Of a DNA stretch of 60,281 nt, positions 1 through 60,281 are shown in pieces. Position 1 is the stretch's first letter. The number at the start of each line of letters is the position of its first letter. The notes under the pieces were generated by a model. It saw nothing but the letters and a program-made list of their open reading frames with translations. It made no database searches and had not been told where the DNA came from. This DNA is from an uncultured Alphaproteobacteria bacterium. GTDB taxonomy: Bacteria > Pseudomonadota > Alphaproteobacteria > Rickettsiales > UBA1997. Both the position numbers and the translations under genes were made by a program. The stretch is taken from the NCBI GenBank assembly GCA_903937405.1, contig CAIZZE010000072.1, positions 1 through 60,281 on the forward strand, in the 5' to 3' direction.

Positions 1-77
1 GCAAACATATCGCGATTGAAAAAACTATTGATGAAAATAGTAAAATAAATGACGATGAAAAAGAAATTTCTGATAGT

Positions 78-2981
78 CTAAATTGTTAGAATTTTTACTG
101 TCGGAAAATGCAGAGTGTTAGATGAAGTTTGAGTTATTACATATAATCGATTTAACACCACGAAAGGATTAAAAATTTTCACATCTTTTAAAAAGCGATC
201 AACCTGCATTTGACAAGAAGAGCCGCTAACCATAATCACATTAGTTTGATCTTGCGCTAGTTTGGCAATTATCTGCTGCCAGTTACTTTCAAAAATTATT
301 TTAGAGTCGGCGAAATTTTCCACCTCAGTTCCAAAACTACCACTCATACCACAACAGCCAGCTTTGATGATATTTAAATCAATGGCAAATTTTTTGAAAA
401 TAGCACTCCATGTTTCGGTGATTTTTGTAATATTGGTTTGCTCAGAGCAATGTAAAATCAGGTGATATTTTTTTTCTGCGTTGAAATCTTTTTTAAAATC
501 AATTGGTCTTTCCAATTGGCCTAAAAATTCCGGCAAATATAAAACATCAATTTTTTGATCATTAAAACGGCAATATTCATCGCGATAAGAAAGTGCAATA
601 CTTGGATCAATGCTTATCAGCTGGCCTTGTAAACTATTTAGATAATCCAAATTCTTGGCAACAACTTTACGAAAACGGTTTAAAAAACCTTTAGCATGAA
701 GCGCTTTGCCATTTTCAAAAACTTTGGTTAATTCAACATTAAAACCCAATTTCTTCAGCAATTCGTAAGCATTTTGCAATTCATTGCTGCAAAAATAATT
801 AACGTAAGCTTCGCGCAATAAATAAATTTTATCTTTTGATTCAGATTTAGAGCCATCAATTCTCGCAGCTTTTCCAATCGCCAAAACATCAGTCACGCCA
901 AAAATTTTACGCGCTAAATATTTAGCAATTTTATTTTGAGTTAAAAAATTAACGACCTGAGGAAATTTTCCAAAAACCAATAATAAAGATTCGATATTTC
1001 CAATTAAATAATCCTGCGCTTTGCGAAAATTTTTGGTAAAATAAAGCGATAAAAAATAAGCCTTGGCATCAGGAATACTAACTTTAATCGGGCATTGCGT
1101 GTTACAAGCTTTGCAGCCTAAACATTTCTTAAAAGATTCAAAAATTTCGCTTTCAAGATTTTTCTTAAAAATATTTAAAAATTTCTGCGGCAAATTTTTA
1201 AAAGAATCAACAACATCAACTTTTATTGAAGGCAATTTTTGATTACGGCGCACCCATTCTTTAAAGAGCATCGCCCTGCCCTTTGGCGAAAAGCGCCGAT
1301 CTTTTGTTGCCTTATATGAAGGACACATCGCGGTTGCGGCATCTAAATTAAAACATAAAGCATTGCCGTTGCAGCTGAGAATATTTTCAAATTCATCATG
1401 AATTTCTGGCGCTATATTTTCATCAAACTGACCTCGCGTTGGAACTTGGTCAATTGCAAGTAAATTGTGATTTACAGCCGCAATTTTGCCGCAATTTAAT
1501 TGATTGAATGGATCAAAATATTTTTTGATTTCTTTAAAAATTTTTTCAACTTCAGCGCCTAAAAATTTTTCATTATATTCGCTTCTAAAACCTTTGCCAT
1601 GCTCGCCCCAAATTATGCCCCGATGTTGCAAAAGTAGCTCGCAAACTTCGTCAGAAATTTTTCTAATCAAATTGCGATCTTGCTCTTGGCGCATATTTAG
1701 CGCTGGTCGCACATGCAAACATCCAGCATCGACGTGACCGAACATTCCATAAACCACGCCATATTTTTTTAGAATATTACGAAAACCGGCAATGTAATTT
1801 GCCAATTCTTGCGGCGGCACAATTGTATCTTCAACAAATGGAATTGGTCTTCTTTTGCCTTTCATGGCGCCAAGCAAGCCAACGCCTTGTTTGCGCAAGT
1901 TCCAAATGTTGGCGATTTCAGTTTTATTTTCGATTAGAAAAAAATTTTCAAAAAGATAATTTCCTTGTTCAAGCTTCTGTTTTAAAGAGTCAGCGTGATT
2001 TTCAAATTCCTGCAAATCATCATAAGAAAATTCTAAAATATTAATTGAAGTGTCATTTCCATCACCAATCAAATGGGCAACATCTTGCCAAATAATGTCG
2101 TTTCGCGCTAAACGAATTACATTTTCATCAATAGTTTCAATCGCCGCTGGCTTTAGAGCGATAAGATTTTGCGCATCATTTAACGCGGCATCAAAATTTT
2201 TATAACGCAGCAAAACTACACGTTTTTTGAGCGGTAGTTTTTTTAGCTTTACCGTAATTTTACTAACTAAAGCCAAAGTGCCTTCCGAACCGCTGATTAA
2301 ATAATTTAAATCAACATCACCATCAGAGTAAGACTTCTCAATATTATAGGCTGTAGCGGTGCGCGCCAAGTGTTTTGAAGAATAAATATTTTGCGCTTTG
2401 GCTAAAATTGCACCCAGGTTTTTATCATTATTTTTCTTACTCGAAATTACATCGTCATTACCAAGTAAGTGCAATGTCAAATCTTCAATATTATCTGATG
2501 TTCTGCCGTGAACACACGAACCCTTACCGCAAGCATCAGTATTAACCATGCCACCAATTGTAGCGCGGTTGCTCGGTGAAATATTTGGCGGAAAATAAAG
2601 ATTAAATTTTTCGAGTTCTTTATTTAACACATCCAAAATCAAACCCGGTTCAACTTCGGCGCGCAGGTTTTTTTCATCAATTGCGATGATTTTATTCATG
2701 TAGCGCGAATAATCGACAATGAGTCCATAATTGATTGATTGACCGTTAGTACTAGTTCCGCCGCCTCGAGCTGTTATTTTTATTTGACGATATTTTTCCA
2801 GACGCAGAAATTTAAAAATCAGCGCTACATCGTTTTGATTTTTGGGAAAAATCACGCCGTCAGGCTTTAATTCGTAAATACTATTGTCGGTTGCGTAAGT
2901 AATGGCAACCGATTCATCAGTTGCAATATCGCCGCTAAAACCACTGTTTTTAAGATCAAAAAGAAAATTATTTAGGCGCAT
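78..2981 (-). CDS. ydiJ: Large FAD-linked oxidase fused to a 4Fe-4S/CCG (GlcD+GlcF-like) module, YdiJ-type; candidate D-2-hydroxyglutarate / 2-hydroxyacid dehydrogenase
   Basis: 967-aa ORF. N-terminal FAD-binding region (RGGGTSTNGQS), central ferredoxin-type CLGCKACNTQCP motif, and C-terminal CCG motif (CCGMSGSFG). Overlaps the serB stop by 10 nt. Confidence 0.72.
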   Translation of the reverse strand: MRLNNFLFDLKNSGFSGDIATDESVAITYATDNSIYELKPDGVIFPKNQNDVALIFKFLRLEKYRQIKITARGGGTSTNGQSINYGLIVDYSRYMNKIIAIDEKNLRAEVEPGLILDVLNKELEKFNLYFPPNISPSNRATIGGMVNTDACGKGSCVHGRTSDNIEDLTLHLLGNDDVISSKKNNDKNLGAILAKAQNIYSSKHLARTATAYNIEKSYSDGDVDLNYLISGSEGTLALVSKITVKLKKLPLKKRVVLLRYKNFDAALNDAQNLIALKPAAIETIDENVIRLARNDIIWQDVAHLIGDGNDTSINILEFSYDDLQEFENHADSLKQKLEQGNYLFENFFLIENKTEIANIWNLRKQGVGLLGAMKGKRRPIPFVEDTIVPPQELANYIAGFRNILKKYGVVYGMFGHVDAGCLHVRPALNMRQEQDRNLIRKISDEVCELLLQHRGIIWGEHGKGFRSEYNEKFLGAEVEKIFKEIKKYFDPFNQLNCGKIAAVNHNLLAIDQVPTRGQFDENIAPEIHDEFENILSCNGNALCFNLDAATAMCPSYKATKDRRFSPKGRAMLFKEWVRRNQKLPSIKVDVVDSFKNLPQKFLNIFKKNLESEIFESFKKCLGCKACNTQCPIKVSIPDAKAYFLSLYFTKNFRKAQDYLIGNIESLLLVFGKFPQVVNFLTQNKIAKYLARKIFGVTDVLAIGKAARIDGSKSESKDKIYLLREAYVNYFCSNELQNAYELLKKLGFNVELTKVFENGKALHAKGFLNRFRKVVAKNLDYLNSLQGQLISIDPSIALSYRDEYCRFNDQKIDVLYLPEFLGQLERPIDFKKDFNAEKKYHLILHCSEQTNITKITETWSAIFKKFAIDLNIIKAGCCGMSGSFGTEVENFADSKIIFESNWQQIIAKLAQDQTNVIMVSGSSCQMQVDRFLKDVKIFNPFVVLNRLYVITQTSSNTLHFPTVKILTI

Positions 2982-3646
2982 AAAAACTTGATCAAATCAC
3001 CAACATTATAGAAAAAGTTTGGCGCTTCTTTGATAACAGCTTCTCTCGCAGCATGTTCTCCAAAACCGCAGAAAATTACGTTGGGATTGGCTTTGGAAAC
3101 TTCCAAATCTGTGTAACCATCTCCTATCATGAAAATTTTATCGTAATATTTTTTGGTCAGAATTTGCGCCACAATTTTTGGTTTTCCACCATTTTGCGCC
3201 ATAATATTTGATTGATCAAAACCAACTATTTTCAAGCCTTCATAAATAAAATTATTAGCAAAACAATTTTCTTTGGCGATGCCTAATTTCTCTGCAACCG
3301 GATTGATAATTTCCAAAAAACCACCGGAAATAATGTAAATATTAAATTCAGATTTTAACTGCTTGATGCCAGAAACAAAACCATCGGTGATGTAATTACA
3401 AATTTCATTTTTTAGAGAATCGATGTCAGATTTTTCAAGTTTAATTTGGGCAAAGCGTAAACGCAGCGAATCAGCAAAGGTAAGCTTTCCCGACATTGCC
3501 ATATTGGTAATTTTTTCAACTTCTTGCTGATTTTCTTTCACAGTTTTACCAATCAAAAAATCAAGCGTTTCAATTGAAACTAAAGTTGAATCAAAATCAA
3601 AAATGGCACATTTAGTTGGCGCGTGCGGTTTCATAAGCATATTCAA
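2972..3646 (-). CDS. serB: Phosphoserine phosphatase (HAD superfamily)
   Basis: HAD motif I (FDFDSTL) near the N-terminus and GDGYTD near the C-terminus. Sits between serC and ydiJ with overlapping ends. Confidence 0.8.
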   Translation of the reverse strand: MNMLMKPHAPTKCAIFDFDSTLVSIETLDFLIGKTVKENQQEVEKITNMAMSGKLTFADSLRLRFAQIKLEKSDIDSLKNEICNYITDGFVSGIKQLKSEFNIYIISGGFLEIINPVAEKLGIAKENCFANNFIYEGLKIVGFDQSNIMAQNGGKPKIVAQILTKKYYDKIFMIGDGYTDLEVSKANPNVIFCGFGEHAAREAVIKEAPNFFYNVGDLIKFLCA

Positions 3647-4766
3647 ACCAGTTACATAAATTTTTTATATCTTCAGATTCAACGGTCAAACCACACCAAA
3701 CCCGAAATGATGGTGGCGCGGAATTGTAACCTTTAATGTCGAAAGCAACTTTTTCTGCTTGTAAAATTGCAGCAACTTTATCGATGAATATTCTTTGCTG
3801 ATCTTGCGCCAACTCTTTAAACCAGGTTTGCGAAATGGTAAAACAAACTGAAGTGCGCGATTGATATTTTTCATCGGCGCATAAATTTTCAAAATTTTTA
3901 GAAGTTTTTAAAAAGTGAGAAATTGCTGAGAAATTATTATTAACTCTTTCATACATCGCGGCAATGCCGCCATTTTGGTCGATCCAGCTTAAAACATCTT
4001 GAGCGTCAAGAATACAAGACATTGATGGAGTGTTGATAACAGAGCCTTCAAAAACATTGGCTTGAAATGCGCCTTTCTTTTTAAGCTGGTAAATTTTTGG
4101 GAGAGGCCAGTTTGGCGTATATTTTTCAATACGCTCAACTGCACGCTGGCTTAGGATTAAAACACCGTGCTGCGCTTCGCCGCCTAAAGATTTTTGCCAA
4201 GAATAAGTTGTGATATCGAGTTTACTAAAATCAATTGGCATCGAAAAGGTAGCGGAAGTTGCATCACAAAAGGTCAAACCTTTTCTGTCATTAGGAATGA
4301 AATCCAAATCATTAATGCAAACGCCAGAAGTTGTGCCATTCAATGTAAATACAACGTCATTATCGAAATTAACTGCGGCAAGATCAGGAATTTTACCAAA
4401 ATCAGCACTGAATTTGCGCACATCTTGTAAACGCAATTGTTCGGTAATTGCTTTATACCATTCAGCTCCAAAAGCTTCGAAATAAATTACATCAATTGGA
4501 CGTTCACCCAACATATTCCACATTGCACATTCAAAAGCGCCAGTATCGGAAGCGGCGATGATAGCGATTTTATAATCTTTGGGAACATCAAGAAATTTTA
4601 GACTTAAAGCGTTAACTTCGTTAATCAGATTAAGCGCCTCTTTTGAACGATGAGATCTGCCTAAAAGATCAGTTTTATTTAAGAATTCAGCATTCCAACC
4701 CGGACGCTTGGCGCAAGGGCCGCTGCTGAATTTATTTGATTGTGGTTTTGTGATTGGCTTAGTCAT
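3612..4766 (-). CDS. serC: Phosphoserine aminotransferase
   Basis: 384-aa aminotransferase-like ORF with the N-terminal FSSGPCAKRPGW segment typical of the short SerC type. Lies 3 nt downstream of serA and overlaps serB. Confidence 0.8.
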   Translation of the reverse strand: MTKPITKPQSNKFSSGPCAKRPGWNAEFLNKTDLLGRSHRSKEALNLINEVNALSLKFLDVPKDYKIAIIAASDTGAFECAMWNMLGERPIDVIYFEAFGAEWYKAITEQLRLQDVRKFSADFGKIPDLAAVNFDNDVVFTLNGTTSGVCINDLDFIPNDRKGLTFCDATSATFSMPIDFSKLDITTYSWQKSLGGEAQHGVLILSQRAVERIEKYTPNWPLPKIYQLKKKGAFQANVFEGSVINTPSMSCILDAQDVLSWIDQNGGIAAMYERVNNNFSAISHFLKTSKNFENLCADEKYQSRTSVCFTISQTWFKELAQDQQRIFIDKVAAILQAEKVAFDIKGYNSAPPSFRVWCGLTVESEDIKNLCNWFEYAYETARAN

Positions 4767-4769
4767 GTT

Positions 4770-5969
4770 TTACAAAATTCTAACTGAAATTGTTCCCGAA
4801 ATTTCTTTTAATGCTTGCTCCAAATTGCTGGGAATTGATTTCGATTCAACGTCCAAAACCACATAACCAATGCTGTTGTCGGTTGAGAGAATTTGTGACT
4901 GAATGTTTAAATCATATTTACTGATTTCCAAATTGATCGCTTGCAACATGCCTGGTGTGTTGACGTGAACGTGAGTAATTCTGCTGCATGATTCTTTTGT
5001 TTTTTGCAGCGATAAGTTTGGATAATTAACCGACATCGCAGTTGAGCCAATTAAATGGTTTTGCGCCAATTTATTTGACACTTCAATGGCAATGTTTTCT
5101 TGCGCTTCTTGCGTGCTGCCGCCGATATGCGGAGTTAGCAAAACATTATCGAATTTTCTGAGAGGCGAAATAAATTCTTCATTATTGCCGGCTGGTTCAC
5201 TTGGAAAAACATCGATTGCGGCACCGGCAATATGTTTTGATTCCAAGGCTTCTGCCAAAGCATCAATATCAATCACATTGCCTCTTGAAGCATTGATTAC
5301 AAAGGCTCCTTTCTTCATTTTTGCCAGACTATCTTTGTTAATAATATTGTTGGTGCTCTGATCTTGCGGCACATGCAATGTAATTACATCGGAATTTTTC
5401 AACAACTCATCCAAACTATTAACTTGACGGTTTGAACCAAATGGCAATTTATTTTCGACATCGTGATAAATCACATTCATACCAATCGCATCAGCAATCA
5501 CGCCAACTTGCGCGCCGATATTGCCATAACCGATAATTCCCAAAGTTTTATTTTTAATTTCGTTGCAGCCTTGCGCATTCTTGCTCCACATTCCTTTATG
5601 CATTTCAACATTTACGATATGCAATCTGCGGTAAAGCGAAATAATTTCGCCGATCACTAATTCAGCAACTGATCTGGTGTTGGAAAAAGGCGCGTTAAAA
5701 ACTGGAATGCCTAATATTTTTGCGGCTTCAAGATCAACTTGATCGGTGCCAATGCAAAAGCAACCAACGCAAGAAAGATTAGTAAATTTTTGCAAAACTT
5801 CTTTGGTTAATTTGCTGCGCGATCTGATTCCTAGAACATTTGCAGAAAACACTTCTTGTGGCGCATCTTCAATACTGGTTTTAAGAATTTGCACATTATC
5901 AATGCCGAATTTTTTAAAGACGGCAAGAGATGCCTCGCTGATATTTTCGAGAAGAACTACTTTTGTCAT
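4770..5969 (-). CDS. serA: D-3-phosphoglycerate dehydrogenase with C-terminal ACT-like regulatory domain
   Basis: D-2-hydroxyacid dehydrogenase NAD site (GIIGYGNIGAQVG), the LTPHIGGST catalytic region, and a C-terminal regulatory domain of about 70 aa. Confidence 0.85.
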   Translation of the reverse strand: MTKVVLLENISEASLAVFKKFGIDNVQILKTSIEDAPQEVFSANVLGIRSRSKLTKEVLQKFTNLSCVGCFCIGTDQVDLEAAKILGIPVFNAPFSNTRSVAELVIGEIISLYRRLHIVNVEMHKGMWSKNAQGCNEIKNKTLGIIGYGNIGAQVGVIADAIGMNVIYHDVENKLPFGSNRQVNSLDELLKNSDVITLHVPQDQSTNNIINKDSLAKMKKGAFVINASRGNVIDIDALAEALESKHIAGAAIDVFPSEPAGNNEEFISPLRKFDNVLLTPHIGGSTQEAQENIAIEVSNKLAQNHLIGSTAMSVNYPNLSLQKTKESCSRITHVHVNTPGMLQAINLEISKYDLNIQSQILSTDNSIGYVVLDVESKSIPSNLEQALKEISGTISVRIL

Positions 5970-6068
5970 GATTTTTTAAGCTGATTAGATTTTTAAAAAG
6001 AGCGCGGCAAATTAAAGTGAATGAGCTAAATTGCTACTGTTGGAATTGGAAATCTTTCTTTGTAATTA

Positions 6069-7022
6069 TTATCTAATCTCAACAAACGCTTTCTTGCGAA
6101 TATCCATCAAATTTCCTTTGGCTAAGGTTTGTAATTTCCTGCTAAAAATAGCATTGCGCGCGGCATTTAAATCCTGATCGGCGATTTTGGTTTCGGTTTT
6201 GGTATCAAACAATTTAAAAATATGAAAACCATCGGAAAGTGCAACCGGATCTGAATAGCCATCTTTTTTTAATTTGGAAATCGCATTATAAATTTTTGGC
6301 TCAATATCAGATTGCGAAACCCAGCCGATTTCACCATTATTTTCGGCATTTATTCCATTAGAAAATTGCTTTACCAAATTTTTGAAATCCGCTCCCTGCC
6401 TAAGCTCAATTACCAATTTTGCTGCAAATTGCTCCGCATTTTGCGCTGATTTTCCGGTTGGAGAAATCAAGATTTCAGCAACGTAAAATTTTTTGACATC
6501 AGTATTAAATTTATGCTGTTCAAAAAATTCTCTCACCTCAACTTCGGTAACTTTTACTCGGGATCGCAAAGTTTCAGAAATAATTTTTGACCATAAAATT
6601 TCGGCTTCAATCTGCTTCAAATAATGATCGAATGAAAAACCATTATTGATAAAGAAAATTTTAAACTGGGTTGGATTTTTCTTTTGCTGTAAAGCCACCA
6701 TTTCCACAGCATCAGCCACTTCTTCAGGAGTTGCTTCAATTTTTAAAGTTGCCGCTTCCTGCCTGATTAATTCTTCATCAACCATTTTATCGAGAATTTG
6801 GTTGAGCAATAATTTCTGGTCGTCAATTGATTGAATCGAGATTTTGGCAGAAGTTACAACATAGCGATAGCGATCAATTAGTTCAGAATTTGTAATCGCT
6901 TTATTATTGATTTTAGCAGTAATGAAATCACCGCTATTGGCAGGAATATTTAGTTTTAATTGAGCTGCGAATGAAGAAAGATTTGTCCAAAAAAGAAGAA
7001 TCAGAAAAATCAGTTTTTTCAT
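6069..7022 (-). CDS. SurA-like periplasmic chaperone / parvulin-type peptidyl-prolyl isomerase
   Basis: Signal peptide (MKKLIFLILLFWTNLSSFA), a SurA-N-like region, and a C-terminal rotamase domain (GEIGWVSQSDIEPKIY...GFHIFKL). Confidence 0.7.
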   Translation of the reverse strand: MKKLIFLILLFWTNLSSFAAQLKLNIPANSGDFITAKINNKAITNSELIDRYRYVVTSAKISIQSIDDQKLLLNQILDKMVDEELIRQEAATLKIEATPEEVADAVEMVALQQKKNPTQFKIFFINNGFSFDHYLKQIEAEILWSKIISETLRSRVKVTEVEVREFFEQHKFNTDVKKFYVAEILISPTGKSAQNAEQFAAKLVIELRQGADFKNLVKQFSNGINAENNGEIGWVSQSDIEPKIYNAISKLKKDGYSDPVALSDGFHIFKLFDTKTETKIADQDLNAARNAIFSRKLQTLAKGNLMDIRKKAFVEIR

Positions 7023-8350
7023 TTTTGTGATACCGCTTTATAAACGTCAACGCCGCGAACCAGATCAATTGCACGCGCCAGCTGGTAGTCCTGACTATAA
7101 AGATCAATATTATCATCACCAACTTTCTCTTTTTTAGAGTCAATTATAGCTTCCTGAATTTGAACTTCGATATGACCTTTCAAATCAGCTTCAGCATCAC
7201 GATCAACTTTTAATTGTTTTTCAATTTTAGCGTTAGTCACTTCAATATCAGGCTGAATGCCGGAAGCCTGAATTGATTTGCCGCTTGGAGTATAGTAAAG
7301 CGAAGTTGTTAAACGCAAAGCACCGTGGTTTTTTTCTAATGGAATTACAGTTTGAACCGAACCTTTGCCAAAAGATTTAATACCCATCACAACCGCGCGA
7401 TGGTGATCTTGCAAGGCTCCAGCGACAATTTCAGAAGCCGAAGCTGAACCATCATTAATCAAAACAACAATTGGCAAATGCGCGATTAAAGTTTCATCAG
7501 CTTCATCCTTATATTCTTTTGATTCCGAATTGCGGCCTTTAATTGAAACGATCACCTGATCTTTATTTAAAAATGTATCACTAACTTTAATGGCCTGATC
7601 CAGTAATCCGCCTGGATTATTACGCAAATCAAGAACTAAGCCTTTAAGATTTTTTTCACCAATTTGGCTTTTCATTTTTTTCAATTCTGCAGCCAAACCA
7701 GAATAAGCCTGCTCAGAAAAAGTATTGATTTTAATGTAAGCAACATCTTTGAACTTGGCCGATTTCACAGCTTTAACCTTGATAACCTGACGAGTAATAA
7801 TTTTTTCAAGCGGAGCTTTTTCGCCTTTGCGCAAAATCGTAACTTTAACTTTAGTTCCCGGTTTGCCGCGTAATTTTTTAACAACTTCTTCAATGGTTAA
7901 ACCAATTATCGATTTATCATCAACTTTTGTGATGTAATCTCCTGACTGAATTCCAACCTTAAATGCCGGCGTGTCATCAATTGCTGACACAACTTTTACA
8001 ACTGAAAATTCCAAAGTAATTTCAATACCAACTCCACCAAATTCACCTTTGGTTTGCACCTGCATTTCTTTTAATGCGTCTTCATTTAAATAAGATGAAT
8101 GAGGATCAAGAGATGATAAAAGACCAGATGCCGCGGCTTCAGCTAATTGACGATCAGTTTTTTCTTCAACATAATCTTTTTTTACTCGCGAAATCACATC
8201 TTCTAAAAACTCTTTTTGATCTTCTTGAGCTGAAGAAATTTTATCCCCTAATTCAATCTTTTTTATCTGAATTTGCGATAATGAAACCGCTGAGAAAAAA
8301 CCGATAAAAGTAGAGATGACAACGATCGCGGAAATTTTAAGATTTTTCAT
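7019..8350 (-). CDS. ctpA: Carboxy-terminal processing protease (S41 family) with PDZ domain
   Basis: N-terminal membrane anchor, PDZ region (GIQSGDYITKVDD), and S41 catalytic block (LINDGSASASEIVAGALQD...GKGSVQ). Confidence 0.85.
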   Translation of the reverse strand: MKNLKISAIVVISTFIGFFSAVSLSQIQIKKIELGDKISSAQEDQKEFLEDVISRVKKDYVEEKTDRQLAEAAASGLLSSLDPHSSYLNEDALKEMQVQTKGEFGGVGIEITLEFSVVKVVSAIDDTPAFKVGIQSGDYITKVDDKSIIGLTIEEVVKKLRGKPGTKVKVTILRKGEKAPLEKIITRQVIKVKAVKSAKFKDVAYIKINTFSEQAYSGLAAELKKMKSQIGEKNLKGLVLDLRNNPGGLLDQAIKVSDTFLNKDQVIVSIKGRNSESKEYKDEADETLIAHLPIVVLINDGSASASEIVAGALQDHHRAVVMGIKSFGKGSVQTVIPLEKNHGALRLTTSLYYTPSGKSIQASGIQPDIEVTNAKIEKQLKVDRDAEADLKGHIEVQIQEAIIDSKKEKVGDDNIDLYSQDYQLARAIDLVRGVDVYKAVSQK

Positions 8351-8476
8351 GAAAAGAAAATGTGATGGAAATTTAGATGTTTTTAGAAACGCACTTATCT
8401 AGAGCCTGTACAAGATCTTTTTTAATTTCAGATTTAGACAGGCTCTTGTAAAAATAACCGCAAAACTAAACTAAAT

Positions 8477-8878
8477 TTACTGAATGCCGTATTCTTCTTT
8501 TAACTCATCAGTAATTGACGCAGGTGGTTCATCACCATAAGCTGAAAAAAGGATTTTACCATAATTTTCCAAGTGAATGATATCATCATTCAAAGCTTTT
8601 AGGAAAAGTTGAACTTTAAGACGTTCAACTAAAACATAATACCAAGCGTTACGGCCGGCATCAACACCTTTAACAAGGTAAATTTGTTCTGCTTGCATTT
8701 TTTTCTGAGGATCAATTGGTTTTTTAGGAGCTTTCGGAGTTACTCCGCTAGCGGTAGAAGACTGATTTTGAGTTTGTAAGTTTTCCGAAGTAAATGATTT
8801 TTTCCCGACAGAGTCGGCAAAACCACCACCTTGAGAACCCTTACTGGCAAATCTTGAAGCAAAGCTATTGTCAGCCAT
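8477..8878 (-). CDS. Hypothetical protein with low-complexity N-terminal half and compact C-terminal domain
   Basis: 133-aa ORF. The N-terminus is Ser/Gly/Gln-rich, followed by LVKGVDAGRNAWYYVLVERLKVQLF. No family recognised. Confidence 0.5.
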   Translation of the reverse strand: MADNSFASRFASKGSQGGGFADSVGKKSFTSENLQTQNQSSTASGVTPKAPKKPIDPQKKMQAEQIYLVKGVDAGRNAWYYVLVERLKVQLFLKALNDDIIHLENYGKILFSAYGDEPPASITDELKEEYGIQ

Positions 8879-8884
8879 AATACT

Positions 8885-9061
8885 TTATGAATTTTGTTTT
8901 TGAGGATTTTTAGAATTTTTAATCCACCATTCATTGATAGATTTTTTTGGTCCACATGGCCCATCGTCATTAGAAACACATGGGCTTTTGACGTCTATTA
9001 CTTTGCTTGAACAAGAAGCAGCAAAGAAAAAAGCTGTCAGAATAAAAATTACCTTTTTCAT
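8885..9061 (-). CDS. Small putative lipoprotein (58 aa), below the ORF-track cutoff
   Basis: Hand translation: MKKVIFILTAFFFAASCSSKVIDVKSPCVSNDDGPCGPKKSINEWWIKNSKNPQKQNS. Signal peptide plus a lipobox-like AASC. The stop lies 6 nt upstream of the next gene's start. Confidence 0.45.
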   Translation of the reverse strand: MKKVIFILTAFFFAASCSSKVIDVKSPCVSNDDGPCGPKKSINEWWIKNSKNPQKQNS

Positions 9062-9173
9062 GTTTGATGATTTTTTAAAAAAGAATTAGTTAAAGAAAAA
9101 ACTAAGTGCTTGCTTGAATTTTTCAATAAGTAAAAATTCAAATTATTATTTTAACTTATTTTCCTTATAAATT

Positions 9174-10223
9174 TTGTCACAAAATCTTTTTAACAAAACC
9201 TTAATTATTGGTCTTGGATTAATTGGCGGATCATTCGCTAAAGCCATTCGCAAAGCTCAAATCAGCAAAGAAATTTTTGCTTTTGACATTGATATTGAAT
9301 CAATTGATCTCTCTAAAAACGATGGCGTAATTGATGGCGGCGTTGATGAGCTTCAATATATTGAAGATTTATCAAGTTTCGATTTAATCGTGATTGCCAC
9401 TCCACTTTCGGCTTACGAAGAAATTTTTGATGAAATTGCCAATCGCGTTTTTCCAAAAACTATTGTTATCGACCTTGGTTCATTAAAAAGTTTTATCAAC
9501 AAGATTTTACCAAAAAATTTAGAAAATAATTTTGTCGGCTGCCATCCAATTGCCGGATCGGAAAAAATTAATTTTGAAAATTCAGAAGTTGATCTTTTTT
9601 TAGGTAAAAAATTTGTGATTTGTAAAAACCCTGAAAACTCAAATGAGATCATAAAAAAAGTTGAAAACCTCGCCAAATCAATAGGCTGCGATGTTGATTT
9701 TATTGATGCCGATAAGCATGATGAAATTTACGCATTAGTTTCACATTTACCGCAATTTTTATCTTTTTTAACCAAAGAATTTTCACCAAAAAATATTGAA
9801 GGCGATTTTTTAGCCAAAGCCTTTCGCCTTGATAATTCCGACCCTGATATTTGGGCTGATATTTTTGAATTAAATGAAGAAAATCTTGAAGAATTTTATT
9901 TAGAGTTTTTTGATAATTTAGAAGAAGAAATTTCGATAGTAAAACACGGTCAATTTGTTTTACCAAATCAAGCAAACCAATCATTTACAGATTATGAAAT
10001 GCAATATTTTGAAGAAAATTTTGCGCCAATATTTTTCCGCGCTTTAATTGTTTTAAGCTATTTAAAAATTCCAGCGATCAAAAACTTCAAAATCCATGCT
10101 GGTTCTGGTTTTAAAGACTTTACATCAATTATCGAAATCTTGAATTTTGCGCCAGAAAAACTGCAAAATTCAATTTCAAAAAATCAGAAAAAAATTCTAA
10201 ACCTTTTTAGTTCAATCTCATGA
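9174..10223 (+). CDS. tyrA: Prephenate/arogenate dehydrogenase
   Basis: N-terminal Rossmann motif ([12 protein letters not shown]) and the GCHPIAGSE signature of prephenate dehydrogenases. TTG start. Confidence 0.75.
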
Positions 10224-11335
10224 GCAACCAGGAACAATTAAACGAAATCCGCCCTTACCGCGCCATTCATCGCCGCAAATCACGCCAGATTTTTGTCGGC
10301 AATGTTGCAATTGGCGGCGATGCACCAATTTCAGTGCAATCAATGACCAATACGCCAACCGTTGATGTGCAAGCAACGATTCGCCAAGTCAATGAATGCG
10401 CCGAACTTGGTGCTGAATTAATGCGCATTTCGGTTCCAGATAAAGAATCTGCTGATGCGTTAAAACAAATTATTCCACACTGCCCGGTTCCAATTATTGC
10501 CGACATTCATTTTCACTATCGCCGCGCTATTGAAGCGGCTGAAGCTGGTGCGAAATGTTTGAGAATTAATCCGGGCAATATTGGATCTGATGAAAAAGTA
10601 CGCGAAGTTGTTAAAGCTGCGAAAGATTATGGCTGCGCAATTCGCATCGGCGTTAATGCTGGATCTTTGGAAGCAGATTTACTCAATAAATATAGAACCC
10701 CAACTCCGGAAGCGCTTGTTGAATCAGCGCAACGCCATATTCGTATTTTGGAAGATAATGATTTTTTCAATCTCAAAATCAGCGTTAAAGCTTCCGATGT
10801 TTTTCTCGCAGTTGCTGGCTATCGCGCGTTGGCGCAAGTTTGTGATTATCCGCTTCACATTGGAATTACCGAAGCCGGAAGCTTAGCGGCCGGAACCGTA
10901 AAATCTGCGATCGGTCTTGGAACTTTATTGTGGGAAGGAATAGGCGACACTATGCGCGTTTCGCTTTCGGCCGATCCGAAAGAAGAAGTAAAAGTTGCTT
11001 ACCAAATTTTAAAAAGTTTGGGATTGCGTCATCGCGGCGTAAATTTAATTTCTTGCCCTTCTTGCGCCAGACAAGCGTTTGACGTAGTAAAAACCGTTGA
11101 AGAAGTTGAAAGAAGAGTCGCTCATATTAAAAAACCATTAACCATTTCAATTTTAGGCTGCGTTGTAAATGGCCTCGGTGAAGCAGCACACACTCAAATT
11201 GGAATCACTGGTGGCGGTGGCGGAAGGCATAATGTTTACATGAATGGCAAACCAGATCACAAAGTTACATCTGAAGAATTGGTTAATCACATTGTTACTT
11301 TAATTGAAGAAGAAGCCGGAAAAAATGGCGCTTAA
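10220..11335 (+). CDS. ispG: 4-hydroxy-3-methylbut-2-en-1-yl diphosphate synthase
   Basis: Full-length GcpE-like ORF ([20 protein letters not shown]...CPSCAR...GCVVNGLGE). Confidence 0.9.
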
Positions 11336-12089
11336 GTTTGATAAAAAAATAATCGAAAAAAACTTTTCGCGCGGCGCTAAGAATTATGATGAAGCAGCCT
11401 TAATTCAGCGAGAAGTTGCTAAAAAATTGTGCGATTTGACTGCGCCTTTTATTAAAAACGAGGCGCGGATTTTAGATTTGGGTGCTGGAACTGGTTTTGT
11501 GGCGAAGAATATTTTTGATTTGGTTGGCGAAAAAAAAATCCAACTTTTTGAAAGTGATATTTCTTTTGAGATGCTCAAACAAAACTCGGAAAGCTCTTTC
11601 AAAATCCAATCTGATTTTGAAAATCTACCTTTTAAAAATAACAGTTTTGATCTTTTAATTTCTTCATTTTCTTTACAATGGCTGGAAAATTTAGAACAAA
11701 CTTTTTCTCATTTTTTTTCCCTGCTTAAACCATCAGGAACCCTTGCCTTTTGTGTTCCAACGCAAGAAAGTCTAAATGAATTAAAATCAGCAAATATTTT
11801 TAACTTTACTAAATTACCAAAAGCGGAAGATTTGATTTTAGCTTTGCAAAAAAATGGTTTTAGCGAAAAAAAATTCCAAACTGAAATTTTAGAGCAAGAA
11901 TTTGAAAGCGGCTTACAAGCATTGCAATCATTGAAAAAAATCGGGGCAAATTATTCAAATAAGAAAAATAAAACCTTGAACAAAACCCAATTGATACAAT
12001 TCAATAATTTTTGTTTGAAAAATTTTGGAACAGCGAATAAAAAAGTCCGACTTTCTTGGTTCGTTTCTTACTTTATCTTCGTTAAATAG
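11325..12089 (+). CDS. bioC: Malonyl-ACP O-methyltransferase-like class I SAM methyltransferase
   Basis: The N-terminus ([22 protein letters not shown]), SAM motif (LDLGAGTGF) and [13 protein letters not shown] resemble BioC. Start moved to the ATG at 11325 (MALKF). Confidence 0.6.
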
Positions 12090-12097
12090 TCTTAAAA

Positions 12098-12550
12098 ATG
12101 ATCGGTAATATTCTAAAAAAATTGGTCGGAAAATCCGATAAAAAACCAAAAGAACCGCCTAAAAGTGAAAAGCTTGCTGAAAATCTGCGCAAGAAATCAG
12201 AAGAATTGACCCAATTTTTAGGTGATAAAATCGAATCAGTTCGGGAAGAATATTTTTCCATTCGCGAAAAAACCAAGAATCTGCGCCAAACCAATTATGA
12301 TTTGGGCATGAAACATTTAGAAAATGGCCATATTGATGAAGCAATTATCCGTTTTAAAATTATTCGTAAATTCTGGCCCGACGTTGTTGATGCACAATAT
12401 CAACTAGCTTATTGCCTGGTTTTGAAAGAAAAATTTAAAGAAGCCAAAAAAGTTTTAGATGAATTACTAAGTAAAAATCCCGATTATGATCAAAAAGCTC
12501 ACGATTTACTTGATCACATTAATAGCTTGGAAGAATCGACAAATGCCTAA
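12098..12550 (+). CDS. TPR-repeat protein
   Basis: 150 aa with TPR-like repeats (LGMKHLENGHIDEAIIRFKIIRKFWPDVVDAQYQLAYCLVLKEKFKEAKKVLDELL). Confidence 0.6.
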   Translation: MIGNILKKLVGKSDKKPKEPPKSEKLAENLRKKSEELTQFLGDKIESVREEYFSIREKTKNLRQTNYDLGMKHLENGHIDEAIIRFKIIRKFWPDVVDAQYQLAYCLVLKEKFKEAKKVLDELLSKNPDYDQKAHDLLDHINSLEESTNA

Positions 12551-13337
12551 AAAAATCTTTACCTTAATAATTTTCATTCTCGCGTTACAGCCTTTTGCTG
12601 CCTGGTCTAAAGCTGCTAATAAAAAACAAAAAGATGCTGTTACAACCCGCTATCAAACAATTGATGAAGAAGCGGAATATGCCGAATTTGAATTACAAAC
12701 CAGTGAAGAAATTTATGATCCATTAGAAAAAATGAACCGCAAAATTTTCATTTTTAATGATTATTTTGACCGCTACTTTTTTGAACATGTTGCCAAATTT
12801 TACCGCAAAGGCGTGCCACAAGGCGCTCGTATGTCAATTCGTAATTTTTTACTTAATTTATCGCTACCGATTTCAGCAGTTAATTCATTATTGCAAGGCA
12901 ATGTTGACAACACTCTTTCAACATTTTCCAATTTCCTGATTAATACCACAGTCGGCTTTGGCGGCTTATTTGACGTCGCTGAAGATAAAGGTATAAAATA
13001 TCGAGTCGAAGATTTTGGTCAAACTTTGGGACATTATCGTACTGGTTCCGGCGCCTATTTAGTATTACCATTTCTTGGCCCAAGTTCGGTAAGAGATTTA
13101 GGTGGATTAATTGTAGATAAATCAGCAAATCCTTTTGAATTAAATTTTCTGGAAGTTGGTGGCAGAGCTGATCTTATCAGCAGCAATGTTCGCTTAGGAT
13201 TAGCTGGAGCCGCCGCAGTTGATAAAAGAGAAAGTTTGATTGATATTATTGATAGCATAAAGGCCGACTCTTTTGATCCTTACGCAACTTACAGAAGTGC
13301 TTACTTACAAAAACGTCAAACCGATATTAAATTTTAG
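12543..13337 (+). CDS. mlaA: MlaA/VacJ family outer-membrane lipoprotein
   Basis: Signal peptide (MPKKIFTLIIFILALQPFAAWS) and VacJ block (DPLEKMNRKIFIFNDYFD...IRNFLLNLSLPISAVNSLLQG). Start trimmed to the ATG at 12543, which overlaps the TPR gene's stop. Confidence 0.8.
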   Translation: MPKKIFTLIIFILALQPFAAWSKAANKKQKDAVTTRYQTIDEEAEYAEFELQTSEEIYDPLEKMNRKIFIFNDYFDRYFFEHVAKFYRKGVPQGARMSIRNFLLNLSLPISAVNSLLQGNVDNTLSTFSNFLINTTVGFGGLFDVAEDKGIKYRVEDFGQTLGHYRTGSGAYLVLPFLGPSSVRDLGGLIVDKSANPFELNFLEVGGRADLISSNVRLGLAGAAAVDKRESLIDIIDSIKADSFDPYATYRSAYLQKRQTDIKF

Positions 13338-13346
13338 AAAAAACTT

Positions 13347-13958
13347 ATGAAAAAATTTCTTATAACCTGCCTTGTTTTTTTCATTGCCACGCCAGCTATA
13401 GCTACAGAAAATGCTAAAACTGCTGAAGTGCGAACTTACGTTGAAGAAATCGGAAATAAAATAATCAAAATTGCTGGCGAAAAGGGCAGCGAAAGTAAAA
13501 AAAGAGATAAAATTATCAGCGTGATTGACGGCGCAATTGATGCAGATTGGTTAGCTCGTTTTGTTTTAAGCAGAAATTATAAAACCAGCACTGAAGTCCA
13601 AAAAGAGCGCTTCACCAAGCTTTACCGCGATTTCATGATTAATATTTACGGACCAAAATTCAAAAATTATAACGGCAAAAAATTCACCGTAAATGAAGTA
13701 ACTGAACAAAATGGCTTTTATATTGCCAAAGCTGAGTTTTTACCGCGCGATAGCAATGCACCAATTTCAGTTAATTTTCGAGTCAGAGAACGTAACGGTA
13801 AATTAATGATTTTGGATTTTATTGCTGAAGGCGTGAGTTTGATTGAAACTCAAAGATCAGAATTTAATTCTGCGATTGCGCAAAAAGGGATGGATCAATT
13901 TTTGGATGACTTAACAGAGAGAGTAAAGCAATTGAAGGAATCAAATAGCAAAACTTAG
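13347..13958 (+). CDS. mlaC: MlaC/Ttg2D-family periplasmic phospholipid-binding protein
   Basis: Signal peptide and Ttg2D-like core (DADWLARFVLSRNYKTSTEVQKERFTKLYRDFMINIYGPKF). Adjacent to mlaA. Confidence 0.7.
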   Translation: MKKFLITCLVFFIATPAIATENAKTAEVRTYVEEIGNKIIKIAGEKGSESKKRDKIISVIDGAIDADWLARFVLSRNYKTSTEVQKERFTKLYRDFMINIYGPKFKNYNGKKFTVNEVTEQNGFYIAKAEFLPRDSNAPISVNFRVRERNGKLMILDFIAEGVSLIETQRSEFNSAIAQKGMDQFLDDLTERVKQLKESNSKT

Positions 13959-13987
13959 TGCTATTCCTAAAACAGAACCTCAAGGCA

Positions 13988-14010
13988 GGACTGGGTTACA
14001 AACCCAGTCC
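13988..14010. terminator. GC-rich perfect hairpin (10-bp stem, 3-nt loop) between convergent genes
   Basis: GGACTGGGTT-aca-AACCCAGTCC. No clear T-tract, so it may be a REP-like stabiliser rather than a classical terminator. Confidence 0.45.
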
Positions 14011-14049
14011 AGCGCTAGCTCAGCATAATTTTATACAGCTAAATCACTA

Positions 14050-14178
14050 CTATTTTTTCTCACTTTCTTCCACCACTTTTCTTCTCATCAAATTTTTCCG
14101 CAGCGCATCAGAAAGATCCTTTTTCTTCTGCTTTTTCTCACGCAGCTTTTGCTCTTTTGGCACTAATTTATTACTCAT
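14050..14178 (-). CDS. Small highly basic protein (42 aa), apparently translationally coupled to msbA
   Basis: Hand translation: MSNKLVPKEQKLREKKQKKKDLSDALRKNLMRRKVVEESEKK. Its ATG overlaps the msbA TGA as ATGA (14175-14178). Confidence 0.4.
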   Translation of the reverse strand: MSNKLVPKEQKLREKKQKKKDLSDALRKNLMRRKVVEESEKK

Positions 14179-15950
14179 AAAGTTTCGCTAATTTCAAACT
14201 GTTTTAAATATAGATTTGAGTAAGCTCCGCCTTTATCCAGCAACTCTTTGTGCGTACCCTCTTCCACAACTCTGCCATTTGAAATTACCACAATTTTATC
14301 AGCGTGAATTACGGTTGAAAGCCTGTGCGCGATAACCAATGAAGTTCTGCCTTTCATCAATTTCGCCAAAGCATCTTTGATTAATTTTTCTGAAATTGGA
14401 TCTAACGCAGAAGTTGCCTCATCTAAAAGCAGAATCGGCGCGTTGTACAAAATCGCGCGGGCAATTGCAATTCTTTGGCGCTGACCTCCGGAAAGACGAA
14501 TACCATTTTGCCCAACTTTGGCATAATATTTTTCCGGCAATTCCTGAATAAATTCATCAGCTTCCGCCATTTTCGCAGCGTTAATAATTTGTTCTTCAGT
14601 TGTATCAACTTTACCGTAACGGATATTTTCAATGATCGTGTCATCAAACAACATCACTTCTTGATTCACCACTGACATAGAATTGCGCAGCGATTTTAAA
14701 GTGATGTCGCGAATATCGTGGGAATCAAGTTTAATCGCGCCTGAACTTGGATCATAAAAACGCAAAATCATGCTCATAATTGTAGATTTTCCGCCGCCCG
14801 AATGTCCGACCAAAGCGACAGTTTGTCCGGCTTTAATCCTAAAGCTAACATTCTTCAAAGCCAATTTGTCATCGACATAACCAAAACAAACATCTTCAAA
14901 CTCAATATCGCCTTTAACTGCATCTAAAGAAACTGCATTTGGTTTATCAATAATTGTTGGTTTTTCATCAAATAATTCATATAAACGGCTCGCCGCAGCT
15001 AGACCCATCTGAACCCCAGAATTCATATTCGAAACTGATTTAAGCGGCTTATAAGCCATCATCATCGCCGCAAAAAATGAGAAAAATGCACCCGGAGTCG
15101 TTTCGCCGGTAATCACCTGATGTCCACCATACCAGATAACAGCTGCAACACCAATACCAGCCAAACTTTCAACAAAAGGAGATGCGATTAAAGAAATGCG
15201 TGAAATCTTTTTACCCATTTTGAAAATGGCTTCAATAATCAAAGACATTCTGCCAATTTCAAAATCTTCACAGTGATAGGCTTTTACAAGTTTAGAATAT
15301 TGCAAAGTGTCGCTCATTTGTGACGAAAATTTGGAAGCAATTTCTTGGTTTTTAAAAGATAATCTACGCAATCTTCTACCTAATTTATAAATCGGATAAC
15401 CCGCCAAAGGAAAGCCGATAAAAGCAACAAGCGAAAGCTCCAAGCTTTGGTAAAACATCACAATAACTAACGCAATCAACGTAAATAGCTGTTTTACGAA
15501 ACCGTTAATTGTGGTGTTAATAACGCCAACAACCGCACCGATTTCATTATGGATACTCGCCATCATGTCGCCAGAAGATTTGCTGTGAAGTTTGGAAATA
15601 TCAGATTTTATAAAATGCGAATAAAGGCGGATGCGCATGTCAGACGTGATGCGAAGCGACAAAACATTCATTGTTAAAAGTTGAAAATAAGTCGAAAAAC
15701 CCTTCACCACCGTAACTATTAAAACTACCAAAGGAATCACCACCAAAGCCATAGTATTTTTATCAACAAAAACAGAATCCAGCGCCGGCTTGATTAGCCA
15801 AGCGTTAAGGGAAGTTGTTCCTGCAATTACTAACATCAAAGCCACGGAAATTAAAAAAGTTTTCCAGTTTGGTATGATATATTCTTTCGTGATGCGTTTG
15901 GCTAAATAAGTCGTGCTCGCGTAATTAATTGGCTTTAATGGCTTCGACAT
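14175..15950 (-). CDS. msbA: ABC transporter permease/ATPase fusion, MsbA-like lipid exporter
   Basis: Six-TM N-terminal domain, Walker A (GHSGGGKST), signature (LSGGQRQRIAIARA) and Walker B (LLLDEATSALD). Confidence 0.75.
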   Translation of the reverse strand: MSKPLKPINYASTTYLAKRITKEYIIPNWKTFLISVALMLVIAGTTSLNAWLIKPALDSVFVDKNTMALVVIPLVVLIVTVVKGFSTYFQLLTMNVLSLRITSDMRIRLYSHFIKSDISKLHSKSSGDMMASIHNEIGAVVGVINTTINGFVKQLFTLIALVIVMFYQSLELSLVAFIGFPLAGYPIYKLGRRLRRLSFKNQEIASKFSSQMSDTLQYSKLVKAYHCEDFEIGRMSLIIEAIFKMGKKISRISLIASPFVESLAGIGVAAVIWYGGHQVITGETTPGAFFSFFAAMMMAYKPLKSVSNMNSGVQMGLAAASRLYELFDEKPTIIDKPNAVSLDAVKGDIEFEDVCFGYVDDKLALKNVSFRIKAGQTVALVGHSGGGKSTIMSMILRFYDPSSGAIKLDSHDIRDITLKSLRNSMSVVNQEVMLFDDTIIENIRYGKVDTTEEQIINAAKMAEADEFIQELPEKYYAKVGQNGIRLSGGQRQRIAIARAILYNAPILLLDEATSALDPISEKLIKDALAKLMKGRTSLVIAHRLSTVIHADKIVVISNGRVVEEGTHKELLDKGGAYSNLYLKQFEISETL

Positions 15951-16044
15951 GAAAATTTAAAAATTAGGAATTAAGATTTAAGAATTTGGAATTTAGAATG
16001 ATGTTTGTTTAATTAAAATTGGTAATTTGATTTAAAGTAAGGAT

Positions 16045-16069
16045 AGATCCTTAACTCGTTTCAAGATCT
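16045..16069. repeat. Solo arm/hairpin of the AGATCCTGAA...TTCAGGATCT palindromic repeat family
   Basis: AGATCCTTAACTCGTTTCAAGATCT differs from the right arm at 46853-46878 at 2 positions. It is preceded by AGGATAGATCCTTAA, a 15-mer that recurs exactly at 23905-23919. Confidence 0.55.
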
Positions 16070-16109
16070 ATCTAATTTACCAACTAACTCCTAACTCCAC
16101 TTATTCCTC

Positions 16110-17882
16110 GTGATTAATATATTCAACTCTTTCAAAGAAGTTTTTAGTGCTGCTATTCAAAAAATCGCCGCTGAAAATAACCTTCAAATCGAAGAAAAAG
16201 ACTTAAAGAATTTCACGGTTGAGCCAGCAAAAGAAAAGTCGCACGGCGATTTGGCTTGTAATATCGCGATGATTTTGACCAAAAAATTTACTGCTGTTGA
16301 AGCTTTAAATAATCCTAGAAAATTAGCTCAAAAAATTATCGAAACTATTCAAGATGAAAATATCGTAAAGCTTGAAATCGCAGGTCCGGGTTTCATCAAT
16401 ATTTTTCTAAAACCGCAAATTTTTTATAAATTATTGCGCCAAATTGTTGAAGAAAAATATACTTTCCCCAATCTCGGAAATGGCGAAAAAGTTAATCTCG
16501 AATATGCTTCTCCAAACCCGACCGGACCAATTCACGTTGGTCACACCCGCGGCGCAATTTATGGTGATGTTTTAGCAACTTTACTTTCCAAAGTTGGTTA
16601 TGATGTTTTGAAAGAATATTATATAAATGATGCCGGAAGCCAAATTAACACTTTATTAAAATCGGCCAATTTGCGCTATTTACAAGCTTGCGGACAGAAA
16701 ATTGAAATTCCTGAAGGCCTTTACCCAGGCGCTTATTTGATTGATGTTGGTGTAAAATTAAAAGAAAAATTCGGTGAAAGTTTAATTGACAAATCTGAAG
16801 AAGAGATTCTACCACAAATTCGCGATTTCGTGGTTAATCCCATGATTGAAATGATTAAATCTGATTTACTGGCTCTAGGCATAAAACATGATAGCTATTT
16901 CTCAGAAAAAACCAATTTACACGACACCAATAAAATCGCCAAAACCGTACAAATCTTGCGCGATAAAGGTTTAATTTTCGAAGGAAAACTTGAAGCTCCA
17001 AAAACCGAAAAAGGTGTCGGCGCTTTGCCGGAAGATTATGATGACAAAAACCAAACTTTGTTTCGCTCAACTTTATTTGGTGACGATCAAGATCGCGTTG
17101 TCCAAAAAGCCGATGGCAGTTTCACTTATTTAGCCGGCGACATGGCTTACGCCGCCAGCAAATTTGAACGCGGCGCCAAATATTTTATCATGCCTTTGGG
17201 CTACGACCACGCTGGTTACGTAAAAAGATTAACTGCAGTTGTTGATGCGTTAACCGATAAAAAATCACAGTTAAAAGTGATTTTATGCCAGATGGTAAAA
17301 TTCGTAAAAAACGGCGAGCCTTTAAAAATGTCGAAGCGCGCCGGAAATTTTATCACCGCCCGCGAAGTAATCGACGAAGTCGGCGCTGACGCTTTGCGCT
17401 TCATCATGCTCACGCGCAAAAACGATGCGCCTTTTGATTTTGATTTGGCAAAAGTAATTGAACAATCAAAAGACAATCCGATTTTTTATGTGCAATATGC
17501 GCACGCTAGATGCTGTTCGGTGTTGAGAAATTTAAAATCTGAAAACATCACAGTTCCAGAAAAAATTGAAGCCAATATTTTAGAAAACCTGCGTGATGAC
17601 TCTGAAATTGACCTCATCAAAAAAATGGCCAATTTCCCTCGCGTTATAGAAATGGCGGCAGTTAGTTTTGAACCGCATCGCATCGCTTTTTATCTGCAAG
17701 AACTCGCGGCTGAATTTCACGCTTTGTGGAATAAAGGTTCAGATAATCCCGATTTGAAATTCATCATCAAAGATAATTTGCAAGTTACAACGGCTCGCAT
17801 TTATTTGGTTATGGCGCTTAGAAATATAATCGCCGAAGGTCTCAAAATTTTTAACGTCAAGCCTCTTGAGGAAATGAGATAA
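16110..17882 (+). CDS. argS: Arginine--tRNA ligase
   Basis: Class I HIGH motif (PTGPIHVGHTRG), KMSK motif (LKMSKRAG), and a C-terminal DALR anticodon-binding region. GTG start. Confidence 0.9.
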   Translation: MINIFNSFKEVFSAAIQKIAAENNLQIEEKDLKNFTVEPAKEKSHGDLACNIAMILTKKFTAVEALNNPRKLAQKIIETIQDENIVKLEIAGPGFINIFLKPQIFYKLLRQIVEEKYTFPNLGNGEKVNLEYASPNPTGPIHVGHTRGAIYGDVLATLLSKVGYDVLKEYYINDAGSQINTLLKSANLRYLQACGQKIEIPEGLYPGAYLIDVGVKLKEKFGESLIDKSEEEILPQIRDFVVNPMIEMIKSDLLALGIKHDSYFSEKTNLHDTNKIAKTVQILRDKGLIFEGKLEAPKTEKGVGALPEDYDDKNQTLFRSTLFGDDQDRVVQKADGSFTYLAGDMAYAASKFERGAKYFIMPLGYDHAGYVKRLTAVVDALTDKKSQLKVILCQMVKFVKNGEPLKMSKRAGNFITAREVIDEVGADALRFIMLTRKNDAPFDFDLAKVIEQSKDNPIFYVQYAHARCCSVLRNLKSENITVPEKIEANILENLRDDSEIDLIKKMANFPRVIEMAAVSFEPHRIAFYLQELAAEFHALWNKGSDNPDLKFIIKDNLQVTTARIYLVMALRNIIAEGLKIFNVKPLEEMR

Positions 17883-18682
17883 TGGAAGATTTTGGCTACC
17901 AAAAAGACGATTCACAAAATAAATTTTCGGGTCTGGCTAAAAAAAGTTTTTTAGTTGGCGCTACTTTATTTTCGATCGCCGGATTTATCTATGTCACGAT
18001 CAGCGCTTATTATTTTGTTTACCAAGATAAAAACAGCGATATTGAAGTAATCAAAGCCGAAGAAGGCCCAATCAAAGTTTTAGAAGAAGAAAAATCTGGC
18101 GAAAATGCGATGCAAATTGATAGCTCGATTTACGAAGATATTTTCGGCAATAAAGGCATAAAAAAAGAAAATATCCGCCAAGCAATTCCAAAAATTAAAA
18201 CTGCTCCCGAGCCAGTATTACCGCCGCCAAATTTAGCACAAAAATCTTTGACTAAAGAGTCAATTATCAATAAAGAGCCAAAAGCAGTTAAAGCTCAAGA
18301 TCAAAAAATCATCATCTTTTCTGATGCCGCTAAAAAAGAAGCTCCTGCAAAAGATTTACTAACCAACAGCGATAGTGAACGCAACCAACCTAAAGTCGCA
18401 CCAGTTTCGGAAAAGGAGAAGAAAAGAGCAGTCCGCGTTCAAGTCGCCGCAATGACTTCCAAAAATGCGGCAAATGAACATTGGGATAAATTAAATCATC
18501 TTTACCCAAATTTATTTTCGGGACTTCGCTCTTACACTGAAGAAGTGAATTTAGGGAAAAGAGGAATTTTTTATCGCTTACAAATCGGCAATTTTTACAA
18601 CCAGATTGAAGCTGAAGAATTTTGTGGGAAATATGTTGCGCAGGCGCAAAAGAGTAAGGCTGATTGTATTGTTGTGGAATAA
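17882..18682 (+). CDS. SPOR domain-containing membrane protein
   Basis: One TM segment, a Pro/Lys-rich linker, and a C-terminal SPOR domain (VRVQVAAMTSKNAANEHW...YRLQIGNFYNQIEAEEFC). Lies directly after argS. Confidence 0.75.
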   Translation: MEDFGYQKDDSQNKFSGLAKKSFLVGATLFSIAGFIYVTISAYYFVYQDKNSDIEVIKAEEGPIKVLEEEKSGENAMQIDSSIYEDIFGNKGIKKENIRQAIPKIKTAPEPVLPPPNLAQKSLTKESIINKEPKAVKAQDQKIIIFSDAAKKEAPAKDLLTNSDSERNQPKVAPVSEKEKKRAVRVQVAAMTSKNAANEHWDKLNHLYPNLFSGLRSYTEEVNLGKRGIFYRLQIGNFYNQIEAEEFCGKYVAQAQKSKADCIVVE

Positions 18683-18781
18683 TCGAGCTAGCATCTTTAT
18701 CACCAAATTTTAAAGGGGTCGAATTCAACTCCTTCTGACAAATAATGTATAGAAAATAATTTCAAAATTTATCAAAAAAAC

Positions 18782-19356
18782 ATGAGCATAAGTAAGGAGA
18801 AGATTCTTGAAGCTATCCGTAAAACTGCACAAGAAAATAGTGGGAGACCTTTGGGTGAAGTAAAGTTTCAAAAAGAAGCTGGATTTGAGCCTAATCAATT
18901 TCAAGTCCCTTATTCAGATGAGTTTATTAGTGAAAAAATTATAGGACTTATACGAAAACTTAAAAAGTTTCCCACTACCAGAGAGAGAATAGTGGAAAGA
19001 AATATCGACAGCGATTTTCCAAGTCACGGAACTTTTAGAAGATTAAGAACCCAGGAAAAAATTGCGACGATGATATTGTAGAAATATGTAAAACAGTTCT
19101 TAAGGAAGGGTTAACAGCAGTTGATAATCCTGTGCTTGTTGGCGACATTGGCGAAGTTTATCTTTTTAAATCTGGTCGTTACTACAAAATCGGAAAAACA
19201 AAAGATACTGTAAGGCGTGGTAGCGAGATCAGAATTCAGCTACCAGAAAAGTTAGATTTGATCCATTCAATAATGACAGATGATCCAAGTGGTATTGAGG
19301 CATATTGGCATAAACGCTTCGCATTGAACAGAATGCAATGTAAAAGCCCTCTTTGA
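18782..19356 (+). pseudogene. Frameshifted and 3'-truncated T5orf172 / GIY-YIG-superfamily (MUG113-like) gene
   Basis: The N-terminal part (KILEAIRKTAQENSGRPLGEVKFQKEAG) stops at 19081. The second frame is open from 19039 and carries YLFKSGRYYKIGKTKDTVRRGSEIRIQLPEKLDLIHSIMTDDPSGIEAYWHKRFA. It ends abruptly where a palindromic element begins. Confidence 0.7.
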
Positions 19357-19472
19357 AAAAGAGGGTGGATCAAACGCCTTTGGCGTTTGAGACGGGTGAT
19401 TTAAAAATGCTAAATGTTTTATGGAGTAAAAATCCTCCGGCGCTGCGCGCCACCTCCTTTTTCAAAGGAGGC
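19346..19472. repeat. MITE-like element with ~23-bp terminal inverted repeats, each itself a hairpin
   Basis: Left end is GCCCTCTTTGAAAAAGAGGGTGG. The reverse complement of the right end is GCCTCCTTTGAAAAAGGAGGTGG. Internal hairpin: CAAACGCCtttgGCGTTTG. Confidence 0.6.
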
Positions 19473-19519
19473 TTTGCTACTTCTAACATCTTTAACAAAT
19501 TAAGTGTTTATCTTTGTTT

Positions 19520-19765
19520 TTAGATTTTGTGAAATTTTTTGATTTCAGTTACAATGCCAACATATTTCTCCGGCTCTTTATTTTTCCCTAAAATCCAGTC
19601 GTAAATTTCCAAATCATCTTCTTCCAAAAAATTTCCAAACAATTCTAGATCAGAAATTTCTCCCAACTTTTTTTTCGCAAATTCACCAATTAAAAAATCA
19701 GTTTCTTTACAGCCGCGATGTATTGAGCGGTAAAAAAGTTGTTTCACCAAATTTTCATTATTCAT
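19520..19765 (-). CDS. sdhE: Succinate dehydrogenase flavinylation/assembly factor SdhE (DUF339)
   Basis: 81 aa containing RSIHRGCKETDFLIGEFAKKKL...FLEEDDLEIYDWILGK, matching the SdhE/Sdh5 pattern. Confidence 0.75.
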   Translation of the reverse strand: MNNENLVKQLFYRSIHRGCKETDFLIGEFAKKKLGEISDLELFGNFLEEDDLEIYDWILGKNKEPEKYVGIVTEIKKFHKI

Positions 19766-19768
19766 TTT

Positions 19769-20173
19769 TTAAACTTCTAAAAGAGATTGAATTTTTTTGA
19801 TTAAATCTTGCGCCGCTTTTTCTTCGTAAGGTTTGGCTGCAGCAAATTCCCAGATTGGTTTGGGGAAAGCAATGTCAGTTTTGAAGCGGCCGATTACGTG
19901 GATGTGAAGTTGTTTTACCATATTTCCTAAAGTAGCGATGTTTAATTTATCAATCGCGAAACCTTTTTGCAGAGCTTTAGAAACTTGGTTTATTTCGTGC
20001 AAAATTTCGGTTTGATCTGCAAAATCAAGATCAGTTAATTCAACAGCATCAACCTTTCTTGGCACCAAAATGAACCATAAATAATTAGAATCATTTTTTA
20101 GAAGCAGGCGCGAAAATTTAAGTTCGGCAACTGTGAAACTGCCGGAATTTAATTTTGGGTCGATTGTAAACAT
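19769..20173 (-). CDS. HIT (histidine triad) family hydrolase
   Basis: 134 aa with the histidine-triad motif QLHIHVIGR. Confidence 0.75.
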   Translation of the reverse strand: MFTIDPKLNSGSFTVAELKFSRLLLKNDSNYLWFILVPRKVDAVELTDLDFADQTEILHEINQVSKALQKGFAIDKLNIATLGNMVKQLHIHVIGRFKTDIAFPKPIWEFAAAKPYEEKAAQDLIKKIQSLLEV

Positions 20174-20247
20174 AAATTAGAATTTAAGATTTAAGAAATT
20201 AGTTTTAGATTAGTCTGTGTTATAAATTTAATTCTTAAACCTCGAAA

Positions 20248-21918
20248 TTGCTCAAACATCTTTCAATTCAAAATATCGTTTTAATCGATAAAGCTGAAAT
20301 CAACTTTGCGTCAGGCCTTTGTATTTTAACGGGCGAAACTGGCTCTGGAAAGTCGATTTTACTTGATGCACTTGGTTTAGCAATTGGCTTTCGTTCTAAT
20401 TTGCGGCTGATTGGTAATGATGAAAAAAAGGCACAAGTTGCGGCGGAATTTGATATTTCAAAAAACCAAAATTGCCAAAATATTTTAGCGGTAAATGATT
20501 TACTTGATGCTGAAAATCCAGACTTGCTGCGCATTCGCAGGTCAATTCAAGAAAGTTCATCAAGCAAAGCTTTTGTAAATGATATTTCAATTGGAGTAAA
20601 TCTTTTGGCTAAAATTGGTGAATCTTTGCTCGAAATTCACGGACAACATGATCAGCGCGGGCTTTTAAATCCAAGTGCGCATGGCGATATTTTGGATGAA
20701 TTTGCGCAGAATCAAAATCTCTTGAAAAACCTCAAAAAAAATTACGAAGAATTAAAAGAAGTTGAAGAAAAAATTGCTGATTTTAAGTCGAAAAAAGAAG
20801 AGGCAAAAAGAGAGAAAGATTATTTAGAACATGTTGTAAAAGAGCTTGAAAATGCAGCAATTGAAGGCGATGAAGAAGAAAAATTAGTAGCACAAAAAAA
20901 TCAACTTTTGGGCAAAGAAAAAGTTCTGAATTTTTTATCAGATTTTAAATCGCATTTAACCGAAGCTAATTCGCAATTAATTTTGGCGCAGCGAATTTTT
21001 ATTCGAAATCATAATGTGGTTGATAATTTTTTAGCTGATAAAAAAGATGATTTTGAAAATTTAAGCGAAAGATTTGATCGCCAAAATAATGAATTGGATG
21101 CAGCAATTTCAAGCGTGGATGCCACAATTAGAGAAATTGTAAATTCGGAAAATAATCTTGAAGAAATTGAAGAAAGATTATTTTTTATTAGAAGTTTGGC
21201 GCGTAAATACAATGTCACAACTAATGAACTTGAACAGGTTATTTTAGATTCAAAAGAAAAATTAAAACTTTTGGTTAATGAAGAAGAAATGTCTGCCGAT
21301 CTTGAATTGAAGCAAGTTGAACTGAGTTCTAAATATCAAAAAACTGCGCAGGAATTAAGCGAGAAAAGAAAAAAATCGGCGCTGATTTTATCGAAAAAAG
21401 TTGAGGAAGAATTACAATTTCTCAAAATGGGTGATGTGAAATTTGTGGTCGAAATATTGGATACAGCGCCTTCTTTCAAAGGTCACGATAAAATCCGTTT
21501 CATTTCCTCAATTAATAAAAACGGTTTTGATGATATTTCCAAAATCGCTTCCGGAGGCGAGCTTTCACGTTTTATGTTGGCGTTAAAAGTTGCATTGATG
21601 AATGTGAAATCGGTGCCAACAATGATCTTTGATGAAATTGATACCGGAATTGGCGGAAGCACGGCTGACGCGGTTGGAAAACGTTTGAAAATTTTATCGG
21701 AAAGATTGCAGATTTTGGTGGTAACGCATCAGCCACAAATTGCAGCGAAGGCGGATTTGCATTTTAAGATTAGTAAAGTTTCAAATTCGCAAAAAATTAA
21801 AACGGTGATTGAAACTTTGAGTGAAAAAAATCGTCAGGCCGAAATTGCGCGGATGTTGTCGGGAGAAATTGTGAGTCAGGAAGCGATTGCGGCGGCTTAT
21901 AAATTGATTAACAATTAA
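20248..21918 (+). CDS. recN: DNA repair protein RecN
   Basis: N-terminal Walker A (LTGETGSGKSILLDAL), long coiled coil, and C-terminal SGGELSRFMLALK / IFDEIDTGIGG. TTG start. Confidence 0.9.
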   Translation: MLKHLSIQNIVLIDKAEINFASGLCILTGETGSGKSILLDALGLAIGFRSNLRLIGNDEKKAQVAAEFDISKNQNCQNILAVNDLLDAENPDLLRIRRSIQESSSSKAFVNDISIGVNLLAKIGESLLEIHGQHDQRGLLNPSAHGDILDEFAQNQNLLKNLKKNYEELKEVEEKIADFKSKKEEAKREKDYLEHVVKELENAAIEGDEEEKLVAQKNQLLGKEKVLNFLSDFKSHLTEANSQLILAQRIFIRNHNVVDNFLADKKDDFENLSERFDRQNNELDAAISSVDATIREIVNSENNLEEIEERLFFIRSLARKYNVTTNELEQVILDSKEKLKLLVNEEEMSADLELKQVELSSKYQKTAQELSEKRKKSALILSKKVEEELQFLKMGDVKFVVEILDTAPSFKGHDKIRFISSINKNGFDDISKIASGGELSRFMLALKVALMNVKSVPTMIFDEIDTGIGGSTADAVGKRLKILSERLQILVVTHQPQIAAKADLHFKISKVSNSQKIKTVIETLSEKNRQAEIARMLSGEIVSQEAIAAAYKLINN

Positions 21919-22087
21919 TCGAACTAGGTCCTCGACGACGCTTCGCTTTGCTTGACCACCTGAAATTCTTAACTAAGAAAATTTTAAGCAACGAATGTTT
22001 GCTTTCTTGATTTTGAAAAATATTTTCCAAAGCAAATACCGAGGCAAATAATTTTCTTTAAAAATCTAAAAAAATCTCCTTTTAAAA

Positions 22088-23911
22088 ATGTCTGAAGATA
22101 ATGCTGCGGTCCGGCATTTTCGTAACTTTGTTATAATCTCTTTTGCCATCTTTTTTGTCCTAGCCCTTTGTTTTTATATTACCGGCACGCTTGTAATCGT
22201 AACGGTCAATGGCAAATGGGAAATCATCAAGGCCTATTCAAAACTTCCAATCAATAAGCAGTTCTCTTATCTCTTTAGCACAATGCTGGCTTACTGGAAA
22301 TTTTATTTCATAAATTCCGATAAACTCACCACTGAAAGTTACAATTATTTCACCACAAAACTCTGGATCACTTCACTTCTTCCTTACACAATTTTACTAA
22401 CTTTAGGTTGGGTATTTCGCGCGCCAATTATGGACTGGCGGCCATTTAAAAAACCAGAATCAATTCATGGTGACGCTAAATGGGCGACACTACAAGATGT
22501 AAAAAAAATGGGTCTGCGTGCTAAAACCGGCATATTGCTGGGGATGTATAATAAAAAGATGATTATCGCCGATGGTTATCAACATATTCTTTTATTCGCA
22601 CCAACGGGTTCTGGTAAAGGTGTGGGCTTCGTAATTCCGAATCTTCTTTTTTGGCAAGATTCCGTAATCGTTCACGATCTTAAATTAGAGAACTATGAAT
22701 TAACTTCGGGCTGGCGCAAAACAAACCTCAAGCAAAAAGTTTTTTTATGGAATCCTGCAGATCCTGACGGCGTTTCGCATTGTTACAACCCGATGGATTG
22801 GATCAGTAAAAAACCTGGTCAAATGGTGGATGACGTACAGAAAATTTGTAACTTCCTGTTGCCAGAACAAGAATTTTGGCAAAACGAGGCGCGTGCACTT
22901 TTGACCGGAATCATGCTTTATTTAGTTGCTGCCGAAGACAAGCCGGCAACGCTTGGAGAAGTTGTACGTACACTGAGAAATGATGACGTGGTTTACAATT
23001 TGGCGGTGGTTTTGGATACGATGGGTAAAAAAATTCACCCAGTTTCTTACATGAATATCGCCTCATATTTACAAAAACCGGATAAAGAGCGCGGCTCCGT
23101 GACATCAACAGCCAACTCGTCTCTCGAGCTTTGGGCCAACCCGTTGATCGACACTACAACTGCGACTAGTGATTTCAATTTACATGAATTTAAAATTATT
23201 CCGCACACGGCTTATATCGGTTTAACACCAGATAACATCAGCCGCTTGAAGCCTTTGATGAATATGTTTTATCAGCAAGCCGCAGCTTTCTTCACCGCCA
23301 AAATGCCGCAGCCACATGAAAAATTCGGCGTTTTAATGCTGATGGACGAGTTTCCGACTTTAGGAAAAATGGAACAATTCTTGGCCGGTATCGCCTATTT
23401 CCGTGGTTACCGCGTGAGATTATTTTTAATCATTCAAGATACTGAGCAGCTGAAAGGAATTTATGAAGAAAGTGGTATGAACTCATTTTTATCAAACTCG
23501 ACTTATCGTATTACATTTGCGGCCAACAACATGGAAACGGCGAATTTAATTTCGCAACTTTTGGGCAATAAAACTGCGACTCAAATTTCTTACAACAAAC
23601 CAAAATATCTCGATTTAAACCCAGGTGCCCGTTCGCTTCACGTTTCAGAAACGCAGCGCGCATTGCTTTTACCGCAAGAGGTTATTCAGCTTCCAAGAGA
23701 TGAGCAGATTATTTTGATTGAATCTCAGCCGCCGATTAAATCGAAAAAGATTTTCTATTTTAAAGATAAGTTTTTCACCAGTAGATTGCTCAAAAAAATC
23801 GCCATTCCTAAACAAGAACCTTACATGCCGGATTATTCGAAAAATAAATCTTCGAAAGACGCCCCAAAAGATGCTGCTAAAGATGATTCTACGGGAACTA
23901 TTTCAGGATAG
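22088..23911 (+). CDS. virD4: Type IV secretion coupling protein VirD4/TraG family
   Basis: Two N-terminal TM helices, SIHGDAKWA, Walker A (APTGSGKGVGFVIPN) and Walker B region (VLMLMDEFPTLG). Confidence 0.88.
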   Translation: MSEDNAAVRHFRNFVIISFAIFFVLALCFYITGTLVIVTVNGKWEIIKAYSKLPINKQFSYLFSTMLAYWKFYFINSDKLTTESYNYFTTKLWITSLLPYTILLTLGWVFRAPIMDWRPFKKPESIHGDAKWATLQDVKKMGLRAKTGILLGMYNKKMIIADGYQHILLFAPTGSGKGVGFVIPNLLFWQDSVIVHDLKLENYELTSGWRKTNLKQKVFLWNPADPDGVSHCYNPMDWISKKPGQMVDDVQKICNFLLPEQEFWQNEARALLTGIMLYLVAAEDKPATLGEVVRTLRNDDVVYNLAVVLDTMGKKIHPVSYMNIASYLQKPDKERGSVTSTANSSLELWANPLIDTTTATSDFNLHEFKIIPHTAYIGLTPDNISRLKPLMNMFYQQAAAFFTAKMPQPHEKFGVLMLMDEFPTLGKMEQFLAGIAYFRGYRVRLFLIIQDTEQLKGIYEESGMNSFLSNSTYRITFAANNMETANLISQLLGNKTATQISYNKPKYLDLNPGARSLHVSETQRALLLPQEVIQLPRDEQIILIESQPPIKSKKIFYFKDKFFTSRLLKKIAIPKQEPYMPDYSKNKSSKDAPKDAAKDDSTGTISG

Positions 23912-23961
23912 ATCCTTAATTTTGGTATAGAAACTCTTTAAAAAACATCCAATTTCGAAAT

Positions 23962-24825
23962 ATGTTAATTTCATCAAAAGCAATAAAAGCGGCTGTAATC
24001 GGAAATCCTATTTCACATTCTTTATCGCCGAAAATTCATAATTTTTTATTAGAAAAACATCAAATTGATGGAATTTATTTAGCGCTGAAAATTGAGAAAA
24101 ATGATTTAGCTGTTTGTGTTGATTCTCTAGTAAAAATGGGCTTTGCCGGCTTTAATGTGACAGTTCCGCACAAAGAAGAAATTTTTAAAATTTGTGATTA
24201 TACAAGCAATACGGCGAAACTTTGCAAAGCTGTAAATACTGTAATTGTTACGCAGGATAAAAAACTTTTTGGACATAATTCCGACGCTGAAGGTTTTATT
24301 AACCACTTCAAAAATTCGGCACCGGATTTTGATTTTAATAATAAAAATATTTTTGTAATCGGTGCTGGTGGAGCAGCGCGCGCTGCGGTTTATTCTTTGA
24401 TAAAAGCAAAATCAAAAAAGATTTTTATTACCAATCGCAATCAAAATCGTGCTGAAGAATTAATAAAAGATTTTGCTGATTTTGCCGCGCAAAAAAATTG
24501 CGAGTTGGAATTTTTAGATGCGAAAAATTTTGAAGAAAAATTGGATATTTGTAATTTGCTTGTCAATAGCACAACTCTTGGAATGGAAGGACAGGAACCT
24601 TTGAGAATTGATTTAAAAAACTTAAATCAAAGTGCGATTGTTTATGATATTGTTTACAAACCTTTATTAACTGAACTTTTACAAGTTGCACAATCGCGGG
24701 GAAATAAAATTATCACCGGAGTTGGAATGCTGCTAAACCAAGCCTCAATAGGTTTTGAAGCATGGTTTAAACAAAAACCAGATGAAAAATTTCTAACTGA
24801 AATTTTAAAGATTTTGCAAATTTAA
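23962..24825 (+). CDS. aroE: Shikimate dehydrogenase
   Basis: IGNPISHSLSPKIHN substrate motif and GAGGAARA NADP-binding motif. Confidence 0.88.
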   Translation: MLISSKAIKAAVIGNPISHSLSPKIHNFLLEKHQIDGIYLALKIEKNDLAVCVDSLVKMGFAGFNVTVPHKEEIFKICDYTSNTAKLCKAVNTVIVTQDKKLFGHNSDAEGFINHFKNSAPDFDFNNKNIFVIGAGGAARAAVYSLIKAKSKKIFITNRNQNRAEELIKDFADFAAQKNCELEFLDAKNFEEKLDICNLLVNSTTLGMEGQEPLRIDLKNLNQSAIVYDIVYKPLLTELLQVAQSRGNKIITGVGMLLNQASIGFEAWFKQKPDEKFLTEILKILQI

Positions 24826-24827
24826 AA

Positions 24828-26147
24828 TTACGATACAATGCGGATTTCATTATTAGTCTTAGAAACTAACTTTGAAATACTGTTTTCTGTACTGAGGCGT
24901 TTTGTAGCATTTGAATTTGGAGATTCTGATGGATCAACAATAATCTCAATTTCATTAGCCTTTCCCTTGACTACCATTCCATAATATTCCACGCGAGTAA
25001 GTGCTTCTGGTAAAGAATCAAAAATTGCAGGTAAATTATTTTTTAAACCTGTCGTCAAATAAGCTCCCCAACTATCAAGAACTCCCCGTAACTTACTTCT
25101 TGAAGCTAAATCAGGATTGGTTTTATAGGAACATACAGAAATTTCAGCATCAGATTTTTCAATACCTGCACGCTCTAACCACTTACCTAAAAGTTCAGGA
25201 CTATATACGGCGTAAGGTAACATATGAATCTCTGCTGTTTCTGAATCTTCTAAATCTGATGGAGAATAAAAAACTTCGCTTTCCTTAAGTCCTAAATTTT
25301 TTCGCAATCCTCTATCACTATAAGTTGCTTGTTCTCTCAAAAACATAGCCTTTCCCGGAACTGTCAAAACCACATCATCTCTGGTAATAGCAACTAATTT
25401 TTTAAGAAAATTATCGCGCGCTTCAGAAGGAAAAATATGCGAAGTTGGACCATATAATGAACTTGTAATATCAACCTTTCCAATAGAATTAGCTAAATCT
25501 TGAGGTTTAATATCGGGATTAAGAGGCGACAATAATTCTACTAACAGATTTTCTTTTTGTAAAATTCCATGATTACGCATATGCTCTTCATCTACTGGTG
25601 GATTGCTTATTCCCAGATCATTAAAATCAAGTTTCTCTAATTTTTGTTTATAAGATTCAATTCCCACTGGAGAAATATCATAAGCTTTAACCACGATATT
25701 TACATCCGGAATTTCATCCGCAAACCAACGATAGAATTCTAAATCTCTTCCATCTCCACAACCAAAATCAAATATAACAAAATTATATGATGGAGTTTGT
25801 GGTGCTAATTTTTCATCAGGATTATTTTTACACTCTGCGATTTCTTTCTTAAAATTTTCAGTTCTTTCTTTGAAATTATTTAGAGATTTTTCTACAGCAT
25901 TCTTAAGAAAATACCATTCACCTTCAGGAAGCTGTCTTTCTGTATCAAATCTCGTAGCATAAACAGAAGATTCTCCACCTTTATAACGAATATCATAAAC
26001 CTCTGAAACTTTTTCTGGGTTCAATTGCGCTGCCAAATCAGAAAAACCGGGTTTTACGTCTTGACTACTAGTATCATCTGAGCTTCTATTTTCTAGGCTA
26101 TCGATTGATGAATTAGGGTTAGTCGGTATTTGAGAATTTCTAGACAT
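24828..26147 (-). CDS. Hypothetical protein with class I SAM-methyltransferase-like core and disordered Ser/Asn/Pro-rich N-terminus
   Basis: Motif I (DFGCGDG) is encoded at 25749-25769. The maximal ORF reaches a TTG at 26183; the ATG at 26147 (MSRNSQ) is preferred. Confidence 0.6.
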   Translation of the reverse strand: MSRNSQIPTNPNSSIDSLENRSSDDTSSQDVKPGFSDLAAQLNPEKVSEVYDIRYKGGESSVYATRFDTERQLPEGEWYFLKNAVEKSLNNFKERTENFKKEIAECKNNPDEKLAPQTPSYNFVIFDFGCGDGRDLEFYRWFADEIPDVNIVVKAYDISPVGIESYKQKLEKLDFNDLGISNPPVDEEHMRNHGILQKENLLVELLSPLNPDIKPQDLANSIGKVDITSSLYGPTSHIFPSEARDNFLKKLVAITRDDVVLTVPGKAMFLREQATYSDRGLRKNLGLKESEVFYSPSDLEDSETAEIHMLPYAVYSPELLGKWLERAGIEKSDAEISVCSYKTNPDLASRSKLRGVLDSWGAYLTTGLKNNLPAIFDSLPEALTRVEYYGMVVKGKANEIEIIVDPSESPNSNATKRLSTENSISKLVSKTNNEIRIVS

Positions 26148-26160
26148 TTTAAAAGAAAAA

Positions 26161-28095
26161 ATGAGATTAAAAAGTTTAAGCAAAGATTATAAAGTATTTT
26201 TCAACTTAGTAGTTTTCGCTTCGGTCTTTATTGCTACAACAACATTATACTTTTCATACAGGGATTTTACTAAAGTCTCCAAACAAGCTATGATTAGCAC
26301 CACGAATAAAATTGACCAACAAATTACAGAATCCCTTTCCTATCTCGAGAATATTTCCAACTTTGTAGCAAATCAAATAATAAAATATGGAAATTCAAAA
26401 AAAGAAAATATTGCGTCAATTTTGACTAACACTCGGCCCAAAATAAATGATAATGGCTATGACTTTTTCACCTGGACACTTTTCGATTTCGTTGATGCCA
26501 ATAATTACGTAGTTGCAAGCAGCACTCATGGCGCATTAACAAATCCAATTTTAGTCACCAATGAAGAAAGATCCTGGATTTACGAAGCCAAACAAAAACC
26601 CTGGAAACTTTTATCTTCTAAAGTTGATACCGGAATTATCAGCCGCGAACCAATTATTCCTTTTGGTTTTGGAATTAGTGATAAAGGAAAATTTCTCGGC
26701 ACAATTTCTTTTGGTGTTAATGTAGAAAAACTCGAAAGAAAATTAGAACTGCTTTCCAGCATTTCTTACATTAAATTCGTAGTTTTTGATGATAAAAATT
26801 CTGTTCTTCTTTCATCGGAAAATTTTAATAAGGAACAAGTTTTTGAGATCGCCGATGGTTTTGAAAAACTCGATAAAACCCTTTTGAATCCTGGTTTCAT
26901 TGAGATCAATAACCAGATTTTTTATTACCAACCAAATTCCCCGCATTCTTTTGCAATTTTAACCGGCATTAATAAAAAAATGTTTTTGTCAGAATTGCGC
27001 ATCAATTTCTTACCACATTTTCTTAATACTTTATATTTAACCATTTTCTTCCTGATTCTGCTTTTCTTTTTTAGAACCAGACTTTTAAATCCTGTTATCC
27101 AGCTTTCAAATTCAGCGTATGAAATTTCTCAAGGAAATACTAATGTATATATTCCTCATGCCGAAATTTCTGAAATTGATTTACTAGCAGAATCAATTGA
27201 ACAAGTTCGCGAATTTGTAGAAAAACAGGCTCAAGGTAAGATGCTGGCAGAAAAAGCCAATTTCAATAAAACCGAATTTTTAGCTTCCACAGCTCATGAA
27301 TTAAAAAATATCGTCGCCGGAATTATTGGTTTGGCAGAAGTAGTAAAAATTAATTTTTCTGAAAAAGCCGAATCAAATGATAACAATTTCTCAGCGCCAG
27401 AAATTTTGGAAAATCAAAGTTTTCTTGAAGATATTGTAAAATTAGGTGAAGAACTTTCAGAATTTATTCACGATATTATTGACATTAATCAAGCCCAAAC
27501 CGGTAACTTCAAAATTGAGGAACATTCTCTGGTTGATATGAAAGAAATAGTTATGCGCTCGGTAAAATTACTAAAAATCCGTGCCATAAAATCACAAAAA
27601 CAAATTGTTTCGCATTTTATAAAAAAGGATGACGAAGATTTTATCGTCAACAATATCGACCCTAGAAGAATCAAACAGGTTCTGGTAAACCTCATCAGTA
27701 ATTCAATTAAATATGCCGACGAACAAACCGCGATTGAAGTAAATCTGGAAAAGCTAAATGCTGGAGCTTCAGAAACTCTGCAAATCTCAATATTAGATAG
27801 CATCAAGCAAAACCCGCATATAAATCATGAGCGCAAAACCTATTTACAAAGCATTGTCAAAAAATCACGCCCCAAAATAATGATAAGTATCAAAGACCAT
27901 GGTTGCGGAATGAATGAAAATGAAATCAAAATTGCACTAGAAAAATATGGCCGAATTGAAATGGATCAAAGCAAATTCATTGATTCAACCGGACTAGGAT
28001 TGCCTTTGGTAAAACATCTGGTTGAAATGCAAGGTGGTATGATAGTTATTTCATCGGAGAAAAACGTGGGAACTGAAGTAAAAGTGTTTTTGTAA
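26161..28095 (+). CDS. Sensor histidine kinase with periplasmic sensor domain
   Basis: TM1, an extracytoplasmic region of about 260 aa, TM2, a HAMP-like linker, H-box (STAHELKNIVAGI) and HATPase G-boxes (DHGCGM, GLGLPLVKHLVEMQGG). No response regulator is adjacent. Confidence 0.8.
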   Translation: MRLKSLSKDYKVFFNLVVFASVFIATTTLYFSYRDFTKVSKQAMISTTNKIDQQITESLSYLENISNFVANQIIKYGNSKKENIASILTNTRPKINDNGYDFFTWTLFDFVDANNYVVASSTHGALTNPILVTNEERSWIYEAKQKPWKLLSSKVDTGIISREPIIPFGFGISDKGKFLGTISFGVNVEKLERKLELLSSISYIKFVVFDDKNSVLLSSENFNKEQVFEIADGFEKLDKTLLNPGFIEINNQIFYYQPNSPHSFAILTGINKKMFLSELRINFLPHFLNTLYLTIFFLILLFFFRTRLLNPVIQLSNSAYEISQGNTNVYIPHAEISEIDLLAESIEQVREFVEKQAQGKMLAEKANFNKTEFLASTAHELKNIVAGIIGLAEVVKINFSEKAESNDNNFSAPEILENQSFLEDIVKLGEELSEFIHDIIDINQAQTGNFKIEEHSLVDMKEIVMRSVKLLKIRAIKSQKQIVSHFIKKDDEDFIVNNIDPRRIKQVLVNLISNSIKYADEQTAIEVNLEKLNAGASETLQISILDSIKQNPHINHERKTYLQSIVKKSRPKIMISIKDHGCGMNENEIKIALEKYGRIEMDQSKFIDSTGLGLPLVKHLVEMQGGMIVISSEKNVGTEVKVFL

Positions 28096-28154
28096 TCACT
28101 CGACTGTCATTTTGTAACATAGCTAAATTTTAGAAAACCTAAATCAAAACCAAT

Positions 28155-28448
28155 ATGCTAAACTTTATTAAATCAATCCTGCGCACGATTCGCACCGTAA
28201 TTATTTCCTTAATTCTAATCTGCATCGTGATTTTCATGGTGAATAACCGCGACACTATTCAAGTGCATTTTTATCCTTTGCCTTTTGATCTCGAAACCAA
28301 AACTTTTTTAGTAATAATTTTATTCTTTATTTTAGGAATGATTTTTGGAATTTTAGCCTGCACCCAAAATATCATCGGTCGTAGCATCAATAGTTTCAAG
28401 GATCGTCGTAAAATTAACCAGCTTGAAAAACAAGTTAAAAAAAAATAA
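28155..28448 (+). CDS. LapA/DUF1049-like small inner-membrane protein
   Basis: 97 aa with two TM helices followed by a basic coiled tail (RRKINQLEKQVKKK). Confidence 0.5.
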   Translation: MLNFIKSILRTIRTVIISLILICIVIFMVNNRDTIQVHFYPLPFDLETKTFLVIILFFILGMIFGILACTQNIIGRSINSFKDRRKINQLEKQVKKK

Positions 28449-28569
28449 ACCAACCGCTTAATCATTTGTTGATTTCAAACTTTCGCTAAATAACATCCGC
28501 CAAATCAATTAATCACCACTCTTAAACGCTGTAAATTCCCTACTCTCTCAACTTATTAATCAATCAAAT

Positions 28570-29856
28570 ATGGCAAGTAATTTAACTATCATGGGCAACA
28601 AGGAAATTTTGTTGGTTGCTGAAAACATTGCACATGAAAAAGGCATCTCCCTTCAAGAGGTTGTAGGAGCTATGGAAGAAGGCATTAAACTTGCCGCTAA
28701 GAAAAAATATGGTCATCATTTAGATATTGAATGCCGTATCGATAAAAAATCGGGCCAAATTAAATTATTCAATAGATTACAAGTTGTCGAAGATGACAAA
28801 GAAGATTTCGATTCACGCACACACATCACTTTAAAACACGCCAAACTTGAAGATAAAGACGCAGCGCTTGGCGATTCTGTTGTTCAAGAATTGCCTCCAA
28901 TTGACTTGAACCGCGTTGTGGCGCAAGTTGCTAGAAATGAAATTATCCGCAAAGTTAAAGAAGCTGAAAAAAATAAAGAATATAACGAATTTAAAGATCG
29001 TTTGGGCGACATTGTTAGCGCTTCAGTTAAAAAAGTTGGTCTTAAAAATATCGTTATGGAAGTTGATGGTTATGAAGCTGTTATCCACGAAAGCGGTTTG
29101 ATTCCTAGAGAAAATTTCCGCGTTGGTGACCGCATGCGTTGCTATATTGAAGATGTTCGCAAAGAACCTCATGGCGCGCAAATCTTCCTTTCACGCACTC
29201 ATCCACAATTTTTGGTTCGCTTGTTTGAACAAGAAGTTCCTGAACTTTACGATGGCAATATCGAAGTTAAAGCTGTAGCTCGCGATCCGGGTTCACGCGC
29301 TAAAATTGCTATTTACTCGCGCCGCGATGATATCGACATCATCGGTTCATTCATCGGTATTCGCGGCAGTCGCGTTCAATCTGTAAGTTCAGAATTACGC
29401 GGTGAAAAAATCGACATCATGAAATGGTCACCAAACATTGCTGAATTGGTAGTTAGCGCGCTAACTCCGGCTAAAGTAAGCAAAGTTGTGGTTGATGAAG
29501 AAAATAGTTTAATCGAAGTTGTGGTGGCTGAAGATCAATTAAGTTTGGCAATCGGACGCGGCGGACAAAATGTTAAACTTGCTTCAAAATTAGTTGGTTA
29601 CAAAATCGACGTTATGACTGATGAGCAAGAATCAGTAAGAAGAACTGCAGAATTCAATCAAGCTTCTAAATTGTTTGCTGAAGCTTTAGACGTTGAAGAC
29701 ATGATAGCCAATCTTCTTGCTTCTGAAGGCTTCTTAAGCGTTGAAGAACTTGCCTCAGCTGAAACTTCTGAAGTTGCTTCAATTGAAGGATTCGACGAAG
29801 ATGTAGCAAAAGAAATCAAACGTAGAGCTGAAGAATATTTACAAAAAACAGCTTAA
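28570..29856 (+). CDS. nusA: Transcription termination/antitermination factor NusA
   Basis: NusA N-domain, S1 domain (GDIVSASVKKV...), two KH domains (LAIGRGGQNVKLASKL) and an acidic C-terminal tail. Confidence 0.9.
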   Translation: MASNLTIMGNKEILLVAENIAHEKGISLQEVVGAMEEGIKLAAKKKYGHHLDIECRIDKKSGQIKLFNRLQVVEDDKEDFDSRTHITLKHAKLEDKDAALGDSVVQELPPIDLNRVVAQVARNEIIRKVKEAEKNKEYNEFKDRLGDIVSASVKKVGLKNIVMEVDGYEAVIHESGLIPRENFRVGDRMRCYIEDVRKEPHGAQIFLSRTHPQFLVRLFEQEVPELYDGNIEVKAVARDPGSRAKIAIYSRRDDIDIIGSFIGIRGSRVQSVSSELRGEKIDIMKWSPNIAELVVSALTPAKVSKVVVDEENSLIEVVVAEDQLSLAIGRGGQNVKLASKLVGYKIDVMTDEQESVRRTAEFNQASKLFAEALDVEDMIANLLASEGFLSVEELASAETSEVASIEGFDEDVAKEIKRRAEEYLQKTA

Positions 29857-29889
29857 AAACGAAGAATTACCAAAGTGCTGCACTTAATC

Positions 29890-29912
29890 AAATTCGACTT
29901 TCGGTCGAATTT
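29890..29912 (+). terminator. Hairpin followed by a T-rich tract downstream of nusA
   Basis: AAATTCGAC-tttcg-GTCGAATTT followed by GGGTTTGTTTT. Confidence 0.4.
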
Positions 29913-29925
29913 GGGTTTGTTTTGA

Positions 29926-29961
29926 ATTGCTTCGCGGCGAGTGAATCGCCGCATCCGCAAT
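29926..29961 (+). repeat. GC-rich composite hairpin with GTGAA loop
   Basis: ATTGC-ttc-GCGGCGA-gtgaa-TCGCCGC-atcc-GCAAT followed by AGATTTATTTTTT. The GTGAA-loop hairpin style matches the arms of the element at 59901-60001. Confidence 0.5.
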
Positions 29962-30027
29962 AGATTTATTTTTTAGGAAGATAGTTTTTTTAAAAAAAGT
30001 AACTGGTAATTGAAACAAAAATTAAAA

Positions 30028-32628
30028 ATGACCGACATAGAAAATAAAAATACAATACGTTCAACACTTACCTTAAAACTTCCATCTTCGGCAGGTTCTC
30101 AAACTTTGACGCTTAAAACTCCTGAAATCAAAAAAACTGGAAGTTCGTTAGTACAAGTTACGATCAAAGGCCGCAAAAAAGAAAATAGAGACGATGATCG
30201 CGCGCCGACAGCTTTAAATAAAAGCGAATTTGAAGCTCGTATGAAAGCGGTTTCCGAATCAAAAACAGAAGTTGCTGAAGTTAAAACTCATGAAATTCTA
30301 AGCAAAATCACCAAAGAAAAACGCAAACTTGTTGAAGAAGAATCGGAAAAAAATGAAGTTAAAAAACAAGAAGAAATCAAAGAAGAAGCCAAAGAAGAAT
30401 ATGTTGTAGCAAATGTCGAAGAAAAATCTCCGACTGCTATCGTTGAAGAAAAAGCACAACCTCAAAAAGTAAATTCAAATTATAGTTTAGACAGCTTTGA
30501 CGTTAGAAATAAAATCAGACAAAGCATTGAAGTCACTAATCGCCAAAAAGAAGAACGCGAAAAATTGATCGGCGTTAGAAAAAAAGAAGAACAAGATCGC
30601 TTAGAAAAAGAAAGAGTCGAAAGAGAAAAAAGAAAAGCTGTTAATAAAAAAACAATGGGCGGCGGCAATCATTTCAAAACTCCGAGTAAACTTAGCGAAA
30701 GCGAAGAAGCGGCGCGCAAAAAACCAAGTTTCAAAGAAGAACGCGGCAATACCAGAAAACAAACTTATATTATTGATGGCGATTCTGATGATAGCGAAGG
30801 TGGTCGCAGAAGAAGAAAAGCTAAATTAAGACAGCAACATGAAGATAATTCACAAAAAGAATATAAAAAAATCATTCGTGAAGTTGATTTACCAGAACTT
30901 ATTACCGTTTCTGAATTAGCAGAACGTATGTCGGAAAAAACCGGCGATGTTGTGAAAAAACTTTTCACCATGGGCATGGTTGTAACCAGTAACCAAGCGA
31001 TTGATGCTGATACAGCTGAAATTATCATCGGCGAATTTGGTCATAAAGCTACCCGCGTTTCTCACTCCGACGTTGAAAATGTTTTGGATGAAGGCAGCGA
31101 AACTTTAGAAACATTGCCACGCGCACCAGTTGTAACCATCATGGGTCACGTTGATCACGGCAAAACTTCATTACTCGATGCTTTACGCGAAACTGACACC
31201 GCAGCTGGCGAACATGGCGGCATCACACAACATATCGGCGCTTCCCGCATTTTAACTAAAGGCGGAAAATACATTACTTTCCTAGATACTCCAGGTCACG
31301 AAGCCTTTACTGAAATGCGTTCACGCGGTGCAAATATAACCGACATCGTAGTTTTAGTTGTAGCAGCTGATGATGGCGTAAAAGAACAAACAATTGAAGC
31401 AATCAGCCATGCTAAAGCGGCTGGCGTTCCAATCATTGTTGCGGTAAATAAAATTGACAAACCCGGCAGCGACCCAGAAAGAGCTAAACATGAACTTTTA
31501 ACTCACGAAATTATCGCTGAAGATTTAGGTGGTGAAGTTATGTTCATCCCGGTTTCGGCAAAAAATAAAATTAATTTAGAAAAACTTGAAGAAGCGATTT
31601 TGCTACAAGCTGAAGTTCTCGATCTAAAAAGCGTTTACGAAGGAAAGTCAAGCGGCGCGGTTCTTGAGTCTCGCGTTGATCCGGGTAAAGGCGTTATTGC
31701 AACTTTACTTGTACAAAAAGGCACGCTGAACATTTCTGATTTGATCGTAGTTGGAACATCTTACGGCCGCGTTAGAAAAATGTCGGATGATGCGGGTAAA
31801 AATATTAAATCTGCAACTCCATCAGTTCCGGTAGAAGTTTTAGGACTTGATAATGCGCCAAACGCCGGTGATAAATTCATGCAAGTTGACGAAGAAAGAC
31901 AAGCTCGCGAAATTATTTCTTATCGCGAACGCAAAGAAAAAGAAGCTAAAGCCTTAAAAAATTCGGCTAAATCTTTGGCTGATATTTTCCGTGAATCCGG
32001 CAAAGGTAAAATGAAATATCTAAACGTTATTATTAAAGCCGACGTTCATGGTTCAGCTGAAGCAATTAACGGCAGCGTTGTCAAACTAAACAATGATGAA
32101 GTTGCAGTTAAAGTTGTGCACATGGCAACAGGCGGCATTTCTGAAAGTGATGTGAATTTAGCCGCAGTTTCAAATGCCATTATCATTGGCTTTAACACTA
32201 GAGCCAACGCCACTGCGAAAGAAATGGCCAAACTAAAAAATATCGACATCCGCTATTATTCAATCATCTATAATCTAGTTGATGATTTGAAATTATTATT
32301 AACCGGAATGTTAGCTCCAAGCCAAAATGAAGAATATCTTGGCCAAGCTGAAATCAGACAAGTCTTCAAAGTTTCTGGCTCCGGAAAAATTGCCGGATCT
32401 TTTGTTACTGACGGATTGTTACGCAGAAATGCCAAAGCCAGATTGCTTCGCGATAATATCGTGATTCACGACGGAATTCTAAAAACCCTTAAACGCTTCA
32501 AAGATGATGTCAAAGAAGTTAAAGGTGGTTTTGAATGCGGTATTTCTTTTGAGGATTACGAGGATATCAAAGAAAAAGATATTGTTGAATGTTATGAAAT
32601 GGTCGAACAAAAAAGATCTTTTAACTAA
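30028..32628 (+). CDS. infB: Translation initiation factor IF-2
   Basis: Lys/Glu-rich N-terminal region, G domain ([24 protein letters not shown]) and C-terminal IF2 domains. The ATG at 30028 is preferred over the TTG at 30010. Confidence 0.9.
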
Positions 32629-32638
32629 TTCAAATTAT

Positions 32639-33553
32639 ATGAATAAAAAGAAAGCCTTTTCCTTGGTTGAAGCATCAATCGTTATTGTAATCGTTGGAGT
32701 TGCGATTGCTGCAATCACTCAAGGAACAAGGCTGGTTCAGCAATTTCGGCTTAACAGCGCCAGATCTTTAACTCAAAATTCACCAGTTCCTGCAACTGAT
32801 AATTTGGTCCTTTGGCTTGAAACCACCAGCACTAATAGTTTTCAACCAACTGGCTACAATAACAATGCTCCTTTAGCCGCGACATCCGGCACTAAAGTTT
32901 GGTATGATTTAAGCCGTAAGAATGATGCACTAAGCACTTCTAATTCTCCTTATTCGAGCAATCCTATTTACATCAAAAATGGTATTAATGGTTTGCCATC
33001 ACTCAAATTTGATGGTGTTAGCCAATATCTCGATTTTACTGATCCTTCAGCTCTAGTGAATGGTTCTTACACAGTTTTCGTAGTTGAACAACCAACCAAA
33101 ACCAGTGGAACTTTTAATTATTTTCTATCTTCAAAAAGTGGCTACTGCTATATTATTAACACATGCTTCAGCCTTGGTCACGAAAATATTACCAGCGGCA
33201 CTTATACAATTTATTTATCCAATTTTTCTAACTATATCACAACCACCGCATCTGATATTAGTGGACTTACTTACAGAACAGATCGTGCAATTTTACATAG
33301 TGCAATTTTTTCAACAATCGGCAGCAGAAAATATTTTTACAATGGCACGCTTGGTAAAAGCGACGGCAACACTACTGCCGTTAATGGCAATAGCGGCATG
33401 ACAATTGGCAATGCCGCATCTCTTTCAGGCGGTTTTTATCAAGGATTAATTGGTGAAATAATAATTTTTAACCGCGCTTTGGATAAAGATGAAAGATGGG
33501 CAATCGAAGCCTATCTCAGCAAAAAATGGGGAATTTCCGTAAATCAAAATTAG
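32639..33553 (+). CDS. Type IV pilin-like protein with C-terminal LamG/concanavalin-like domain
   Basis: Prepilin-type N-terminus (MNKKKA/FSLVEASIVIVIVGVAIAAI). The C-terminal part (GFYQGLIGEIIIFNRALDKDERWAIEAYLSKKWGI) is typical of LamG jelly-roll domains. Start trimmed from 32504. Confidence 0.65.
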   Translation: MNKKKAFSLVEASIVIVIVGVAIAAITQGTRLVQQFRLNSARSLTQNSPVPATDNLVLWLETTSTNSFQPTGYNNNAPLAATSGTKVWYDLSRKNDALSTSNSPYSSNPIYIKNGINGLPSLKFDGVSQYLDFTDPSALVNGSYTVFVVEQPTKTSGTFNYFLSSKSGYCYIINTCFSLGHENITSGTYTIYLSNFSNYITTTASDISGLTYRTDRAILHSAIFSTIGSRKYFYNGTLGKSDGNTTAVNGNSGMTIGNAASLSGGFYQGLIGEIIIFNRALDKDERWAIEAYLSKKWGISVNQN

Positions 33554-33566
33554 GGCAAAATAAACT

Positions 33567-34094
33567 ATGTTAAAATACGCACTTTCTTCACGCATCATTC
33601 ATTGGATCAGCGCCATTCTGGTTTTAACCATTCTTGGGATCGGAATTTACATGACAGATTTTTTACCAAAAGATTCTCCCAATCATTTAAAAATTTACGA
33701 ATTACATAAATCTTTGGGTGTCATCGCTTTAATGTTGATAATCATTAGAGTCATTAACCGCTTCTTTAAAAAAGCCCCTGCACTTCCCGCTACAATGCCA
33801 AAAATTGAAGTTATTTTATCCAGTCTCGGTCATTTTGGGCTTTACGTTTTACTATTTTGCGTTCCGTTTTCTGGCTATTTAATGTCTAATTCTTTCGGAT
33901 TTCCGGTGCATTTATTTGGCATAGAAATGCCATTTTTAATTGGCACTAATTACGAACTCGGAAAATTATTTGCCGAAGCTCACGAACTATGCGCCTATGC
34001 CTTGCTTGGTTTGGTAATTATTCATATTCTGGCAGTTATTAAACATCGTTACTTCGATAAACCCGAGCATGACGTTTTAAAAAGAATGTGGTAA
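33567..34094 (+). CDS. Cytochrome b561 family protein
   Basis: 175 aa with four TM helices and conserved His positions (RIIHWISA..., LHKSLG..., [10 protein letters not shown]). Confidence 0.7.
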
Positions 34095-34098
34095 AAAA

Positions 34099-34854
34099 AT
34101 GCTGAAGAATCGAATAATTCCCTGCCTCGATGTTAAAAATGGCCGCGTTGTAAAAGGCGTTAATTTTGAAAATTTAGTCGATGCTGGCGATCCAGTCGCT
34201 CAAGCAAAATTCTATTACGAACAAGGAGCTGACGAACTTTGTTTTCTTGATATTGCTGCAACGGATGAGAATCGCGGCGTAATTCTGGATGTTGTAAAAA
34301 AAGTTGCCCAAGTTTGTTTTATCCCTTTCACCGTTGGTGGCGGAATCAAAGAAATTCAAGATTTTTCTAACTTGCTAAAATGCGGCGCTGACAAAGTTTC
34401 AGTTAATAGTGCTGCAATCAAGAATCCGGAATTAATTTCTGAAGCCGCGTCAAAATTTGGCTCACAATGTGTTGTCGTTGCAATTGATGCCAAAAAAAAT
34501 GAATCGGGAAATTATGAAATTTTCACCCATGGCGGCAAAAAACCCACCGGAATTGACGCAATTGAATGGGCCAAAAAAGTTACAAATTTAGGAGCTGGAG
34601 AAATTCTTCTAACTTCGATGGATAAAGATGGCACCAAATCTGGCTATGATTTGGAATTAATAAAAAAAATCACTTCCCAAATTTCAATTCCGGTAATTGC
34701 TTCTGGCGGAGTTGGTAATTTAGAACATTTAGCCGAAGGCCTAAAAGCCGGCGCCAGCGCGGTTTTAGCCGCTTCAATTTTTCACTTCAAAGAATATTCA
34801 ATCAAACAAGCGAAAGACTTTTTAGATGAACAAAAAATTGCCGTGAGAATTTAG
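34099..34854 (+). CDS. hisF: Imidazole glycerol phosphate synthase cyclase subunit
   Basis: [22 protein letters not shown] and ASGGVG motifs in a full-length (beta/alpha)8 protein. Confidence 0.9.
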
Positions 34855-34898
34855 CAACCAAATGTTTTTAAATATCTATTAAAGAATAAGAATAATTT

Positions 34899-35981
34899 TT
34901 ATTTGCCCGATTTGGCTCTATTGCAACCTTTGCAAAGCATTTGGCAATTTTCTTGCGCAGTTTTGCCGCCCAAATGCCAAGGATTTATATGATCCGACTC
35001 CATTTCTTCTAGCTTAAATTCATCTGCGCATTTTACACAAATTCCTTTCTGCCTCTCAAATGATTCTCTTTTCTGATTATCGCTAAAAGCCCGAATGTTT
35101 AAGTGTTTTTCTTTGCGGGTTAAAACATATTCATAAATTCCTTTTTTGCTCGTTACATCTTCATCTTGCATAAGCTTAGAAATTTCTTCCTCGAGCTTTT
35201 TGTGGTCAAATTTTTTGTCTTTAAATTCATTGTAAAATTCGCCCCAAGCCAAACCCTTCATTTCTCTGCGATATTTTGAAAATACAACTTTTACCCAACT
35301 GATAACATTCTGAAAATAAAGCCATAATTCATTGGCGTTTGGCTCGTGCTGATGAACGGACATATAAGATTCTATGTTGCCCTTTGAAATCCAATCGATT
35401 GTGGTTTCTAAATATTCTTGGCGAATTGGCGAGCCACTCAAATAATTGCTTCCCAAGCCATAAGCAGCACAACCATTTTTGCTAAAATATCTTTTAGCAT
35501 CAGAAACAAACGAGCCAGAAAAAACCGCGTTTCTAAGCTCTTGATTGGTTAATTTTTCGCCAGCGATATTGATTGTTTTAAACCATTCTAATTTTTGGCT
35601 ATCAGTTCCACTGCATAAATAAACCATTAACTTATAGTTTAAGATTTGCTCTTGTTCGTCTTTTTGAAGATTGTGAAAATATTTGAACATAAACGCAAAA
35701 TCACCATTCACATATTGGCAAATTGAGATCGTTCTTTGTTGCCCATCAATCACTTCAAAATTGCCATTTTCTTGAACCGCCCAATACATAACATTAAGCG
35801 GAAAATTTTTTGTGATAGTTTCAATCACCGCTTCTCTTTGCTTATCTTTGTAAATAAATTCTCTTTGATAAGGAGGGCGAATATCCAACTTTCCGCCAAA
35901 TCCAACAACTCCATTTTCTTCGTTGTCTTGATAGCTTTCCGTAAGCTCGCGGACCGTTATTTCTTTTAGTTCGATTTTCAT
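34899..35981 (-). CDS. DUF262 (ParB-like/GmrSD N-domain) protein fused to a C-terminal HNH nuclease finger
   Basis: DGQQR motif is encoded at 35733-35747. The C-terminus is CVKCADEF...ESDHINPWHLGGKTAQENCQMLCKGCNRAK. Starts 3 nt after the upstream gene's stop. Confidence 0.8.
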   Translation of the reverse strand: MKIELKEITVRELTESYQDNEENGVVGFGGKLDIRPPYQREFIYKDKQREAVIETITKNFPLNVMYWAVQENGNFEVIDGQQRTISICQYVNGDFAFMFKYFHNLQKDEQEQILNYKLMVYLCSGTDSQKLEWFKTINIAGEKLTNQELRNAVFSGSFVSDAKRYFSKNGCAAYGLGSNYLSGSPIRQEYLETTIDWISKGNIESYMSVHQHEPNANELWLYFQNVISWVKVVFSKYRREMKGLAWGEFYNEFKDKKFDHKKLEEEISKLMQDEDVTSKKGIYEYVLTRKEKHLNIRAFSDNQKRESFERQKGICVKCADEFKLEEMESDHINPWHLGGKTAQENCQMLCKGCNRAKSGK

Positions 35982-35984
35982 TTC

Positions 35985-36803
35985 TTAGTTTTTGTCTTTT
36001 AAAAATTTTTTAGCATTTAACCCAACCACCACTTTTTTACCAGTTTTGGCTTCTAACTCTTTACGGGCATTGCCTGCAATTGCGCCGCCTTGCTTTGCAA
36101 CTTTCTTACTTTCTTCAAAGTTTTTAGGATTTACAGCTTGCGAAATATCTTTGGTCGAAGCTTCGGCCAACATATTTAAAATAAGTTCAACGTTGGTCAT
36201 GTTGTCGCGCAAATTTTCTTTTTTTAAGCCCTTCAAAGCCTTGTATTCTTTGGTGGTTTTGTCGCTCCAACTTTTGGTGATAATATCGGTGAGGCTGGCA
36301 AATTGTTGCCCTTCTTTTAATCCTAAACGTCTCCATTCGTCGGTTAATTCTTTTCTAATTTCTATGCTTTTGAGCCGCTGATTTATCCAATTTTGGCTGT
36401 AGCCAAGGTTTAAATATTGCTGTAAAGCGCGGTCAATTGTTAATTCCGGATCTTGCATTTCGTCCAATCTTTCGCTGGCGACTTTTGCCAGCCAAAGTTT
36501 GAAAGGTTCAGCTTTTTTTGACGGAATTGATTGGATAAGGCGAAAAAGCTGCTGGGTTGTTGCAACGTCGGTTTTGTAAAATTTGCCATCTTCGGATAAC
36601 ATTTTAAGTTGTCCCAAGTTTTGGGACAACTCGCTGCCTTCATTTTTTAGCTTCGTCTTTAATGCGCTCCAATATTTTCTAGCTCGCGGGCTTTCGGTTA
36701 AAATTACAATCACATCAACAACAGAAAAATACCATTGCTCGTCTTCTTCGCTCCAAAGGCTGCGAACTTTTTTATCTTCAAATAATTTTATTTGGTTTTT
36801 CAT
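35985..36803 (-). CDS. Bro-N domain protein with DinD-like C-terminal half
   Basis: Bro-N-like IKLFEDKKVRSLWSEEDEQWYFSVVDVIVILTES, and a C-terminal QGGAIAGNARKELEAKTGKKVV resembling DinD-type proteins. The ATG at 36801-36803 forms an ATGA overlap with the methyltransferase stop. Confidence 0.7.
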   Translation of the reverse strand: MKNQIKLFEDKKVRSLWSEEDEQWYFSVVDVIVILTESPRARKYWSALKTKLKNEGSELSQNLGQLKMLSEDGKFYKTDVATTQQLFRLIQSIPSKKAEPFKLWLAKVASERLDEMQDPELTIDRALQQYLNLGYSQNWINQRLKSIEIRKELTDEWRRLGLKEGQQFASLTDIITKSWSDKTTKEYKALKGLKKENLRDNMTNVELILNMLAEASTKDISQAVNPKNFEESKKVAKQGGAIAGNARKELEAKTGKKVVVGLNAKKFLKDKN

Positions 36804-37765
36804 TTTTGTGGTTTTTTGTTTTTGATTAAAATTCGAAAATACGGACATTTGCCATTTATCGACAAATCTTTTTCGTCATCGCCTTTTCTGAATTTTATAA
36901 TTTCAAATTGTGCGGGATTATATTTATCTAAAAATGTTATCGGAACACCCATCGCGCCAGCATAATCGGCGGGAATATCTTTGGTTTTATCAACATTTAT
37001 GGCGTCGTAATTATCATATTTTGGATATTCTTTTGATGAGTAGTTTTTGTATAGAATCAAATCTTCATGTCTTTTTTTAATTTCTAAGTTAGTGAACCAA
37101 GTAACGCCCGAAACTCTAATCATTCCTTCCTTATGATCTTCGGCGGTTGCATAATCTTCATAATGTTTATTAATAAAATGCGCCGCTCCGCCTTTAAATC
37201 CATAACCCAACCAAATTTTATTATCTTTTATAAGTTTAAAAATCTCTTTATAGGTTATAGCATTTTGATGCCCAACAATCAGAAATTTTTTGTCATATAA
37301 AACCAACTGCGAAACATATTCGCGAAACAGCGAAAATGGCGGATTTGTCACCACAATATCCGCTTGTTTCAAAAGCTCGATACATTCGGCACTTCTAAAA
37401 TCGCCATCGCCTTTTAAAGACTTAACGCCAATTTCATTTTTATCTGGCAAATTATTGCCGTTTTTATCGCCTTCATATTCCAAATAAATCGCCTGCTCGC
37501 TGTCGTTTTTACTAAACAAATCTATGTCTTGGTTTTTGTAGCAAGTGGCGATTAATTTTTTCAATTTTAATTTCTCAAAATTGTGCGAAAAATAATGAAA
37601 AAAATTGCTAACTCGCGGGTCGTCGCAATTGCAATAAACAACTTTGTCTTTGAAATGATTTTTGTAATTTTTGAGTTCTAACTCAATGTCGCAAAGCTGG
37701 GTGTAAAACTCGTCTTTCTTTGAATCTCTAGCTTTGTGAAGGTTTTTATTTGAAGATTTTTTCAT
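36800..37765 (-). CDS. N6-adenine DNA methyltransferase, EcoRI-methylase-like family
   Basis: Catalytic NPPF is encoded at 37334-37345 (DIVVTNPPFSLFREY). Upstream are DEFYTQ and VVYCNCDD (SAM-binding-like). Confidence 0.75.
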   Translation of the reverse strand: MKKSSNKNLHKARDSKKDEFYTQLCDIELELKNYKNHFKDKVVYCNCDDPRVSNFFHYFSHNFEKLKLKKLIATCYKNQDIDLFSKNDSEQAIYLEYEGDKNGNNLPDKNEIGVKSLKGDGDFRSAECIELLKQADIVVTNPPFSLFREYVSQLVLYDKKFLIVGHQNAITYKEIFKLIKDNKIWLGYGFKGGAAHFINKHYEDYATAEDHKEGMIRVSGVTWFTNLEIKKRHEDLILYKNYSSKEYPKYDNYDAINVDKTKDIPADYAGAMGVPITFLDKYNPAQFEIIKFRKGDDEKDLSINGKCPYFRILIKNKKPQK

Positions 37766-37838
37766 TGTTGAGACATGGCATAATTAACTTTCCCCTGCAT
37801 ATCTATGCCAAAGTAAAAATTTAATTTAGCAGGTTTGA

Positions 37839-38267
37839 TTAAGAATATCTATGCTTAACTTTTTTCTCTTTTGGTTGAGAAATTGAAACTGCAAGCGCTA
37901 CTAAATTTCTTTTTGATTGCGCGTTTTCAATTCGTTTAAAAGCGCGAACCAATGGCAGAAGTTCTTTGTCAAACTCTATTAATTTTTTTGATTGTCGTTT
38001 ATCGGTTGAGAAATCGTAATTGTAATAAGTTCTGTCTGCTTTAATTCCCTCAAAAAAAGCGCTGACTGGTTTTTCTAAAAGCTGTGCAAATTCGAATAAA
38101 CGACTGGCGCTAATTCGATTTTTTGCTTTTTCATATTTTTGAATCTGTTGAAAAGTAACTCCCGTCAACTCTCCCAGCTTATCTTGACTCATTCCGGCAA
38201 CAAGGCGGAATTGGCGTAATCTTGCAGCAATATGAACATCAATTGGTGTGATTTTGTCTAGTAACAT
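37839..38267 (-). CDS. XRE-family helix-turn-helix transcriptional regulator
   Basis: HTH_3 core (RLRQFRLVAGMSQDKLGELTGVTFQQIQKYEKAKNRISASRLFEFAQLL). Overlaps the lnt 3' end by 29 nt. Confidence 0.8.
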   Translation of the reverse strand: MLLDKITPIDVHIAARLRQFRLVAGMSQDKLGELTGVTFQQIQKYEKAKNRISASRLFEFAQLLEKPVSAFFEGIKADRTYYNYDFSTDKRQSKKLIEFDKELLPLVRAFKRIENAQSKRNLVALAVSISQPKEKKVKHRYS

Positions 38268-39795
38268 TGTGCCTCTTTGGTGTAAAGATTAGAAATAGCA
38301 GCATTGCCAGAACCAGCAATATTAAGGGTGTATAGCTATATTTTTCGTAAATTGTTGGAGCAAGATTTTTGACAAGATCAACGTCAATTATTCCAGATTG
38401 ATTCAAATTGATTCTATCTACCACGCGACCAAACGGATCAATAAAGGCCGTAATTCCAGTGTTCGCAACACGTGCTAATGAAATTCCCGACTCAATCGAA
38501 CGCATTCTCGCCATGTCAAAATGCTGATAAGGACCAGAACTGACGCCAAACCAAGCATCATTTGTTAAATTAACTAATAGATCGGGACGATTTTTTTTAT
38601 CACTAATCTGACCAGAAAAAATCACTTCATAACAAAGTAATGGGCTAAAAGAAAAGTTTGGAGTTTTGATTGTTTTAGGCCCCTCGCCTTGCGAAAAACC
38701 GACTGCGCCTTCAGTGATTTTATTGATGAAAGGGAAATATTTTTGCAAAGGCACATATTCACCAAAAGGAACCAAATGATGTTTATCGTAAGTTGCAAAA
38801 ACTCCATTCCAATCAAGAGCAAAAACACTGTTCCAAACATTTTTTAAATCATCTTCACTTCCTTCAATACGCAATCCGCCGGTAATTAGCGTGCCATTTG
38901 TCGGAGTTGCCAGTTTTAATTTTTCCAGCAATTGCGGGTTTGAGTCAAAAATATAAGACACTGAAGTTTCCGACCAAATTACAGAATTAATTCCTTCTAA
39001 ACTGCGCGAATTTGTCAGCTCAATATACTTTAAAAAATTACGGTATTTTTGTTGCGGATTCCATTTCATTTCCTGTTCAACATTTCCTTGAACTAGACGA
39101 ATAGTAGTTTTGTGATCATGAACTAATTTTTTTTCATCAATTGAAAAATAGCCGTAAATAAAATTTCCAACGAAAAAAACTGCGATAATTACAGCGAAAA
39201 TTTTATCGCCCAAAGTTCTTGTGGTAAAAAACAAGGTCGGAAATAAACAGGTTAAAACCGCTAAAACACTAAGTCCGTAAATTCCGAAAACATTCCCTGC
39301 TTGAGCAAAATTAACATCAAACATCCAAATATAGCCCAATAAATTCCAAGGAAATCCGGTAAAAAGAGTGGCGCGTAACATTTCGAAAAATAACCAGCAG
39401 AGCGCGAAAATAAGAATTTTTTGATAAGTAAAAAGTGGTCGAAATTTCTTGATAAAAAATTTATAACTAAGCGCGAATAGCGCCACATAAAGCGCCAACA
39501 CGCCTGGAATTAAAGTTAAAGCAAAAGGAATTAACCAAGCAAATTTTTCAGCATCCACTAAAAGCGAAATTGCGATCCAATAAACTCCAGTTAAAAAATA
39601 TCCAAATCCATAAGCAAAACCTAACCAAAAAACTGATTTTTTGGCCTCAATCTTTTCCAACAATAAATAAAAACCTGAAAGAGAAATTGCGCCGACTAAA
39701 AAAAAGTGAAATGGCGCAAAAGCTAAACTGCAAATCGCTCCTAAAAAAAGTGAAGCCGCATATTTATTTTTAAAAAATAATTTAATTTTTTTCAT
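38239..39795 (-). CDS. lnt: Apolipoprotein N-acyltransferase
   Basis: Polytopic N-terminal domain plus a C-terminal nitrilase-type CN-hydrolase domain containing the catalytic-Cys context SPLLCYEVIF. Confidence 0.88.
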   Translation of the reverse strand: MKKIKLFFKNKYAASLFLGAICSLAFAPFHFFLVGAISLSGFYLLLEKIEAKKSVFWLGFAYGFGYFLTGVYWIAISLLVDAEKFAWLIPFALTLIPGVLALYVALFALSYKFFIKKFRPLFTYQKILIFALCWLFFEMLRATLFTGFPWNLLGYIWMFDVNFAQAGNVFGIYGLSVLAVLTCLFPTLFFTTRTLGDKIFAVIIAVFFVGNFIYGYFSIDEKKLVHDHKTTIRLVQGNVEQEMKWNPQQKYRNFLKYIELTNSRSLEGINSVIWSETSVSYIFDSNPQLLEKLKLATPTNGTLITGGLRIEGSEDDLKNVWNSVFALDWNGVFATYDKHHLVPFGEYVPLQKYFPFINKITEGAVGFSQGEGPKTIKTPNFSFSPLLCYEVIFSGQISDKKNRPDLLVNLTNDAWFGVSSGPYQHFDMARMRSIESGISLARVANTGITAFIDPFGRVVDRINLNQSGIIDVDLVKNLAPTIYEKYSYTPLILLVLAMLLFLIFTPKRHNVTRQNHTN

Positions 39796-41833
39796 TTCTT
39801 ACATAAACCTCATAATCTTGCGTGATCTTCACGGTTGTAGGCTTTGCCTGATCAAAAATACTCGCTTTTTCTCCGGTTATAAATCTTAATTTTTTTAACG
39901 GTTTAACTTTTTTTGTAACTATGATGTGATTTACTAAATGAAAATTTGGGAGGAATAATTTTTTAAATTCAGCATCAATAAAATAATATTCCAAAACGCC
40001 GATTAAACAGCGATGCTCTTTGTCTAAAATATCTGGCGTATTATTTACAAAAATCACTTTCACCTTGTCATTTTTAATTTGATCAACGATGTCCAAAAAA
40101 AGATAATAGCGCGTAAATGCGACATCAGTATCTCTAATTGGAAAAATTAGCGGACTACCTGCCTCTCCTTGATTTGCTTGGGCTGCCGAGATATGAAACT
40201 TGCCGTAATTAATTTTTTGCAAGTAATTTAAAAGTGGAAATTGATGCGCAATCATGGTTGATAAAACTATAATTCCATCCTCTTTTTTAGGTGCATATTC
40301 ATGAGAATAATAAGTCATGAAATCAGAAATTTTATTGGGATAAGTATAATAACTATCGTGCCTAACCAGATTTATTACTGAAGTAATGTATGAATAAAGC
40401 AGACATGAAATTGAAGTTAAAACTACAAAAACAAAAAACGGCGAAAATTTGGGAAAAAATTTGGCGTAAATTTTCTTTTCAAAAAAGAAAAGAACCACAA
40501 AAAGAATAGATAAATTAACCGAAATATAAGCCCATCCGCCAAGGTAGCGCAAGGTTAGGATTGCAATAGTTAGAAGTGTTAAATAACCAAATAAAAACAG
40601 GATAATTTTTTTGGCAGAGAAAAATTTACGGCGCTGTTGGGCAGTTAATTTTTTAGCGAAAAAAAACGGGTAAATTAGAATTGTCAGCCACCAAATATTT
40701 ACAAAACCGCCAAGACCAAAAATTGAAGCGGGTAAAATTTCTAAATCAAAAATCGGTAAAAAAATCAAAGCAGCGCTGATAAATTGATTCTCCATTATTG
40801 AAAATTGTTTTGAGCTAAAAAGATCAAAAAGAAATTTGGCAAAACAGATTGTTGCAACTGCATAAAAAACCACGATTTGGTCAATAGTGCCAATGTTTTC
40901 AACGATAATCAAAAGTGATGCGCCGCAATAAAAACAGAAAAGGATTTTATCATTGGCGCTAAATTTAAAGCGCGAAAATATTAAAAATATAAAAGCAAAA
41001 ACTGCAACGCGCGACGCGATATGTCGCCAGAAATTTTCGATAAAAACGTGGTAATCATAATAAGCATTGTAAGTTTTTGACCACATCGGAACCATGAATT
41101 CAAAGAATTCAGGGGTTAATTTTATCATTAAAAATAGATAAAAAATACCAACGAGATACATTACGAGCTTATCAAATTCGTAAAAAAAGCGCAGAGATTT
41201 TTTTTGCCAAAAGTGATAAAATTCGACAAAAATCATCAAGCATAAATAATGTGGCTTAATGCATGGAATCAATCCCATCAATATTCCACGCCAAGTTAAT
41301 TCTTTTTTTGTAAACTGATTTTTTCTTGCAAATGAAAAAGAAATATAAGGATAAAGTGCCATTAAAAGCAGGCTGGTTTTAGTACCAAATTCTGCAATTT
41401 CTAAAGCGCGCGGTCTCAAGAAAAAACCTAAAAAATAGCCGATAATAATCAGATTATAATGAGCTTTATTCTCATAAATCGTGGTGCGTTTCAAGATTTG
41501 CGCCGACCAAAATATTGACAAAAGTGCCAGCAGATTAATCACAATTTCCGACATGAAAATCGGGTTTATATTTAGGATTTGCGCCAACTCATATTCCAGA
41601 GCATAAAAATAAAAAGAGATCGGGAAATTGCTTTCAAAAAACTCATAATAATAACGTCCGCCTTCAGCAACTTTTTTGCCTAAGTTCAGGTAAACACCGG
41701 TATCAGAACCAATATCAATTAAAGAACGAAAAAAAATACTGGCCAAAAAAATCAGCAGGCAAGCGCTTTGCAGGAAAATTCTTAAACCGAAAAATTCAGT
41801 CAAAGATTTTTTATTAATTATTTTTTCTAACAT
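39782..41833 (-). CDS. Large polytopic membrane protein, GT-C (ArnT/PMT-like) glycosyltransferase candidate, paralog 1
   Basis: About 12 TM segments, first-loop acidic motif DIGSDTGVYLNLGKKVAEGGRYYYEFFESNFPISFY, and a soluble C-terminal domain of about 200 aa. The ATG at 41833 is preferred over the TTG at 41854. Confidence 0.55.
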   Translation of the reverse strand: MLEKIINKKSLTEFFGLRIFLQSACLLIFLASIFFRSLIDIGSDTGVYLNLGKKVAEGGRYYYEFFESNFPISFYFYALEYELAQILNINPIFMSEIVINLLALLSIFWSAQILKRTTIYENKAHYNLIIIGYFLGFFLRPRALEIAEFGTKTSLLLMALYPYISFSFARKNQFTKKELTWRGILMGLIPCIKPHYLCLMIFVEFYHFWQKKSLRFFYEFDKLVMYLVGIFYLFLMIKLTPEFFEFMVPMWSKTYNAYYDYHVFIENFWRHIASRVAVFAFIFLIFSRFKFSANDKILFCFYCGASLLIIVENIGTIDQIVVFYAVATICFAKFLFDLFSSKQFSIMENQFISAALIFLPIFDLEILPASIFGLGGFVNIWWLTILIYPFFFAKKLTAQQRRKFFSAKKIILFLFGYLTLLTIAILTLRYLGGWAYISVNLSILFVVLFFFEKKIYAKFFPKFSPFFVFVVLTSISCLLYSYITSVINLVRHDSYYTYPNKISDFMTYYSHEYAPKKEDGIIVLSTMIAHQFPLLNYLQKINYGKFHISAAQANQGEAGSPLIFPIRDTDVAFTRYYLFLDIVDQIKNDKVKVIFVNNTPDILDKEHRCLIGVLEYYFIDAEFKKLFLPNFHLVNHIIVTKKVKPLKKLRFITGEKASIFDQAKPTTVKITQDYEVYVRNEKN

Positions 41834-43865
41834 AAACCTCAATTTCCCTCTCAATAATACGTGAACTTTTCGAAATATTTAGATTTTTTTCATCAGCATA
41901 AAGCTCAACTTTTTTATCCAGATTTTTATATTGGATTATGCGGTTTAAGAAAGTGTAATTTTGAAGGAAAATTTTCTTAAATTCAGGATCATAAAAATAA
42001 TATTCTAAAAATCCGATTACGCATAAATTATCAACGCCGCTGCCTTTATTTTCGATAAAAAGCAGTTGGTTTTTTGGATTTAGCATTTGCTCCTTAACTC
42101 TTAGAAACAAATAGTTTTCGACGCTATTTATTTTACTTTTATTATTGATTTTCTCATACAAGAAAAATAGTTGCAAAGAAGGTAATTTATTTTGTTTTCC
42201 GGCATAATTAATCATCGGATAAGTTCCAGAAATTGCATTGGCAATCACTTCTATTTCATCATCATTTTTGGTGTTATTTTTCACTGTTTTAATCATTTCA
42301 TTATTCACATAATTTGTGGCATGAGATTGATCAGTAATTGCAAAAACCTGTAGGCTTAAAAAATAAGAAAAAACTGTAAAAATAACGCCGGCTGAAAATT
42401 GAGAGAATTTTTTTGTAGCAAAGAATTTTTGGTATAAATTTTGATAAAATCTGACTAATAAAATCAGAATTATCGTCGATAAAAACCAAGCTAAATTTCC
42501 GGTTTTTTTATTAAAAAACAGCACGATCGTAAAGATCGCTAAAGCACTAAAACAAAGCCACGAAATAAAATTACGCTGCAAAAAATAACGTCCAAAAAAT
42601 CCACCGGTTTGCAGATTTTCATTTTTTAAAATATTGCGCCATTTAGCTGATAAAATCATGGCGAAAATCCACCAAAAAGCACCGAGATTAAAAATAATTG
42701 CGGTGAAAATTGTTTTATCAAATTGTGGGATCAGGAAAATTACCATCAAAGCAAGGGTATCGCGACGCCAATTGATGTAATTATTTTTGACAATTTCAAC
42801 AAAGAGCAAAATAAAAAAAGGCAGAGAAAGTGAATAAAAAGCAAATCTTTGATCTATTCCACCAAGAAGTTCTGCGATTACAACCAGAAGAGATCCTAAT
42901 GAAGCGATGAATAATGCTTTCAGTAAACCGGGTTTTTTTACAAAGGAGAGACATAAAACCATTAAGAAAATAAAGGGCAAAAGATCTTCTTTGATTACAA
43001 AAAATATGCAAAAAGAACCGTTAAAATAAATTTTGGAAAAACTGGGAATTGCTGAAATATAGTCAGGAAAATGAAGGAATAAGAAAACCAAATAAGAAAC
43101 CAGCAAAGCTAGAGTTACATAGTTTTGTAGACGAAAAATTGTTTTAATTGATTTTTTTTCAAACAATCTGACCAGCTCAAAAACTATCACCAAAATGCCA
43201 TAATGCGGTTTAAGGCAAAATATCAGTGCCGCAATTATTCCTGCTATTATTTGATCGGATTTTTTTGGTCTTTCTAAAAGCCAAAAAGAAATATAAAGCA
43301 TTGCCAAAGCCAGATAAAATGTGGATTTGGTGCCAAATTCATTAAATGACAATGTAAATACACGAAGAAAAAAACCGCAGGCAAAAGCGAGAATAATTAT
43401 GTTAAAAGTGGTTTGATCTTTGATAGCAGATGATCTTTTTAAAATTTTTGCCGTGAAATAAAGCGCTAAAATTCCAACTAAATTGGTAAAAATTTCCAAG
43501 GCGATTATCGGATTTATGGCAAAAAATTTGGCAGGAATTTGGGCCAAAGATAAAAAATAAAAAACCAGCGGCAGATTATTTTCGAAAAAATCGAAATAAT
43601 ATTTGCCGCCATTTAAAAATTTTTGAGTAATTTCAAGACAAGCTGCCGAATCATGACCAATATCATGCGTTGATCTAATCAAAACGCTCAAAGCAATGAT
43701 TACAAGGCTTCCAAAAAAGGCACAGCTTTTGGCGGCAAAGACTTTTTTCAAAAAACCACCAATTTTAGAAATTTTACTAAGCAAAAAATCTTCGAGCTTT
43801 TTTCCTAAAATAAGCCTTTTTTCCTCGAAATTTTTTTGGATTTCCAATGTATCAAATTTCCGCAT
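41814..43865 (-). CDS. Large polytopic membrane protein, GT-C (ArnT/PMT-like) glycosyltransferase candidate, paralog 2
   Basis: Collinear with paralog 1 (HDIGHDSAACLEITQKFLNGGKYYFDFFENNLPLVFY; C-terminal GFLEYYFYDPEFKKIFLQNY versus GVLEYYFIDAEFKKLFLPNF). The ATG at 43865 is preferred over the TTG at 43940. Confidence 0.55.
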   Translation of the reverse strand: MRKFDTLEIQKNFEEKRLILGKKLEDFLLSKISKIGGFLKKVFAAKSCAFFGSLVIIALSVLIRSTHDIGHDSAACLEITQKFLNGGKYYFDFFENNLPLVFYFLSLAQIPAKFFAINPIIALEIFTNLVGILALYFTAKILKRSSAIKDQTTFNIIILAFACGFFLRVFTLSFNEFGTKSTFYLALAMLYISFWLLERPKKSDQIIAGIIAALIFCLKPHYGILVIVFELVRLFEKKSIKTIFRLQNYVTLALLVSYLVFLFLHFPDYISAIPSFSKIYFNGSFCIFFVIKEDLLPFIFLMVLCLSFVKKPGLLKALFIASLGSLLVVIAELLGGIDQRFAFYSLSLPFFILLFVEIVKNNYINWRRDTLALMVIFLIPQFDKTIFTAIIFNLGAFWWIFAMILSAKWRNILKNENLQTGGFFGRYFLQRNFISWLCFSALAIFTIVLFFNKKTGNLAWFLSTIILILLVRFYQNLYQKFFATKKFSQFSAGVIFTVFSYFLSLQVFAITDQSHATNYVNNEMIKTVKNNTKNDDEIEVIANAISGTYPMINYAGKQNKLPSLQLFFLYEKINNKSKINSVENYLFLRVKEQMLNPKNQLLFIENKGSGVDNLCVIGFLEYYFYDPEFKKIFLQNYTFLNRIIQYKNLDKKVELYADEKNLNISKSSRIIEREIEVYVRKNN

Positions 43866-43958
43866 CAGCACTTGCAAGTAAAAGGTTGAATTTTTCTTCG
43901 TAAAATAAAGAATAAAGGCAGCAGATAAATCTCTCTTCAATCAAAAATCAATTTATAA

Positions 43959-45446
43959 ATGACTAGAACAATAACGGTTGCCTATGGCGATGGCATTGGC
44001 CCGGAAATTATGGAAAGCACTCTTGAAATTCTCAAAGAAGCAAAAGCTGATATTAAATTTAATATTATCGAAGTTGGTAAAAAAATTTACGAAAAAGGTT
44101 TTAATTCTGGCCTTATGCCATCGGCTTGGGAAGATTTAAACAGCACGCGCATTTTGTTAAAAGCACCAATTACAACTCCGCAAGGCGGCGGTTACAAAAG
44201 CTTGAATGTGACCATGAGAAAAAAACTGGGTCTTTTTGCCAATGTGCGCCCAGTTTCGTCATTTCATCCTTTCATCGCCACAAAATGTCCCGGAATGGAT
44301 GTTGTTATTGTGCGCGAAAATGAAGAAGATCTTTATGCCGGAATTGAATATCGTCAATCCGAACAAACTTACGAATGCTTGAAATTAGTGACTCGCAAGG
44401 GTTGTGAAAAAATTGTGCGTTATGCTTTTGAATATGCGGTTGCCAATGGCAGAAAAAAAGTAAGCTGTTTTTCAAAAGACAATATTATGAAAATGACAGA
44501 TGGAATTTTTCATAAAGTTTTTGATGAAATTGCTCAAGAATATCCTCAAATTAAAAATGAACATTACATCATCGACATAGGAACAGCGCGCCTTGCCGCT
44601 AAGCCAGAAATTTTTGATGTGATCGTAACAATGAATCTTTACGGCGATATTATTTCCGACGTTGTTGCTGAAACATCGGGTTCTGTAGGTTTAGCCGGTT
44701 CAGCAAATATCGGCAAAGATTATGCCATGTTTGAAGCAATTCATGGATCAGCGCCCGACATTGCTGGGCAAGATATCGCTAACCCAACAGGATTGCTGCA
44801 TGGCGCGATTATGATGTTGGTTCATATCGGTCAAACTGAAGTTGCCAACAATATTAGAAACGCCCTTTACAAAACGATTGAAGATGGAATTCATACTGCT
44901 GATATTTTCAATGAAACCAGCAGCAAAAAAAAAGTTGGAACTAAAGAATTTACTCGCGAAGTAATTTCTAGATTAGGTCAAAAGCCAAGCCAATTGCCGC
45001 TTGCCAACTTTTCTACTTCAGACAATAAAACTGAAATTAAAGGTGAAGAAATTGCTCAAAAAGCAGAAATAAGAACTTTAATCGGTTTTGATTTATTTGT
45101 GGAATGGAGCGAAAAATTTGACGATTTATTAGAAGTTTTAAAAGACATGGAAAGCGAAAAGCTGGAAGTAAAAATGATCAGCGCCAAAGGTCTTCTATTA
45201 TGGCCACATTTGGATAAACACATGATGCCAAATTACGCCGGCGGACAAACAATTTTGCGTTTTATCGGCAAAGGAATTACCGGAAAATCAAGCAATGATA
45301 TTATTGATGCCAAAAAAACAATCACGCATCAAGACATTATTGAAATGCTTTCGATTATGAATGAGAAAGAAATTGATTTTGTCAAATATGAAGGCTTGTA
45401 TTTGTTCGACGGCAAAGCGGGATATACCTCAGGACAAGGCGAATAA
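43959..45446 (+). CDS. icd: Isocitrate dehydrogenase (isocitrate/isopropylmalate DH family) with C-terminal extension of about 150 aa
   Basis: Family blocks NVTMRKKLGLFANVRP, NLYGDIISD and GSAPDIAGQDIANP. The 495-aa length resembles the long Rickettsia-type Icd. Confidence 0.8.
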   Translation: MTRTITVAYGDGIGPEIMESTLEILKEAKADIKFNIIEVGKKIYEKGFNSGLMPSAWEDLNSTRILLKAPITTPQGGGYKSLNVTMRKKLGLFANVRPVSSFHPFIATKCPGMDVVIVRENEEDLYAGIEYRQSEQTYECLKLVTRKGCEKIVRYAFEYAVANGRKKVSCFSKDNIMKMTDGIFHKVFDEIAQEYPQIKNEHYIIDIGTARLAAKPEIFDVIVTMNLYGDIISDVVAETSGSVGLAGSANIGKDYAMFEAIHGSAPDIAGQDIANPTGLLHGAIMMLVHIGQTEVANNIRNALYKTIEDGIHTADIFNETSSKKKVGTKEFTREVISRLGQKPSQLPLANFSTSDNKTEIKGEEIAQKAEIRTLIGFDLFVEWSEKFDDLLEVLKDMESEKLEVKMISAKGLLLWPHLDKHMMPNYAGGQTILRFIGKGITGKSSNDIIDAKKTITHQDIIEMLSIMNEKEIDFVKYEGLYLFDGKAGYTSGQGE

Positions 45447-45452
45447 TCACTT

Positions 45453-45480
45453 GTCATCCTTGGTTCACAGAGCCAAGGAT
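45453..45480. repeat. GTCATCCT-type hairpin repeat downstream of icd
   Basis: GTC-ATCCTTGG-ttcacagag-CCAAGGAT. Shares the GTCATCCT 5' end with the arms at 46853 and 57908. Confidence 0.45.
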
Positions 45481-45519
45481 TAATGAGCGAGGAAAAGCTA
45501 AAATAAAAATAGTTCAAAA

Positions 45520-46794
45520 ATGAAAGAACCAATCAGCTACGATCAACTTCTCGAAGTCCTTGAAAAAACAGTTGCGAGTTCTAGCCTTTATTGGCAGTCC
45601 TTGTCGCTGATTTTATGCTTCATTCTTTCTTACGTTTTTTACAAACTAAGCCGCAAATTCATCTTCCCAAAAATTATTTCTTCGACTCTTAAAAAAAATA
45701 TCGAACTTAATCGCCTCGTCACCAGATATCTCATTCCCTTACTCTATCCAATTTTTGCCGTAATTTTTCTTACAATCGGACTGTCTATTTATTCCGAATT
45801 TTTCAAAGAAACTATTCTCTTTTCCACTACATTAAAATTGGTCGCGCTTTTCTTGTTTCTGCGCTTCCTGCGCATTTCGTCAAACAATAGTTTTATTGCC
45901 ACTATTGCCGGCTTTTTTCTAATGCCGGCCTTAATTCTCGACATTTTCGGCATGCTCGATTTAGTAATTGAATATCTCGATTTCTACGCTTTCAAAATCG
46001 GCAATCTCCGCATCTCGATTTACCTAGTAGTTAAAGCCATTATAGTTTTGATGATCGTGTTTTGGATCTCAAGTTTAGTAAGCAAAAAAAGTAAATCTTA
46101 CGTCGATAATTCCAAAAGCATTAATTCTAGCACTAAAAGCATCATCGCAAAATTCATCGACATCATCGTTTACGGAATAGTCATCATAATTCTGCTTAAA
46201 ACTTTCGGGGTTGATATGACAACTCTAGCTGTAATTGGCGGTGCTGTCGGTGTGGGAATTGGGTTTGGTTTACAAAAAATCGCCTCCAATTTTATCAGCG
46301 GTATTATTTTACTTTTTGAAAAATCAGTCGAAATCGGCGACGTTGTTGAACTTGATGGCGGCAATATTTACGGCATCGTAAAACATTTTGGCGGCCGCTA
46401 CACTTTGATTGAAGGCTCTGACGGTAAAGAAATCATGGTACCAAATGAAGATTTCATCATCCAAAAAGTGACAAATTGGAGTTACACCAATAACCGCGCC
46501 AGAATTGAAATTAATTTAGGCGTGGCTTATGGCTCAGATTTGACAATGGTTCGCGATATTTTATTAAATTGTGCGCGAGAAAATCCGCGCTGCTTAAACT
46601 ATCCAGAAGCTGAATGTTTCGTCACATCTTTTGGCGAATATGATATTAAATTCACCCTTTATTTCTGGATCAGCGACATTGTAGAAGGCCGCGCCAAGCC
46701 GAAGAGCGATGTTTTGATAAATATCTGGGGCAAACTTCAAGAAAATAATATCCGCATTCCGCTTCCGCAAAGAGAGGTTAAATCTTTGGTTTAA
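45520..46794 (+). CDS. Mechanosensitive ion channel, MscS family
   Basis: N-terminal TM helices followed by the MscS core (GVGIGFGLQKIASNFISGIILLFEKSVEIGDVVEL). Confidence 0.85.
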   Translation: MKEPISYDQLLEVLEKTVASSSLYWQSLSLILCFILSYVFYKLSRKFIFPKIISSTLKKNIELNRLVTRYLIPLLYPIFAVIFLTIGLSIYSEFFKETILFSTTLKLVALFLFLRFLRISSNNSFIATIAGFFLMPALILDIFGMLDLVIEYLDFYAFKIGNLRISIYLVVKAIIVLMIVFWISSLVSKKSKSYVDNSKSINSSTKSIIAKFIDIIVYGIVIIILLKTFGVDMTTLAVIGGAVGVGIGFGLQKIASNFISGIILLFEKSVEIGDVVELDGGNIYGIVKHFGGRYTLIEGSDGKEIMVPNEDFIIQKVTNWSYTNNRARIEINLGVAYGSDLTMVRDILLNCARENPRCLNYPEAECFVTSFGEYDIKFTLYFWISDIVEGRAKPKSDVLINIWGKLQENNIRIPLPQREVKSLV

Positions 46795-46802
46795 CCTTTA
46801 TT

Positions 46803-46878
46803 AGATCCTGAAACAAGTTCAGGATGACGATGTGAGAAGACCTACTAAATCTGTCATCCTGAACTCGTTTCAGGATCT
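46803..46878. repeat. Complete 76-bp palindromic (MITE/RPE-like) element
   Basis: 26-nt arms AGATCCTGAAACAAGTTCAGGATGAC and GTCATCCTGAACTCGTTTCAGGATCT (1 mismatch), separated by a 24-nt spacer. Each arm is itself a hairpin (ATCCTGAA/TTCAGGAT). Confidence 0.75.
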
Positions 46879-46904
46879 AGCGTGAATAATAATTCAAAAA
46901 CATT

Positions 46905-47999
46905 ATGAAAATTCTCTTCGACCATCAAATCTTTGTCTCCCAGAAAAACGGCGGCATTTCGCGTTTTTTTTGCAATTTAATCGACCATTTGAAACAAGAA
47001 GAAAATACCGAAATTTTATTGCCGGTTGTTGAGCATGAAAATGAATATTTGAAGGAATTTACAAATATCGTAAATCCCAAAATCGCACCCAGTAAAATTC
47101 AAAAATTCTTAAAAAAAGATCAAAATTTCGCCGCAATTAATTCATTTTTTGAATCAGGAAATTTCGATATTTTTCACCCAACTTATTATAGCAAATATTT
47201 CCTTGAACACCTGAAAAACAAGCCTTTCGTGACCACAATTCACGATATGACTTACGAACTTTATCCTGAGTTTTTTTCACCAAAAGATCAAACCGCAAAT
47301 TTAAAATTAGAATCAGCAAAAAGAGCAAAAAAAATTATCCTGGTTTCAGAAAATACCAAAAAAGATTTAATCCGTTTAACCGATATTAAAGAAGAAAAAA
47401 TCGCCGTAATTGCACAAGCTTGTTCACTTGATATTTCGATAAATGTCGACCGCAATTTACTTATTTCACCAAACCAAGAATACTTACTCTTCGTTGGAAC
47501 CAGAAGCATTTATAAAAACTTTTATTTCACAGTTTTGGCAATTGAAAAAACTCTAAAAAATAATCCAAATTTAAATTTTTTATGCTTTGGTCAGCCTTTT
47601 AGCAAAAAGGAAAAAACTTTTTTAGCCAGCCATGGTTTAGATAAAAAAGTTTTTGCAATTCAAGGCAATGATTCAACTTTGGTCGGTCTTTACAAAAACG
47701 CCCTCGCCTTTCTAGCACCCTCTTATTGCGAAGGTTTTTATGTAACTTTGCTCGAAGCTTTTGCTTGCGGTTGTCCTGTGCTTGCAAGCAATAAAGAACC
47801 AATTCCGGAAGTTGCGGGTGATGCAGCAATTTACTTTGATCCGAAAGATAATTTGGCGATCAAAGCCAGCGTTGAAAACATCATTTCCGATTCTGATTTA
47901 AGAAAAAAAATGAGCGCCAAAGGTTTGGAAAGAAATAAATTATTTACTTGGCAAAATGTTGCCGGACAAACGCGGGAGCTTTATGAATCAATCGTTTAA
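46905..47999 (+). CDS. Glycosyltransferase family 4 (GT-B fold)
   Basis: C-terminal EX7E region (PSYCEGFYVTLLEAFACGCPVLAS). Confidence 0.8.
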   Translation: MKILFDHQIFVSQKNGGISRFFCNLIDHLKQEENTEILLPVVEHENEYLKEFTNIVNPKIAPSKIQKFLKKDQNFAAINSFFESGNFDIFHPTYYSKYFLEHLKNKPFVTTIHDMTYELYPEFFSPKDQTANLKLESAKRAKKIILVSENTKKDLIRLTDIKEEKIAVIAQACSLDISINVDRNLLISPNQEYLLFVGTRSIYKNFYFTVLAIEKTLKNNPNLNFLCFGQPFSKKEKTFLASHGLDKKVFAIQGNDSTLVGLYKNALAFLAPSYCEGFYVTLLEAFACGCPVLASNKEPIPEVAGDAAIYFDPKDNLAIKASVENIISDSDLRKKMSAKGLERNKLFTWQNVAGQTRELYESIV

Positions 48000-48975
48000 A
48001 CCAGCGCCAATCGCGTTTTTTTGCTTTAATCGCGCCGACAAAACCAAAGAAGTTTTAGAAGCTTTAGCGCAAAATGATTTGGCCGCAGAATCAGAAATTT
48101 TTATTTTTTGCGATGGCCCAAGAAACATTAAAGATTTGCCAGCTTTAAAAGAAGTTCACCAAGTTATTGATGAAATTTCCGGATTTAAAACCAAGCATAT
48201 TCTTAAAAAAGAATTAAATCACGGCATTAAAAACTCGATTACGGGCGGTATTAGTGCGGTTCTGGAATATAGTGAAAATATAATCGTAGTTGAAGATGAC
48301 ATTTTAACTGCCGAAAATTTTCTCCGATTTATTAATGAAGGTTTACAGTTTTATAAAAATTCTCCCGAAGCTTGGTGCATTACTGGCTTTAATTATTCAC
48401 CAAAAATTATCGAATATCCCAAAAATTATTCCGCCGATATTTTCTTCGCCAAAGGACGCAACTGGGCTTGGGGCTGGGGAACTTGGAAGGATCGCTGGCA
48501 AAAGATCGATTTTGAAGTGAAGGATTACTCTGAATTTGTTAAAGATAAAAATTTGGTGAAAGAGTTTAACAGACCCGGCTCAAATATGGCGGAAATGTTG
48601 AAATTTCAGATGCAAAAAAAAATCGATTCTTGGGCCATTCAAATGTCTTATTCGATGTTTAAGAATAATGCCTATACTTTACATCCACTTAAAACTTTGG
48701 TCAAAAATATTGGCTTTGATAATAGCGGCACTCATACAAGTTCTAACCTTGATTTGACTGGATTTGACTTTGAAAATTTTTCCGATTTTAAACTAAAAAA
48801 ACTAGAAGAAATTCCGGATAATGATGTGGCACAAAATGCTTTTTTTAAATTTCACCAAGATCCGAATTTTTTAGTAAAATGGGTGAGATCGAAAAAAAAG
48901 AAGAGAAATTTGAAGTGGTTTTTGTTGGGTGTTTTGGTTTGTGAATTAGTAAATATTTGGGTTATACCAAACTAA
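47983..48975 (+). CDS. Putative GT-A-fold glycosyltransferase with C-terminal membrane anchor
   Basis: N-terminus (PIAFFCFNRADKTKEVLEALAQN...IFIFCDGPRN), acidic VVEDD motif, and C-terminal TM segment (WFLLGVLVCELVNIWVI). The start at 47983 overlaps the GT4 gene by 17 nt. Confidence 0.55.
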   Translation: MNQSFKPAPIAFFCFNRADKTKEVLEALAQNDLAAESEIFIFCDGPRNIKDLPALKEVHQVIDEISGFKTKHILKKELNHGIKNSITGGISAVLEYSENIIVVEDDILTAENFLRFINEGLQFYKNSPEAWCITGFNYSPKIIEYPKNYSADIFFAKGRNWAWGWGTWKDRWQKIDFEVKDYSEFVKDKNLVKEFNRPGSNMAEMLKFQMQKKIDSWAIQMSYSMFKNNAYTLHPLKTLVKNIGFDNSGTHTSSNLDLTGFDFENFSDFKLKKLEEIPDNDVAQNAFFKFHQDPNFLVKWVRSKKKKRNLKWFLLGVLVCELVNIWVIPN

Positions 48976-49000
48976 GAATTTATACTCTTAGTTTGGTATA
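48963..49000. terminator. Perfect 15-bp-stem hairpin between convergent operons (bidirectional terminator candidate)
   Basis: TATACCAAACTAAGA-atttatac-TCTTAGTTTGGTATA. Overlaps the TAA stop at 48973-48975 and is followed by a T-run on the + strand (TTTTTTAT). Confidence 0.65.
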
Positions 49001-49017
49001 GATGATTAATTTTTTAT

Positions 49018-49575
49018 CTATTTATCAACTATCGAACAAGATATAACATTCTTACTTCCCTTATTCCACGGCATCTTAGCCATTAAAACAGCAAGACCGC
49101 AATAACCCGTTAATCCCGCAAAAACAAGACCTGCACCAAAAAATCCCGATAGAATAAAAAAATTAGGACTAACTAAATAGCCAAAAACACTTCCAACAAA
49201 AACCCCCAAACCAATAGTTAATTGTACTTGGCGATCAAGTGGCAAAAAGAATTTTCCTGAGATTTTTGTTTCGCATCCTTCAGCGCTCCAAGCTGAAATT
49301 CCGCCTTCAAGATTGTAAATTTCAAGATTAGGATCTTCGTTAATTAATTTCTGACAGGCGCTCAAACTTCTTTTTCCAGAACGACAATGCAAAACTAATT
49401 TTTTATTTTTATAATCTGGCAATAAGCTGTTACAAATATTTGCTAAAGGCAGCAGATTTGACTGAGAAATTTTTTCCGCCTCATGTTCCGCTGGCTCTCT
49501 AACGTCGACTACAACAACTTCATTATTTTCTAACCATTTTTTTAGTGTTTTGGCATCAACATTTTTAATTGACAT
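49018..49575 (-). CDS. Rhodanese-domain sulfurtransferase with C-terminal DUF2892-type membrane domain (YgaP-like)
   Basis: Rhodanese active-site loop (HCRSGKRS), then two TM helices (LTIGLGVFVGSVFGYLV...GLVFAGLTGYCGLAVLMA). Confidence 0.75.
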   Translation of the reverse strand: MSIKNVDAKTLKKWLENNEVVVVDVREPAEHEAEKISQSNLLPLANICNSLLPDYKNKKLVLHCRSGKRSLSACQKLINEDPNLEIYNLEGGISAWSAEGCETKISGKFFLPLDRQVQLTIGLGVFVGSVFGYLVSPNFFILSGFFGAGLVFAGLTGYCGLAVLMAKMPWNKGSKNVISCSIVDK

Positions 49576-49593
49576 AAACTGTTAGAATTAAGG

Positions 49594-50442
49594 TTAATTT
49601 AATGGAACTTTGATATATTGAGTTCCATTTTCTTCAGCCAATCCAAATTTCCCCGCCCTAATATTTACCTGAATTGAAGGCAATAAAAGTTTTGGTGCTA
49701 CTTTGCCAAAGTCTCTCTTATTTCTAACTTCAACATATTGCGCTTCGCTGACATTTTCATTAACCAGAATATTATGTTTTTTCTGCTCAAAAACAGTGCA
49801 TAAAAATTGTGGCTCTTTTCCTTTTTCTGGATAGTCGTGACCTATAAAAATTTTTGTTTCGTTTGGAAGAGATAAAATTTTCTGAATTGAATTATAAAGG
49901 GTTTTTGCACTTCCTCCGGGAAAGTCAGTCCTTGCGGTTCCTATTCTTGGAGTAAAAATTGTATCTCCAACAAAAACACTATCTCCAATTAAATAGCTAA
50001 CACAAGCAGGAGTGTGACCCGGGGTATGAATTACTTTTACTTCTAAATTGCCGATAAAGAATTTTTCTTGGTCTTTAAATAAACGATCAAATTGTGAACC
50101 ATCAAGCGGCGTGTCTTTTGTAGTGTTAAAAATTGGTGCCCAAAATTTTATTACCTCTTTGATATTTTCACCAATCGCAATTTTCCCGCCGAGCATTTCT
50201 TTAATATAGTTTGACGCAGTAAGATGATCGGCGTGAGCATGAGTTTCTAATATCCATTCAACTTTCAGGTTTTCTTTCGTGATATTATCAATAACCAGAT
50301 TGGCTGGTGCTTTAGAGATTTTTCCCGAGTAAATATCATAACCCATTACAGAATCAATAATGGCACATTTCTTAGTAGCTTTATCACTTACAACATAAGT
50401 AAAAGTTGCGGTGTCTTTATCGTAAAAATGCTGAATTTTCAT
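49594..50442 (-). CDS. MBL-fold persulfide dioxygenase (ETHE1/Blh-like, type II PDO)
   Basis: THAHADH metal motif, HTPGHTP, and N-terminal YVVSDKATKKCAIIDSV typical of bacterial PDOs. Directly upstream of the rhodanese gene. Confidence 0.7.
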   Translation of the reverse strand: MKIQHFYDKDTATFTYVVSDKATKKCAIIDSVMGYDIYSGKISKAPANLVIDNITKENLKVEWILETHAHADHLTASNYIKEMLGGKIAIGENIKEVIKFWAPIFNTTKDTPLDGSQFDRLFKDQEKFFIGNLEVKVIHTPGHTPACVSYLIGDSVFVGDTIFTPRIGTARTDFPGGSAKTLYNSIQKILSLPNETKIFIGHDYPEKGKEPQFLCTVFEQKKHNILVNENVSEAQYVEVRNKRDFGKVAPKLLLPSIQVNIRAGKFGLAEENGTQYIKVPLN

Positions 50443-50452
50443 AAATTAATTT

Positions 50453-51817
50453 TTAGGCAATTTTTGAATGTCGCTGTGCCTCTGGTTGAAAAAATTTATC
50501 AAAAACACTGCTCACAACTCGTGAAATTTGTGGAGCAGCCAGATTTATTTTAATTTTGTTATTTTTAATTCTGACCAAACCATCTGATTTTAAATTTTCT
50601 AACAATTCAATTTCTTGGTTAAAAGAATTTTTCGGCAAAGAAAATTCCTCGCAGATTTTCTTTAAATCTACTTCCATATAACACATCAATTCATCAATAA
50701 TTTTTTTGCGTATTTTGTCTTCTTTATTGATTTCAACTCCTTTAATCACTGGCAATTTTTCGCTTAAAATATTTTTTTTATATTCCTCAAAATCCAGCGT
50801 GTTTTGCGCATATCCTGAAGGCAAATAACTAATTGCTGAAGCACCAAATCCGATTATACAATTTGCATTATCGGTGCTATATCCTTGAAAATTTCTTTTT
50901 AATTTTTCTTCGTGAAAGGCTTCAAACATGCTGTCATCAGATTTTGCAAAATGATCAAGACCAATAGAAAAATAACCTTCTTCGTTTAATTTTTTTGCCG
51001 CCGCTTGATACATTGCAAGTTTGTTTTCGCCACCAGGTAAATCATTTTCATCAATCAAACGCATGTGTTTTTTCTTCCATTGCACATGCGCATAGGCAAA
51101 AAGCGCAATGCGGCTTGGTTTAAGCAACATAGAAAAATCGATGTTTTTTTTCACCATTTCCAGCGTTTGCTTGGGCAGGCCATAAATTAAATCGAGATTG
51201 ATGTTATTGATGTGAAATTTTCTAAAAAGCTTTACGCAATCATAAACCACGTCAAAAGATTGTTCACGATTTATTGCCTTTTGAACTTCTAAATTAAAAT
51301 CTTGAACACCAATGCTAACCCTGTTGATTCCTGCCTTGGCATAAGTTGCGACTTTTTCTTCATTAACATTTCTAGGATCAACTTCGATGGCAATTTCAGC
51401 ATCTTTTTTAATTTCAAATTCACTGCGAATTGTTTTTATCAAATTTTCAAAAGTGTCGGGAAGCAAAATAGTTGGCGATCCTCCGCCAAAATGAATATGC
51501 GATACTTGGCATTTTTTTTGACGCAGCAAATTTCCGATTATACGAATTTCGCGAGCTAAAATGTGAGCATAATCTTCAACCGGAGCATAACGATTAGTGG
51601 CTTTTGTGTAGCATCCACAATACCAGCAAAGCTGGTTACAAAAAGGAGTGTGGATGTAAAGTGAAATGGTTTCTTGATTTGGCAATGCTTTTAGCCAACC
51701 AACATAAACTTCATCATTAACAGAAGAATTAAAATGCGGCGCTGTTGGATAACTTGTATAGCGCGGCACTTGTTGATCATATTTTAGAATTGTGGTATTT
51801 TCTATTTGTCCAAACAT
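50453..51817 (-). CDS. hemN: Oxygen-independent coproporphyrinogen III oxidase (radical SAM)
   Basis: Radical SAM motif (CNQLCWYCGC), GGGSPT, and a HemN C-terminal domain. Confidence 0.88.
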   Translation of the reverse strand: MFGQIENTTILKYDQQVPRYTSYPTAPHFNSSVNDEVYVGWLKALPNQETISLYIHTPFCNQLCWYCGCYTKATNRYAPVEDYAHILAREIRIIGNLLRQKKCQVSHIHFGGGSPTILLPDTFENLIKTIRSEFEIKKDAEIAIEVDPRNVNEEKVATYAKAGINRVSIGVQDFNLEVQKAINREQSFDVVYDCVKLFRKFHINNINLDLIYGLPKQTLEMVKKNIDFSMLLKPSRIALFAYAHVQWKKKHMRLIDENDLPGGENKLAMYQAAAKKLNEEGYFSIGLDHFAKSDDSMFEAFHEEKLKRNFQGYSTDNANCIIGFGASAISYLPSGYAQNTLDFEEYKKNILSEKLPVIKGVEINKEDKIRKKIIDELMCYMEVDLKKICEEFSLPKNSFNQEIELLENLKSDGLVRIKNNKIKINLAAPQISRVVSSVFDKFFQPEAQRHSKIA

Positions 51818-51819
51818 TT

Positions 51820-51951
51820 TTAGACAGACTCATTTTTCTTTTCGCCACATTTTTGCAGGCAAGATCCTTCATTAATTTCGTGCCATAAAGCATTTACAAT
51901 GCCAAAGCAAACGGCAAGAGCGGTGCCAAGAATCCAAGCGAAATACCACAT
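51820..51951 (-). CDS. cydX: Cytochrome bd oxidase small subunit CydX (43 aa; not in the ORF track)
   Basis: Hand translation: MWYFAWILGTALAVCFGIVNALWHEINEGSCLQKCGEKKNESV. The MWYFAWILG start is the CydX hallmark. Lies 14 nt after cydB. Confidence 0.8.
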   Translation of the reverse strand: MWYFAWILGTALAVCFGIVNALWHEINEGSCLQKCGEKKNESV

Positions 51952-51965
51952 AATTTTTTTGTTAG

Positions 51966-53111
51966 TTAATATAAGAAATTTGAATCTTTTTTAATATCGC
52001 TCTTAGTAACTTTTCCTCTAAGAACTGTAAAAACCCAAGAAGTATAAGCCAAAATTATTGGCACGAAAATTAGCGCCGCTATCAGCATCACAACTAATGT
52101 AAAATAACTACTTGAAGCGTCCCAAACCGTAAGTGAAGCACTAGGATTTAAGCTTGATGGCAAGATAAAAGGAAACATGCTCAAACCAACTGTGGAAATT
52201 ATGCTAAAAACAGCAAGCGAGCTTGCGATGAAAGCTTTGCCAAAATGTTTTATTTTAGCAAAAACGAAGACTAAAAATTCGCAAATGAAAGCAAGAATTG
52301 GCGCAATCATCATCCAAGAATGTTTTTCGTAATTGTCGTACCAAGCGCCCGCAGACCTTACCACTTCTTTTTGTAGCGGATTTGAATCAGCTAAAGTTCC
52401 GGCAAAGTTTACAATTTTATAACCTTCGATTGATTGTAAAAAAACGCCGCCGATGGCGAATAAAATTATAGTTAGAAAAGGAAATATTTTTAAAACTTTT
52501 AGAGTTCTTTCTAAAATTTCTTCTTCAGTTTTGATCGCTAAATAACAAGCTCCGTGAGTTGTCAGCATAACAACACTAAGCAATCCGCAAAGTAGAGTGA
52601 ATGGCGAAAAAAGTGCGAAGAAAGCAATTTTATTTTCAATAACCATAAATTCATCAAAACCAAAAGCCACACCTTGCAAAGCATTGCCAATCGCCACTCC
52701 AAAGACTAATGAAGGAACAAAACCAGAAACAAAAAGAGAATAATCCCAAACTTTGCGCCAAGTTTTATTATTAACTTTGCTGCGATAATCAAAACCGACT
52801 GGACGCAGAATCAGAGCCAGCAAAATCAGCATCATCGCGAAATAAAATCCTGAAAAACTCACCGCATAAACATGTGGCCAAGCAGCAAAAATTGCACCAC
52901 CGCCTAAAATGAACCACACTTGATTGCCGTCCCACACTGGGCCGACTGTGTTTATAACCACACGTCTTTCTTCGTCTTTTTTGGCAACAAAAGGAAGTAA
53001 AATTCCAACTCCCAAATCAAAACCATCCATGATCGCAAAGCCAATTAAAAGCACGCCTAGCAAGATCCACCAGATGATGCGAAGTAATTCGTAATCAAAA
53101 ATTTCTAACAT
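51966..53111 (-). CDS. cydB: Cytochrome bd ubiquinol oxidase subunit II
   Basis: 381-aa polytopic ORF (WWILLGVLLIGFAIMDGFDLG...) immediately downstream of cydA. Confidence 0.9.
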   Translation of the reverse strand: MLEIFDYELLRIIWWILLGVLLIGFAIMDGFDLGVGILLPFVAKKDEERRVVINTVGPVWDGNQVWFILGGGAIFAAWPHVYAVSFSGFYFAMMLILLALILRPVGFDYRSKVNNKTWRKVWDYSLFVSGFVPSLVFGVAIGNALQGVAFGFDEFMVIENKIAFFALFSPFTLLCGLLSVVMLTTHGACYLAIKTEEEILERTLKVLKIFPFLTIILFAIGGVFLQSIEGYKIVNFAGTLADSNPLQKEVVRSAGAWYDNYEKHSWMMIAPILAFICEFLVFVFAKIKHFGKAFIASSLAVFSIISTVGLSMFPFILPSSLNPSASLTVWDASSSYFTLVVMLIAALIFVPIILAYTSWVFTVLRGKVTKSDIKKDSNFLY

Positions 53112-53115
53112 AATT

Positions 53116-54651
53116 TTATTGATTTTTTAATAATTTTTCTGGACCAATTTTGATGTATTTTGTCATCAAATATAAATCGACCACAAGCAGCGCGGTGTAA
53201 AGAACCACAAAGCCAATCAAGCTCGCCAAAACATTGCCATAAGGAACAGAAGAAGTGGCAAGCGCAGTTGGCAAAATTCCCTCAATCACCCAAGGTTGTC
53301 TGCCATATTCGGCAACGCACCAACCAAATTCGGCGGCAATCCATGGCAAAGGAAGTGAGAATAAGCAGAGTTTGAGTAGGAAAGTTTTGTCAAAATTTTT
53401 GCGTATATTCATTTGATAAAAAGTGGTAGCAAAAAGCAGGATGAAAAATAATCCCAAACCAACCATTATTCTGAAAGCATAAAATAGTGGCGCTACGTGT
53501 GGAACCGTGTCTTGCGAGGCTTTAACAATTTCTTCTTCCGTAGCTTTTTCTATGTCAGGGCGATATTTTTTCAGCAATAGCGCGTAACCAATGTCTTGAT
53601 AATTATCACGCAAAAAAGCTTTGTCTTTTTCAGGATTGGCACTTTGTTTATTTCGAAAATCCTTCAAAACCTTATATTGCAAAATACCGCTACGAACTCT
53701 TGCCTCAGCAACTTTTACTAAATCTTTAATACCTGGAATTTCTTTGTGAGTTGATCTTGTTGCCATTAAACCAAGAACATAAGGAATTTTGATTTCATGT
53801 TCGTTGCTTTGGGTTTCTTGATTAGGAATCGCGATAAGAGTAAGAGAAGCAGGCGCTTTTTCAGTTTCCCACATGCCTTCAATTGCCGCTAATTTCATTT
53901 TCTGATTAGCATTTGTGGTATAGCCACTTTCATCGCCTAAAACCACAACTGACAACGCAGCAAGCAAACCAAAAGATGAAGCGATGATAATTGATCTTTT
54001 GGCAATTTGAATGTTGGATTTTTTTAACAAATAATAACAACTAACCGACAGCACAAACATTGCGCCCGTTACATATCCAGCACTAATAGTGTGAACAAAT
54101 TTTGATTGGGCAACTTCATTAAAAAATATTTTTTGAAAAGAATCTAATTCCATTCTCATGGTTTCAGAATTGAACTTGGCACCAATTGGATTTTGCATCC
54201 AGCCATTAGCAATTAAAATCCATAAAGCAGAAAGATTACTGCCAATTGCCATCAGCCATGTGACCAGCAAGTGAGCACCTTTCGACATTCTATTCCAGCC
54301 AAACAAAAACATGCCAACAAAAGTTGACTCAAGGAAAAAAGCCATCAGACCTTCAATTGCTAAAGGCACGCCGAATATGTCGCCAACATAATGCGAATAA
54401 TATGCCCAATTCGTGCCGAACTGAAATTCCATAGTAATTCCCGTGGCAACGCCCATGGCAAAATTGATAGCAAAAAGCTTGCCCCAAAATTTAGTGATGT
54501 CGCGCCAGATTTCTCTTTTTGTCATCACATAAACACTTTCCATAATACCCAAAATCACCGCTAAACCAAGAGTTAGAGGCACAAAGAGAAAGTGATAAAT
54601 TGCGGTGACAGCAAATTGTAATCTTGAAACTTCAACTAAACCAAATTCCAT
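53116..54651 (-). CDS. cydA: Cytochrome bd ubiquinol oxidase subunit I
   Basis: SRLQFAVTAIYHFLFVPLTLG, the Q-loop region, and the AEYGRQPW motif. Confidence 0.92.
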   Translation of the reverse strand: MEFGLVEVSRLQFAVTAIYHFLFVPLTLGLAVILGIMESVYVMTKREIWRDITKFWGKLFAINFAMGVATGITMEFQFGTNWAYYSHYVGDIFGVPLAIEGLMAFFLESTFVGMFLFGWNRMSKGAHLLVTWLMAIGSNLSALWILIANGWMQNPIGAKFNSETMRMELDSFQKIFFNEVAQSKFVHTISAGYVTGAMFVLSVSCYYLLKKSNIQIAKRSIIIASSFGLLAALSVVVLGDESGYTTNANQKMKLAAIEGMWETEKAPASLTLIAIPNQETQSNEHEIKIPYVLGLMATRSTHKEIPGIKDLVKVAEARVRSGILQYKVLKDFRNKQSANPEKDKAFLRDNYQDIGYALLLKKYRPDIEKATEEEIVKASQDTVPHVAPLFYAFRIMVGLGLFFILLFATTFYQMNIRKNFDKTFLLKLCLFSLPLPWIAAEFGWCVAEYGRQPWVIEGILPTALATSSVPYGNVLASLIGFVVLYTALLVVDLYLMTKYIKIGPEKLLKNQ

Positions 54652-54655
54652 AAAA

Positions 54656-54871
54656 TTATTTTTCGGTAATGATAAGCTGTTGCAGCTTTTCTTGCCGCTC
54701 TAGCTTGGTCATTTTATTGTTAAAAAAGAGAAAATATAACGAGGTGAGAATCACTAATTTTAGAGCTAGAAAAAGCGTGATTTTTTTAGAAAGAAAATCA
54801 CGCTTTTTGCAGCAAAAGAAAAATGCCAGATAAATTGCGTAACCAATGTAAAGGGCGATTAATCCATGCAT
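54656..54871 (-). CDS. Small two-TM membrane protein upstream of cydA
   Basis: 71 aa with two hydrophobic helices and a polar tail. The stop is 4 nt before the cydA start and the gene starts 9 nt after ompW. No family recognised. Confidence 0.45.
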   Translation of the reverse strand: MHGLIALYIGYAIYLAFFFCCKKRDFLSKKITLFLALKLVILTSLYFLFFNNKMTKLERQEKLQQLIITEK

Positions 54872-54880
54872 GTAATTTTG

Positions 54881-55516
54881 CTAGAAACGATAAGAAACAC
54901 CGCCACCAATTAACCAAGGATCAAGTCTTACTTGAGCTGTGTAGGCGTTATTCACTTGAACGTTAGTTTTAAGAAATATTTTTTTGACATCGAAATTAAT
55001 ACCGACTCTTTCGTTTATCATATAGTCAAAACCAGCTTGTAGAGCATAACCCAAATGATCTTGATATTTCAGACTAGTAGCAGCTCCGCCAGTTTTTGCG
55101 CCGTAAAAGAAAGTGTAATTTAAACCAGCGCCAACATATGGCCTGAAAGTTCCGGTTGGATTTGCGTGATATTGCAAAGTTAAAGTTGGGGGAAGTAATT
55201 TCACCGATCCAAGACCTGCTTTATCTCCGACTGCTGATCCGTTTAAACTTATGTCATGTTGAGTTGTAGCAACAATTAATTCTGCAGCAATATTAGGAGA
55301 AAAGAAGCGTGTAAAATCAATTTCAGGAACTACATCTGAGTTTGTAGCAACATGTCCACCAAGAGTTGAAACTTTGCTGCTGGCATCTGTTTTAACATAT
55401 AATGCGCGACCTCTTACAATCCAATTATAAGAATCATCACTTTTTGCTGAGGCTGCATTTGCAATAAAAAATGATAAAATTATTGATAGCCCAGTAGCTT
55501 TAAGTTGCACTTTCAT
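54881..55516 (-). CDS. ompW: OmpW family outer-membrane protein
   Basis: Signal peptide (MKVQLKATGLSIILSFFIANAASA), YVGAGLNYTFF, and a terminal YRF. Start trimmed to the ATG at 55516, which is preceded by a GAGG Shine-Dalgarno sequence. Confidence 0.8.
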   Translation of the reverse strand: MKVQLKATGLSIILSFFIANAASAKSDDSYNWIVRGRALYVKTDASSKVSTLGGHVATNSDVVPEIDFTRFFSPNIAAELIVATTQHDISLNGSAVGDKAGLGSVKLLPPTLTLQYHANPTGTFRPYVGAGLNYTFFYGAKTGGAATSLKYQDHLGYALQAGFDYMINERVGINFDVKKIFLKTNVQVNNAYTAQVRLDPWLIGGGVSYRF

Positions 55517-55632
55517 AAAACCTCGAAAAAATATTATAACTTTTTTACAGTGAAAATTGTTATTTGAGGCTGAATTACACAACTTCAATCATTTCACATG
55601 AGGACAACTTAAGACAGATTTATTCTTTGTAA

Positions 55633-55646
55633 TTGATCTAGATCAA
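55633..55646. promoter_or_regulatory. Perfect FNR/CRP-class palindromic box, TTGAT-N4-ATCAA
   Basis: TTGATCTAGATCAA lies in the divergent ompW / fnr-like intergenic region. Its centre is about 123 nt upstream of the ompW ATG and about 33 nt upstream of the regulator ATG. Confidence 0.7.
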
Positions 55647-55672
55647 GAGTTGCATTTTTTAAGAAATTTCTA

Positions 55673-56443
55673 ATGAAAAATTACGTCGAATCCCAGTTTA
55701 ACCAGATTAAGAACCTACCACTTTTTGCAAAAATTTCTGAAGATGAATTACATAAAATTCTAAAAAATGCGCACATAAAAAATTGCCAAAAAAACGAAAT
55801 TTTATTTTCTAAAGATGACAAAATATTGAGTTTTTATATTGTTCTAAGTGGTGCGGTGAAGCTTTTAATTAGTAATGAAGAGGGGCAGGAAGCAATTTTA
55901 CAAATTGCTAAATTGGGAGATTTTATTGGAGATCTATTTAGCAAAACTTTTATCGCCGATGCACAAATAATTGACAATAGTTTGATATTAGCAATTCCCG
56001 CCGAAAAATTTCAGGAAAGCCTGCAACAAAATTTACAGTTTGCGGTAAATATTCTTAAAGAAATCTCGGCTAAAAATAGATCATTTATTAATCAGGCGGC
56101 ATATTTAAAAATTGGCACCGCTCAACAAAAAGTTGGGCAGTTATTATTAAAATCTGCCTTTAAAAAAGAAGGTAAAAAAGGTGAAGAAATTAATCTGGAT
56201 TGCGACAAGAAAACAATAGCTTCTTATCTTGGCATCAGATCAGAAACTTTTTCTAGAATTCTAAAAAAGTTAGAAAATGAAGGTGAAATCACCATCAAGA
56301 AAAATAAAATGATTCTTTTGAAAGAGAATTCACTGTGCAATTATTGTGATGGTGAAATCAGTGCAAAATGTGATAAACACAAATCTTCTATTTGCTTACA
56401 AAATCATAGTTCCAGCGCCACTCTCAGTAAAAATTTCCATTAA
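55673..56443 (+). CDS. Crp/Fnr-family transcriptional regulator with C-terminal Cys cluster
   Basis: cNMP-like beta-roll domain, an HTH with an FNR-type E--SR recognition helix (SETFSRILKKL), and a C-terminal CNYCDGEISAKCDKHKSSIC segment. Confidence 0.8.
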   Translation: MKNYVESQFNQIKNLPLFAKISEDELHKILKNAHIKNCQKNEILFSKDDKILSFYIVLSGAVKLLISNEEGQEAILQIAKLGDFIGDLFSKTFIADAQIIDNSLILAIPAEKFQESLQQNLQFAVNILKEISAKNRSFINQAAYLKIGTAQQKVGQLLLKSAFKKEGKKGEEINLDCDKKTIASYLGIRSETFSRILKKLENEGEITIKKNKMILLKENSLCNYCDGEISAKCDKHKSSICLQNHSSSATLSKNFH

Positions 56444-57367
56444 CAAAATATTATCGACACCGCCATTTAAAATATGGGCGTAGCTAACATTATTTTCCAA
56501 AGCGTTAATGCAAGTTTCAATTTTTGGAATCATGCCGCCAGTAATAACGCCGTCTTGAATCATCTGTTTCGCAGTTGCGATATTTAAGTGACTTACCAAT
56601 TCGCCATTTGGCAACATCACGCCATCAACATCAGTTAAAATAATCAATTTTGAAGCTTGTAGCGCCGCGGCAATCGCGCCTGCAGCGGTATCAGCGTTAA
56701 TGTTGAAAGTTTCACCATTATCGCCAATTCCAATTGGGGCAATTACTGGAATGATGTCTGAATCTTCAAAAACATTCAGCACTTCAGGATCAATTAAATA
56801 AGGCTCGCCCACGAAACCTAAATTAAGAATTTTTTCGATATTTGAATCTGGATCTTTTTTGGTTCTGGTTAATTTTCTGGCGCGAATCAAATTGCCATCT
56901 TTACCACAAATGCCGATCGCCTTTCCCGCTGCGGCGTTAATTTCTTTTACAATCATCTTGTTGATCGAACCCGCCAAAACCATTTCAACAACATCAACCG
57001 TATCAGAATCGGTAACGCGAAGACCATCAACGAAAGAAGATTTCATATTTAATTTCGCCAACATTTGCCCAATTTGCGGGCCGCCGCCGTGAACTATGAT
57101 TGGGTTAATTCCAACCTGTTTTAGTAACACAACATTTTTTGCAAAATTGCGTAAATTTTTATCGCCGCCCATCGCCGAACCACCAAATTTAATCACAAAA
57201 GTTTCTCCAGCAAATTTACGCATGTAAGGTAAAGCTTCGCAAAGAATTTCCGCCTTATGCGCCCATTCCTGACGGCCTTTTTCCTTTTGCAGGGAGATAT
57301 TTTCTATCGGCGTAATAGTGCCTTCTTTTTCTTTTTGATGATCGGAGAAATTGATGATGTTGGTCAT
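56396..57367 (-). CDS. argB: Acetylglutamate kinase
   Basis: FVIKFGGSAM, VHGGGPQI and the amino-acid kinase fold throughout. N-terminal extension of about 30 aa. Confidence 0.9.
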   Translation of the reverse strand: MTNIINFSDHQKEKEGTITPIENISLQKEKGRQEWAHKAEILCEALPYMRKFAGETFVIKFGGSAMGGDKNLRNFAKNVVLLKQVGINPIIVHGGGPQIGQMLAKLNMKSSFVDGLRVTDSDTVDVVEMVLAGSINKMIVKEINAAAGKAIGICGKDGNLIRARKLTRTKKDPDSNIEKILNLGFVGEPYLIDPEVLNVFEDSDIIPVIAPIGIGDNGETFNINADTAAGAIAAALQASKLIILTDVDGVMLPNGELVSHLNIATAKQMIQDGVITGGMIPKIETCINALENNVSYAHILNGGVDNILLMEIFTESGAGTMIL

Positions 57368-57406
57368 TGCAGTTGAAATTGATTTTATAAAAACAGGAGC
57401 CGATTT

Positions 57407-58111
57407 TTATTTGGGAGAAGCTTTGTTAGCAAGCAGGTTTTTCAAAGAAATTACTTCGATTTTACTGAAATTTTCAATTGTTTGGTTTGGCGATAAAGAC
57501 GGCGGCAATTGAGTTGGCAAATCTTCATTGATGATGATTTTTTCGATTGCCACATTTCTTGATTTTAAAGCTGTAACTGCGCAAAGAGTGTGGCTGATTG
57601 AACCCAGATAATTAGCGCTTACGAGCAAGGTTGGAATTTTTAAATCTGCCGCTAAATCAAGAAAAGTTTTTTCGTCATTGATTGGTGTCATTACGCCGCC
57701 AGCAGCTTCAATAAAAAGAAATTGGTTATTAGTTTTAGCGAGAGCAATTTTTTCTTGGCAGAAATTTTTTACATCAAAAAAGTTGATTTCTGTGCCAGAA
57801 ATTTTAGCAGCAAAATGTGGGGAAACAGCTTCAGTAAAGCGCCAAGGACCAATTGAATTAAGAATAGATCCCAAAACAAGTTCAGGATGATAGATCTTTA
57901 CTTCATCGTCATCCTGAACTTGTTTTGGGATCTGTTTTGTGGAATTCAAAAGTCTTATTGAATCACTATTTTCATCATCATCTTTAAACCCGCTTGCAAT
58001 AGGTTTTATCGCCATCGCGCCCGGAAAATTGCGGCATAAATTTTCAACTAAAAAAGTTTTTCCAATATCGGTTCCAATTCCAACAATGAAATAAATTTTC
58101 TCTTTTAGCAT
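57407..58111 (-). CDS. bioD: Dethiobiotin synthase carrying an in-frame palindromic-element insertion
   Basis: P-loop (GIGTDIGKT), SPHFAAK, and EAAGGVMTPI. The extra peptide KQIPKQVQDDDEVKIYHPELVLGSIL is encoded by the repeat at 57866-57933. Confidence 0.82.
   Translation of the reverse strand: MLKEKIYFIVGIGTDIGKTFLVENLCRNFPGAMAIKPIASGFKDDDENSDSIRLLNSTKQIPKQVQDDDEVKIYHPELVLGSILNSIGPWRFTEAVSPHFAAKISGTEINFFDVKNFCQEKIALAKTNNQFLFIEAAGGVMTPINDEKTFLDLAADLKIPTLLVSANYLGSISHTLCAVTALKSRNVAIEKIIINEDLPTQLPPSLSPNQTIENFSKIEVISLKNLLANKASPK
57866..57933. repeat. Palindromic element of the 46803-type family, located inside the bioD coding sequence
   Basis: Arms AGATCCCAAAACAAGTTCAGGATGA and GTCATCCTGAACTTGTTTTGGGATCT with a 17-nt spacer. 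No stop codon in the bioD frame. Confidence 0.75.
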
Positions 58112-59307
58112 TATTTAAGTTTGGAGAAAGAGCCATAAATCGGGCCGAATACCGCGATTGTAATCCAAGCAATCATGCCACCCATCACAATTGTCAAAGC
58201 TGGCTGAATCATGCCCACCAATTTGTCGATTGAGTCATTAATTTCGCGGTCATAGAAAAACTTAATATTTTGTAGCGCCGTTTCCATATTACCACTTTCC
58301 TCGCCGATTTTAAACATCCGAATTACAAGGTTTGGAAAATATCCAGTAAGCGCAATTGCTTTCGCCAAAGATTGACCATCAGTAACTTGCTGTTTCACCA
58401 CAATAATACTTTTTTTCATCGCCTTGTTTTTGATCACTGAACTTGAAGCTTCAAGACATTCAATAACGCCCAGACCACTTTTGAAAGTCATAGCAAAAAA
58501 CTGACAGAATTTTGCCGCGTCAATTTTACTGATGATTGGACCAATAATCGGGAGTTTTAATTTTAAATCGTCAATTTTAACCGCCATCTCCGGATTTTTT
58601 GCCAAAAGTTTCATTAAAATTATAATGAGCGGAACCGAGAAAATTATGAGATACCAGTTATTTTTAACGAAGTCGGAAAAGCCAATCAAAGCTACAGTCA
58701 TAATTGGCAAGGTCAGTCCTTGAGCTATAATGAATCCAGTAACTTTCGGCACTACAACCGTAGTCATGATTCCAAGCACGATACACATCATAAAAATACC
58801 AAAAAGCGGTCCAGTTGTGGCTTTTTTGGTTTTACGCTTGATATCCATGTTCCACTTCAAATCTTCGATGATACTGCCAAATGACGTGGCAAGGTTACCT
58901 GTTTTTTCACCCATGCTGATCAAACCAACGTGGATTGGGTTAAAAACATCGGGGTGTTTGCTTAAACTTTCTGAAAAAAGACTTCCGTTTTTGATCGCTT
59001 CATAAATTTCTGCCATCAGGTTTTTAATTCTTTCTGAATCTGCGGTTTCTTTAAGATCATTAATGGAATCGATAATTGAAACACCTGCTCTTTCCAGCTG
59101 CTCGAGGTGAATGAAAACCGCGATTAAATCTCGCGTTTTAATCTTGTTAAAAAAACCGTAAGTTTTTTGTTTTTCTTCCTTGAATGATACAAGTTCTAAA
59201 CCAGTTGAACGTAGAATTGTCGCCAGATCAGAAGGATTTTCTGCCGACATTCTGCCACTTACATATCTGCCATTTTCGTTGATTACTTTATATCGGAAAT
59301 GCTTCAT
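58111..59307 (-). CDS. Type II secretion / type IV pilus platform protein (GspF/PilC family)
   Basis: 398 aa with two T2SSF repeats and three TM segments. TAATG overlaps at both ends (def upstream, bioD downstream). Confidence 0.82.
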   Translation of the reverse strand: MKHFRYKVINENGRYVSGRMSAENPSDLATILRSTGLELVSFKEEKQKTYGFFNKIKTRDLIAVFIHLEQLERAGVSIIDSINDLKETADSERIKNLMAEIYEAIKNGSLFSESLSKHPDVFNPIHVGLISMGEKTGNLATSFGSIIEDLKWNMDIKRKTKKATTGPLFGIFMMCIVLGIMTTVVVPKVTGFIIAQGLTLPIMTVALIGFSDFVKNNWYLIIFSVPLIIILMKLLAKNPEMAVKIDDLKLKLPIIGPIISKIDAAKFCQFFAMTFKSGLGVIECLEASSSVIKNKAMKKSIIVVKQQVTDGQSLAKAIALTGYFPNLVIRMFKIGEESGNMETALQNIKFFYDREINDSIDKLVGMIQPALTIVMGGMIAWITIAVFGPIYGSFSKLK

Positions 59308-59867
59308 TATTTTTTCTGCAATTTTTTCATTTTATTCAAAATCACGTCACGTTTTAATTTTGAAATGTGATCGACAAAAGTAATTCCATTCAAATGGTCG
59401 ATTTCGTGCTGAATACATGTTGCAAGTAAACCATCCATTTCTTCAACACATTCTTTACCATTTTCATCAAGATATTTTACTTTAACAATTTCGGGACGAA
59501 TAACTTCCGATCTCATATCAGGAAATGAAAGGCAACCTTCATTGTAAGAATGATTTTCTTTAGAAATTTCAACGATTTCCGGATTGATGAAAAAACGCGG
59601 GTTAGTGTTTGAAACATGAACTCCACCACAACCATGGTGATCGTGATGATGGTGATCGTGATCATCAACTTCATAATCAACATCAATCACCAAAATTCTT
59701 TTTAACATTCCAACTTGCACCGCCGCAAGACCAACGCCACTTGCTGAATACATTGTGGTTACCATGTTATTCATAAATTGGCGAAGAGCGTCATCAATTG
59801 TTTCAACTGGTTTGGAAACTTTTTTTAAGATTGGATCTGGTGCTAAAATGATTGGTAGAACTTTCAT
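59307..59867 (-). CDS. def: Peptide deformylase with His/Asp-rich insertion
   Basis: GVGLAAVQVG, EGCLSFP and HEIDHLNG motifs. Carries the extra segment DYEVDDHDHHHHDHHGCGGVHVSNTN. Confidence 0.9.
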   Translation of the reverse strand: MKVLPIILAPDPILKKVSKPVETIDDALRQFMNNMVTTMYSASGVGLAAVQVGMLKRILVIDVDYEVDDHDHHHHDHHGCGGVHVSNTNPRFFINPEIVEISKENHSYNEGCLSFPDMRSEVIRPEIVKVKYLDENGKECVEEMDGLLATCIQHEIDHLNGITFVDHISKLKRDVILNKMKKLQKK

Positions 59868-59900
59868 GTTTCGTTTATGTTGTTGTTTTTACTATTAATT

Positions 59901-60001
59901 GAAGTCCGACTGGACCCCGTCGTGAAGACGGGGTGACAAACTTTTCTTGCCGAATTTAAAGTTGTCAACCCGTCTTCACGACGGAGTCCAGTCGGGCTTT
60001 C
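59901..60001. repeat. Long GC-rich inverted repeat (arms of about 39 nt, 22-nt spacer), MITE-like
   Basis: Left arm: GAAGTCCGACTGGACCCCGTCGTGAAGACGGGGTGACAA. Reverse complement of right arm: GAAAGCCCGACTGGACTCCGTCGTGAAGACGGGTTGACAA. Each arm holds a CCCGTC-gtgaa-GACGGG hairpin. Confidence 0.75.
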
Positions 60002-60019
60002 CACGCTTTAGAACTTATC

Positions 60020-60281
60020 TTAAGAACTCACTATCCCACTCACAACTTTTCTTAAAGCTTCGGGATAAATTTTATGTTCTTCTTTTAAAATCCTCGCCGC
60101 CAAAGTGTCCTTCGTATCATGCGGCTTCACTTCAACTTGCGACTGTAAAATCACAGGCCCACAGTCCATTTCTTCGCGCACAAAATGCACCGTACAACCC
60201 GAAATTTTTACTCCGGCTTTAATCGCATCTCCCACTGCATCTGCTCCTTTAAATTCAGGCAAAAGTGACGGATGAATATTA
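60020..60281 (-). CDS. purN: Phosphoribosylglycinamide formyltransferase, C-terminal part (gene runs off the window)
   Basis: Reverse translation from the window edge reads NIHPSLLPEFKGADAVGDAIKAGVKISGCTVHFVREEMDCGPVILQ, which matches the PurN core. Confidence 0.8.
   Translation of the reverse strand, partial: NIHPSLLPEFKGADAVGDAIKAGVKISGCTVHFVREEMDCGPVILQSQVEVKPHDTKDTLAARILKEEHKIYPEALRKVVSGIVSS

Follow-up and report, generated by a model that had tools for sequence, protein, structure and literature searches.

Within the window analysed here, a 60,281-nt stretch of contig CAIZZE010000072.1 from the metagenome-assembled genome of an uncultured freshwater Rickettsiales bacterium, a single minus-strand block combines a type II serA with serC, serB and a gene for a YdiJ-like FAD/Fe-S protein. 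We interpret these genes as a self-contained four-gene serine-synthesis module in which SerA would make D-2-hydroxyglutarate (D-2-HG), the YdiJ-like enzyme would re-oxidise it and the electrons would pass to ubiquinone, a reading to which we give a probability of roughly 0.8. The couple between SerA and a D-2-HG dehydrogenase put forward in the original prediction is upheld by the CXC-bearing type II SerA, the YdiJ active site, the all-or-none occurrence of the four genes and the position of YdiJ relatives beside HglS. Experiments in E. coli have already demonstrated this couple (PMC9504171, PMC12297413), so that the linkage confirms rather than reveals it.

Organization of the gene block

The window's ORF list bears out the expected minus-strand run of serA (4770–5969, 399 aa), serC (3612–4766, 384 aa), serB (2972–3646, 224 aa from a TTG start, with ATG 3640 or ATG 3634 as other candidates) and the ydiJ-like gene (78–2981, 967 aa). 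The predicted 3-nt gap and 10-nt overlap are exact on ORF coordinates, but the 35-nt overlap between serC and serB stands only for the TTG start, becoming 29 or 23 nt with the ATGs; most homologous serB ORFs start about 5 residues ahead of the first HAD motif, downstream of all three candidates. The genes had also been described as fused into one operon: the block is operon-like, but it contains no fusion.

The arrangement is not a chance one, being conserved at 56–97% identity while flanking genes vary between genomes, and the GC content of the module is that of the genome, speaking against a recent foreign origin. In a sequence scan, promoter- and terminator-like sites in the block region occurred at chance level only. 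The AT-rich, 99-bp spacer between surA and serA (5970–6068, minus strand) could be a promoter region, or the block could be transcribed by read-through from ctpA-surA.

A type II SerA with SerC and SerB

Our profile search placed SerA well within the type II D-3-phosphoglycerate dehydrogenases (PHGDH; NF008759, 548 bits against a cut-off of 404): the protein, 50% identical to E. coli SerA, consists of a catalytic core and an ACT domain without an ASB domain, and keeps the CXC motif (C70-F-C72), F95, R229, E258, H281 and the serine site (H335/N337/N355). It shares the core plus ACT, the CXC motif, the catalytic His/Glu/Arg and the serine-binding His-Asn-Asn with the transhydrogenases E. coli SerA and yeast Ser33 (PMC13434204, PMC6300728), differing from them by the absence of a Gly-Gly hinge and by an Asn for His at the NADH lock, a substitution also present in 3k5p, a type II structure. 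This residue, N150, aligns with the lock His of the E. coli enzyme, a position at which type II sequences have H, S, N or R. In the other families of Rickettsiales that were sampled, SerA is of type I, in contrast to the type II enzyme here.

Type II enzymes carry out a transhydrogenation that turns 2-oxoglutarate into D-2-HG. Judging from its type and motifs, the SerA described here is expected to be a 3-phosphoglycerate (3PG):2-oxoglutarate transhydrogenase yielding D-2-HG, oxidising 3PG while its tightly bound NADH would be re-oxidised by 2-oxoglutarate.

Serine synthesis is then finished by SerC and SerB, whose genes are intact and would complete the pathway here. The phosphoserine aminotransferase SerC exceeds both relevant cut-offs (TIGR01365, 463 > 448 bits; NF002841, 533 > 477 bits) and is of the TIGR01365 type seen in other families of the order, with whose serC it is 45–52% identical. 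SerB, a short HAD-family protein and probable phosphoserine phosphatase, scores 103 bits against TIGR00338, below the cut-off of 144; HAD motifs are present, the PDB entries that it matches best are phosphoserine phosphatases (E 3e-26), and serB was found together with serA and serC in 9/9 carriers of the genus sample.

A putative YdiJ-like dehydrogenase

The last gene encodes a single chain joining a GlcD-like FAD half, Fe-S clusters and a GlpC/CCG half. It matches PF01565, PF02913 and PF13183, and NF049975 at E 1e-294 over positions 15–1015 of that 1018-position model, with YdiJ-like domains in order: FAD-binding (40–172), FAD-oxidase_C (250–500, the GlcD-like half), 4Fe-4S dicluster (536–634) and the GlpC/CCG-type C-terminal half. 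Its description as an FAD-oxidase/4Fe-4S/CCG protein thus holds for the FAD and 4Fe-4S domains and is supported by a CCG motif (C876-C877-G878) and GlpC-type NCBIfam matches, but the Pfam CCG model gave no match at E ≤ 0.001. The alignment with E. coli YdiJ proposed along with the original prediction runs full length, at 37% identity over 998 columns. Because its NF049975 score of 980 bits does not reach the curated threshold of 1350 bits, as is also the case for hglS-linked relatives (1130–1239), we file the protein as YdiJ-like and not as an equivalog member.

Among 134 aligned relatives, R363, H416, H423, R425, E460, H461 and ten Cys-motif or Cys positions are invariant or nearly so; the metal/catalytic residues of E. 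coli YdiJ (Arg, His, His, Glu, His) and its 11 Fe-S/CCG cysteines (C537, C543, C553, C620, C623, C626, C630, C845, C876, C877, C923) are kept; and the pocket segments match almost residue for residue. Compared with GlcD-only D-2-HG dehydrogenases (D2HGDH), which have ~460–520 aa, no Fe-S half, a Lys/Tyr/Asn triad for the C5 carboxylate and an ETF acceptor, the protein is longer, includes the Fe-S half and has V383, F414 and R425 at the triad positions. It is also unlike glycolate oxidase GlcD and D-lactate dehydrogenase, given a TIGR00387 score of 191 versus 568 bits and Arg425 in place of a hydrophobic distal pocket. Arg425 occupies the position of human N443, where lactate/glycolate oxidisers in PDB alignments have non-charged residues; as a diagnostic of YdiJ it was dropped, since outgroup paralogs carry it too.

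In the YdiJ tree, the clade falls inside the YdiJ-like ingroup (support 100 against two paralogs), within a 42-row group that includes E. coli (SH-aLRT 87); its stem is long, and this quick tree does not fix its placement. An AlphaFold2 model (mean pLDDT 87, pTM 0.89) resembled D-2-hydroxyacid dehydrogenases over its N-terminal half (TMt 0.80–0.87), and the top structural matches were D-lactate dehydrogenases, though the PDB set searched contained no YdiJ structure and the fold search therefore cannot tell the substrate.

The YdiJ proteins of E. coli K-12 (b1687) and Pantoea ananatis are D-2-HG dehydrogenases (Samsonov et al. 2022, PMC9504171; NCBIfam NF049975), and D-2-HG oxidation has been shown for the E. 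coli, Pantoea and P. putida relatives (PMC9504171, PMC12297413, bioRxiv 10.1101/450254). By analogy, the YdiJ-like enzyme very probably takes D-2-HG back to 2-oxoglutarate at its metal/FAD site. The sub-cut-off score and long branch count against our preferred reading and, along with the limited identity to YdiJ and the D-lactate dehydrogenase matches, would suit an enzyme that has diverged to another or broader 2-hydroxyacid (D-lactate, D-malate, glycolate or D-glycerate) and rides along with the ser genes. We consider such divergence improbable given the nearly identical pocket segments, the strict specificity of YdiJ, and a link to ser genes that outlasts insertions and changed flanks and in one genome (G080) persists with serA alone.

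Proposed route of the electrons

The genome itself (98.6% complete) yielded no ETF, ETF-QO or HglS and no further FAD-oxidase_C protein; it has UbiA-family genes, UbiB, UbiE, a UbiH-like gene and cytochrome b, as well as Icd, Pgk and GlyA. With neither ETF nor HglS, SerA is the evident source of D-2-HG and a self-contained dehydrogenase fits this setting, the absence of ETF and ETF-QO favouring direct electron transfer. Electrons would then reach ubiquinone by way of the Fe-S clusters and the GlpC/CCG half of the enzyme itself, with no ETF involved, a step that we regard as likely, and the net reaction would be 3PG + Glu + Q + H2O → Ser + 2-oxoglutarate + Pi + QH2.

The same substrate and couple could instead deliver electrons to oxygen, a cytochrome or a soluble carrier and not directly to the quinone pool, in which case the enzyme would serve for clean-up and not as an entry point to respiration. 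The literature gives the physiological acceptor of YdiJ as unknown and suggests direct quinone use only by analogy with PP4737; E. coli YdiJ, however, needs both halves in vivo. Together with the conservation of every Fe-S and CCG cysteine, and with ubiquinone genes and cytochrome b in an ETF-free genome, this makes a non-quinone acceptor rather unlikely, and we retain ubiquinone as the preferred acceptor.

Distribution and history of the four genes

Within the host's family, ydiJ occurs in 15 of 126 genomes, always inside the ser block (15/15), and a sample of its genus (n = 25) divides into 9 genomes with all four genes and 16 with none, implying at least six changes of state on the RpoB tree. 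A second Rickettsiales family likewise links ydiJ to type II serA. The survey of neighbourhoods proposed with the original prediction found the link among relatives; elsewhere in the Pseudomonadota, it appeared in 0/59 genomes carrying both genes. Type II SerA cannot operate unless it produces D-2-HG, which would explain why the four genes are retained or lost together. Counting against our reading, linkage by itself may cause adjacent genes to be lost jointly, a type II serA-serC-serB set occurs in G224 (84% complete), where neither ydiJ nor FAD-oxidase_C was found, and other Rickettsiales have YdiJ-like genes alongside type I SerA only.

The enzyme's main job might alternatively be the removal of D-2-HG that is of external origin or derives from lysine breakdown, like PP4493, which serves D-lysine catabolism, with adjacency to ser genes being secondary. 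In favour of the preferred couple, YdiJ relatives lie beside hglS, the gene for an unrelated D-2-HG producer, in P0032, P0035, P0038, G069, G289 and G582; the nearest relatives outside (~40% identity), which are in lysine-catabolic clusters with hglS, would suit the lysine-linked role. This role is very improbable here, however, as the genome showed no HglS, neither a transporter nor hglS adjoins any copy of the module, and presence of the enzyme tracks serA, serC and serB.

Under the preferred serine-linked reading, the module would be a mosaic of a native-type serC with a gammaproteobacterial-type serA and with a ydiJ. Its assembly probably took place early on, in two related Rickettsiales families, and was followed by repeated loss, with the ser genes having moved between families at least once. 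Transfer is indicated for SerA and SerC of G046 (AU p 0.0004 and 0.0016), while its YdiJ groups with that of G080, so that movement of the whole block to G046 as one piece held only in part. The ydiJ of G080 is oriented head-to-head with a type II serA of a different kind, and serC-serB are located elsewhere. Within the genus, the concatenated module tree lacks resolution, leaving loss and transfer inseparable there. Contig L190, considered as a module in a third family (deformylase 62% identical to G027), was dropped because both its SerA and its SerC fall together with those of G729, which belongs to the host's own family. Gamibacteraceae (PMC9352585) as the host family was a guess: NCBI labels of the relatives conflict, and one second-family relative is labelled Deianiraeaceae.

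More tentatively, and at somewhat less than even odds, the block may be a portable serine-prototrophy module of small-genome Rickettsiales, with an ETF-independent YdiJ as its obligatory fourth member and serine synthesis as a direct ubiquinone-reducing input. Gain, loss and re-assembly would then affect the block as a whole, so that closely related genomes would switch between serine synthesis and serine import. Re-assembly would be exemplified by G046, as imported serA-serC-serB joined to a resident ydiJ, and by G080, with its different serA beside ydiJ.

Relation to known systems

The YdiJ-like protein shares its GlcD + Fe-S + GlpC/CCG architecture, active-site residues, cysteines and a type II SerA partner with E. 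coli and Pantoea YdiJ, though it is ~70 residues shorter, and E. coli ydiJ sits with menI 1.3 Mb from serA rather than as the last gene after serA-serC-serB. P. putida PP4493 (51% identical to E. coli YdiJ), found with HgcR, is of the same enzyme type and oxidises D-2-HG (bioRxiv 10.1101/450254; PMC12297413), but there and in the hglS-linked relatives D-2-HG comes from HglS, while our window has neither hglS nor an adjacent LysR regulator. The metabolic logic is that of the SerA/D2HGDH coupling in Pseudomonas (Zhang et al. 2017 PNAS, as summarised in PMC9504171), where the GlcD-only D2HGDH depends on ETF and ETF-QO; neither is present in this genome, which has the fused type instead. serA is among the most frequent d2hgdh neighbours (Xiao et al. 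2021, PMC8651671), compared with which the block here holds the whole serine pathway.

The literature covered by our search, which is incomplete, contained no account of a serA-serC-serB operon or a YdiJ-type ser operon. Only the four-gene packaging appears undescribed; work on E. coli and Pseudomonas has already established the chemistry, and the block reveals nothing new in that respect. As genomic evidence of an independent kind, it supports the assignment of YdiJ-type enzymes to serine synthesis by type II SerA. Until now this connection has been shown by knockouts in enterobacteria, whose corresponding genes are not linked. Being compact and free of ETF, the four-gene unit also offers a setting for testing the electron acceptor of YdiJ and is possibly a useful part for serine-pathway engineering, and the block marks which uncultured freshwater Rickettsiales lineages can make serine, a trait that is patchy among close relatives.

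The 3′ end of the ydiJ-like gene

A 138-bp stretch (4–141, strand not assigned) is 100% identical to the start of contig C47; it may mark where a collapsed repeat or mobile element ends, or it may be a misjoin, and a second end of the repeat was not found. Inside it, positions 78–137 encode the last 20 residues (948–967) of the YdiJ-like protein, for which the stretch also supplies the stop codon and whose conserved part ends near residue 947 and whose residues 951–967 have pLDDT < 50 in the AlphaFold2 model. The YdiJ-like proteins of the closest kin end at 943–953 aa, and in close kin a convergent pgk directly follows ydiJ.

Gene order and enzyme types

The four minus-strand ORFs lie where the original prediction placed them: serA at 4770-5969, serC at 3612-4766, serB ending at 2972, and a ydiJ-like ORF of 967 codons at 78-2981. 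The 3-nt gap and 10-nt overlap between block genes are exact; the reported 35-nt serC/serB overlap holds with a TTG start for serB and shrinks to 29 or 23 nt with ATG starts. Since promoter and terminator matches around the block were no better than chance in a sequence scan, the term operon rests on gene spacing and conservation. In profile searches, SerA and SerC scored above their NCBIfam cut-offs; SerB, a short HAD enzyme, fell below the TIGR00338 cut-off, and its nearest solved structures are phosphoserine phosphatases.

SerA is of type II: it has a core and an ACT domain, is 50% identical to the E. coli protein, keeps the serine site intact and carries CXC, the motif by which transhydrogenases are recognized. 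Asn replaces His in its NADH lock, a position that varies across type II sequences. According to published work, type II enzymes cannot carry out plain 3-phosphoglycerate dehydrogenation; they release D-2-hydroxyglutarate (D-2-HG) as co-product (PMC13434204, PMC6300728). Other sampled families of the order carry a type I SerA of 525–550 aa.

The fourth protein matched FAD_binding_4, FAD-oxidase_C and 4Fe-4S dicluster domains, with GlpC-type matches in its C-terminal half, and aligned over its full length with E. coli YdiJ (37% identity). The metal- and substrate-binding residues of human D2HGDH (R386, H434, H441, E475 and H476) align with R363, H416, H423, E460 and H461. These five, R425 and eleven cysteines are common to E. 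coli YdiJ and were invariant or nearly so among 134 aligned relatives. In contrast to the human enzyme, the C5-carboxylate triad is absent, and Arg stands at the position of human Asn443, as in E. coli YdiJ; this Arg would fit a dicarboxylate substrate, though related paralogs carry it as well. Because the protein reached 980 bits against the 1350 cut-off of NF049975, we use the label YdiJ-like and do not assign it to the equivalog. A confident AlphaFold2 model (mean pLDDT 87, pTM 0.89) resembled FAD-dependent D-2-hydroxyacid dehydrogenases in its N-terminal half, in a fold search whose comparison set held no YdiJ structure.

Distribution and linkage of the block

The window's own genome (1.66 Mb, 98.6% complete) has relatives among freshwater and groundwater MAGs, several labeled Rickettsiales. 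Within a draw of 25 genomes from the genus, nine carried serA, serC, serB and ydiJ and 16 matched none of the queries used, nine of these 16 being at least 94% complete. Carriers were interleaved with non-carriers in an RpoB tree (at least six changes). Across the family, the block's ydiJ was found in 15 of 126 genomes (14 in the genus, one in another genus), and in all 15 it sat behind serB with serC upstream; flanks varied, and some carriers had inserted genes or contig breaks. In a second family, one genome (G046) held the full block and another (G080) a head-to-head serA/ydiJ pair, with serC and serB on another contig. Exceptions were an 84% complete genome (G224) with type II serA-serC-serB and no ydiJ found, a metagenome with serA-serC-serB on one contig and ydiJ on a different one, and YdiJ-like genes alongside type I SerA in three other families.

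The G224 SerC has an N-terminal extension of ~285 residues in the same frame (L194:3867-5882). Two genomes (G002 L103:11271-14296; G004 L104:6116-9141) have insertions on both sides of serC: towards serA, a LysR gene together with one for a 685-aa protein that includes a radical-SAM segment resembling EpmB/KamA; towards serB, a Fic adenylyltransferase. Contig C25 of the window's genome carries a related LysR and a partial partner. One carrier's ydiJ comprises two overlapping ORFs broken near residue 503, at the GlcD/Fe-S border (G014 L109:2468-5304), which may be a natural split or a frameshift. In four carriers (L104, L106, L107, L108), isocitrate dehydrogenase, recognized by its N-terminal sequence alone, lies at most two genes from serA; it is a source of 2-oxoglutarate, and this may be where the block originally stood.

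A survey of 400 Pseudomonadota genomes found a YdiJ-like gene in 68; type II SerA was also present in 59 of them, none of which showed the two genes linked. Where both genes shared a contig (24/59), they were at least 56 kb apart; where contigs differed (35/59), the flanks inspected contained no type II serA. The ydiJ-serA link is therefore particular to a lineage and no general feature. YdiJ relatives lacking a type II SerA partner often adjoin hglS, a neighborhood already in the literature (bioRxiv 10.1101/450254), and HglS, unrelated to SerA, produces D-2-HG from lysine breakdown. Of all the context evidence, this pairing with D-2-HG producers of two unrelated kinds says most about the substrate.

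In three loci, from one Rickettsiales, one alphaproteobacterial and one other proteobacterial genome, hglS overlaps or lies near ydiJ (G069 L099:6485-10707, L198, L200); here the same type of enzyme serves lysine catabolism. A genome without type II SerA has a D-2-hydroxyacid dehydrogenase lacking CXC directly upstream of ydiJ (G500 L203:4000-8071), a possible third D-2-HG producer. Directly behind ubiE-ubiB in genus g4 of family f4 (L100-L102) is a divergent YdiJ-like gene (31–38% identity, residues after the catalytic His altered; hosts with type I SerA only), a position that hints at a quinone link.

A probable SerA/D-2-HG dehydrogenase couple

In the proposed scheme, SerA would convert 3-phosphoglycerate and 2-oxoglutarate to phosphohydroxypyruvate and D-2-HG, SerC and then SerB would form serine, and the YdiJ-like enzyme would return D-2-HG to 2-oxoglutarate, passing electrons directly to ubiquinone. 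The couple is already published: D-2-HG accumulates in E. coli on ydiJ deletion, and serA deletion prevents this (PMC9504171, PMC12297413). The type II CXC SerA, YdiJ active site, linkage and co-presence support the predicted couple, and we consider it very likely (roughly 85%) that the E. coli activities hold in this lineage too. Because adjacent genes can disappear together through linkage alone, finding all four or none does not amount to independent proof. That objection weighs less on the G080 arrangement and on the hglS cases.

Direct transfer to ubiquinone is probable, with somewhat less confidence. Searches of the window's genome for ETF, ETF-QO and HglS found none (controls gave matches), while ubiquinone genes and cytochrome b are present. 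A GlcD-only D-2-HG dehydrogenase would lack an acceptor there, and the YdiJ-like protein is the only FAD-oxidase_C protein found.

For GlcD-only d2hgdh, serA is a frequent known neighbor (PMC8651671). Within non-exhaustive literature coverage, no publication turned up that describes a YdiJ-type gene within a complete ser block, or such a block in Rickettsiales. The four-gene block is real and well supported, an apparently new gene layout for a known system.

History of the block

SerC is of the type used throughout the order, and the closest named outside relatives of SerA are gammaproteobacterial (52–55%). The type II SerA sequences from Rickettsiales fall into a single clade, and so do the block's YdiJ sequences, which suggests early acquisition followed by many losses. 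Within the genus, the module tree gave no resolved branching order. G046 shares 32–47% identity with the window's genome in RpoB and flanking genes, versus 76% in SerA and 69% in SerC. AU tests rejected placing the G046 SerA with the one from G080, a congener (p 0.0004), and likewise the G046 SerC with the genome's own family (p 0.0016); the G046 YdiJ does cluster with that of G080. The simplest reading is import of serA-serC-serB beside a resident ydiJ.

The 3' end of the ydiJ-like gene

The predicted 967-aa length stands as an ORF, yet residues 948-967 and the stop are encoded within a 138-bp stretch (window 4-141) identical to the start of another contig of the same genome (C47, 1-138). Kin at 92–97% identity end at 943–953 aa, and what comes next in them is a convergent pgk or a single inserted gene; the tail's pLDDT is under 50. 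Given the kin ends and the C47 identity, the tail is a repeat end or misjoin outside the conserved enzyme. The other end of the repeat was sought and not found. Two contigs terminate in the 138-bp sequence, which starts with TGT on the minus strand; it follows ydiJ here and, on C47, a gene resembling those for penicillin-binding proteins. Its most probable source is a collapsed repeat or a mobile element, inserted at both places, of which this sequence forms one end.

Follow-up and report, generated by a model that had tools for sequence, protein, structure and literature searches.

Among the described systems, Type II restriction-modification (R-M) pairs with EcoRI-family methyltransferases (PADLOC models PDLC03297 and PDLC03418) are close to the locus described here: methylase and nuclease are encoded by separate, coupled genes, the methylase gene lies upstream, and the pairs can be plasmid-borne and horizontally transferred. 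Their nucleases, such as EcoRI and MunI, are of the PD-(D/E)XK type. The DUF262 domain is described in the literature as a reader of modified DNA in GmrSD, BrxU and SspE (PMC12065111, PMC12707154), which are modification-dependent or modification-sensing proteins of ~600 aa with a DUF1524 nuclease domain and without a dedicated methyltransferase. Two DNA-damage proteins are also related to this study. E. coli DinD is reported to dismantle RecA filaments (Uranga et al. 2011, via PMC4457935), and its stand-alone gene is under LexA/SOS control according to PMC6590174; as far as these two sources relate, RecA-filament inhibition and SOS induction are known in the PDC-S13/DinD family only for E. 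coli DinD. DdrC of Deinococcus radiodurans is a DNA-break sensor that clamps nicks and double-strand ends (PMC11347143), and it has been described as Deinococcus-restricted and as part of the radiation response, not of a defence operon. Genes foreign to R-M are also found between R-M genes and co-transcribed with them, like PrrC in EcoprrI and RhuM/ORF6N (PDC-S05) in Type I R-M operons.

The locus studied here lies on the minus strand of a 60,281-nt stretch of DNA (the window) and is composed of three packed genes: M (36800..37765, 321 aa), an N6-adenine DNA methyltransferase gene of the EcoRI-methylase family; BRO (35985..36803, 272 aa), a DinD/DdrC-family gene; and R (34899..35981, 360 aa), a DUF262-HNH endonuclease gene. 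M and BRO share an ATGA stop/start overlap (36800..36803, minus strand), M ending with CAA AAA TGA in the raw sequence, and BRO and R are separated by the three nucleotides GAA (35982..35984, minus strand; TAA-GAA-ATG). The length of BRO is counted from the ATG at 36803; its longest open reading frame reaches 36848. The original prediction had described this packing, the housekeeping flanks (hisF on one side, XRE-lnt on the other) and the lack of an integrase, a transposase or any meaningful flanking repeat at the locus, and all its sequence details were confirmed by the ORF list, the raw sequence or profile searches. Our analysis differs in part of the interpretation. The locus is probably a small mobile Type II-like R-M module into which a DinD-family gene has been inserted, and not an obligate three-part system.

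The methylase-nuclease pair

The assignment of M to the EcoRI-methylase family, first made by eye, was borne out by the Pfam EcoRI_methylase profile (9.1e-138, aa 8-316 against profile positions 1-344 of 345) and by PADLOC MTase_II (PDLC03297; 1.2e-132, full length). Its catalytic motif IV, NPPF, is encoded at 37334..37345 (minus strand; aat ccg cca ttt inside DIVVTNPPFSLF, read directly), and with the nearly complete profile match this gives M the catalytic and SAM-binding motifs of a Type II methyltransferase. M would thus be an EcoRI-family enzyme of the gamma class, and its domains and strict synteny with R suggest that it methylates adenine at some site of the host DNA. K-mer depletion analysis yielded no recognition site.

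Both domains of R, a ParB/Srx-like NTP-binding DUF262 domain and an HNH nuclease, were found by Pfam (GmrSD_N/DUF262 2.2e-19; HNH 1.9e-11), and the protein matches PADLOC REase_II (PDLC03418; 4.3e-138) from aa 1-360 over model positions 1-372 of 372; more than 8000 homologues exist. Like GmrSD, BrxU and SspE, R carries in one polypeptide an N-terminal DUF262 domain with the DGQQR motif and a C-terminal His-Me finger nuclease. The motif lies at 35733..35747 (minus strand, direct read), this position and that of NPPF proving correct when recounted from the raw sequence, and its residues D79 G80 Q81 Q82 R83 are invariant across 38 homologues. The nuclease core of the beta-beta-alpha-Me type (C315xxC318...D330 H331...N345...C350; Pfam HNH aa 315-358) is encoded at 34920..35039 (minus strand), and its residues are invariant or nearly so in the homologue alignment. 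The finger CxxC...DH...N...CxxCN read in the original prediction is present as C315xxC318...D330H331...N345...C350xxC353N354, but its last cysteine, C353, is specific to this lineage, since the alignment consensus has Asp at this position in most homologues. The R profile hit the HNH structure 4h9d in the PDB (1.3e-5), and Foldseek returned 4h9d, ParB/Noc/Srx folds and also BrxU. Unlike GmrSD, BrxU and SspE, R has only 360 aa, nearly always has an adenine methylase as its partner and ends in a classical HNH (PF01844 and HNH_5); DUF1524 gave no Pfam match in R at E<=0.01. Unlike EcoRI and MunI, on the other hand, R has an NTP-binding ParB/DUF262 domain fused to HNH in place of a PD-(D/E)XK fold, so NTP may be required for cutting. 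As the analogy with GmrSD, BrxU and SspE suggests, the DUF262 domain of R probably places the zinc-bound HNH domain under the control of an NTP-driven conformational switch. From its domains and strict synteny, R would cut DNA that lacks the mark of M; no published biochemistry or recognition site for this nuclease family was found in the searchable literature, so methylation-sensitive cutting by R is an assumption.

The comparison set consisted of 80 kept loci with a nuclease homologue (66-88% amino acid identity), one per genome, from at least 15 bacterial and archaeal phyla. M was directly upstream of R and co-oriented with it in 75 of the 80 loci, with a gap of 25 bp or less in 66 of these 75 and a 4-nt overlap in 29; in relatives that lack BRO, it is ATGA that couples M straight to R. 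A cognate EcoRI-family methylase was adjacent to R in 76 of 80 loci, unlike the stand-alone arrangement of GmrSD-type enzymes, and R with adequate upstream sequence stood without M in only one. The pair was also found on about 50 plasmids, where PGAP annotates it as a DUF262 protein and an EcoRI-family methyltransferase, and in at least 591 species-level genomes from alphaproteobacteria to archaea and CPR bacteria. Judged from this gene order, M and R are dedicated to each other and inherited together, as separate adjacent genes like those of Type II systems, and they form a very widespread two-gene R-M module. A methylation-protected restriction system, as had been suggested at the outset, is therefore the natural reading of the pair, given M directly upstream of R at nearly all loci. 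The further suggestion that the locus falls outside the Type I-IV architectures is not supported. M and R have end-to-end matches to MTase_II and REase_II of PADLOC, respectively, and so belong to a pair that is already listed under Type II.

The description of DUF262 as a reader of modified DNA leaves room for another logic in R, similar to that of SspABCD-SspE, in which the host methyl mark is read by DUF262 and activates instead of blocks the nuclease against invaders. The characterised DUF262 domains of GmrSD, BrxU and SspE do sense modified DNA (PMC12065111, PMC12707154), and SspE activity is reported to depend on host modification (PMC9646914). However, Type II R-M typically shows such an M-then-R layout of two genes, ATGA coupling and a plasmid-borne distribution, R has a classical zinc HNH in place of DUF1524, and the near absence of R without M (one locus in 80) is what is expected if R is toxic without M. 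We consider this alternative very unlikely. Few R-M modules in our analysis have been transferred as widely as this pair. Its nuclease is of a ParB-like/HNH type for which we found no published biochemistry, and it offers a test of whether a classical restriction enzyme, blocked by methylation, can be driven by a DUF262 'modification reader'.

The Bro-N gene and its kinship with DinD and DdrC

BRO is a full-length member of the PADLOC candidate family PDC-S13 (PDLC04920; 3.2e-133, aa 2-270 against model positions 2-272 of 286), which comprises 824 clusters at 50% identity (E<=1e-30). It is composed of a Bro-N DNA-binding domain (aa 12-107; 36483..36770, minus strand; PF02498, 5.1e-11) and a helical C-domain (about aa 122-254; 36042..36440, minus strand) with the motif KGLKKENLRDNMTxxEL. 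The first of these domains and the likeness of the second to DinD had both been noticed in the sequence, and both stand. E. coli DinD matches PDLC04920, the own model of BRO, over DinD aa 122-250 (2.2e-16), and hhalign aligns the BRO family with DinD at 6e-5; full-length BLASTP between the two proteins is collinear but weak (21% identity, E 0.06). DinD also has a Bro-N-type N-domain and a helical C-domain, a similar length (274 versus 272 aa) and the shared KGLKK...D.M..EL. Judged from these profile comparisons, the C-domain of BRO is homologous to that of DinD. The two differ in subfamily, DinD matching PDLC04919 at 2.4e-121, and in context, since E. coli dinD stands alone under LexA while BRO is embedded in an R-M operon.

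BRO is also remotely related to DdrC. DdrC was the best PDB match of the BRO family profile (4.8e-3), and hhalign against a DdrC alignment gave 1.1e-4. The score of BRO against NCBIfam DdrC (NF033622) was 19.8 bits (E 3.8e-4) and does not reach the cut-off of 150 bits, so BRO is a remote relative and not a member. With the AF2 model of BRO (pLDDT 78.8), the six best Foldseek matches were all DdrC chains (probability 0.98-1.00, E 6e-4 to 2e-2, TM 0.3-0.5), and DdrC (PDB 7UDI/7QVB/8U0G) was the only significant PDB fold match of the predicted structure. Each single test is marginal (E 1e-4 to 5e-3, hhalign probability 56%), identity is 14-18% and the N-domains are not alignable by sequence; the C-domains, however, were in register in four independent sequence tests, and both proteins consist of an N-terminal DNA-binding domain and a helical, dimerising C-domain. 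Through this kinship, E. coli DinD and Deinococcus DdrC, both orphan DNA-damage proteins, join a very large family that resides inside defence operons. They thereby gain an evolutionary context, and PDC-S13 gains a testable mechanism.

On the strength of these homologies, DNA breaks or RecA filaments are the probable targets of BRO. In the mechanism that we favour, though only tentatively, it would bind the breaks or recombination intermediates that its neighbouring nuclease creates, like DinD and DdrC, and so prevent recombinational rescue of cut invader DNA or limit damage from self-cutting. Alternatively, BRO could be a DNA-binding regulator of the operon, analogous to C-proteins or to BrxR/CapW, which times or induces R after DNA damage or entry into a new host. 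Its Bro-N domain is a DNA-binding module, its gene is immediately upstream of R and coupled to it as C genes often are, E. coli dinD is reported to be LexA/SOS-regulated (PMC6590174), and the association with many types of defence resembles that of BrxR-type regulators. Nevertheless, the conserved C-domain is similar to proteins that bind breaks or modulate RecA and not to domains that sense effectors, the 66 M-R pairs that abut directly do without BRO, and neither an operator-like repeat nor a convincing promoter was found around the cassette. Pfam found no HTH_3 in BRO, as a C protein would have, and we regard the regulator as quite unlikely.

Probable insertion at the junction and spread of the trio

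The original prediction took the three genes as an obligate restriction system of a non-canonical type, with the Bro-N protein as sensor of the target or invader for the DUF262-HNH nuclease. The tight coupling of the three ORFs speaks for it, although tight packing may be mere compaction, and so does the fact that the same three genes were met in at least five contexts. But a window-type BRO stood between M and R in only two of the 80 loci, those of the closest relatives (L001 and L002), and was absent from the other 78, one of which (L065) has a PDC-S13 gene of a second subfamily; M and R are 66-88% identical whether or not BRO is present; BRO is widespread without M and R; and M and R already count as a Type II pair in PADLOC. 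These comparative data largely refute the obligate system, which we hold to be highly improbable. The role of integral sensor is likewise not supported, in view of the M-R pairs that abut directly (66 of 75), the pairing of the family with many other defence genes and its survival where R-M has decayed. BRO is an optional embedded accessory or passenger and not a defining third component.

According to the preferred reading, it is the 4-nt ATGA overlap that translationally couples M and R in most genomes. In this lineage the PDC-S13 gene would have been inserted exactly at the M-R junction, taking over the ATGA coupling to M and leaving R 3 nt away, and the resulting trio would then have spread as a unit to several intergenic sites between housekeeping genes. 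BRO is not needed by the R-M pair and belongs to a promiscuous family inside many nuclease-based defence operons. Blastn against L001 gave 90.4% identity over window positions 37769-34894 only, with unrelated flanks, and L085 and L087 had the same limits. This homology to copies in a different genomic context delimits the mobile trio (34894..37769, minus strand) and stops 5 nt or less from the ORFs. The XRE gene (37839-38267) is outside the unit, because homology to L001 starts at 37769. The recurrence of the trio was checked as the original prediction had advised, and it was found in at least five unrelated housekeeping insertion sites, into which it has moved as a unit. The extra gene that splits M from R distinguishes this lineage from other Type II systems and recalls PrrC and RhuM/ORF6N, with the difference that PrrC is an anticodon nuclease guarded by its R-M complex and BRO has neither a nuclease nor an ATPase domain. 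Relatives also hold RhuM, ORF6N or OLD nucleases at the M-R junction, and the BRO family occurs in Type I operons as well.

A prophage remnant, consisting of an orphan phage methylase, an antirepressor and a homing HNH endonuclease, was considered and rejected. Many phages carry Bro-N domains and HNH nucleases, and five phage records contain an R homologue. However, the flanks are without phage genes, the pairing of M and R is fixed across phyla, and among 50,697 phage records the BRO family matched just four short metagenomic 'phage' fragments. BRO also lacks the make-up of a phage antirepressor, as Pfam found no KilAC/ANT domain and the context is neither phage nor prophage. The genomic context already refutes this origin, whose probability we take as negligible.

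BRO homologues of 74-87% identity occur without this R-M pair except at one decayed locus, and none of 77 further homologues (74-82% identity) was accompanied by this M or R. About 20-25% of the immediate neighbours of these 77 were Type I/IIG R-M subunits. One homologue lies between cas4 and cas1 in a type I-B CRISPR operon, another overlaps an AbiP2 reverse transcriptase gene, and further neighbours include a DUF1016 nuclease and Abi_C; Abi_C, HEPN/MNT and Fic are partners without obvious DNA-break activity. BRO may be independent of R-M. It would then act as a single gene in defence or abortive infection, or be a selfish hitchhiker, and merely lodge in compact defence islets; the trio would consist of two co-travelling systems. 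This would agree with the functionally heterogeneous partners and with the PADLOC listing of PDC-S13 as a single-gene candidate. BRO is also intact beside a decayed R or a wholly decayed R-M (L087, L081-84), a persistence equally compatible with an independent and with an accessory function, and at two housekeeping hotspots it is a stable resident, with nucleotide identity similar to that of the flanks, while its partners turn over. On the other hand, the insertion is exactly within the operon, translational coupling is kept on both sides in all trio copies, and the three genes have stayed together as one unit in at least five independent insertions. BRO-HsdS fusions also exist, as the PADLOC Specificity_I model PDLC03083 matches DinD at 3e-114, and they are an argument that BRO proteins and R-M enzymes cooperate physically, at least in certain lineages. 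Independence appears somewhat unlikely.

A broader proposal, which we find doubtful, is that nuclease-based immunity (Type I/II/IIG R-M, CRISPR-Cas adaptation, OLD and reverse-transcriptase systems) would in general use PDC-S13 as a break-handling accessory, which binds the nicks or ends made by its neighbour and blocks RecA-dependent rescue or feeds the ends to Cas1-Cas2; DinD and DdrC would be its domesticated members, and the BRO gene the stable anchor of small defence islets with swapped partners. M-R pairs with and without an insert at the same junction are a natural experiment and suit the question of what embedded accessories add to restriction. Other genes at this junction were an OLD nuclease with the second PDC-S13 type (L065), RhuM/ORF6N/OLD (L072) and a DUF6261 gene (L039). 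An allele of BRO at the same site carries a swapped segment in the Bro-N domain (about aa 36-75).

The methyltransferase-nuclease pair

The three genes of the cassette are packed on the minus strand and encode an N6-adenine methyltransferase of the EcoRI family (M, 36800-37765, 321 aa), a Bro-N protein (BRO, 35985-36803, 272 aa) and a DUF262-HNH nuclease (R, 34899-35981, 360 aa). Our results clearly demonstrated their domain content, and the original prediction of the three ORFs was reproduced in the sequence together with the ATGA stop/start overlap of M and BRO (36800-36803), the TAA-GAA-ATG junction of BRO and R (35982-35984), the NPPF motif of M (37334-37345) and the DGQQR motif of R (35733-35747), all read on the minus strand. 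The families named in that prediction were all matched by Pfam, i.e., EcoRI_methylase covered the whole of M (9.1e-138), Bro-N covered aa 12-107 of BRO (5.1e-11), and both GmrSD_N/DUF262 (2.2e-19) and HNH (1.9e-11) were found in R. A promoter and terminator scan of the cassette gave fewer promoter-like sites than shuffled sequences did, and the spacer between M and the upstream XRE gene contained none.

M and R form a two-gene Type II-like restriction-modification (R-M) module with a nuclease of an unusual kind. This R-M core is of a known kind and already modelled in PADLOC, where M matched MTase_II PDLC03297 (1.2e-132) and R matched the Type II REase PDLC03418 end to end (4.3e-138, residues 1-360 on profile positions 1-372). 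More than 8000 close homologues of R were found, almost all of 360 aa. Among 38 homologues compared, the DGQQR residues are invariant and the HNH residues invariant or nearly so. R homologues were scanned in one genome per species, which gave at least 591 loci, and the best 80 (66-88% identical) were retained; these came from Rickettsiales, Bacteroidota, Bacillota, Actinomycetota, Acidobacteriota, Campylobacterota, Spirochaetota, Planctomycetota, Chloroflexota, Verrucomicrobiota, CPR bacteria and two archaeal MAGs. The synteny of the pair is strict, with an M homologue directly upstream of R on the same strand in 75 of these 80 best loci; in the remaining five, M was downstream (one), cut off by a contig end (three) or absent (one). 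The gap between M and R was 25 bp or less in 66 of the 75 loci, and the two genes overlapped by 4 nt in 29. The pair is rare in phages and occurs on about 50 plasmids, where it is annotated as "DUF262 domain-containing protein" and "adenine-specific methyltransferase EcoRI family protein". Our literature search found no paper in which a DUF262-HNH protein is paired with an EcoRI-family methylase, and the module was likewise undescribed there.

The M-R junction is a hotspot for inserted genes, which were present in nine of the 75 loci. The insert of L065 (1-7083) contained an OLD nuclease (OLD-family ATPase-TOPRIM) and a DinD-type gene of the PADLOC candidate family PDC-S13, that of L072 (400-7089) contained RhuM, a second EcoRI-family methylase, an OLD-like protein and ORF6N, and that of L039 (530-3823) contained DUF6261. 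The inserts of these three loci also include small ORFs without assignment.

In the proposed mechanism, M would mark host adenines, and R would cleave unmarked DNA in a manner controlled by its ParB-like NTP-binding domain. The AF2 model of R matched an HNH nickase, the ParB/Noc/sulfiredoxin folds and BrxU, all weakly because the model itself is only moderate (pLDDT 69). An SspE-like logic for the pair is unlikely. Palindrome avoidance was considered as a guide to the recognition site. GTAC and GGCC were depleted in the window (O/E 0.30, 18 observed vs 59 expected, and 0.47, 61 vs 129, respectively), GAATTC was mildly depleted (0.47, 14 vs 30) and AATT was at expectation (1.06). The pooled flanks of 80 carrier loci, compared with those of 77 non-carrier loci, gave no carrier-specific depletion, and this approach, which pointed to no site, was rejected. 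The marked scarcity of GTAC and GGCC hints at R-M pressure, past or present, which as far as seen is unrelated to the cassette.

The embedded Bro-N gene and its relationship to DinD and DdrC

What is new relative to the known R-M core is the embedded gene of the DinD/DdrC family. BRO matched the PDC-S13 model PDLC04920 over its full length (3.2e-133) and belongs to a very large and strongly conserved family, with more than 8000 word-sharing homologues (75-100% identity) and 824 clusters at 50% identity (E<=1e-30). The E. coli DinD protein matched another PDC-S13 model, PDLC04919 (2.4e-121), and its C-domain matched PDLC04920 (2.2e-16; 6e-5 by hhalign), therefore the C-terminal half of BRO had been correctly described as DinD-like. 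The SOS gene dinD encodes an inhibitor of RecA filaments, as attributed to Uranga 2011 in PMC4457935 and PMC6590174.

In the AF2 model of BRO (pLDDT 78.8), a helical domain follows the Bro-N domain, and the significant fold matches of the model in the PDB, six chains in total, were all to Deinococcus DdrC (E 6e-4 to 2e-2, probability 0.98-1.00, TM only 0.3-0.5). Dimeric DdrC senses nicks and double-strand breaks and immobilises them, and was reported without homologues outside Deinococcus (PMC11347143). The NCBIfam DdrC model matched BRO residues 136-222 at 3.8e-4, far under its cut-off. A profile built from 40 diverse family members placed DdrC at the top in the PDB (4.8e-3), and hhalign of the BRO family against the DdrC alignment gave 1.1e-4 with a probability of 56%. 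All six DdrC homologues aligned in register with the BRO family, and the motif [KR]G[LV]K...D.[ML]..EL is common to DdrC, DinD and the PDC-S13 family. The C-domain of DdrC (PDB 7UDI/7QVB/8U0G) appears to be common to E. coli DinD and the PDC-S13 Bro-N family (window 35985-36803; L176:3761-4585), and probably the whole fold is. The homology of the N-domains is suggested by a single line of evidence, the predicted fold match. A Bro-N assignment of the DdrC N-domain was rejected at the sequence level; Pfam found nothing in the DdrC homologues even at E<=10, and the family HMM aligned to their C-domain only. In the literature searched, PDC-S13 was named in no paper, and DinD was tied to Bro-N or R-M nowhere beyond one passing mention.

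BRO is optional to the M-R pair. Of the 80 R loci, only those of the two closest relatives, which are Rickettsiales MAGs, contained BRO of the window type, and below about 88% identity the gene was found without the pair; in 77 further metagenomic BRO loci (74-82% identity), M or R of the window type was present in none. About 20-25% of the 123 immediate neighbours of these loci were Type I or IIG R-M subunits (HsdM 9, HsdS ~7, HsdR ~6, IIG 8), and a REBASE-derived HsdS model contains a DinD-type N-terminal half. On the Arcobacter cloacae plasmid pACLO (NZ_CP053834.1, 5995-6891), a homologue of 65% identity is located in the adaptation module of a type I-B CRISPR-Cas operon, where it separates cas4 from cas1. 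Other partners were an overlapping AbiP2 reverse transcriptase, Abi_C, a DUF1016 nuclease and a HEPN/MNT pair. At the trpB/trpA site, the partners were Fic, M and R in L085 but Abi_C in L173, and at the M20-peptidase/pgpA site an AbiP2 RT in L172 but a DUF1016 nuclease in L177; BRO was kept at both and was about as conserved in nucleotide sequence as the housekeeping flanks, in contrast to the partner genes, which differed. Small defence islets seem to have BRO as their stable anchor, and the most interesting lead of this study is the spread of the DinD/DdrC family across defence operons.

The observations behind the original prediction, i.e., the ORFs, motifs and flanks, were confirmed, and its interpretation as a system held only in part, the M-R core being known and BRO optional. 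A model in which all three components are obligate is very improbable and largely excluded. We tentatively suggest that BRO may act on the breaks or RecA filaments to which cutting by R would lead, by which cut invader DNA would be kept from rescue or self-damage would be limited. The main rival, itself doubtful, is that BRO acts independently, as a single-gene defence factor or a hitchhiker; a role as a regulator is unlikely.

Contexts of the cassette and neighbouring genes

The M-BRO-R trio, which is partly a system, was found in at least five contexts, and its flanks are housekeeping genes and not large defence islands. The hisF/XRE-lnt site, with hisF on one flank and an XRE regulator overlapping lnt on the other, was shared by the window, L002, L089, L170-171, L174-175 and 18 contigs with an identical XRE protein. 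In L001, the limits of homology are window positions 34894 and 37769, no more than 5 nt from the ORFs. L087/L088 represent a third context; in L085/86 a Fic (PDC-S04) gene accompanies the trio between trpB and trpA, and in L179 the trio adjoins a KilA-N gene upstream of glyA. In every trio found, BRO has 88% or more identity to the window protein, which suggests a single subclade of the family. No empty hisF/XRE site was found, all 18 contigs with the identical XRE protein holding the cassette, and insertion is therefore inferred from the copies in other contexts. As originally claimed, the cassette lacks an integrase or transposase, and a search around it gave no meaningful flanking repeats; a 37-nt likeness between the two BRO junctions is due to Lys-rich C-terminal tails and ATGAAAA starts. 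The base composition is not distinct from the surroundings. A prophage remnant is extremely improbable and largely excluded as an explanation of the locus.

Decaying copies were also found, partly on metagenomic contigs where assembly errors are possible: R is frameshifted and BRO intact in L087 (5823-6925), none of the three genes is unbroken in L089 (3952-6194), and in L081-84 an intact BRO stands beside only a 60-72-aa HNH remnant (L081 6927-7145). Among relatives, each of M, BRO and R varies in its identity to the window independently of the other two (84/97/88% in L001), which suggests recombination between cassettes. Alleles at the hisF site (L174/L175; P0137/P0188) are mosaic, with M called as 331 aa and a BRO segment at about aa 36-75, within the Bro-N domain, replaced.

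A 12-codon ORF (MQGKVNYAMSQQ, then stop) lies upstream of M (37762-37800, minus strand), and its TGA overlaps the ATG of M in another ATGA; the M start of L174 was called at the ATG of this ORF, which may encode a leader peptide or have arisen by chance. The XRE/HTH_3 gene (37839-38267, minus strand) shares 29 nt with the end of lnt, and its best NCBIfam match was the Wolbachia Wmk family (8.8e-12, under cut-off). This gene is not part of the mobile cassette and probably belongs to the host rather than encoding a C-protein. Upstream of lnt there is a tandem pair of paralogous polytopic membrane proteins (about 690-708 aa; 39782-41854 and 41814-43940, minus strand), for which matching contigs record no Pfam family. 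The Rfam scan of the window gave zero RNA families. The ORF at 32504-33553 (plus strand), flanked by infB and a cytochrome b561 gene, may encode a pseudopilin-like surface protein, given its N-terminus, which resembles that of type IV pilins (KKAFSLVEASIVIVIVGV...), and its weak match to Laminin_G_3.

Follow-up and report, generated by a model that had tools for sequence, protein, structure and literature searches.

A REP-like palindromic repeat, probably an inserted and decaying copy, in the bioD gene of an uncultured freshwater alphaproteobacterium

The stretch of DNA analysed here, 60,281 nt of one contig and referred to as the window, carries a bioD gene encoding dethiobiotin synthase. The assignment rests on a profile search (93.9 bits against TIGR00347, cutoff 83.3), on synteny and on structure. 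The start of bioD and the stop of the T2SS-F-like gene upstream of it overlap, and the gene order def-T2SSF-bioD-argB is kept in all relatives. The predicted structure of the window BioD matches BioD crystal structures with TM scores of 0.69-0.77, and the model has a mean pLDDT of 81.5, dropping below 50 at residues 61-67, at 69-81 and at the C-terminus and nowhere else. A palindromic element, named E1, lies inside the gene, and a sibling copy is found between genes elsewhere in the window (Table 1).

Table 1. Positions of bioD, of the element E1 and its parts, and of the intergenic E1 copy in the window.
Feature	Position	Strand	Basis or remark
bioD (dethiobiotin synthase), 234 aa	57407..58111	-	TIGR00347, synteny, structure match
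E1, 68-bp head-to-head dimer of a CGTC/TGTC-tagged REP-like hairpin unit, spacer shortened	57866..57933	.	
First arm in bioD direction, AGATCCCAAAACAAGTTCAGGATGAC, encodes (Q)IPKQVQDD	57908..57933	-	reads GTCATCCTGAACTTGTTTTGGGATCT on the + strand
Spacer, 16 nt, GATGAAGTAAAGATCT in bioD direction	57892..57907	-	
Second arm in bioD direction, aTCATCCTGAACTTGTTTTGGGATCT, encodes YHPELVLGS	57866..57891	-	reads AGATCCCAAAACAAGTTCAGGATGAt on the + strand
Codons 61-82 (I61-S82, IPKQVQDDDEVKIYHPELVLGS), 22 aa (66 nt) extra relative to L001, predicted disordered	57866..57931	-	alignment, pLDDT
Native flank ATTCTTAA (Ile-Leu-Asn)	57858..57865	-	allele alignment
Intergenic E1 sibling, 27-nt arms, 24-nt spacer	46802..46879	.	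arm pattern, inverted repeat

A preliminary description of this DNA had reported a 68-bp palindrome within bioD that shares its arms with an element at 46803-46878 and is read through without a stop. Sequence, arm pattern and inverted repeat agree with the former statement, and the open ORF of 234 aa with the latter. With up to three mismatches allowed, the arm pattern gave four matches in the window, all belonging to bioD E1 and to 46803-46878, against 0.00 expected from 100 shuffles. The inverted repeat in bioD was called as 28 nt with 96% complementarity. Its arms pair at 25 of 26 positions, one arm ending in T and not C because of a 12-nt deletion in the spacer. One unit carries a CGTC tag; the other reads TATC following the same deletion, the tag G having been lost at the junction. 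Relative to the family consensus the first arm has changed TG to CA and the second arm shows the compensating change of CA to TG, leaving six of the eight small-stem pairs in each unit. The element folds as an RNA hairpin of -47 kcal/mol (z = -8.8) and as a DNA hairpin of -27.8 kcal/mol (z = -11.2). No Rfam family reached its gathering score anywhere in the window, and near bioD E1 Rfam gave only sub-threshold matches to generic hairpins (miRNA precursors). We considered E1 as an intrinsic terminator and rejected this, as neither window copy has a T-rich tail or was flagged.

The extra segment is located in the loop between helix 50-59 of BioD and the ISPWRF strand, starting four residues ahead of this strand and approximately 15 ahead of the conserved SPH motif. 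The structure model, which the preliminary description had proposed as a check, combines a confident BioD fold with an insert of pLDDT below 50. From pLDDT and secondary structure we predict that the insert forms a disordered surface loop, 22-26 aa long across alleles. The element is read in its sole stop-free frame. The insert peptides of E1, and of a second element, E2, described below, gave no NCBIfam or Pfam match at E values up to 10, so a known domain was rejected for both; these libraries include an RPE1 domain model. An example of a peptide spanning the insert junctions is IYHPELVLGSILNSIGPWR.

A metagenome scan for relatives of this BioD yielded 11 loci, and DNA of further alleles was gathered from individual proteins. 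The locus L001 is syntenic, and in T2SSF+argB it is 91.6% identical to the window and 89.6-91.6% identical to all relatives. Its BioD has 212 aa and reads TRQ|ILNSISPWRF, with nothing in between. At the junction point the alleles of L003, L004 and L021 have 78 extra nt (26 aa), and the window allele has 66 nt (22 aa) after loss of 12 nt of spacer. Thus the estimate of about 26 added residues in the preliminary description is right for the 78-nt form of the relatives and too high for the window, where the terminal K, Q, I and L are native. BioD homologues at approximately 60% identity (205-243 aa, most of them 205-229) do not have the segment. The preliminary description named the same peptide without a palindrome in close relatives as a sign of an ancestral loop; L001 and all more distant homologues lack the segment itself. 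The preliminary description also took E. coli BioD to be short at this position. HMMER aligned E. coli BioD across the insert region with a short gap only, and this protein has a longer segment of its own there, which makes it a poor comparator. Judging from the alignments, the 212-aa orthologue of the clade and the relatives of 205-215 aa are the proper references.

It should be noted that L001 does not offer a clean empty site. The flank ATTCTTAA and the E1 terminus ATCCTGAA form an imperfect direct repeat, the sole direct repeat at bioD, and L001 keeps ATCCTGAA where the filled alleles have ATTCTTAA. Distant homologues read AATCT(C/T)GA at this place, which is closer to ATTCTTAA. We therefore rejected L001 as a pre-insertion state; it is more likely a deletion derivative. 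No clean pre-insertion site was found among the bioD alleles, and the exact insertion boundaries are ambiguous because the lone segment-free allele carries the terminal octamer of E1.

The DNA of the segment lies close to the consensus of a dispersed palindromic repeat that occurs in many independent assemblies (NCBI, JGI, ENA, Logan). We scanned one genome per species for the family and obtained at least 95 stretches with matches, from which at least 133 dimers were catalogued; they have near-identical arms and genome-specific spacer classes, and occur in both orientations. In brief, the E1 unit is a 26-nt hairpin module, YGTC-ATCCTGAA-CTTGT-TTCAGGAT-CT, in which a YGTC tag is followed by an 8-bp stem (ATCCTGAA/TTCAGGAT), closed by the 5-nt loop CTTGT, and then by a CT(A) tail. 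The search pattern left tag positions 1-2 free and did not impose YGTC as such. Among the matches listed, the tag was YGTC in 228 of 248 units (TGTC in 135, CGTC in 93), the tail CT was followed by A in 160 and by G in 57 of the 248, and the tags faced the spacer in all 133 catalogued dimers. A full E1 consists of two units joined tag to tag across a spacer of about 28 nt; it is 78-80 bp long and can fold into one long hairpin. The spacer in bioD resembles other spacers of the family, e.g. those of L118 and L056. Several freshwater MAGs of Rickettsiales or general alphaproteobacterial type hold dozens of E1 copies; RE-14apr17-14 (CANGQE01) is a high-copy MAG.

Approximately 17 of about 110 dimers outside bioD (about 15%, among the matches listed) lie inside long ORFs, a coding fraction that is biased, as are the copy densities, since the stretches were chosen for containing E1. 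At least 16 further housekeeping genes of related MAGs contain E1 in frame. A Pfam check of ten coding copies showed domains of the host gene that either flank the insert at its two ends or extend across it, the hosts being PriA, PabB, FadD, CcmF, RibD, AddA, ComEC, TilS, PepP and a MiaB-like protein. All coding copies are read in a single open frame, as ILKQVQDD…HPELVSGS. Each arm has TGA in two of its three frames, so a gene stays open only if the insertion is read in this frame and the spacer length is 0 or 1 mod 3. Exact E1 DNA and peptide strings had no match in the searchable literature.

CGTC-tagged REP repeats occur mostly as head-to-head dimers and mainly in Alphaproteobacteria (Di Nocera, De Gregorio & Rocco 2013, PMC3733652). 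They have an unpaired CGTC, often TGTC, tag, a stem of 8-9 bp whose first two positions are complementary A/T residues, a loop of 4-5 nt and a tail that is mostly CCA; a genic minority of dimers encodes 20-30 aa, and no dedicated transposase is known (PMC3733652). By the written definition given there E1 fits this superfamily. Its tag is likewise unpaired, its 8-bp stem starts with A-T then T-A, and its loop has 5 nt; its dimers have facing tags, are multi-copy and dispersed, belong mainly to Alphaproteobacteria and lie in genes in a minority of cases. E1 differs in its CT(A) tail and in showing population-level polymorphism at one site. A search of the text and supplements of PMC3733652 gave no match to the particular stem and loop of E1.

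The same superfamily has been assigned RPE-4 and RPE-6 of R. conorii (PMC3733652), which belong to the palindromic elements RPE-1 to RPE-10 of Rickettsia (Ogata et al. 2000, as summarised in PMC10969869). RPE-4, -6 and -7 share an ATGAC signature, and orthologues can carry different RPE groups at nearly the same site, for which hot spot or common origin is left open (Matsutani et al. 2013, PMC3767692). Like RPEs, E1 is a palindromic repeat that occurs in frame in housekeeping genes unrelated to one another, occupies solvent-exposed positions and spares the gene; the bioD orthologues, too, hold elements of different groups at almost one site. E1 arms have ATGAC/GTCAT at the inner end, the likeness to RPE-4, -6 and -7 in sequence being known from this motif alone. 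Unlike RPEs, E1 resides in an uncultured freshwater alphaproteobacterium ('Pseudomonadota'/'Rickettsiales' in MAG records) and not in Rickettsia, its core measures 78-80 bp as against approximately 100-150 bp, and its peptide is without a domain match. The preliminary description had proposed an RPE-like insertion by a different repeat family. The RPE-like behaviour is borne out by the in-frame copies in other genes, and the separateness of the family only in part, given the shared CGTC superfamily with RPE-4 and -6 and the ATGAC motif.

REPINs are mobilised by RAYT transposases and defined as extragenic (Bertels & Rainey 2011, PMC3116915; PMC3337134). E1 shares with them two inverted REP units and a spacer that fold as one hairpin, many copies per genome, and decay to singlets and remnants; it departs from them in having in-frame genic copies and a YGTC, not GTAG, tag. 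The clade's only RAYT (NF047646, 85.7 bits, cutoff 80) survives intact in L001 (6198-6692); the copies in L003, L004, L006 and L010 have decayed. We rejected this gene, near bioD in the relatives, as the mobiliser of E1, as the repeat that flanks it is another one, of GTAG-like type, GGACGGGGTTTGTAACCCCGTCC. Bacterial MITEs such as Correia and ERIC (reviewed in PMC10969869) resemble E1 in being dispersed, non-autonomous elements of small size that end in inverted repeats and are occasionally fused in frame to host ORFs. In E1, unlike MITEs, the inverted repeats are themselves hairpin units, and neither a target-site duplication nor a matching transposase or parent IS was detected. No target-site duplication was present in 42 E1 copies of one MAG, where the sequences on either side continue the inversion (gaat…attc and longer) and do not form direct repeats. 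No E1-associated transposase was found in approximately 950 kb of sequence and no RAYT-like ORF in about 100 E1-bearing stretches, using as probes E. coli RAYT and IS608 TnpA (approximate sequences) and the RAYT of L001. Phage was rejected as a vector, a viral contig collection having yielded no dimer.

Based on these observations, we consider it very probable that a small non-autonomous repeat became fixed within bioD and that the palindrome there is its decaying copy. We suggest that an E1 copy landed in the BioD loop in the open frame and is translated as a disordered surface loop of 22-26 aa. For the original insertion, the least certain step, we assume a process that acts on single strands, depends on the hairpin and is served in trans. 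Since then the site has been modified by in-frame deletions, by copying of substitutions from arm to arm, presumably through hairpin-templated strand switching, by 96-nt amplification and by deletion of the element. Template switching in quasi-palindromes is an established mechanism and can produce compensation without selection.

Several of these changes can be read from the alleles. The spacer is 28 nt in the closest relatives, and compared with L021 and L003 the window has lost 12 nt (CAGAAGATCTGT) in frame. Compensated arm changes are found at positions 7-8 in the window and L021 and at positions 8 and 11 in L009; exact compensation in the partner arm has a probability of about 7e-4 and 4e-3, respectively, if the changes are independent. 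The changes in the window break the small stems within the arms. Uncompensated arm changes are also present, three in L009 and two in L022, and ordinary sequence divergence is seen within the element among alleles. In some relatives bioD contains in-frame tandem arrays of a 96-nt unit, in two and four copies (four in L008), that duplicate the SPWR(F/S)TEA strand. Deletion remnants are seen both at bioD and at the sibling site, and loss of the element across short direct repeats is likewise seen. Other alleles, L007 among them, carry E2, a related but different near-consensus REP dimer, one codon from the E1 site; E1 and E2 alleles have flanking genes that are 98% identical, with tags pointing inward in E1 and outward in E2.

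The window bioD looks functional and under purifying selection, judging from alignments and the structure model. The preliminary description had left open whether the gene encodes an enzyme with an extra loop or is an incipient pseudogene. We favour the former because dN/dS among insert-bearing alleles is 0.08-0.24 outside the insert and because every allele examined is an intact ORF in which all indels are multiples of three. In addition the conserved motifs (P-loop, KP(I/V)xSG, SPH, EAAGG) are invariant or nearly so, and the BioD fold is predicted with confidence. That the insertion crippled BioD and that the gene is drifting to loss where biotin comes from outside is thus unlikely, even with an insert close to the substrate-binding SPH motif, a region that is unstable among relatives (deletions, 96-nt arrays, a second element) and no other bio genes among the 10 annotated ORFs of the window. 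Catalysis may be affected by an insert near ISPWRF/SPH, and bioD expression might suffer from the perfect duplex of 25 bp that the mRNA can form.

The stable hairpin invites the idea of a domesticated element, whose hairpin or peptide now has a selected role, for instance as an RNase III or RNA-stability site uncoupling bioD-argB from def-T2SSF, or as a loop on BioD that serves regulation or interaction. A role of REPs as RNA elements has often been argued for (PMC3733652), and the long duplex between the arms has been kept by compensated changes despite the broken small hairpins of the units. The element is dispensable, however, being missing from L001, and other alleles hold a second kind of element, one half only or spacers that have become shorter. 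The uncompensated changes in L009 and L022, the disordered peptide and the lack of a terminator-like tail also speak against a selected role, and strand switching could account for the compensation; we regard domestication as quite improbable. Still less credence, to the point of near dismissal, is given to an ancestral loop of the BioD lineage or a metagenome mis-assembly. Only two copies in the window and tandem-array alleles from short-read metagenome assemblies would fit these explanations, whereas the segment-free L001 and ~60%-identity homologues, the recurrence of a near-consensus repeat in independent assemblies and the normal divergence of alleles within the element do not.

An inserted, decaying copy of E1 would mean that Rickettsia-style in-frame palindromic repeats, a phenomenon already known as such, also operate in uncultured freshwater alphaproteobacteria. 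The one bioD site has been seen segment-free, full, shortened, amplified and replaced, which is an unusually complete natural series and bears on the choice between hot spots and divergence for neighbouring RPE types in orthologues. We only tentatively entertain that the bioD loop is a true hot spot of insertion and replacement and not a single tolerated accident. If so, repeats that preferentially enter or overwrite hairpins already present and seed local recombination and slippage would be a general source of hypervariability in the surface loops of housekeeping enzymes, and the question of hot spot versus common origin for RPE-4, -6 and -7 (PMC3767692) would be settled. For annotation, peptides resembling ILKQVQDD…HPELVSGS in otherwise conserved enzymes are repeat-derived and not functional motifs.

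The sibling E1 of the window starts 8 nt past the stop of a mechanosensitive-channel gene and lies upstream of a glycosyltransferase gene. It is found in L003, L004 and L010, and L005 and L006 keep a right-arm remnant of approximately 13 nt. Another dimer in the window, at 59902-59999, has a CCA tail.

The 68 bp palindromic element in the bioD gene, hereafter E1, has arms of 28 nt that the repeat finder scored as 96% complementary. The arm pattern, with up to three mismatches, has four matches in the window, namely the two arms in bioD and those of an intergenic sibling, and an expectation of zero in shuffled sequence. The element as first noticed, an inverted repeat with arms like those of the sibling, read without a stop inside the bioD ORF, is thus confirmed. 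We consider it highly probable that the finding is real, that its interpretation as an in-frame insertion akin to the Rickettsia palindromic elements (RPE) is right, and that E1 is a new sequence family of the CGTC-tagged REP or RPE-4/-6-like kind in a bioD that looks functional. The kind is known and the family is new; the added value lies in a population-level allele series at a single bioD site in the window and its relatives. Single-stranded E1 is predicted to form a 25 bp hairpin (RNA: -47 kcal/mol, z = -8.8; DNA: -27.8 kcal/mol, z = -11.2). E1 had no family match in Rfam and no terminator signature, no copy of the dimer was found in viral sequences, and the insert peptides matched no known peptide domain.

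Coordinates of palindromic repeats and associated genes in the window and in DNA stretches of relatives (L numbers)
Feature	Location	Strand	Remarks
E1 in bioD	window 57866-57933		AGATCCCAAAACAAGTTCAGGATGAT, 16-nt spacer, GTCATCCTGAACTTGTTTTGGGATCT
bioD, dethiobiotin synthase	window 57407-58111	minus	234 aa; TIGR00347 93.9 bits (cutoff 83.3) and PDB BioD hits
Intergenic E1 sibling	window 46803-46878
E1 copies with dinucleotide variant	window 57866-57933; L048 5594-5681; L037 6298-6383; L104 6507-6586
Genes with E1 coding copies (Pfam)			PriA, PabB, FadD-like, CcmF, RibD, AddA, ComEC (two copies), TilS, aminopeptidase P, MiaB-like
Glycosyltransferase call	L003 13343-14512; L004 9687-10781		389 aa in L003, 364 aa in L004
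96-nt tandem array in bioD	L008 3201-3586; L012 4877-5070; P0002 (BioD protein of a relative)
E2-type dimers outside bioD	L050 4425-4496; L088 3919-3991; L104 7806-7877
RAYT gene	L001 6198-6692		repeat flanks at ~6060-6110 and ~6700-6770
GTAG-like REP hairpin	window 13988-14010		GGACTGGGTTTGTAACCCAGTCC; stem change compensated vs L001 copies
Dimer between def and purN	window 59902-59999		TGTC-ACCCCGTC-TTCAC-GACGGGGT-CCA units
Inverted 26-nt arms, 81 nt apart	window 19343-19475		each a hairpin CCCTCTT-TGAAA-AAGAGGG
def, peptide deformylase	window 59307-59867

The DNA of 14 orthologous loci was compared, all with the gene order def-T2SSF-bioD-argB. BioD relatives from a protein search are 212, 228, 234, 238-243, 270, 302 and 334 aa long, and in the alignment one location accounts for all length differences. 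The syntenic orthologue in L001 (212 aa) reads ACA AGA CAG ATC CTG AAT TCA ATT AGT (TRQ ILNSIS) with no insert between. In L003, L004 and L021 (238 aa) CAG is followed by an insert of 78 nt (ATCCTGAAAC…GGATCT) and then by ATT CTT AAT TCA. The insert in the window matches this one except that 12 nt of the spacer are missing, and the orthologue alignment places the 66 extra nt, or 22 aa, at I61-S82 relative to L001. The preliminary description had put the added peptide at about 26 aa, four too many for the window, as four of the residues counted are native. In more distant BioDs, of 205-243 aa (mostly 205-229) and about 60% identity, the insert is absent. E. coli BioD was thought to have only a short segment here; it carries its own longer one, and the comparison is therefore uninformative. 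An ancestral loop or an assembly artefact is contradicted by L001, the distant homologues and the many independent assemblies; L001 and the distant BioDs, together with family copies in frame elsewhere, support insertion.

Outside the variable patch around the insert, dN/dS is 0.08-0.18 between insert-bearing alleles and 0.08-0.24 across all allele pairs. All alleles of the 14 loci are intact ORFs with indels in multiples of three, and the catalytic motifs vary little or not at all. An AlphaFold model of the window BioD (mean pLDDT 81.5, pTM 0.82) matches BioD crystal structures with TM 0.69-0.77; pLDDT below 50 is confined to residues 61-67, 69-81 and the C-terminus. The insert is modelled as a disordered loop from helix 50-59 to the strand at 87-91, in keeping with the surface loop proposed earlier, and the SPH substrate motif is near it. 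Judged by alleles and model, bioD with E1 looks functional. An incipient pseudogene, damaged by the insert, had been offered as the other possibility; dN/dS and the intact frames count against it, and it is disfavoured. A selected RNA or peptide role for the element is not favoured either, as close relatives vary in it and can dispense with it.

A pattern scan for the two inner arm halves, with one genome per species, gave at least 95 stretches. Among the matches listed, most are in freshwater Rickettsiales-type or alphaproteobacterial metagenome-assembled genomes (RE-14apr17-14, RIFCSPLOWO2_01_FULL_40_26, ZE05-15may19-8, an Erken bin) and few in those labelled Armatimonadetes (a closed chromosome), Saccharibacteria, Treponema, Dehalococcoidia, Rikenellaceae and Arenicella. 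At least 133 dimers, two hairpin units facing across a spacer, were catalogued from the matches listed. Their arms are nearly invariant, their lengths peak at 77-80 bp with further classes of 63-66, 86 and 98 bp, and their spacers fall into genome-specific classes found in both orientations. The flanks often prolong the inverted repeat (gaat…attc, longer in RE-14apr17-14). Alignment of 248 units from these matches gave the consensus YGTC-ATCCTGAA-CTTGT-TTCAGGAT-CT(A); the tag, free in the search pattern, is TGTC or CGTC in 228.

CGTC-tagged REPs have a CGTC, often TGTC, tag, a stem of 8-9 bp starting with A/T pairs and a loop of 4-5 nt. They form head-to-head dimers, mainly in Alphaproteobacteria, that encode 20-30 aa when intragenic; they have no dedicated transposase, and RPE-4 and RPE-6 are among them (PMC3733652). 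E1 is alike in tag, stem, loop and dimer layout and agrees in the other features, but its tail is CTA and not the published CCA. The inner end of each E1 arm carries ATGAC, the motif stressed for RPE-4/-6/-7 (PMC3767692). E1 is best classed as a new sequence family of this known kind.

In L030, L040, L094 (OY970325.1, the closed Armatimonadetes chromosome), L076, L061, L064, L051 and L032 the 26-nt unit is near-identical in genomes assigned to distant phyla, which may reflect horizontal spread or deep conservation. These copies have short spacers (8-12 nt), and their unique flanks lengthen the inverted repeat, as would be expected of insertion into a pre-existing palindrome. A dinucleotide variant (CCTGAAAC to CCCAAAAC and/or GTTTCAGG to GTTTTGGG) turns up repeatedly across unrelated copies, in one arm of some and both arms of others; a mutational hot spot or a subfamily could account for it.

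Coding copies are a habit of the family. Two of the three frames of each arm contain TGA. Only one reading stays open, ILKQVQDD…HPELVSGS (the second arm can also give VILNLFQD), and both strands yield it identically. About 17 of about 110 non-bioD dimers among the matches listed lie in long ORFs, always in that frame, a fraction that is only indicative since the stretches were chosen for containing E1. For ten coding copies, Pfam domains of the host gene flank or span the insert. The longer glycosyltransferase call in L003 runs into the intergenic E1 copy; E1-type repeats can thus create spurious or alternative N-terminal extensions.

Six bioD alleles carry a second palindrome, E2, consisting of GTCACCCTGAGCTTGTCGAAGGGTGA, a 19-nt spacer and the complement, read as NVTLSLSKGD…SPFERLRVTS. 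L007 and L024 have the complete element, L023 a form 12 nt shorter, and L005, L006 and L013 a single arm. The E2 unit shares GTCAYSCTGARCTTGT with E1; its tags point outward and a tandem G·A mismatch interrupts its stem. Relative to the ancestral …ISLKNLDDISPW, E2 lies between L and K and E1 one codon downstream. In the flanking genes, E2-bearing genomes share 98% identity with those that bear E1. L003 (E1) and L007 (E2) are 98-100% identical across T2SSF, bioD and argB outside a patch of about 180 nt at the insert, where identity is 30-80%, synonymous differences in SPWRF included. With about 91% identity in the flanking genes, L001 falls there as the outgroup; its flanks are nevertheless E1-type. 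With these patterns, the site behaves like a cassette of alleles that recombination shuffles. Neither element diverged into the other in place, since both are near-consensus in their own families. For RPE-4/-6/-7 an identical question, "hot spot or common origin", has been raised (PMC3767692). The 10-mer TTTAGACTCG is common to the 34-nt E1 spacer variant of L009 and L022 and to the E2 spacer of L024 at the same locus, either by chance or perhaps as a relic of recombination involving E1 and E2 alleles.

Besides the 12-nt spacer deletion of the window copy, the window and L021 have TG to CA in one arm and CA to TG in the other (IPK…VLG for ILK…VSG). L009 has two more compensated arm positions plus three uncompensated, and L022 two uncompensated. 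Assuming independent changes, p for the compensations is about 7e-4 and 4e-3. In the window they leave the long duplex paired and disrupt the small hairpins of the units (6 of 8 pairs left), a pattern for which we infer that arm-to-arm template switching would be a better fit than selection on the unit. A 96-nt in-frame tandem unit combines a portion of the E1 spacer with the right arm and 39 nt of bioD; it thereby duplicates SPWR(F/S)TEA and is present in two (L012), three (P0002) and four (L008) copies. Slight differences among the copies (F/S, I/V, H/Y) speak against a simple mis-assembly. L001 retains ATCCTGAA, the terminal octamer of E1, where filled alleles have ATTCTTAA and distant homologues AATCT(C/T)GA; L001 would thus most simply be a deletion between imperfect direct repeats. 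The intergenic sibling shows like behaviour: in L005 and L006 it is missing apart from a right-arm remnant of about 13 nt, and in L012 and L014 it is rearranged and partly duplicated.

In L001 an intact gene for a REP-associated tyrosine transposase (RAYT; NF047646, 85.7 bits, cutoff 80) lies some 3.3 kb upstream of bioD, a position that would fall just beyond the end of the window; L006 has a truncated version, and L003, L004 and L010 have fragments. On both sides of the L001 gene is a GTAG-like hairpin distinct from E1, GGACGGGGTTTGTAACCCCGTCC, of which the window holds one copy. We did not find a RAYT-like ORF in about 100 E1-bearing stretches among the matches listed, in agreement with the published lack of a dedicated transposase for CGTC repeats (PMC3733652). 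The palindromic dimer between def and purN, with CCA tails, head-to-head units and a 22-nt spacer, is a textbook CGTC-type REP of a family other than E1. The inverted 26-nt arms elsewhere in the window may be another repeat family or a terminator pair. The def product has a histidine-rich segment, DDHDHHHHDHHGCGG, between conserved blocks and is 183 aa long in L005 and L006 versus 186 aa elsewhere.
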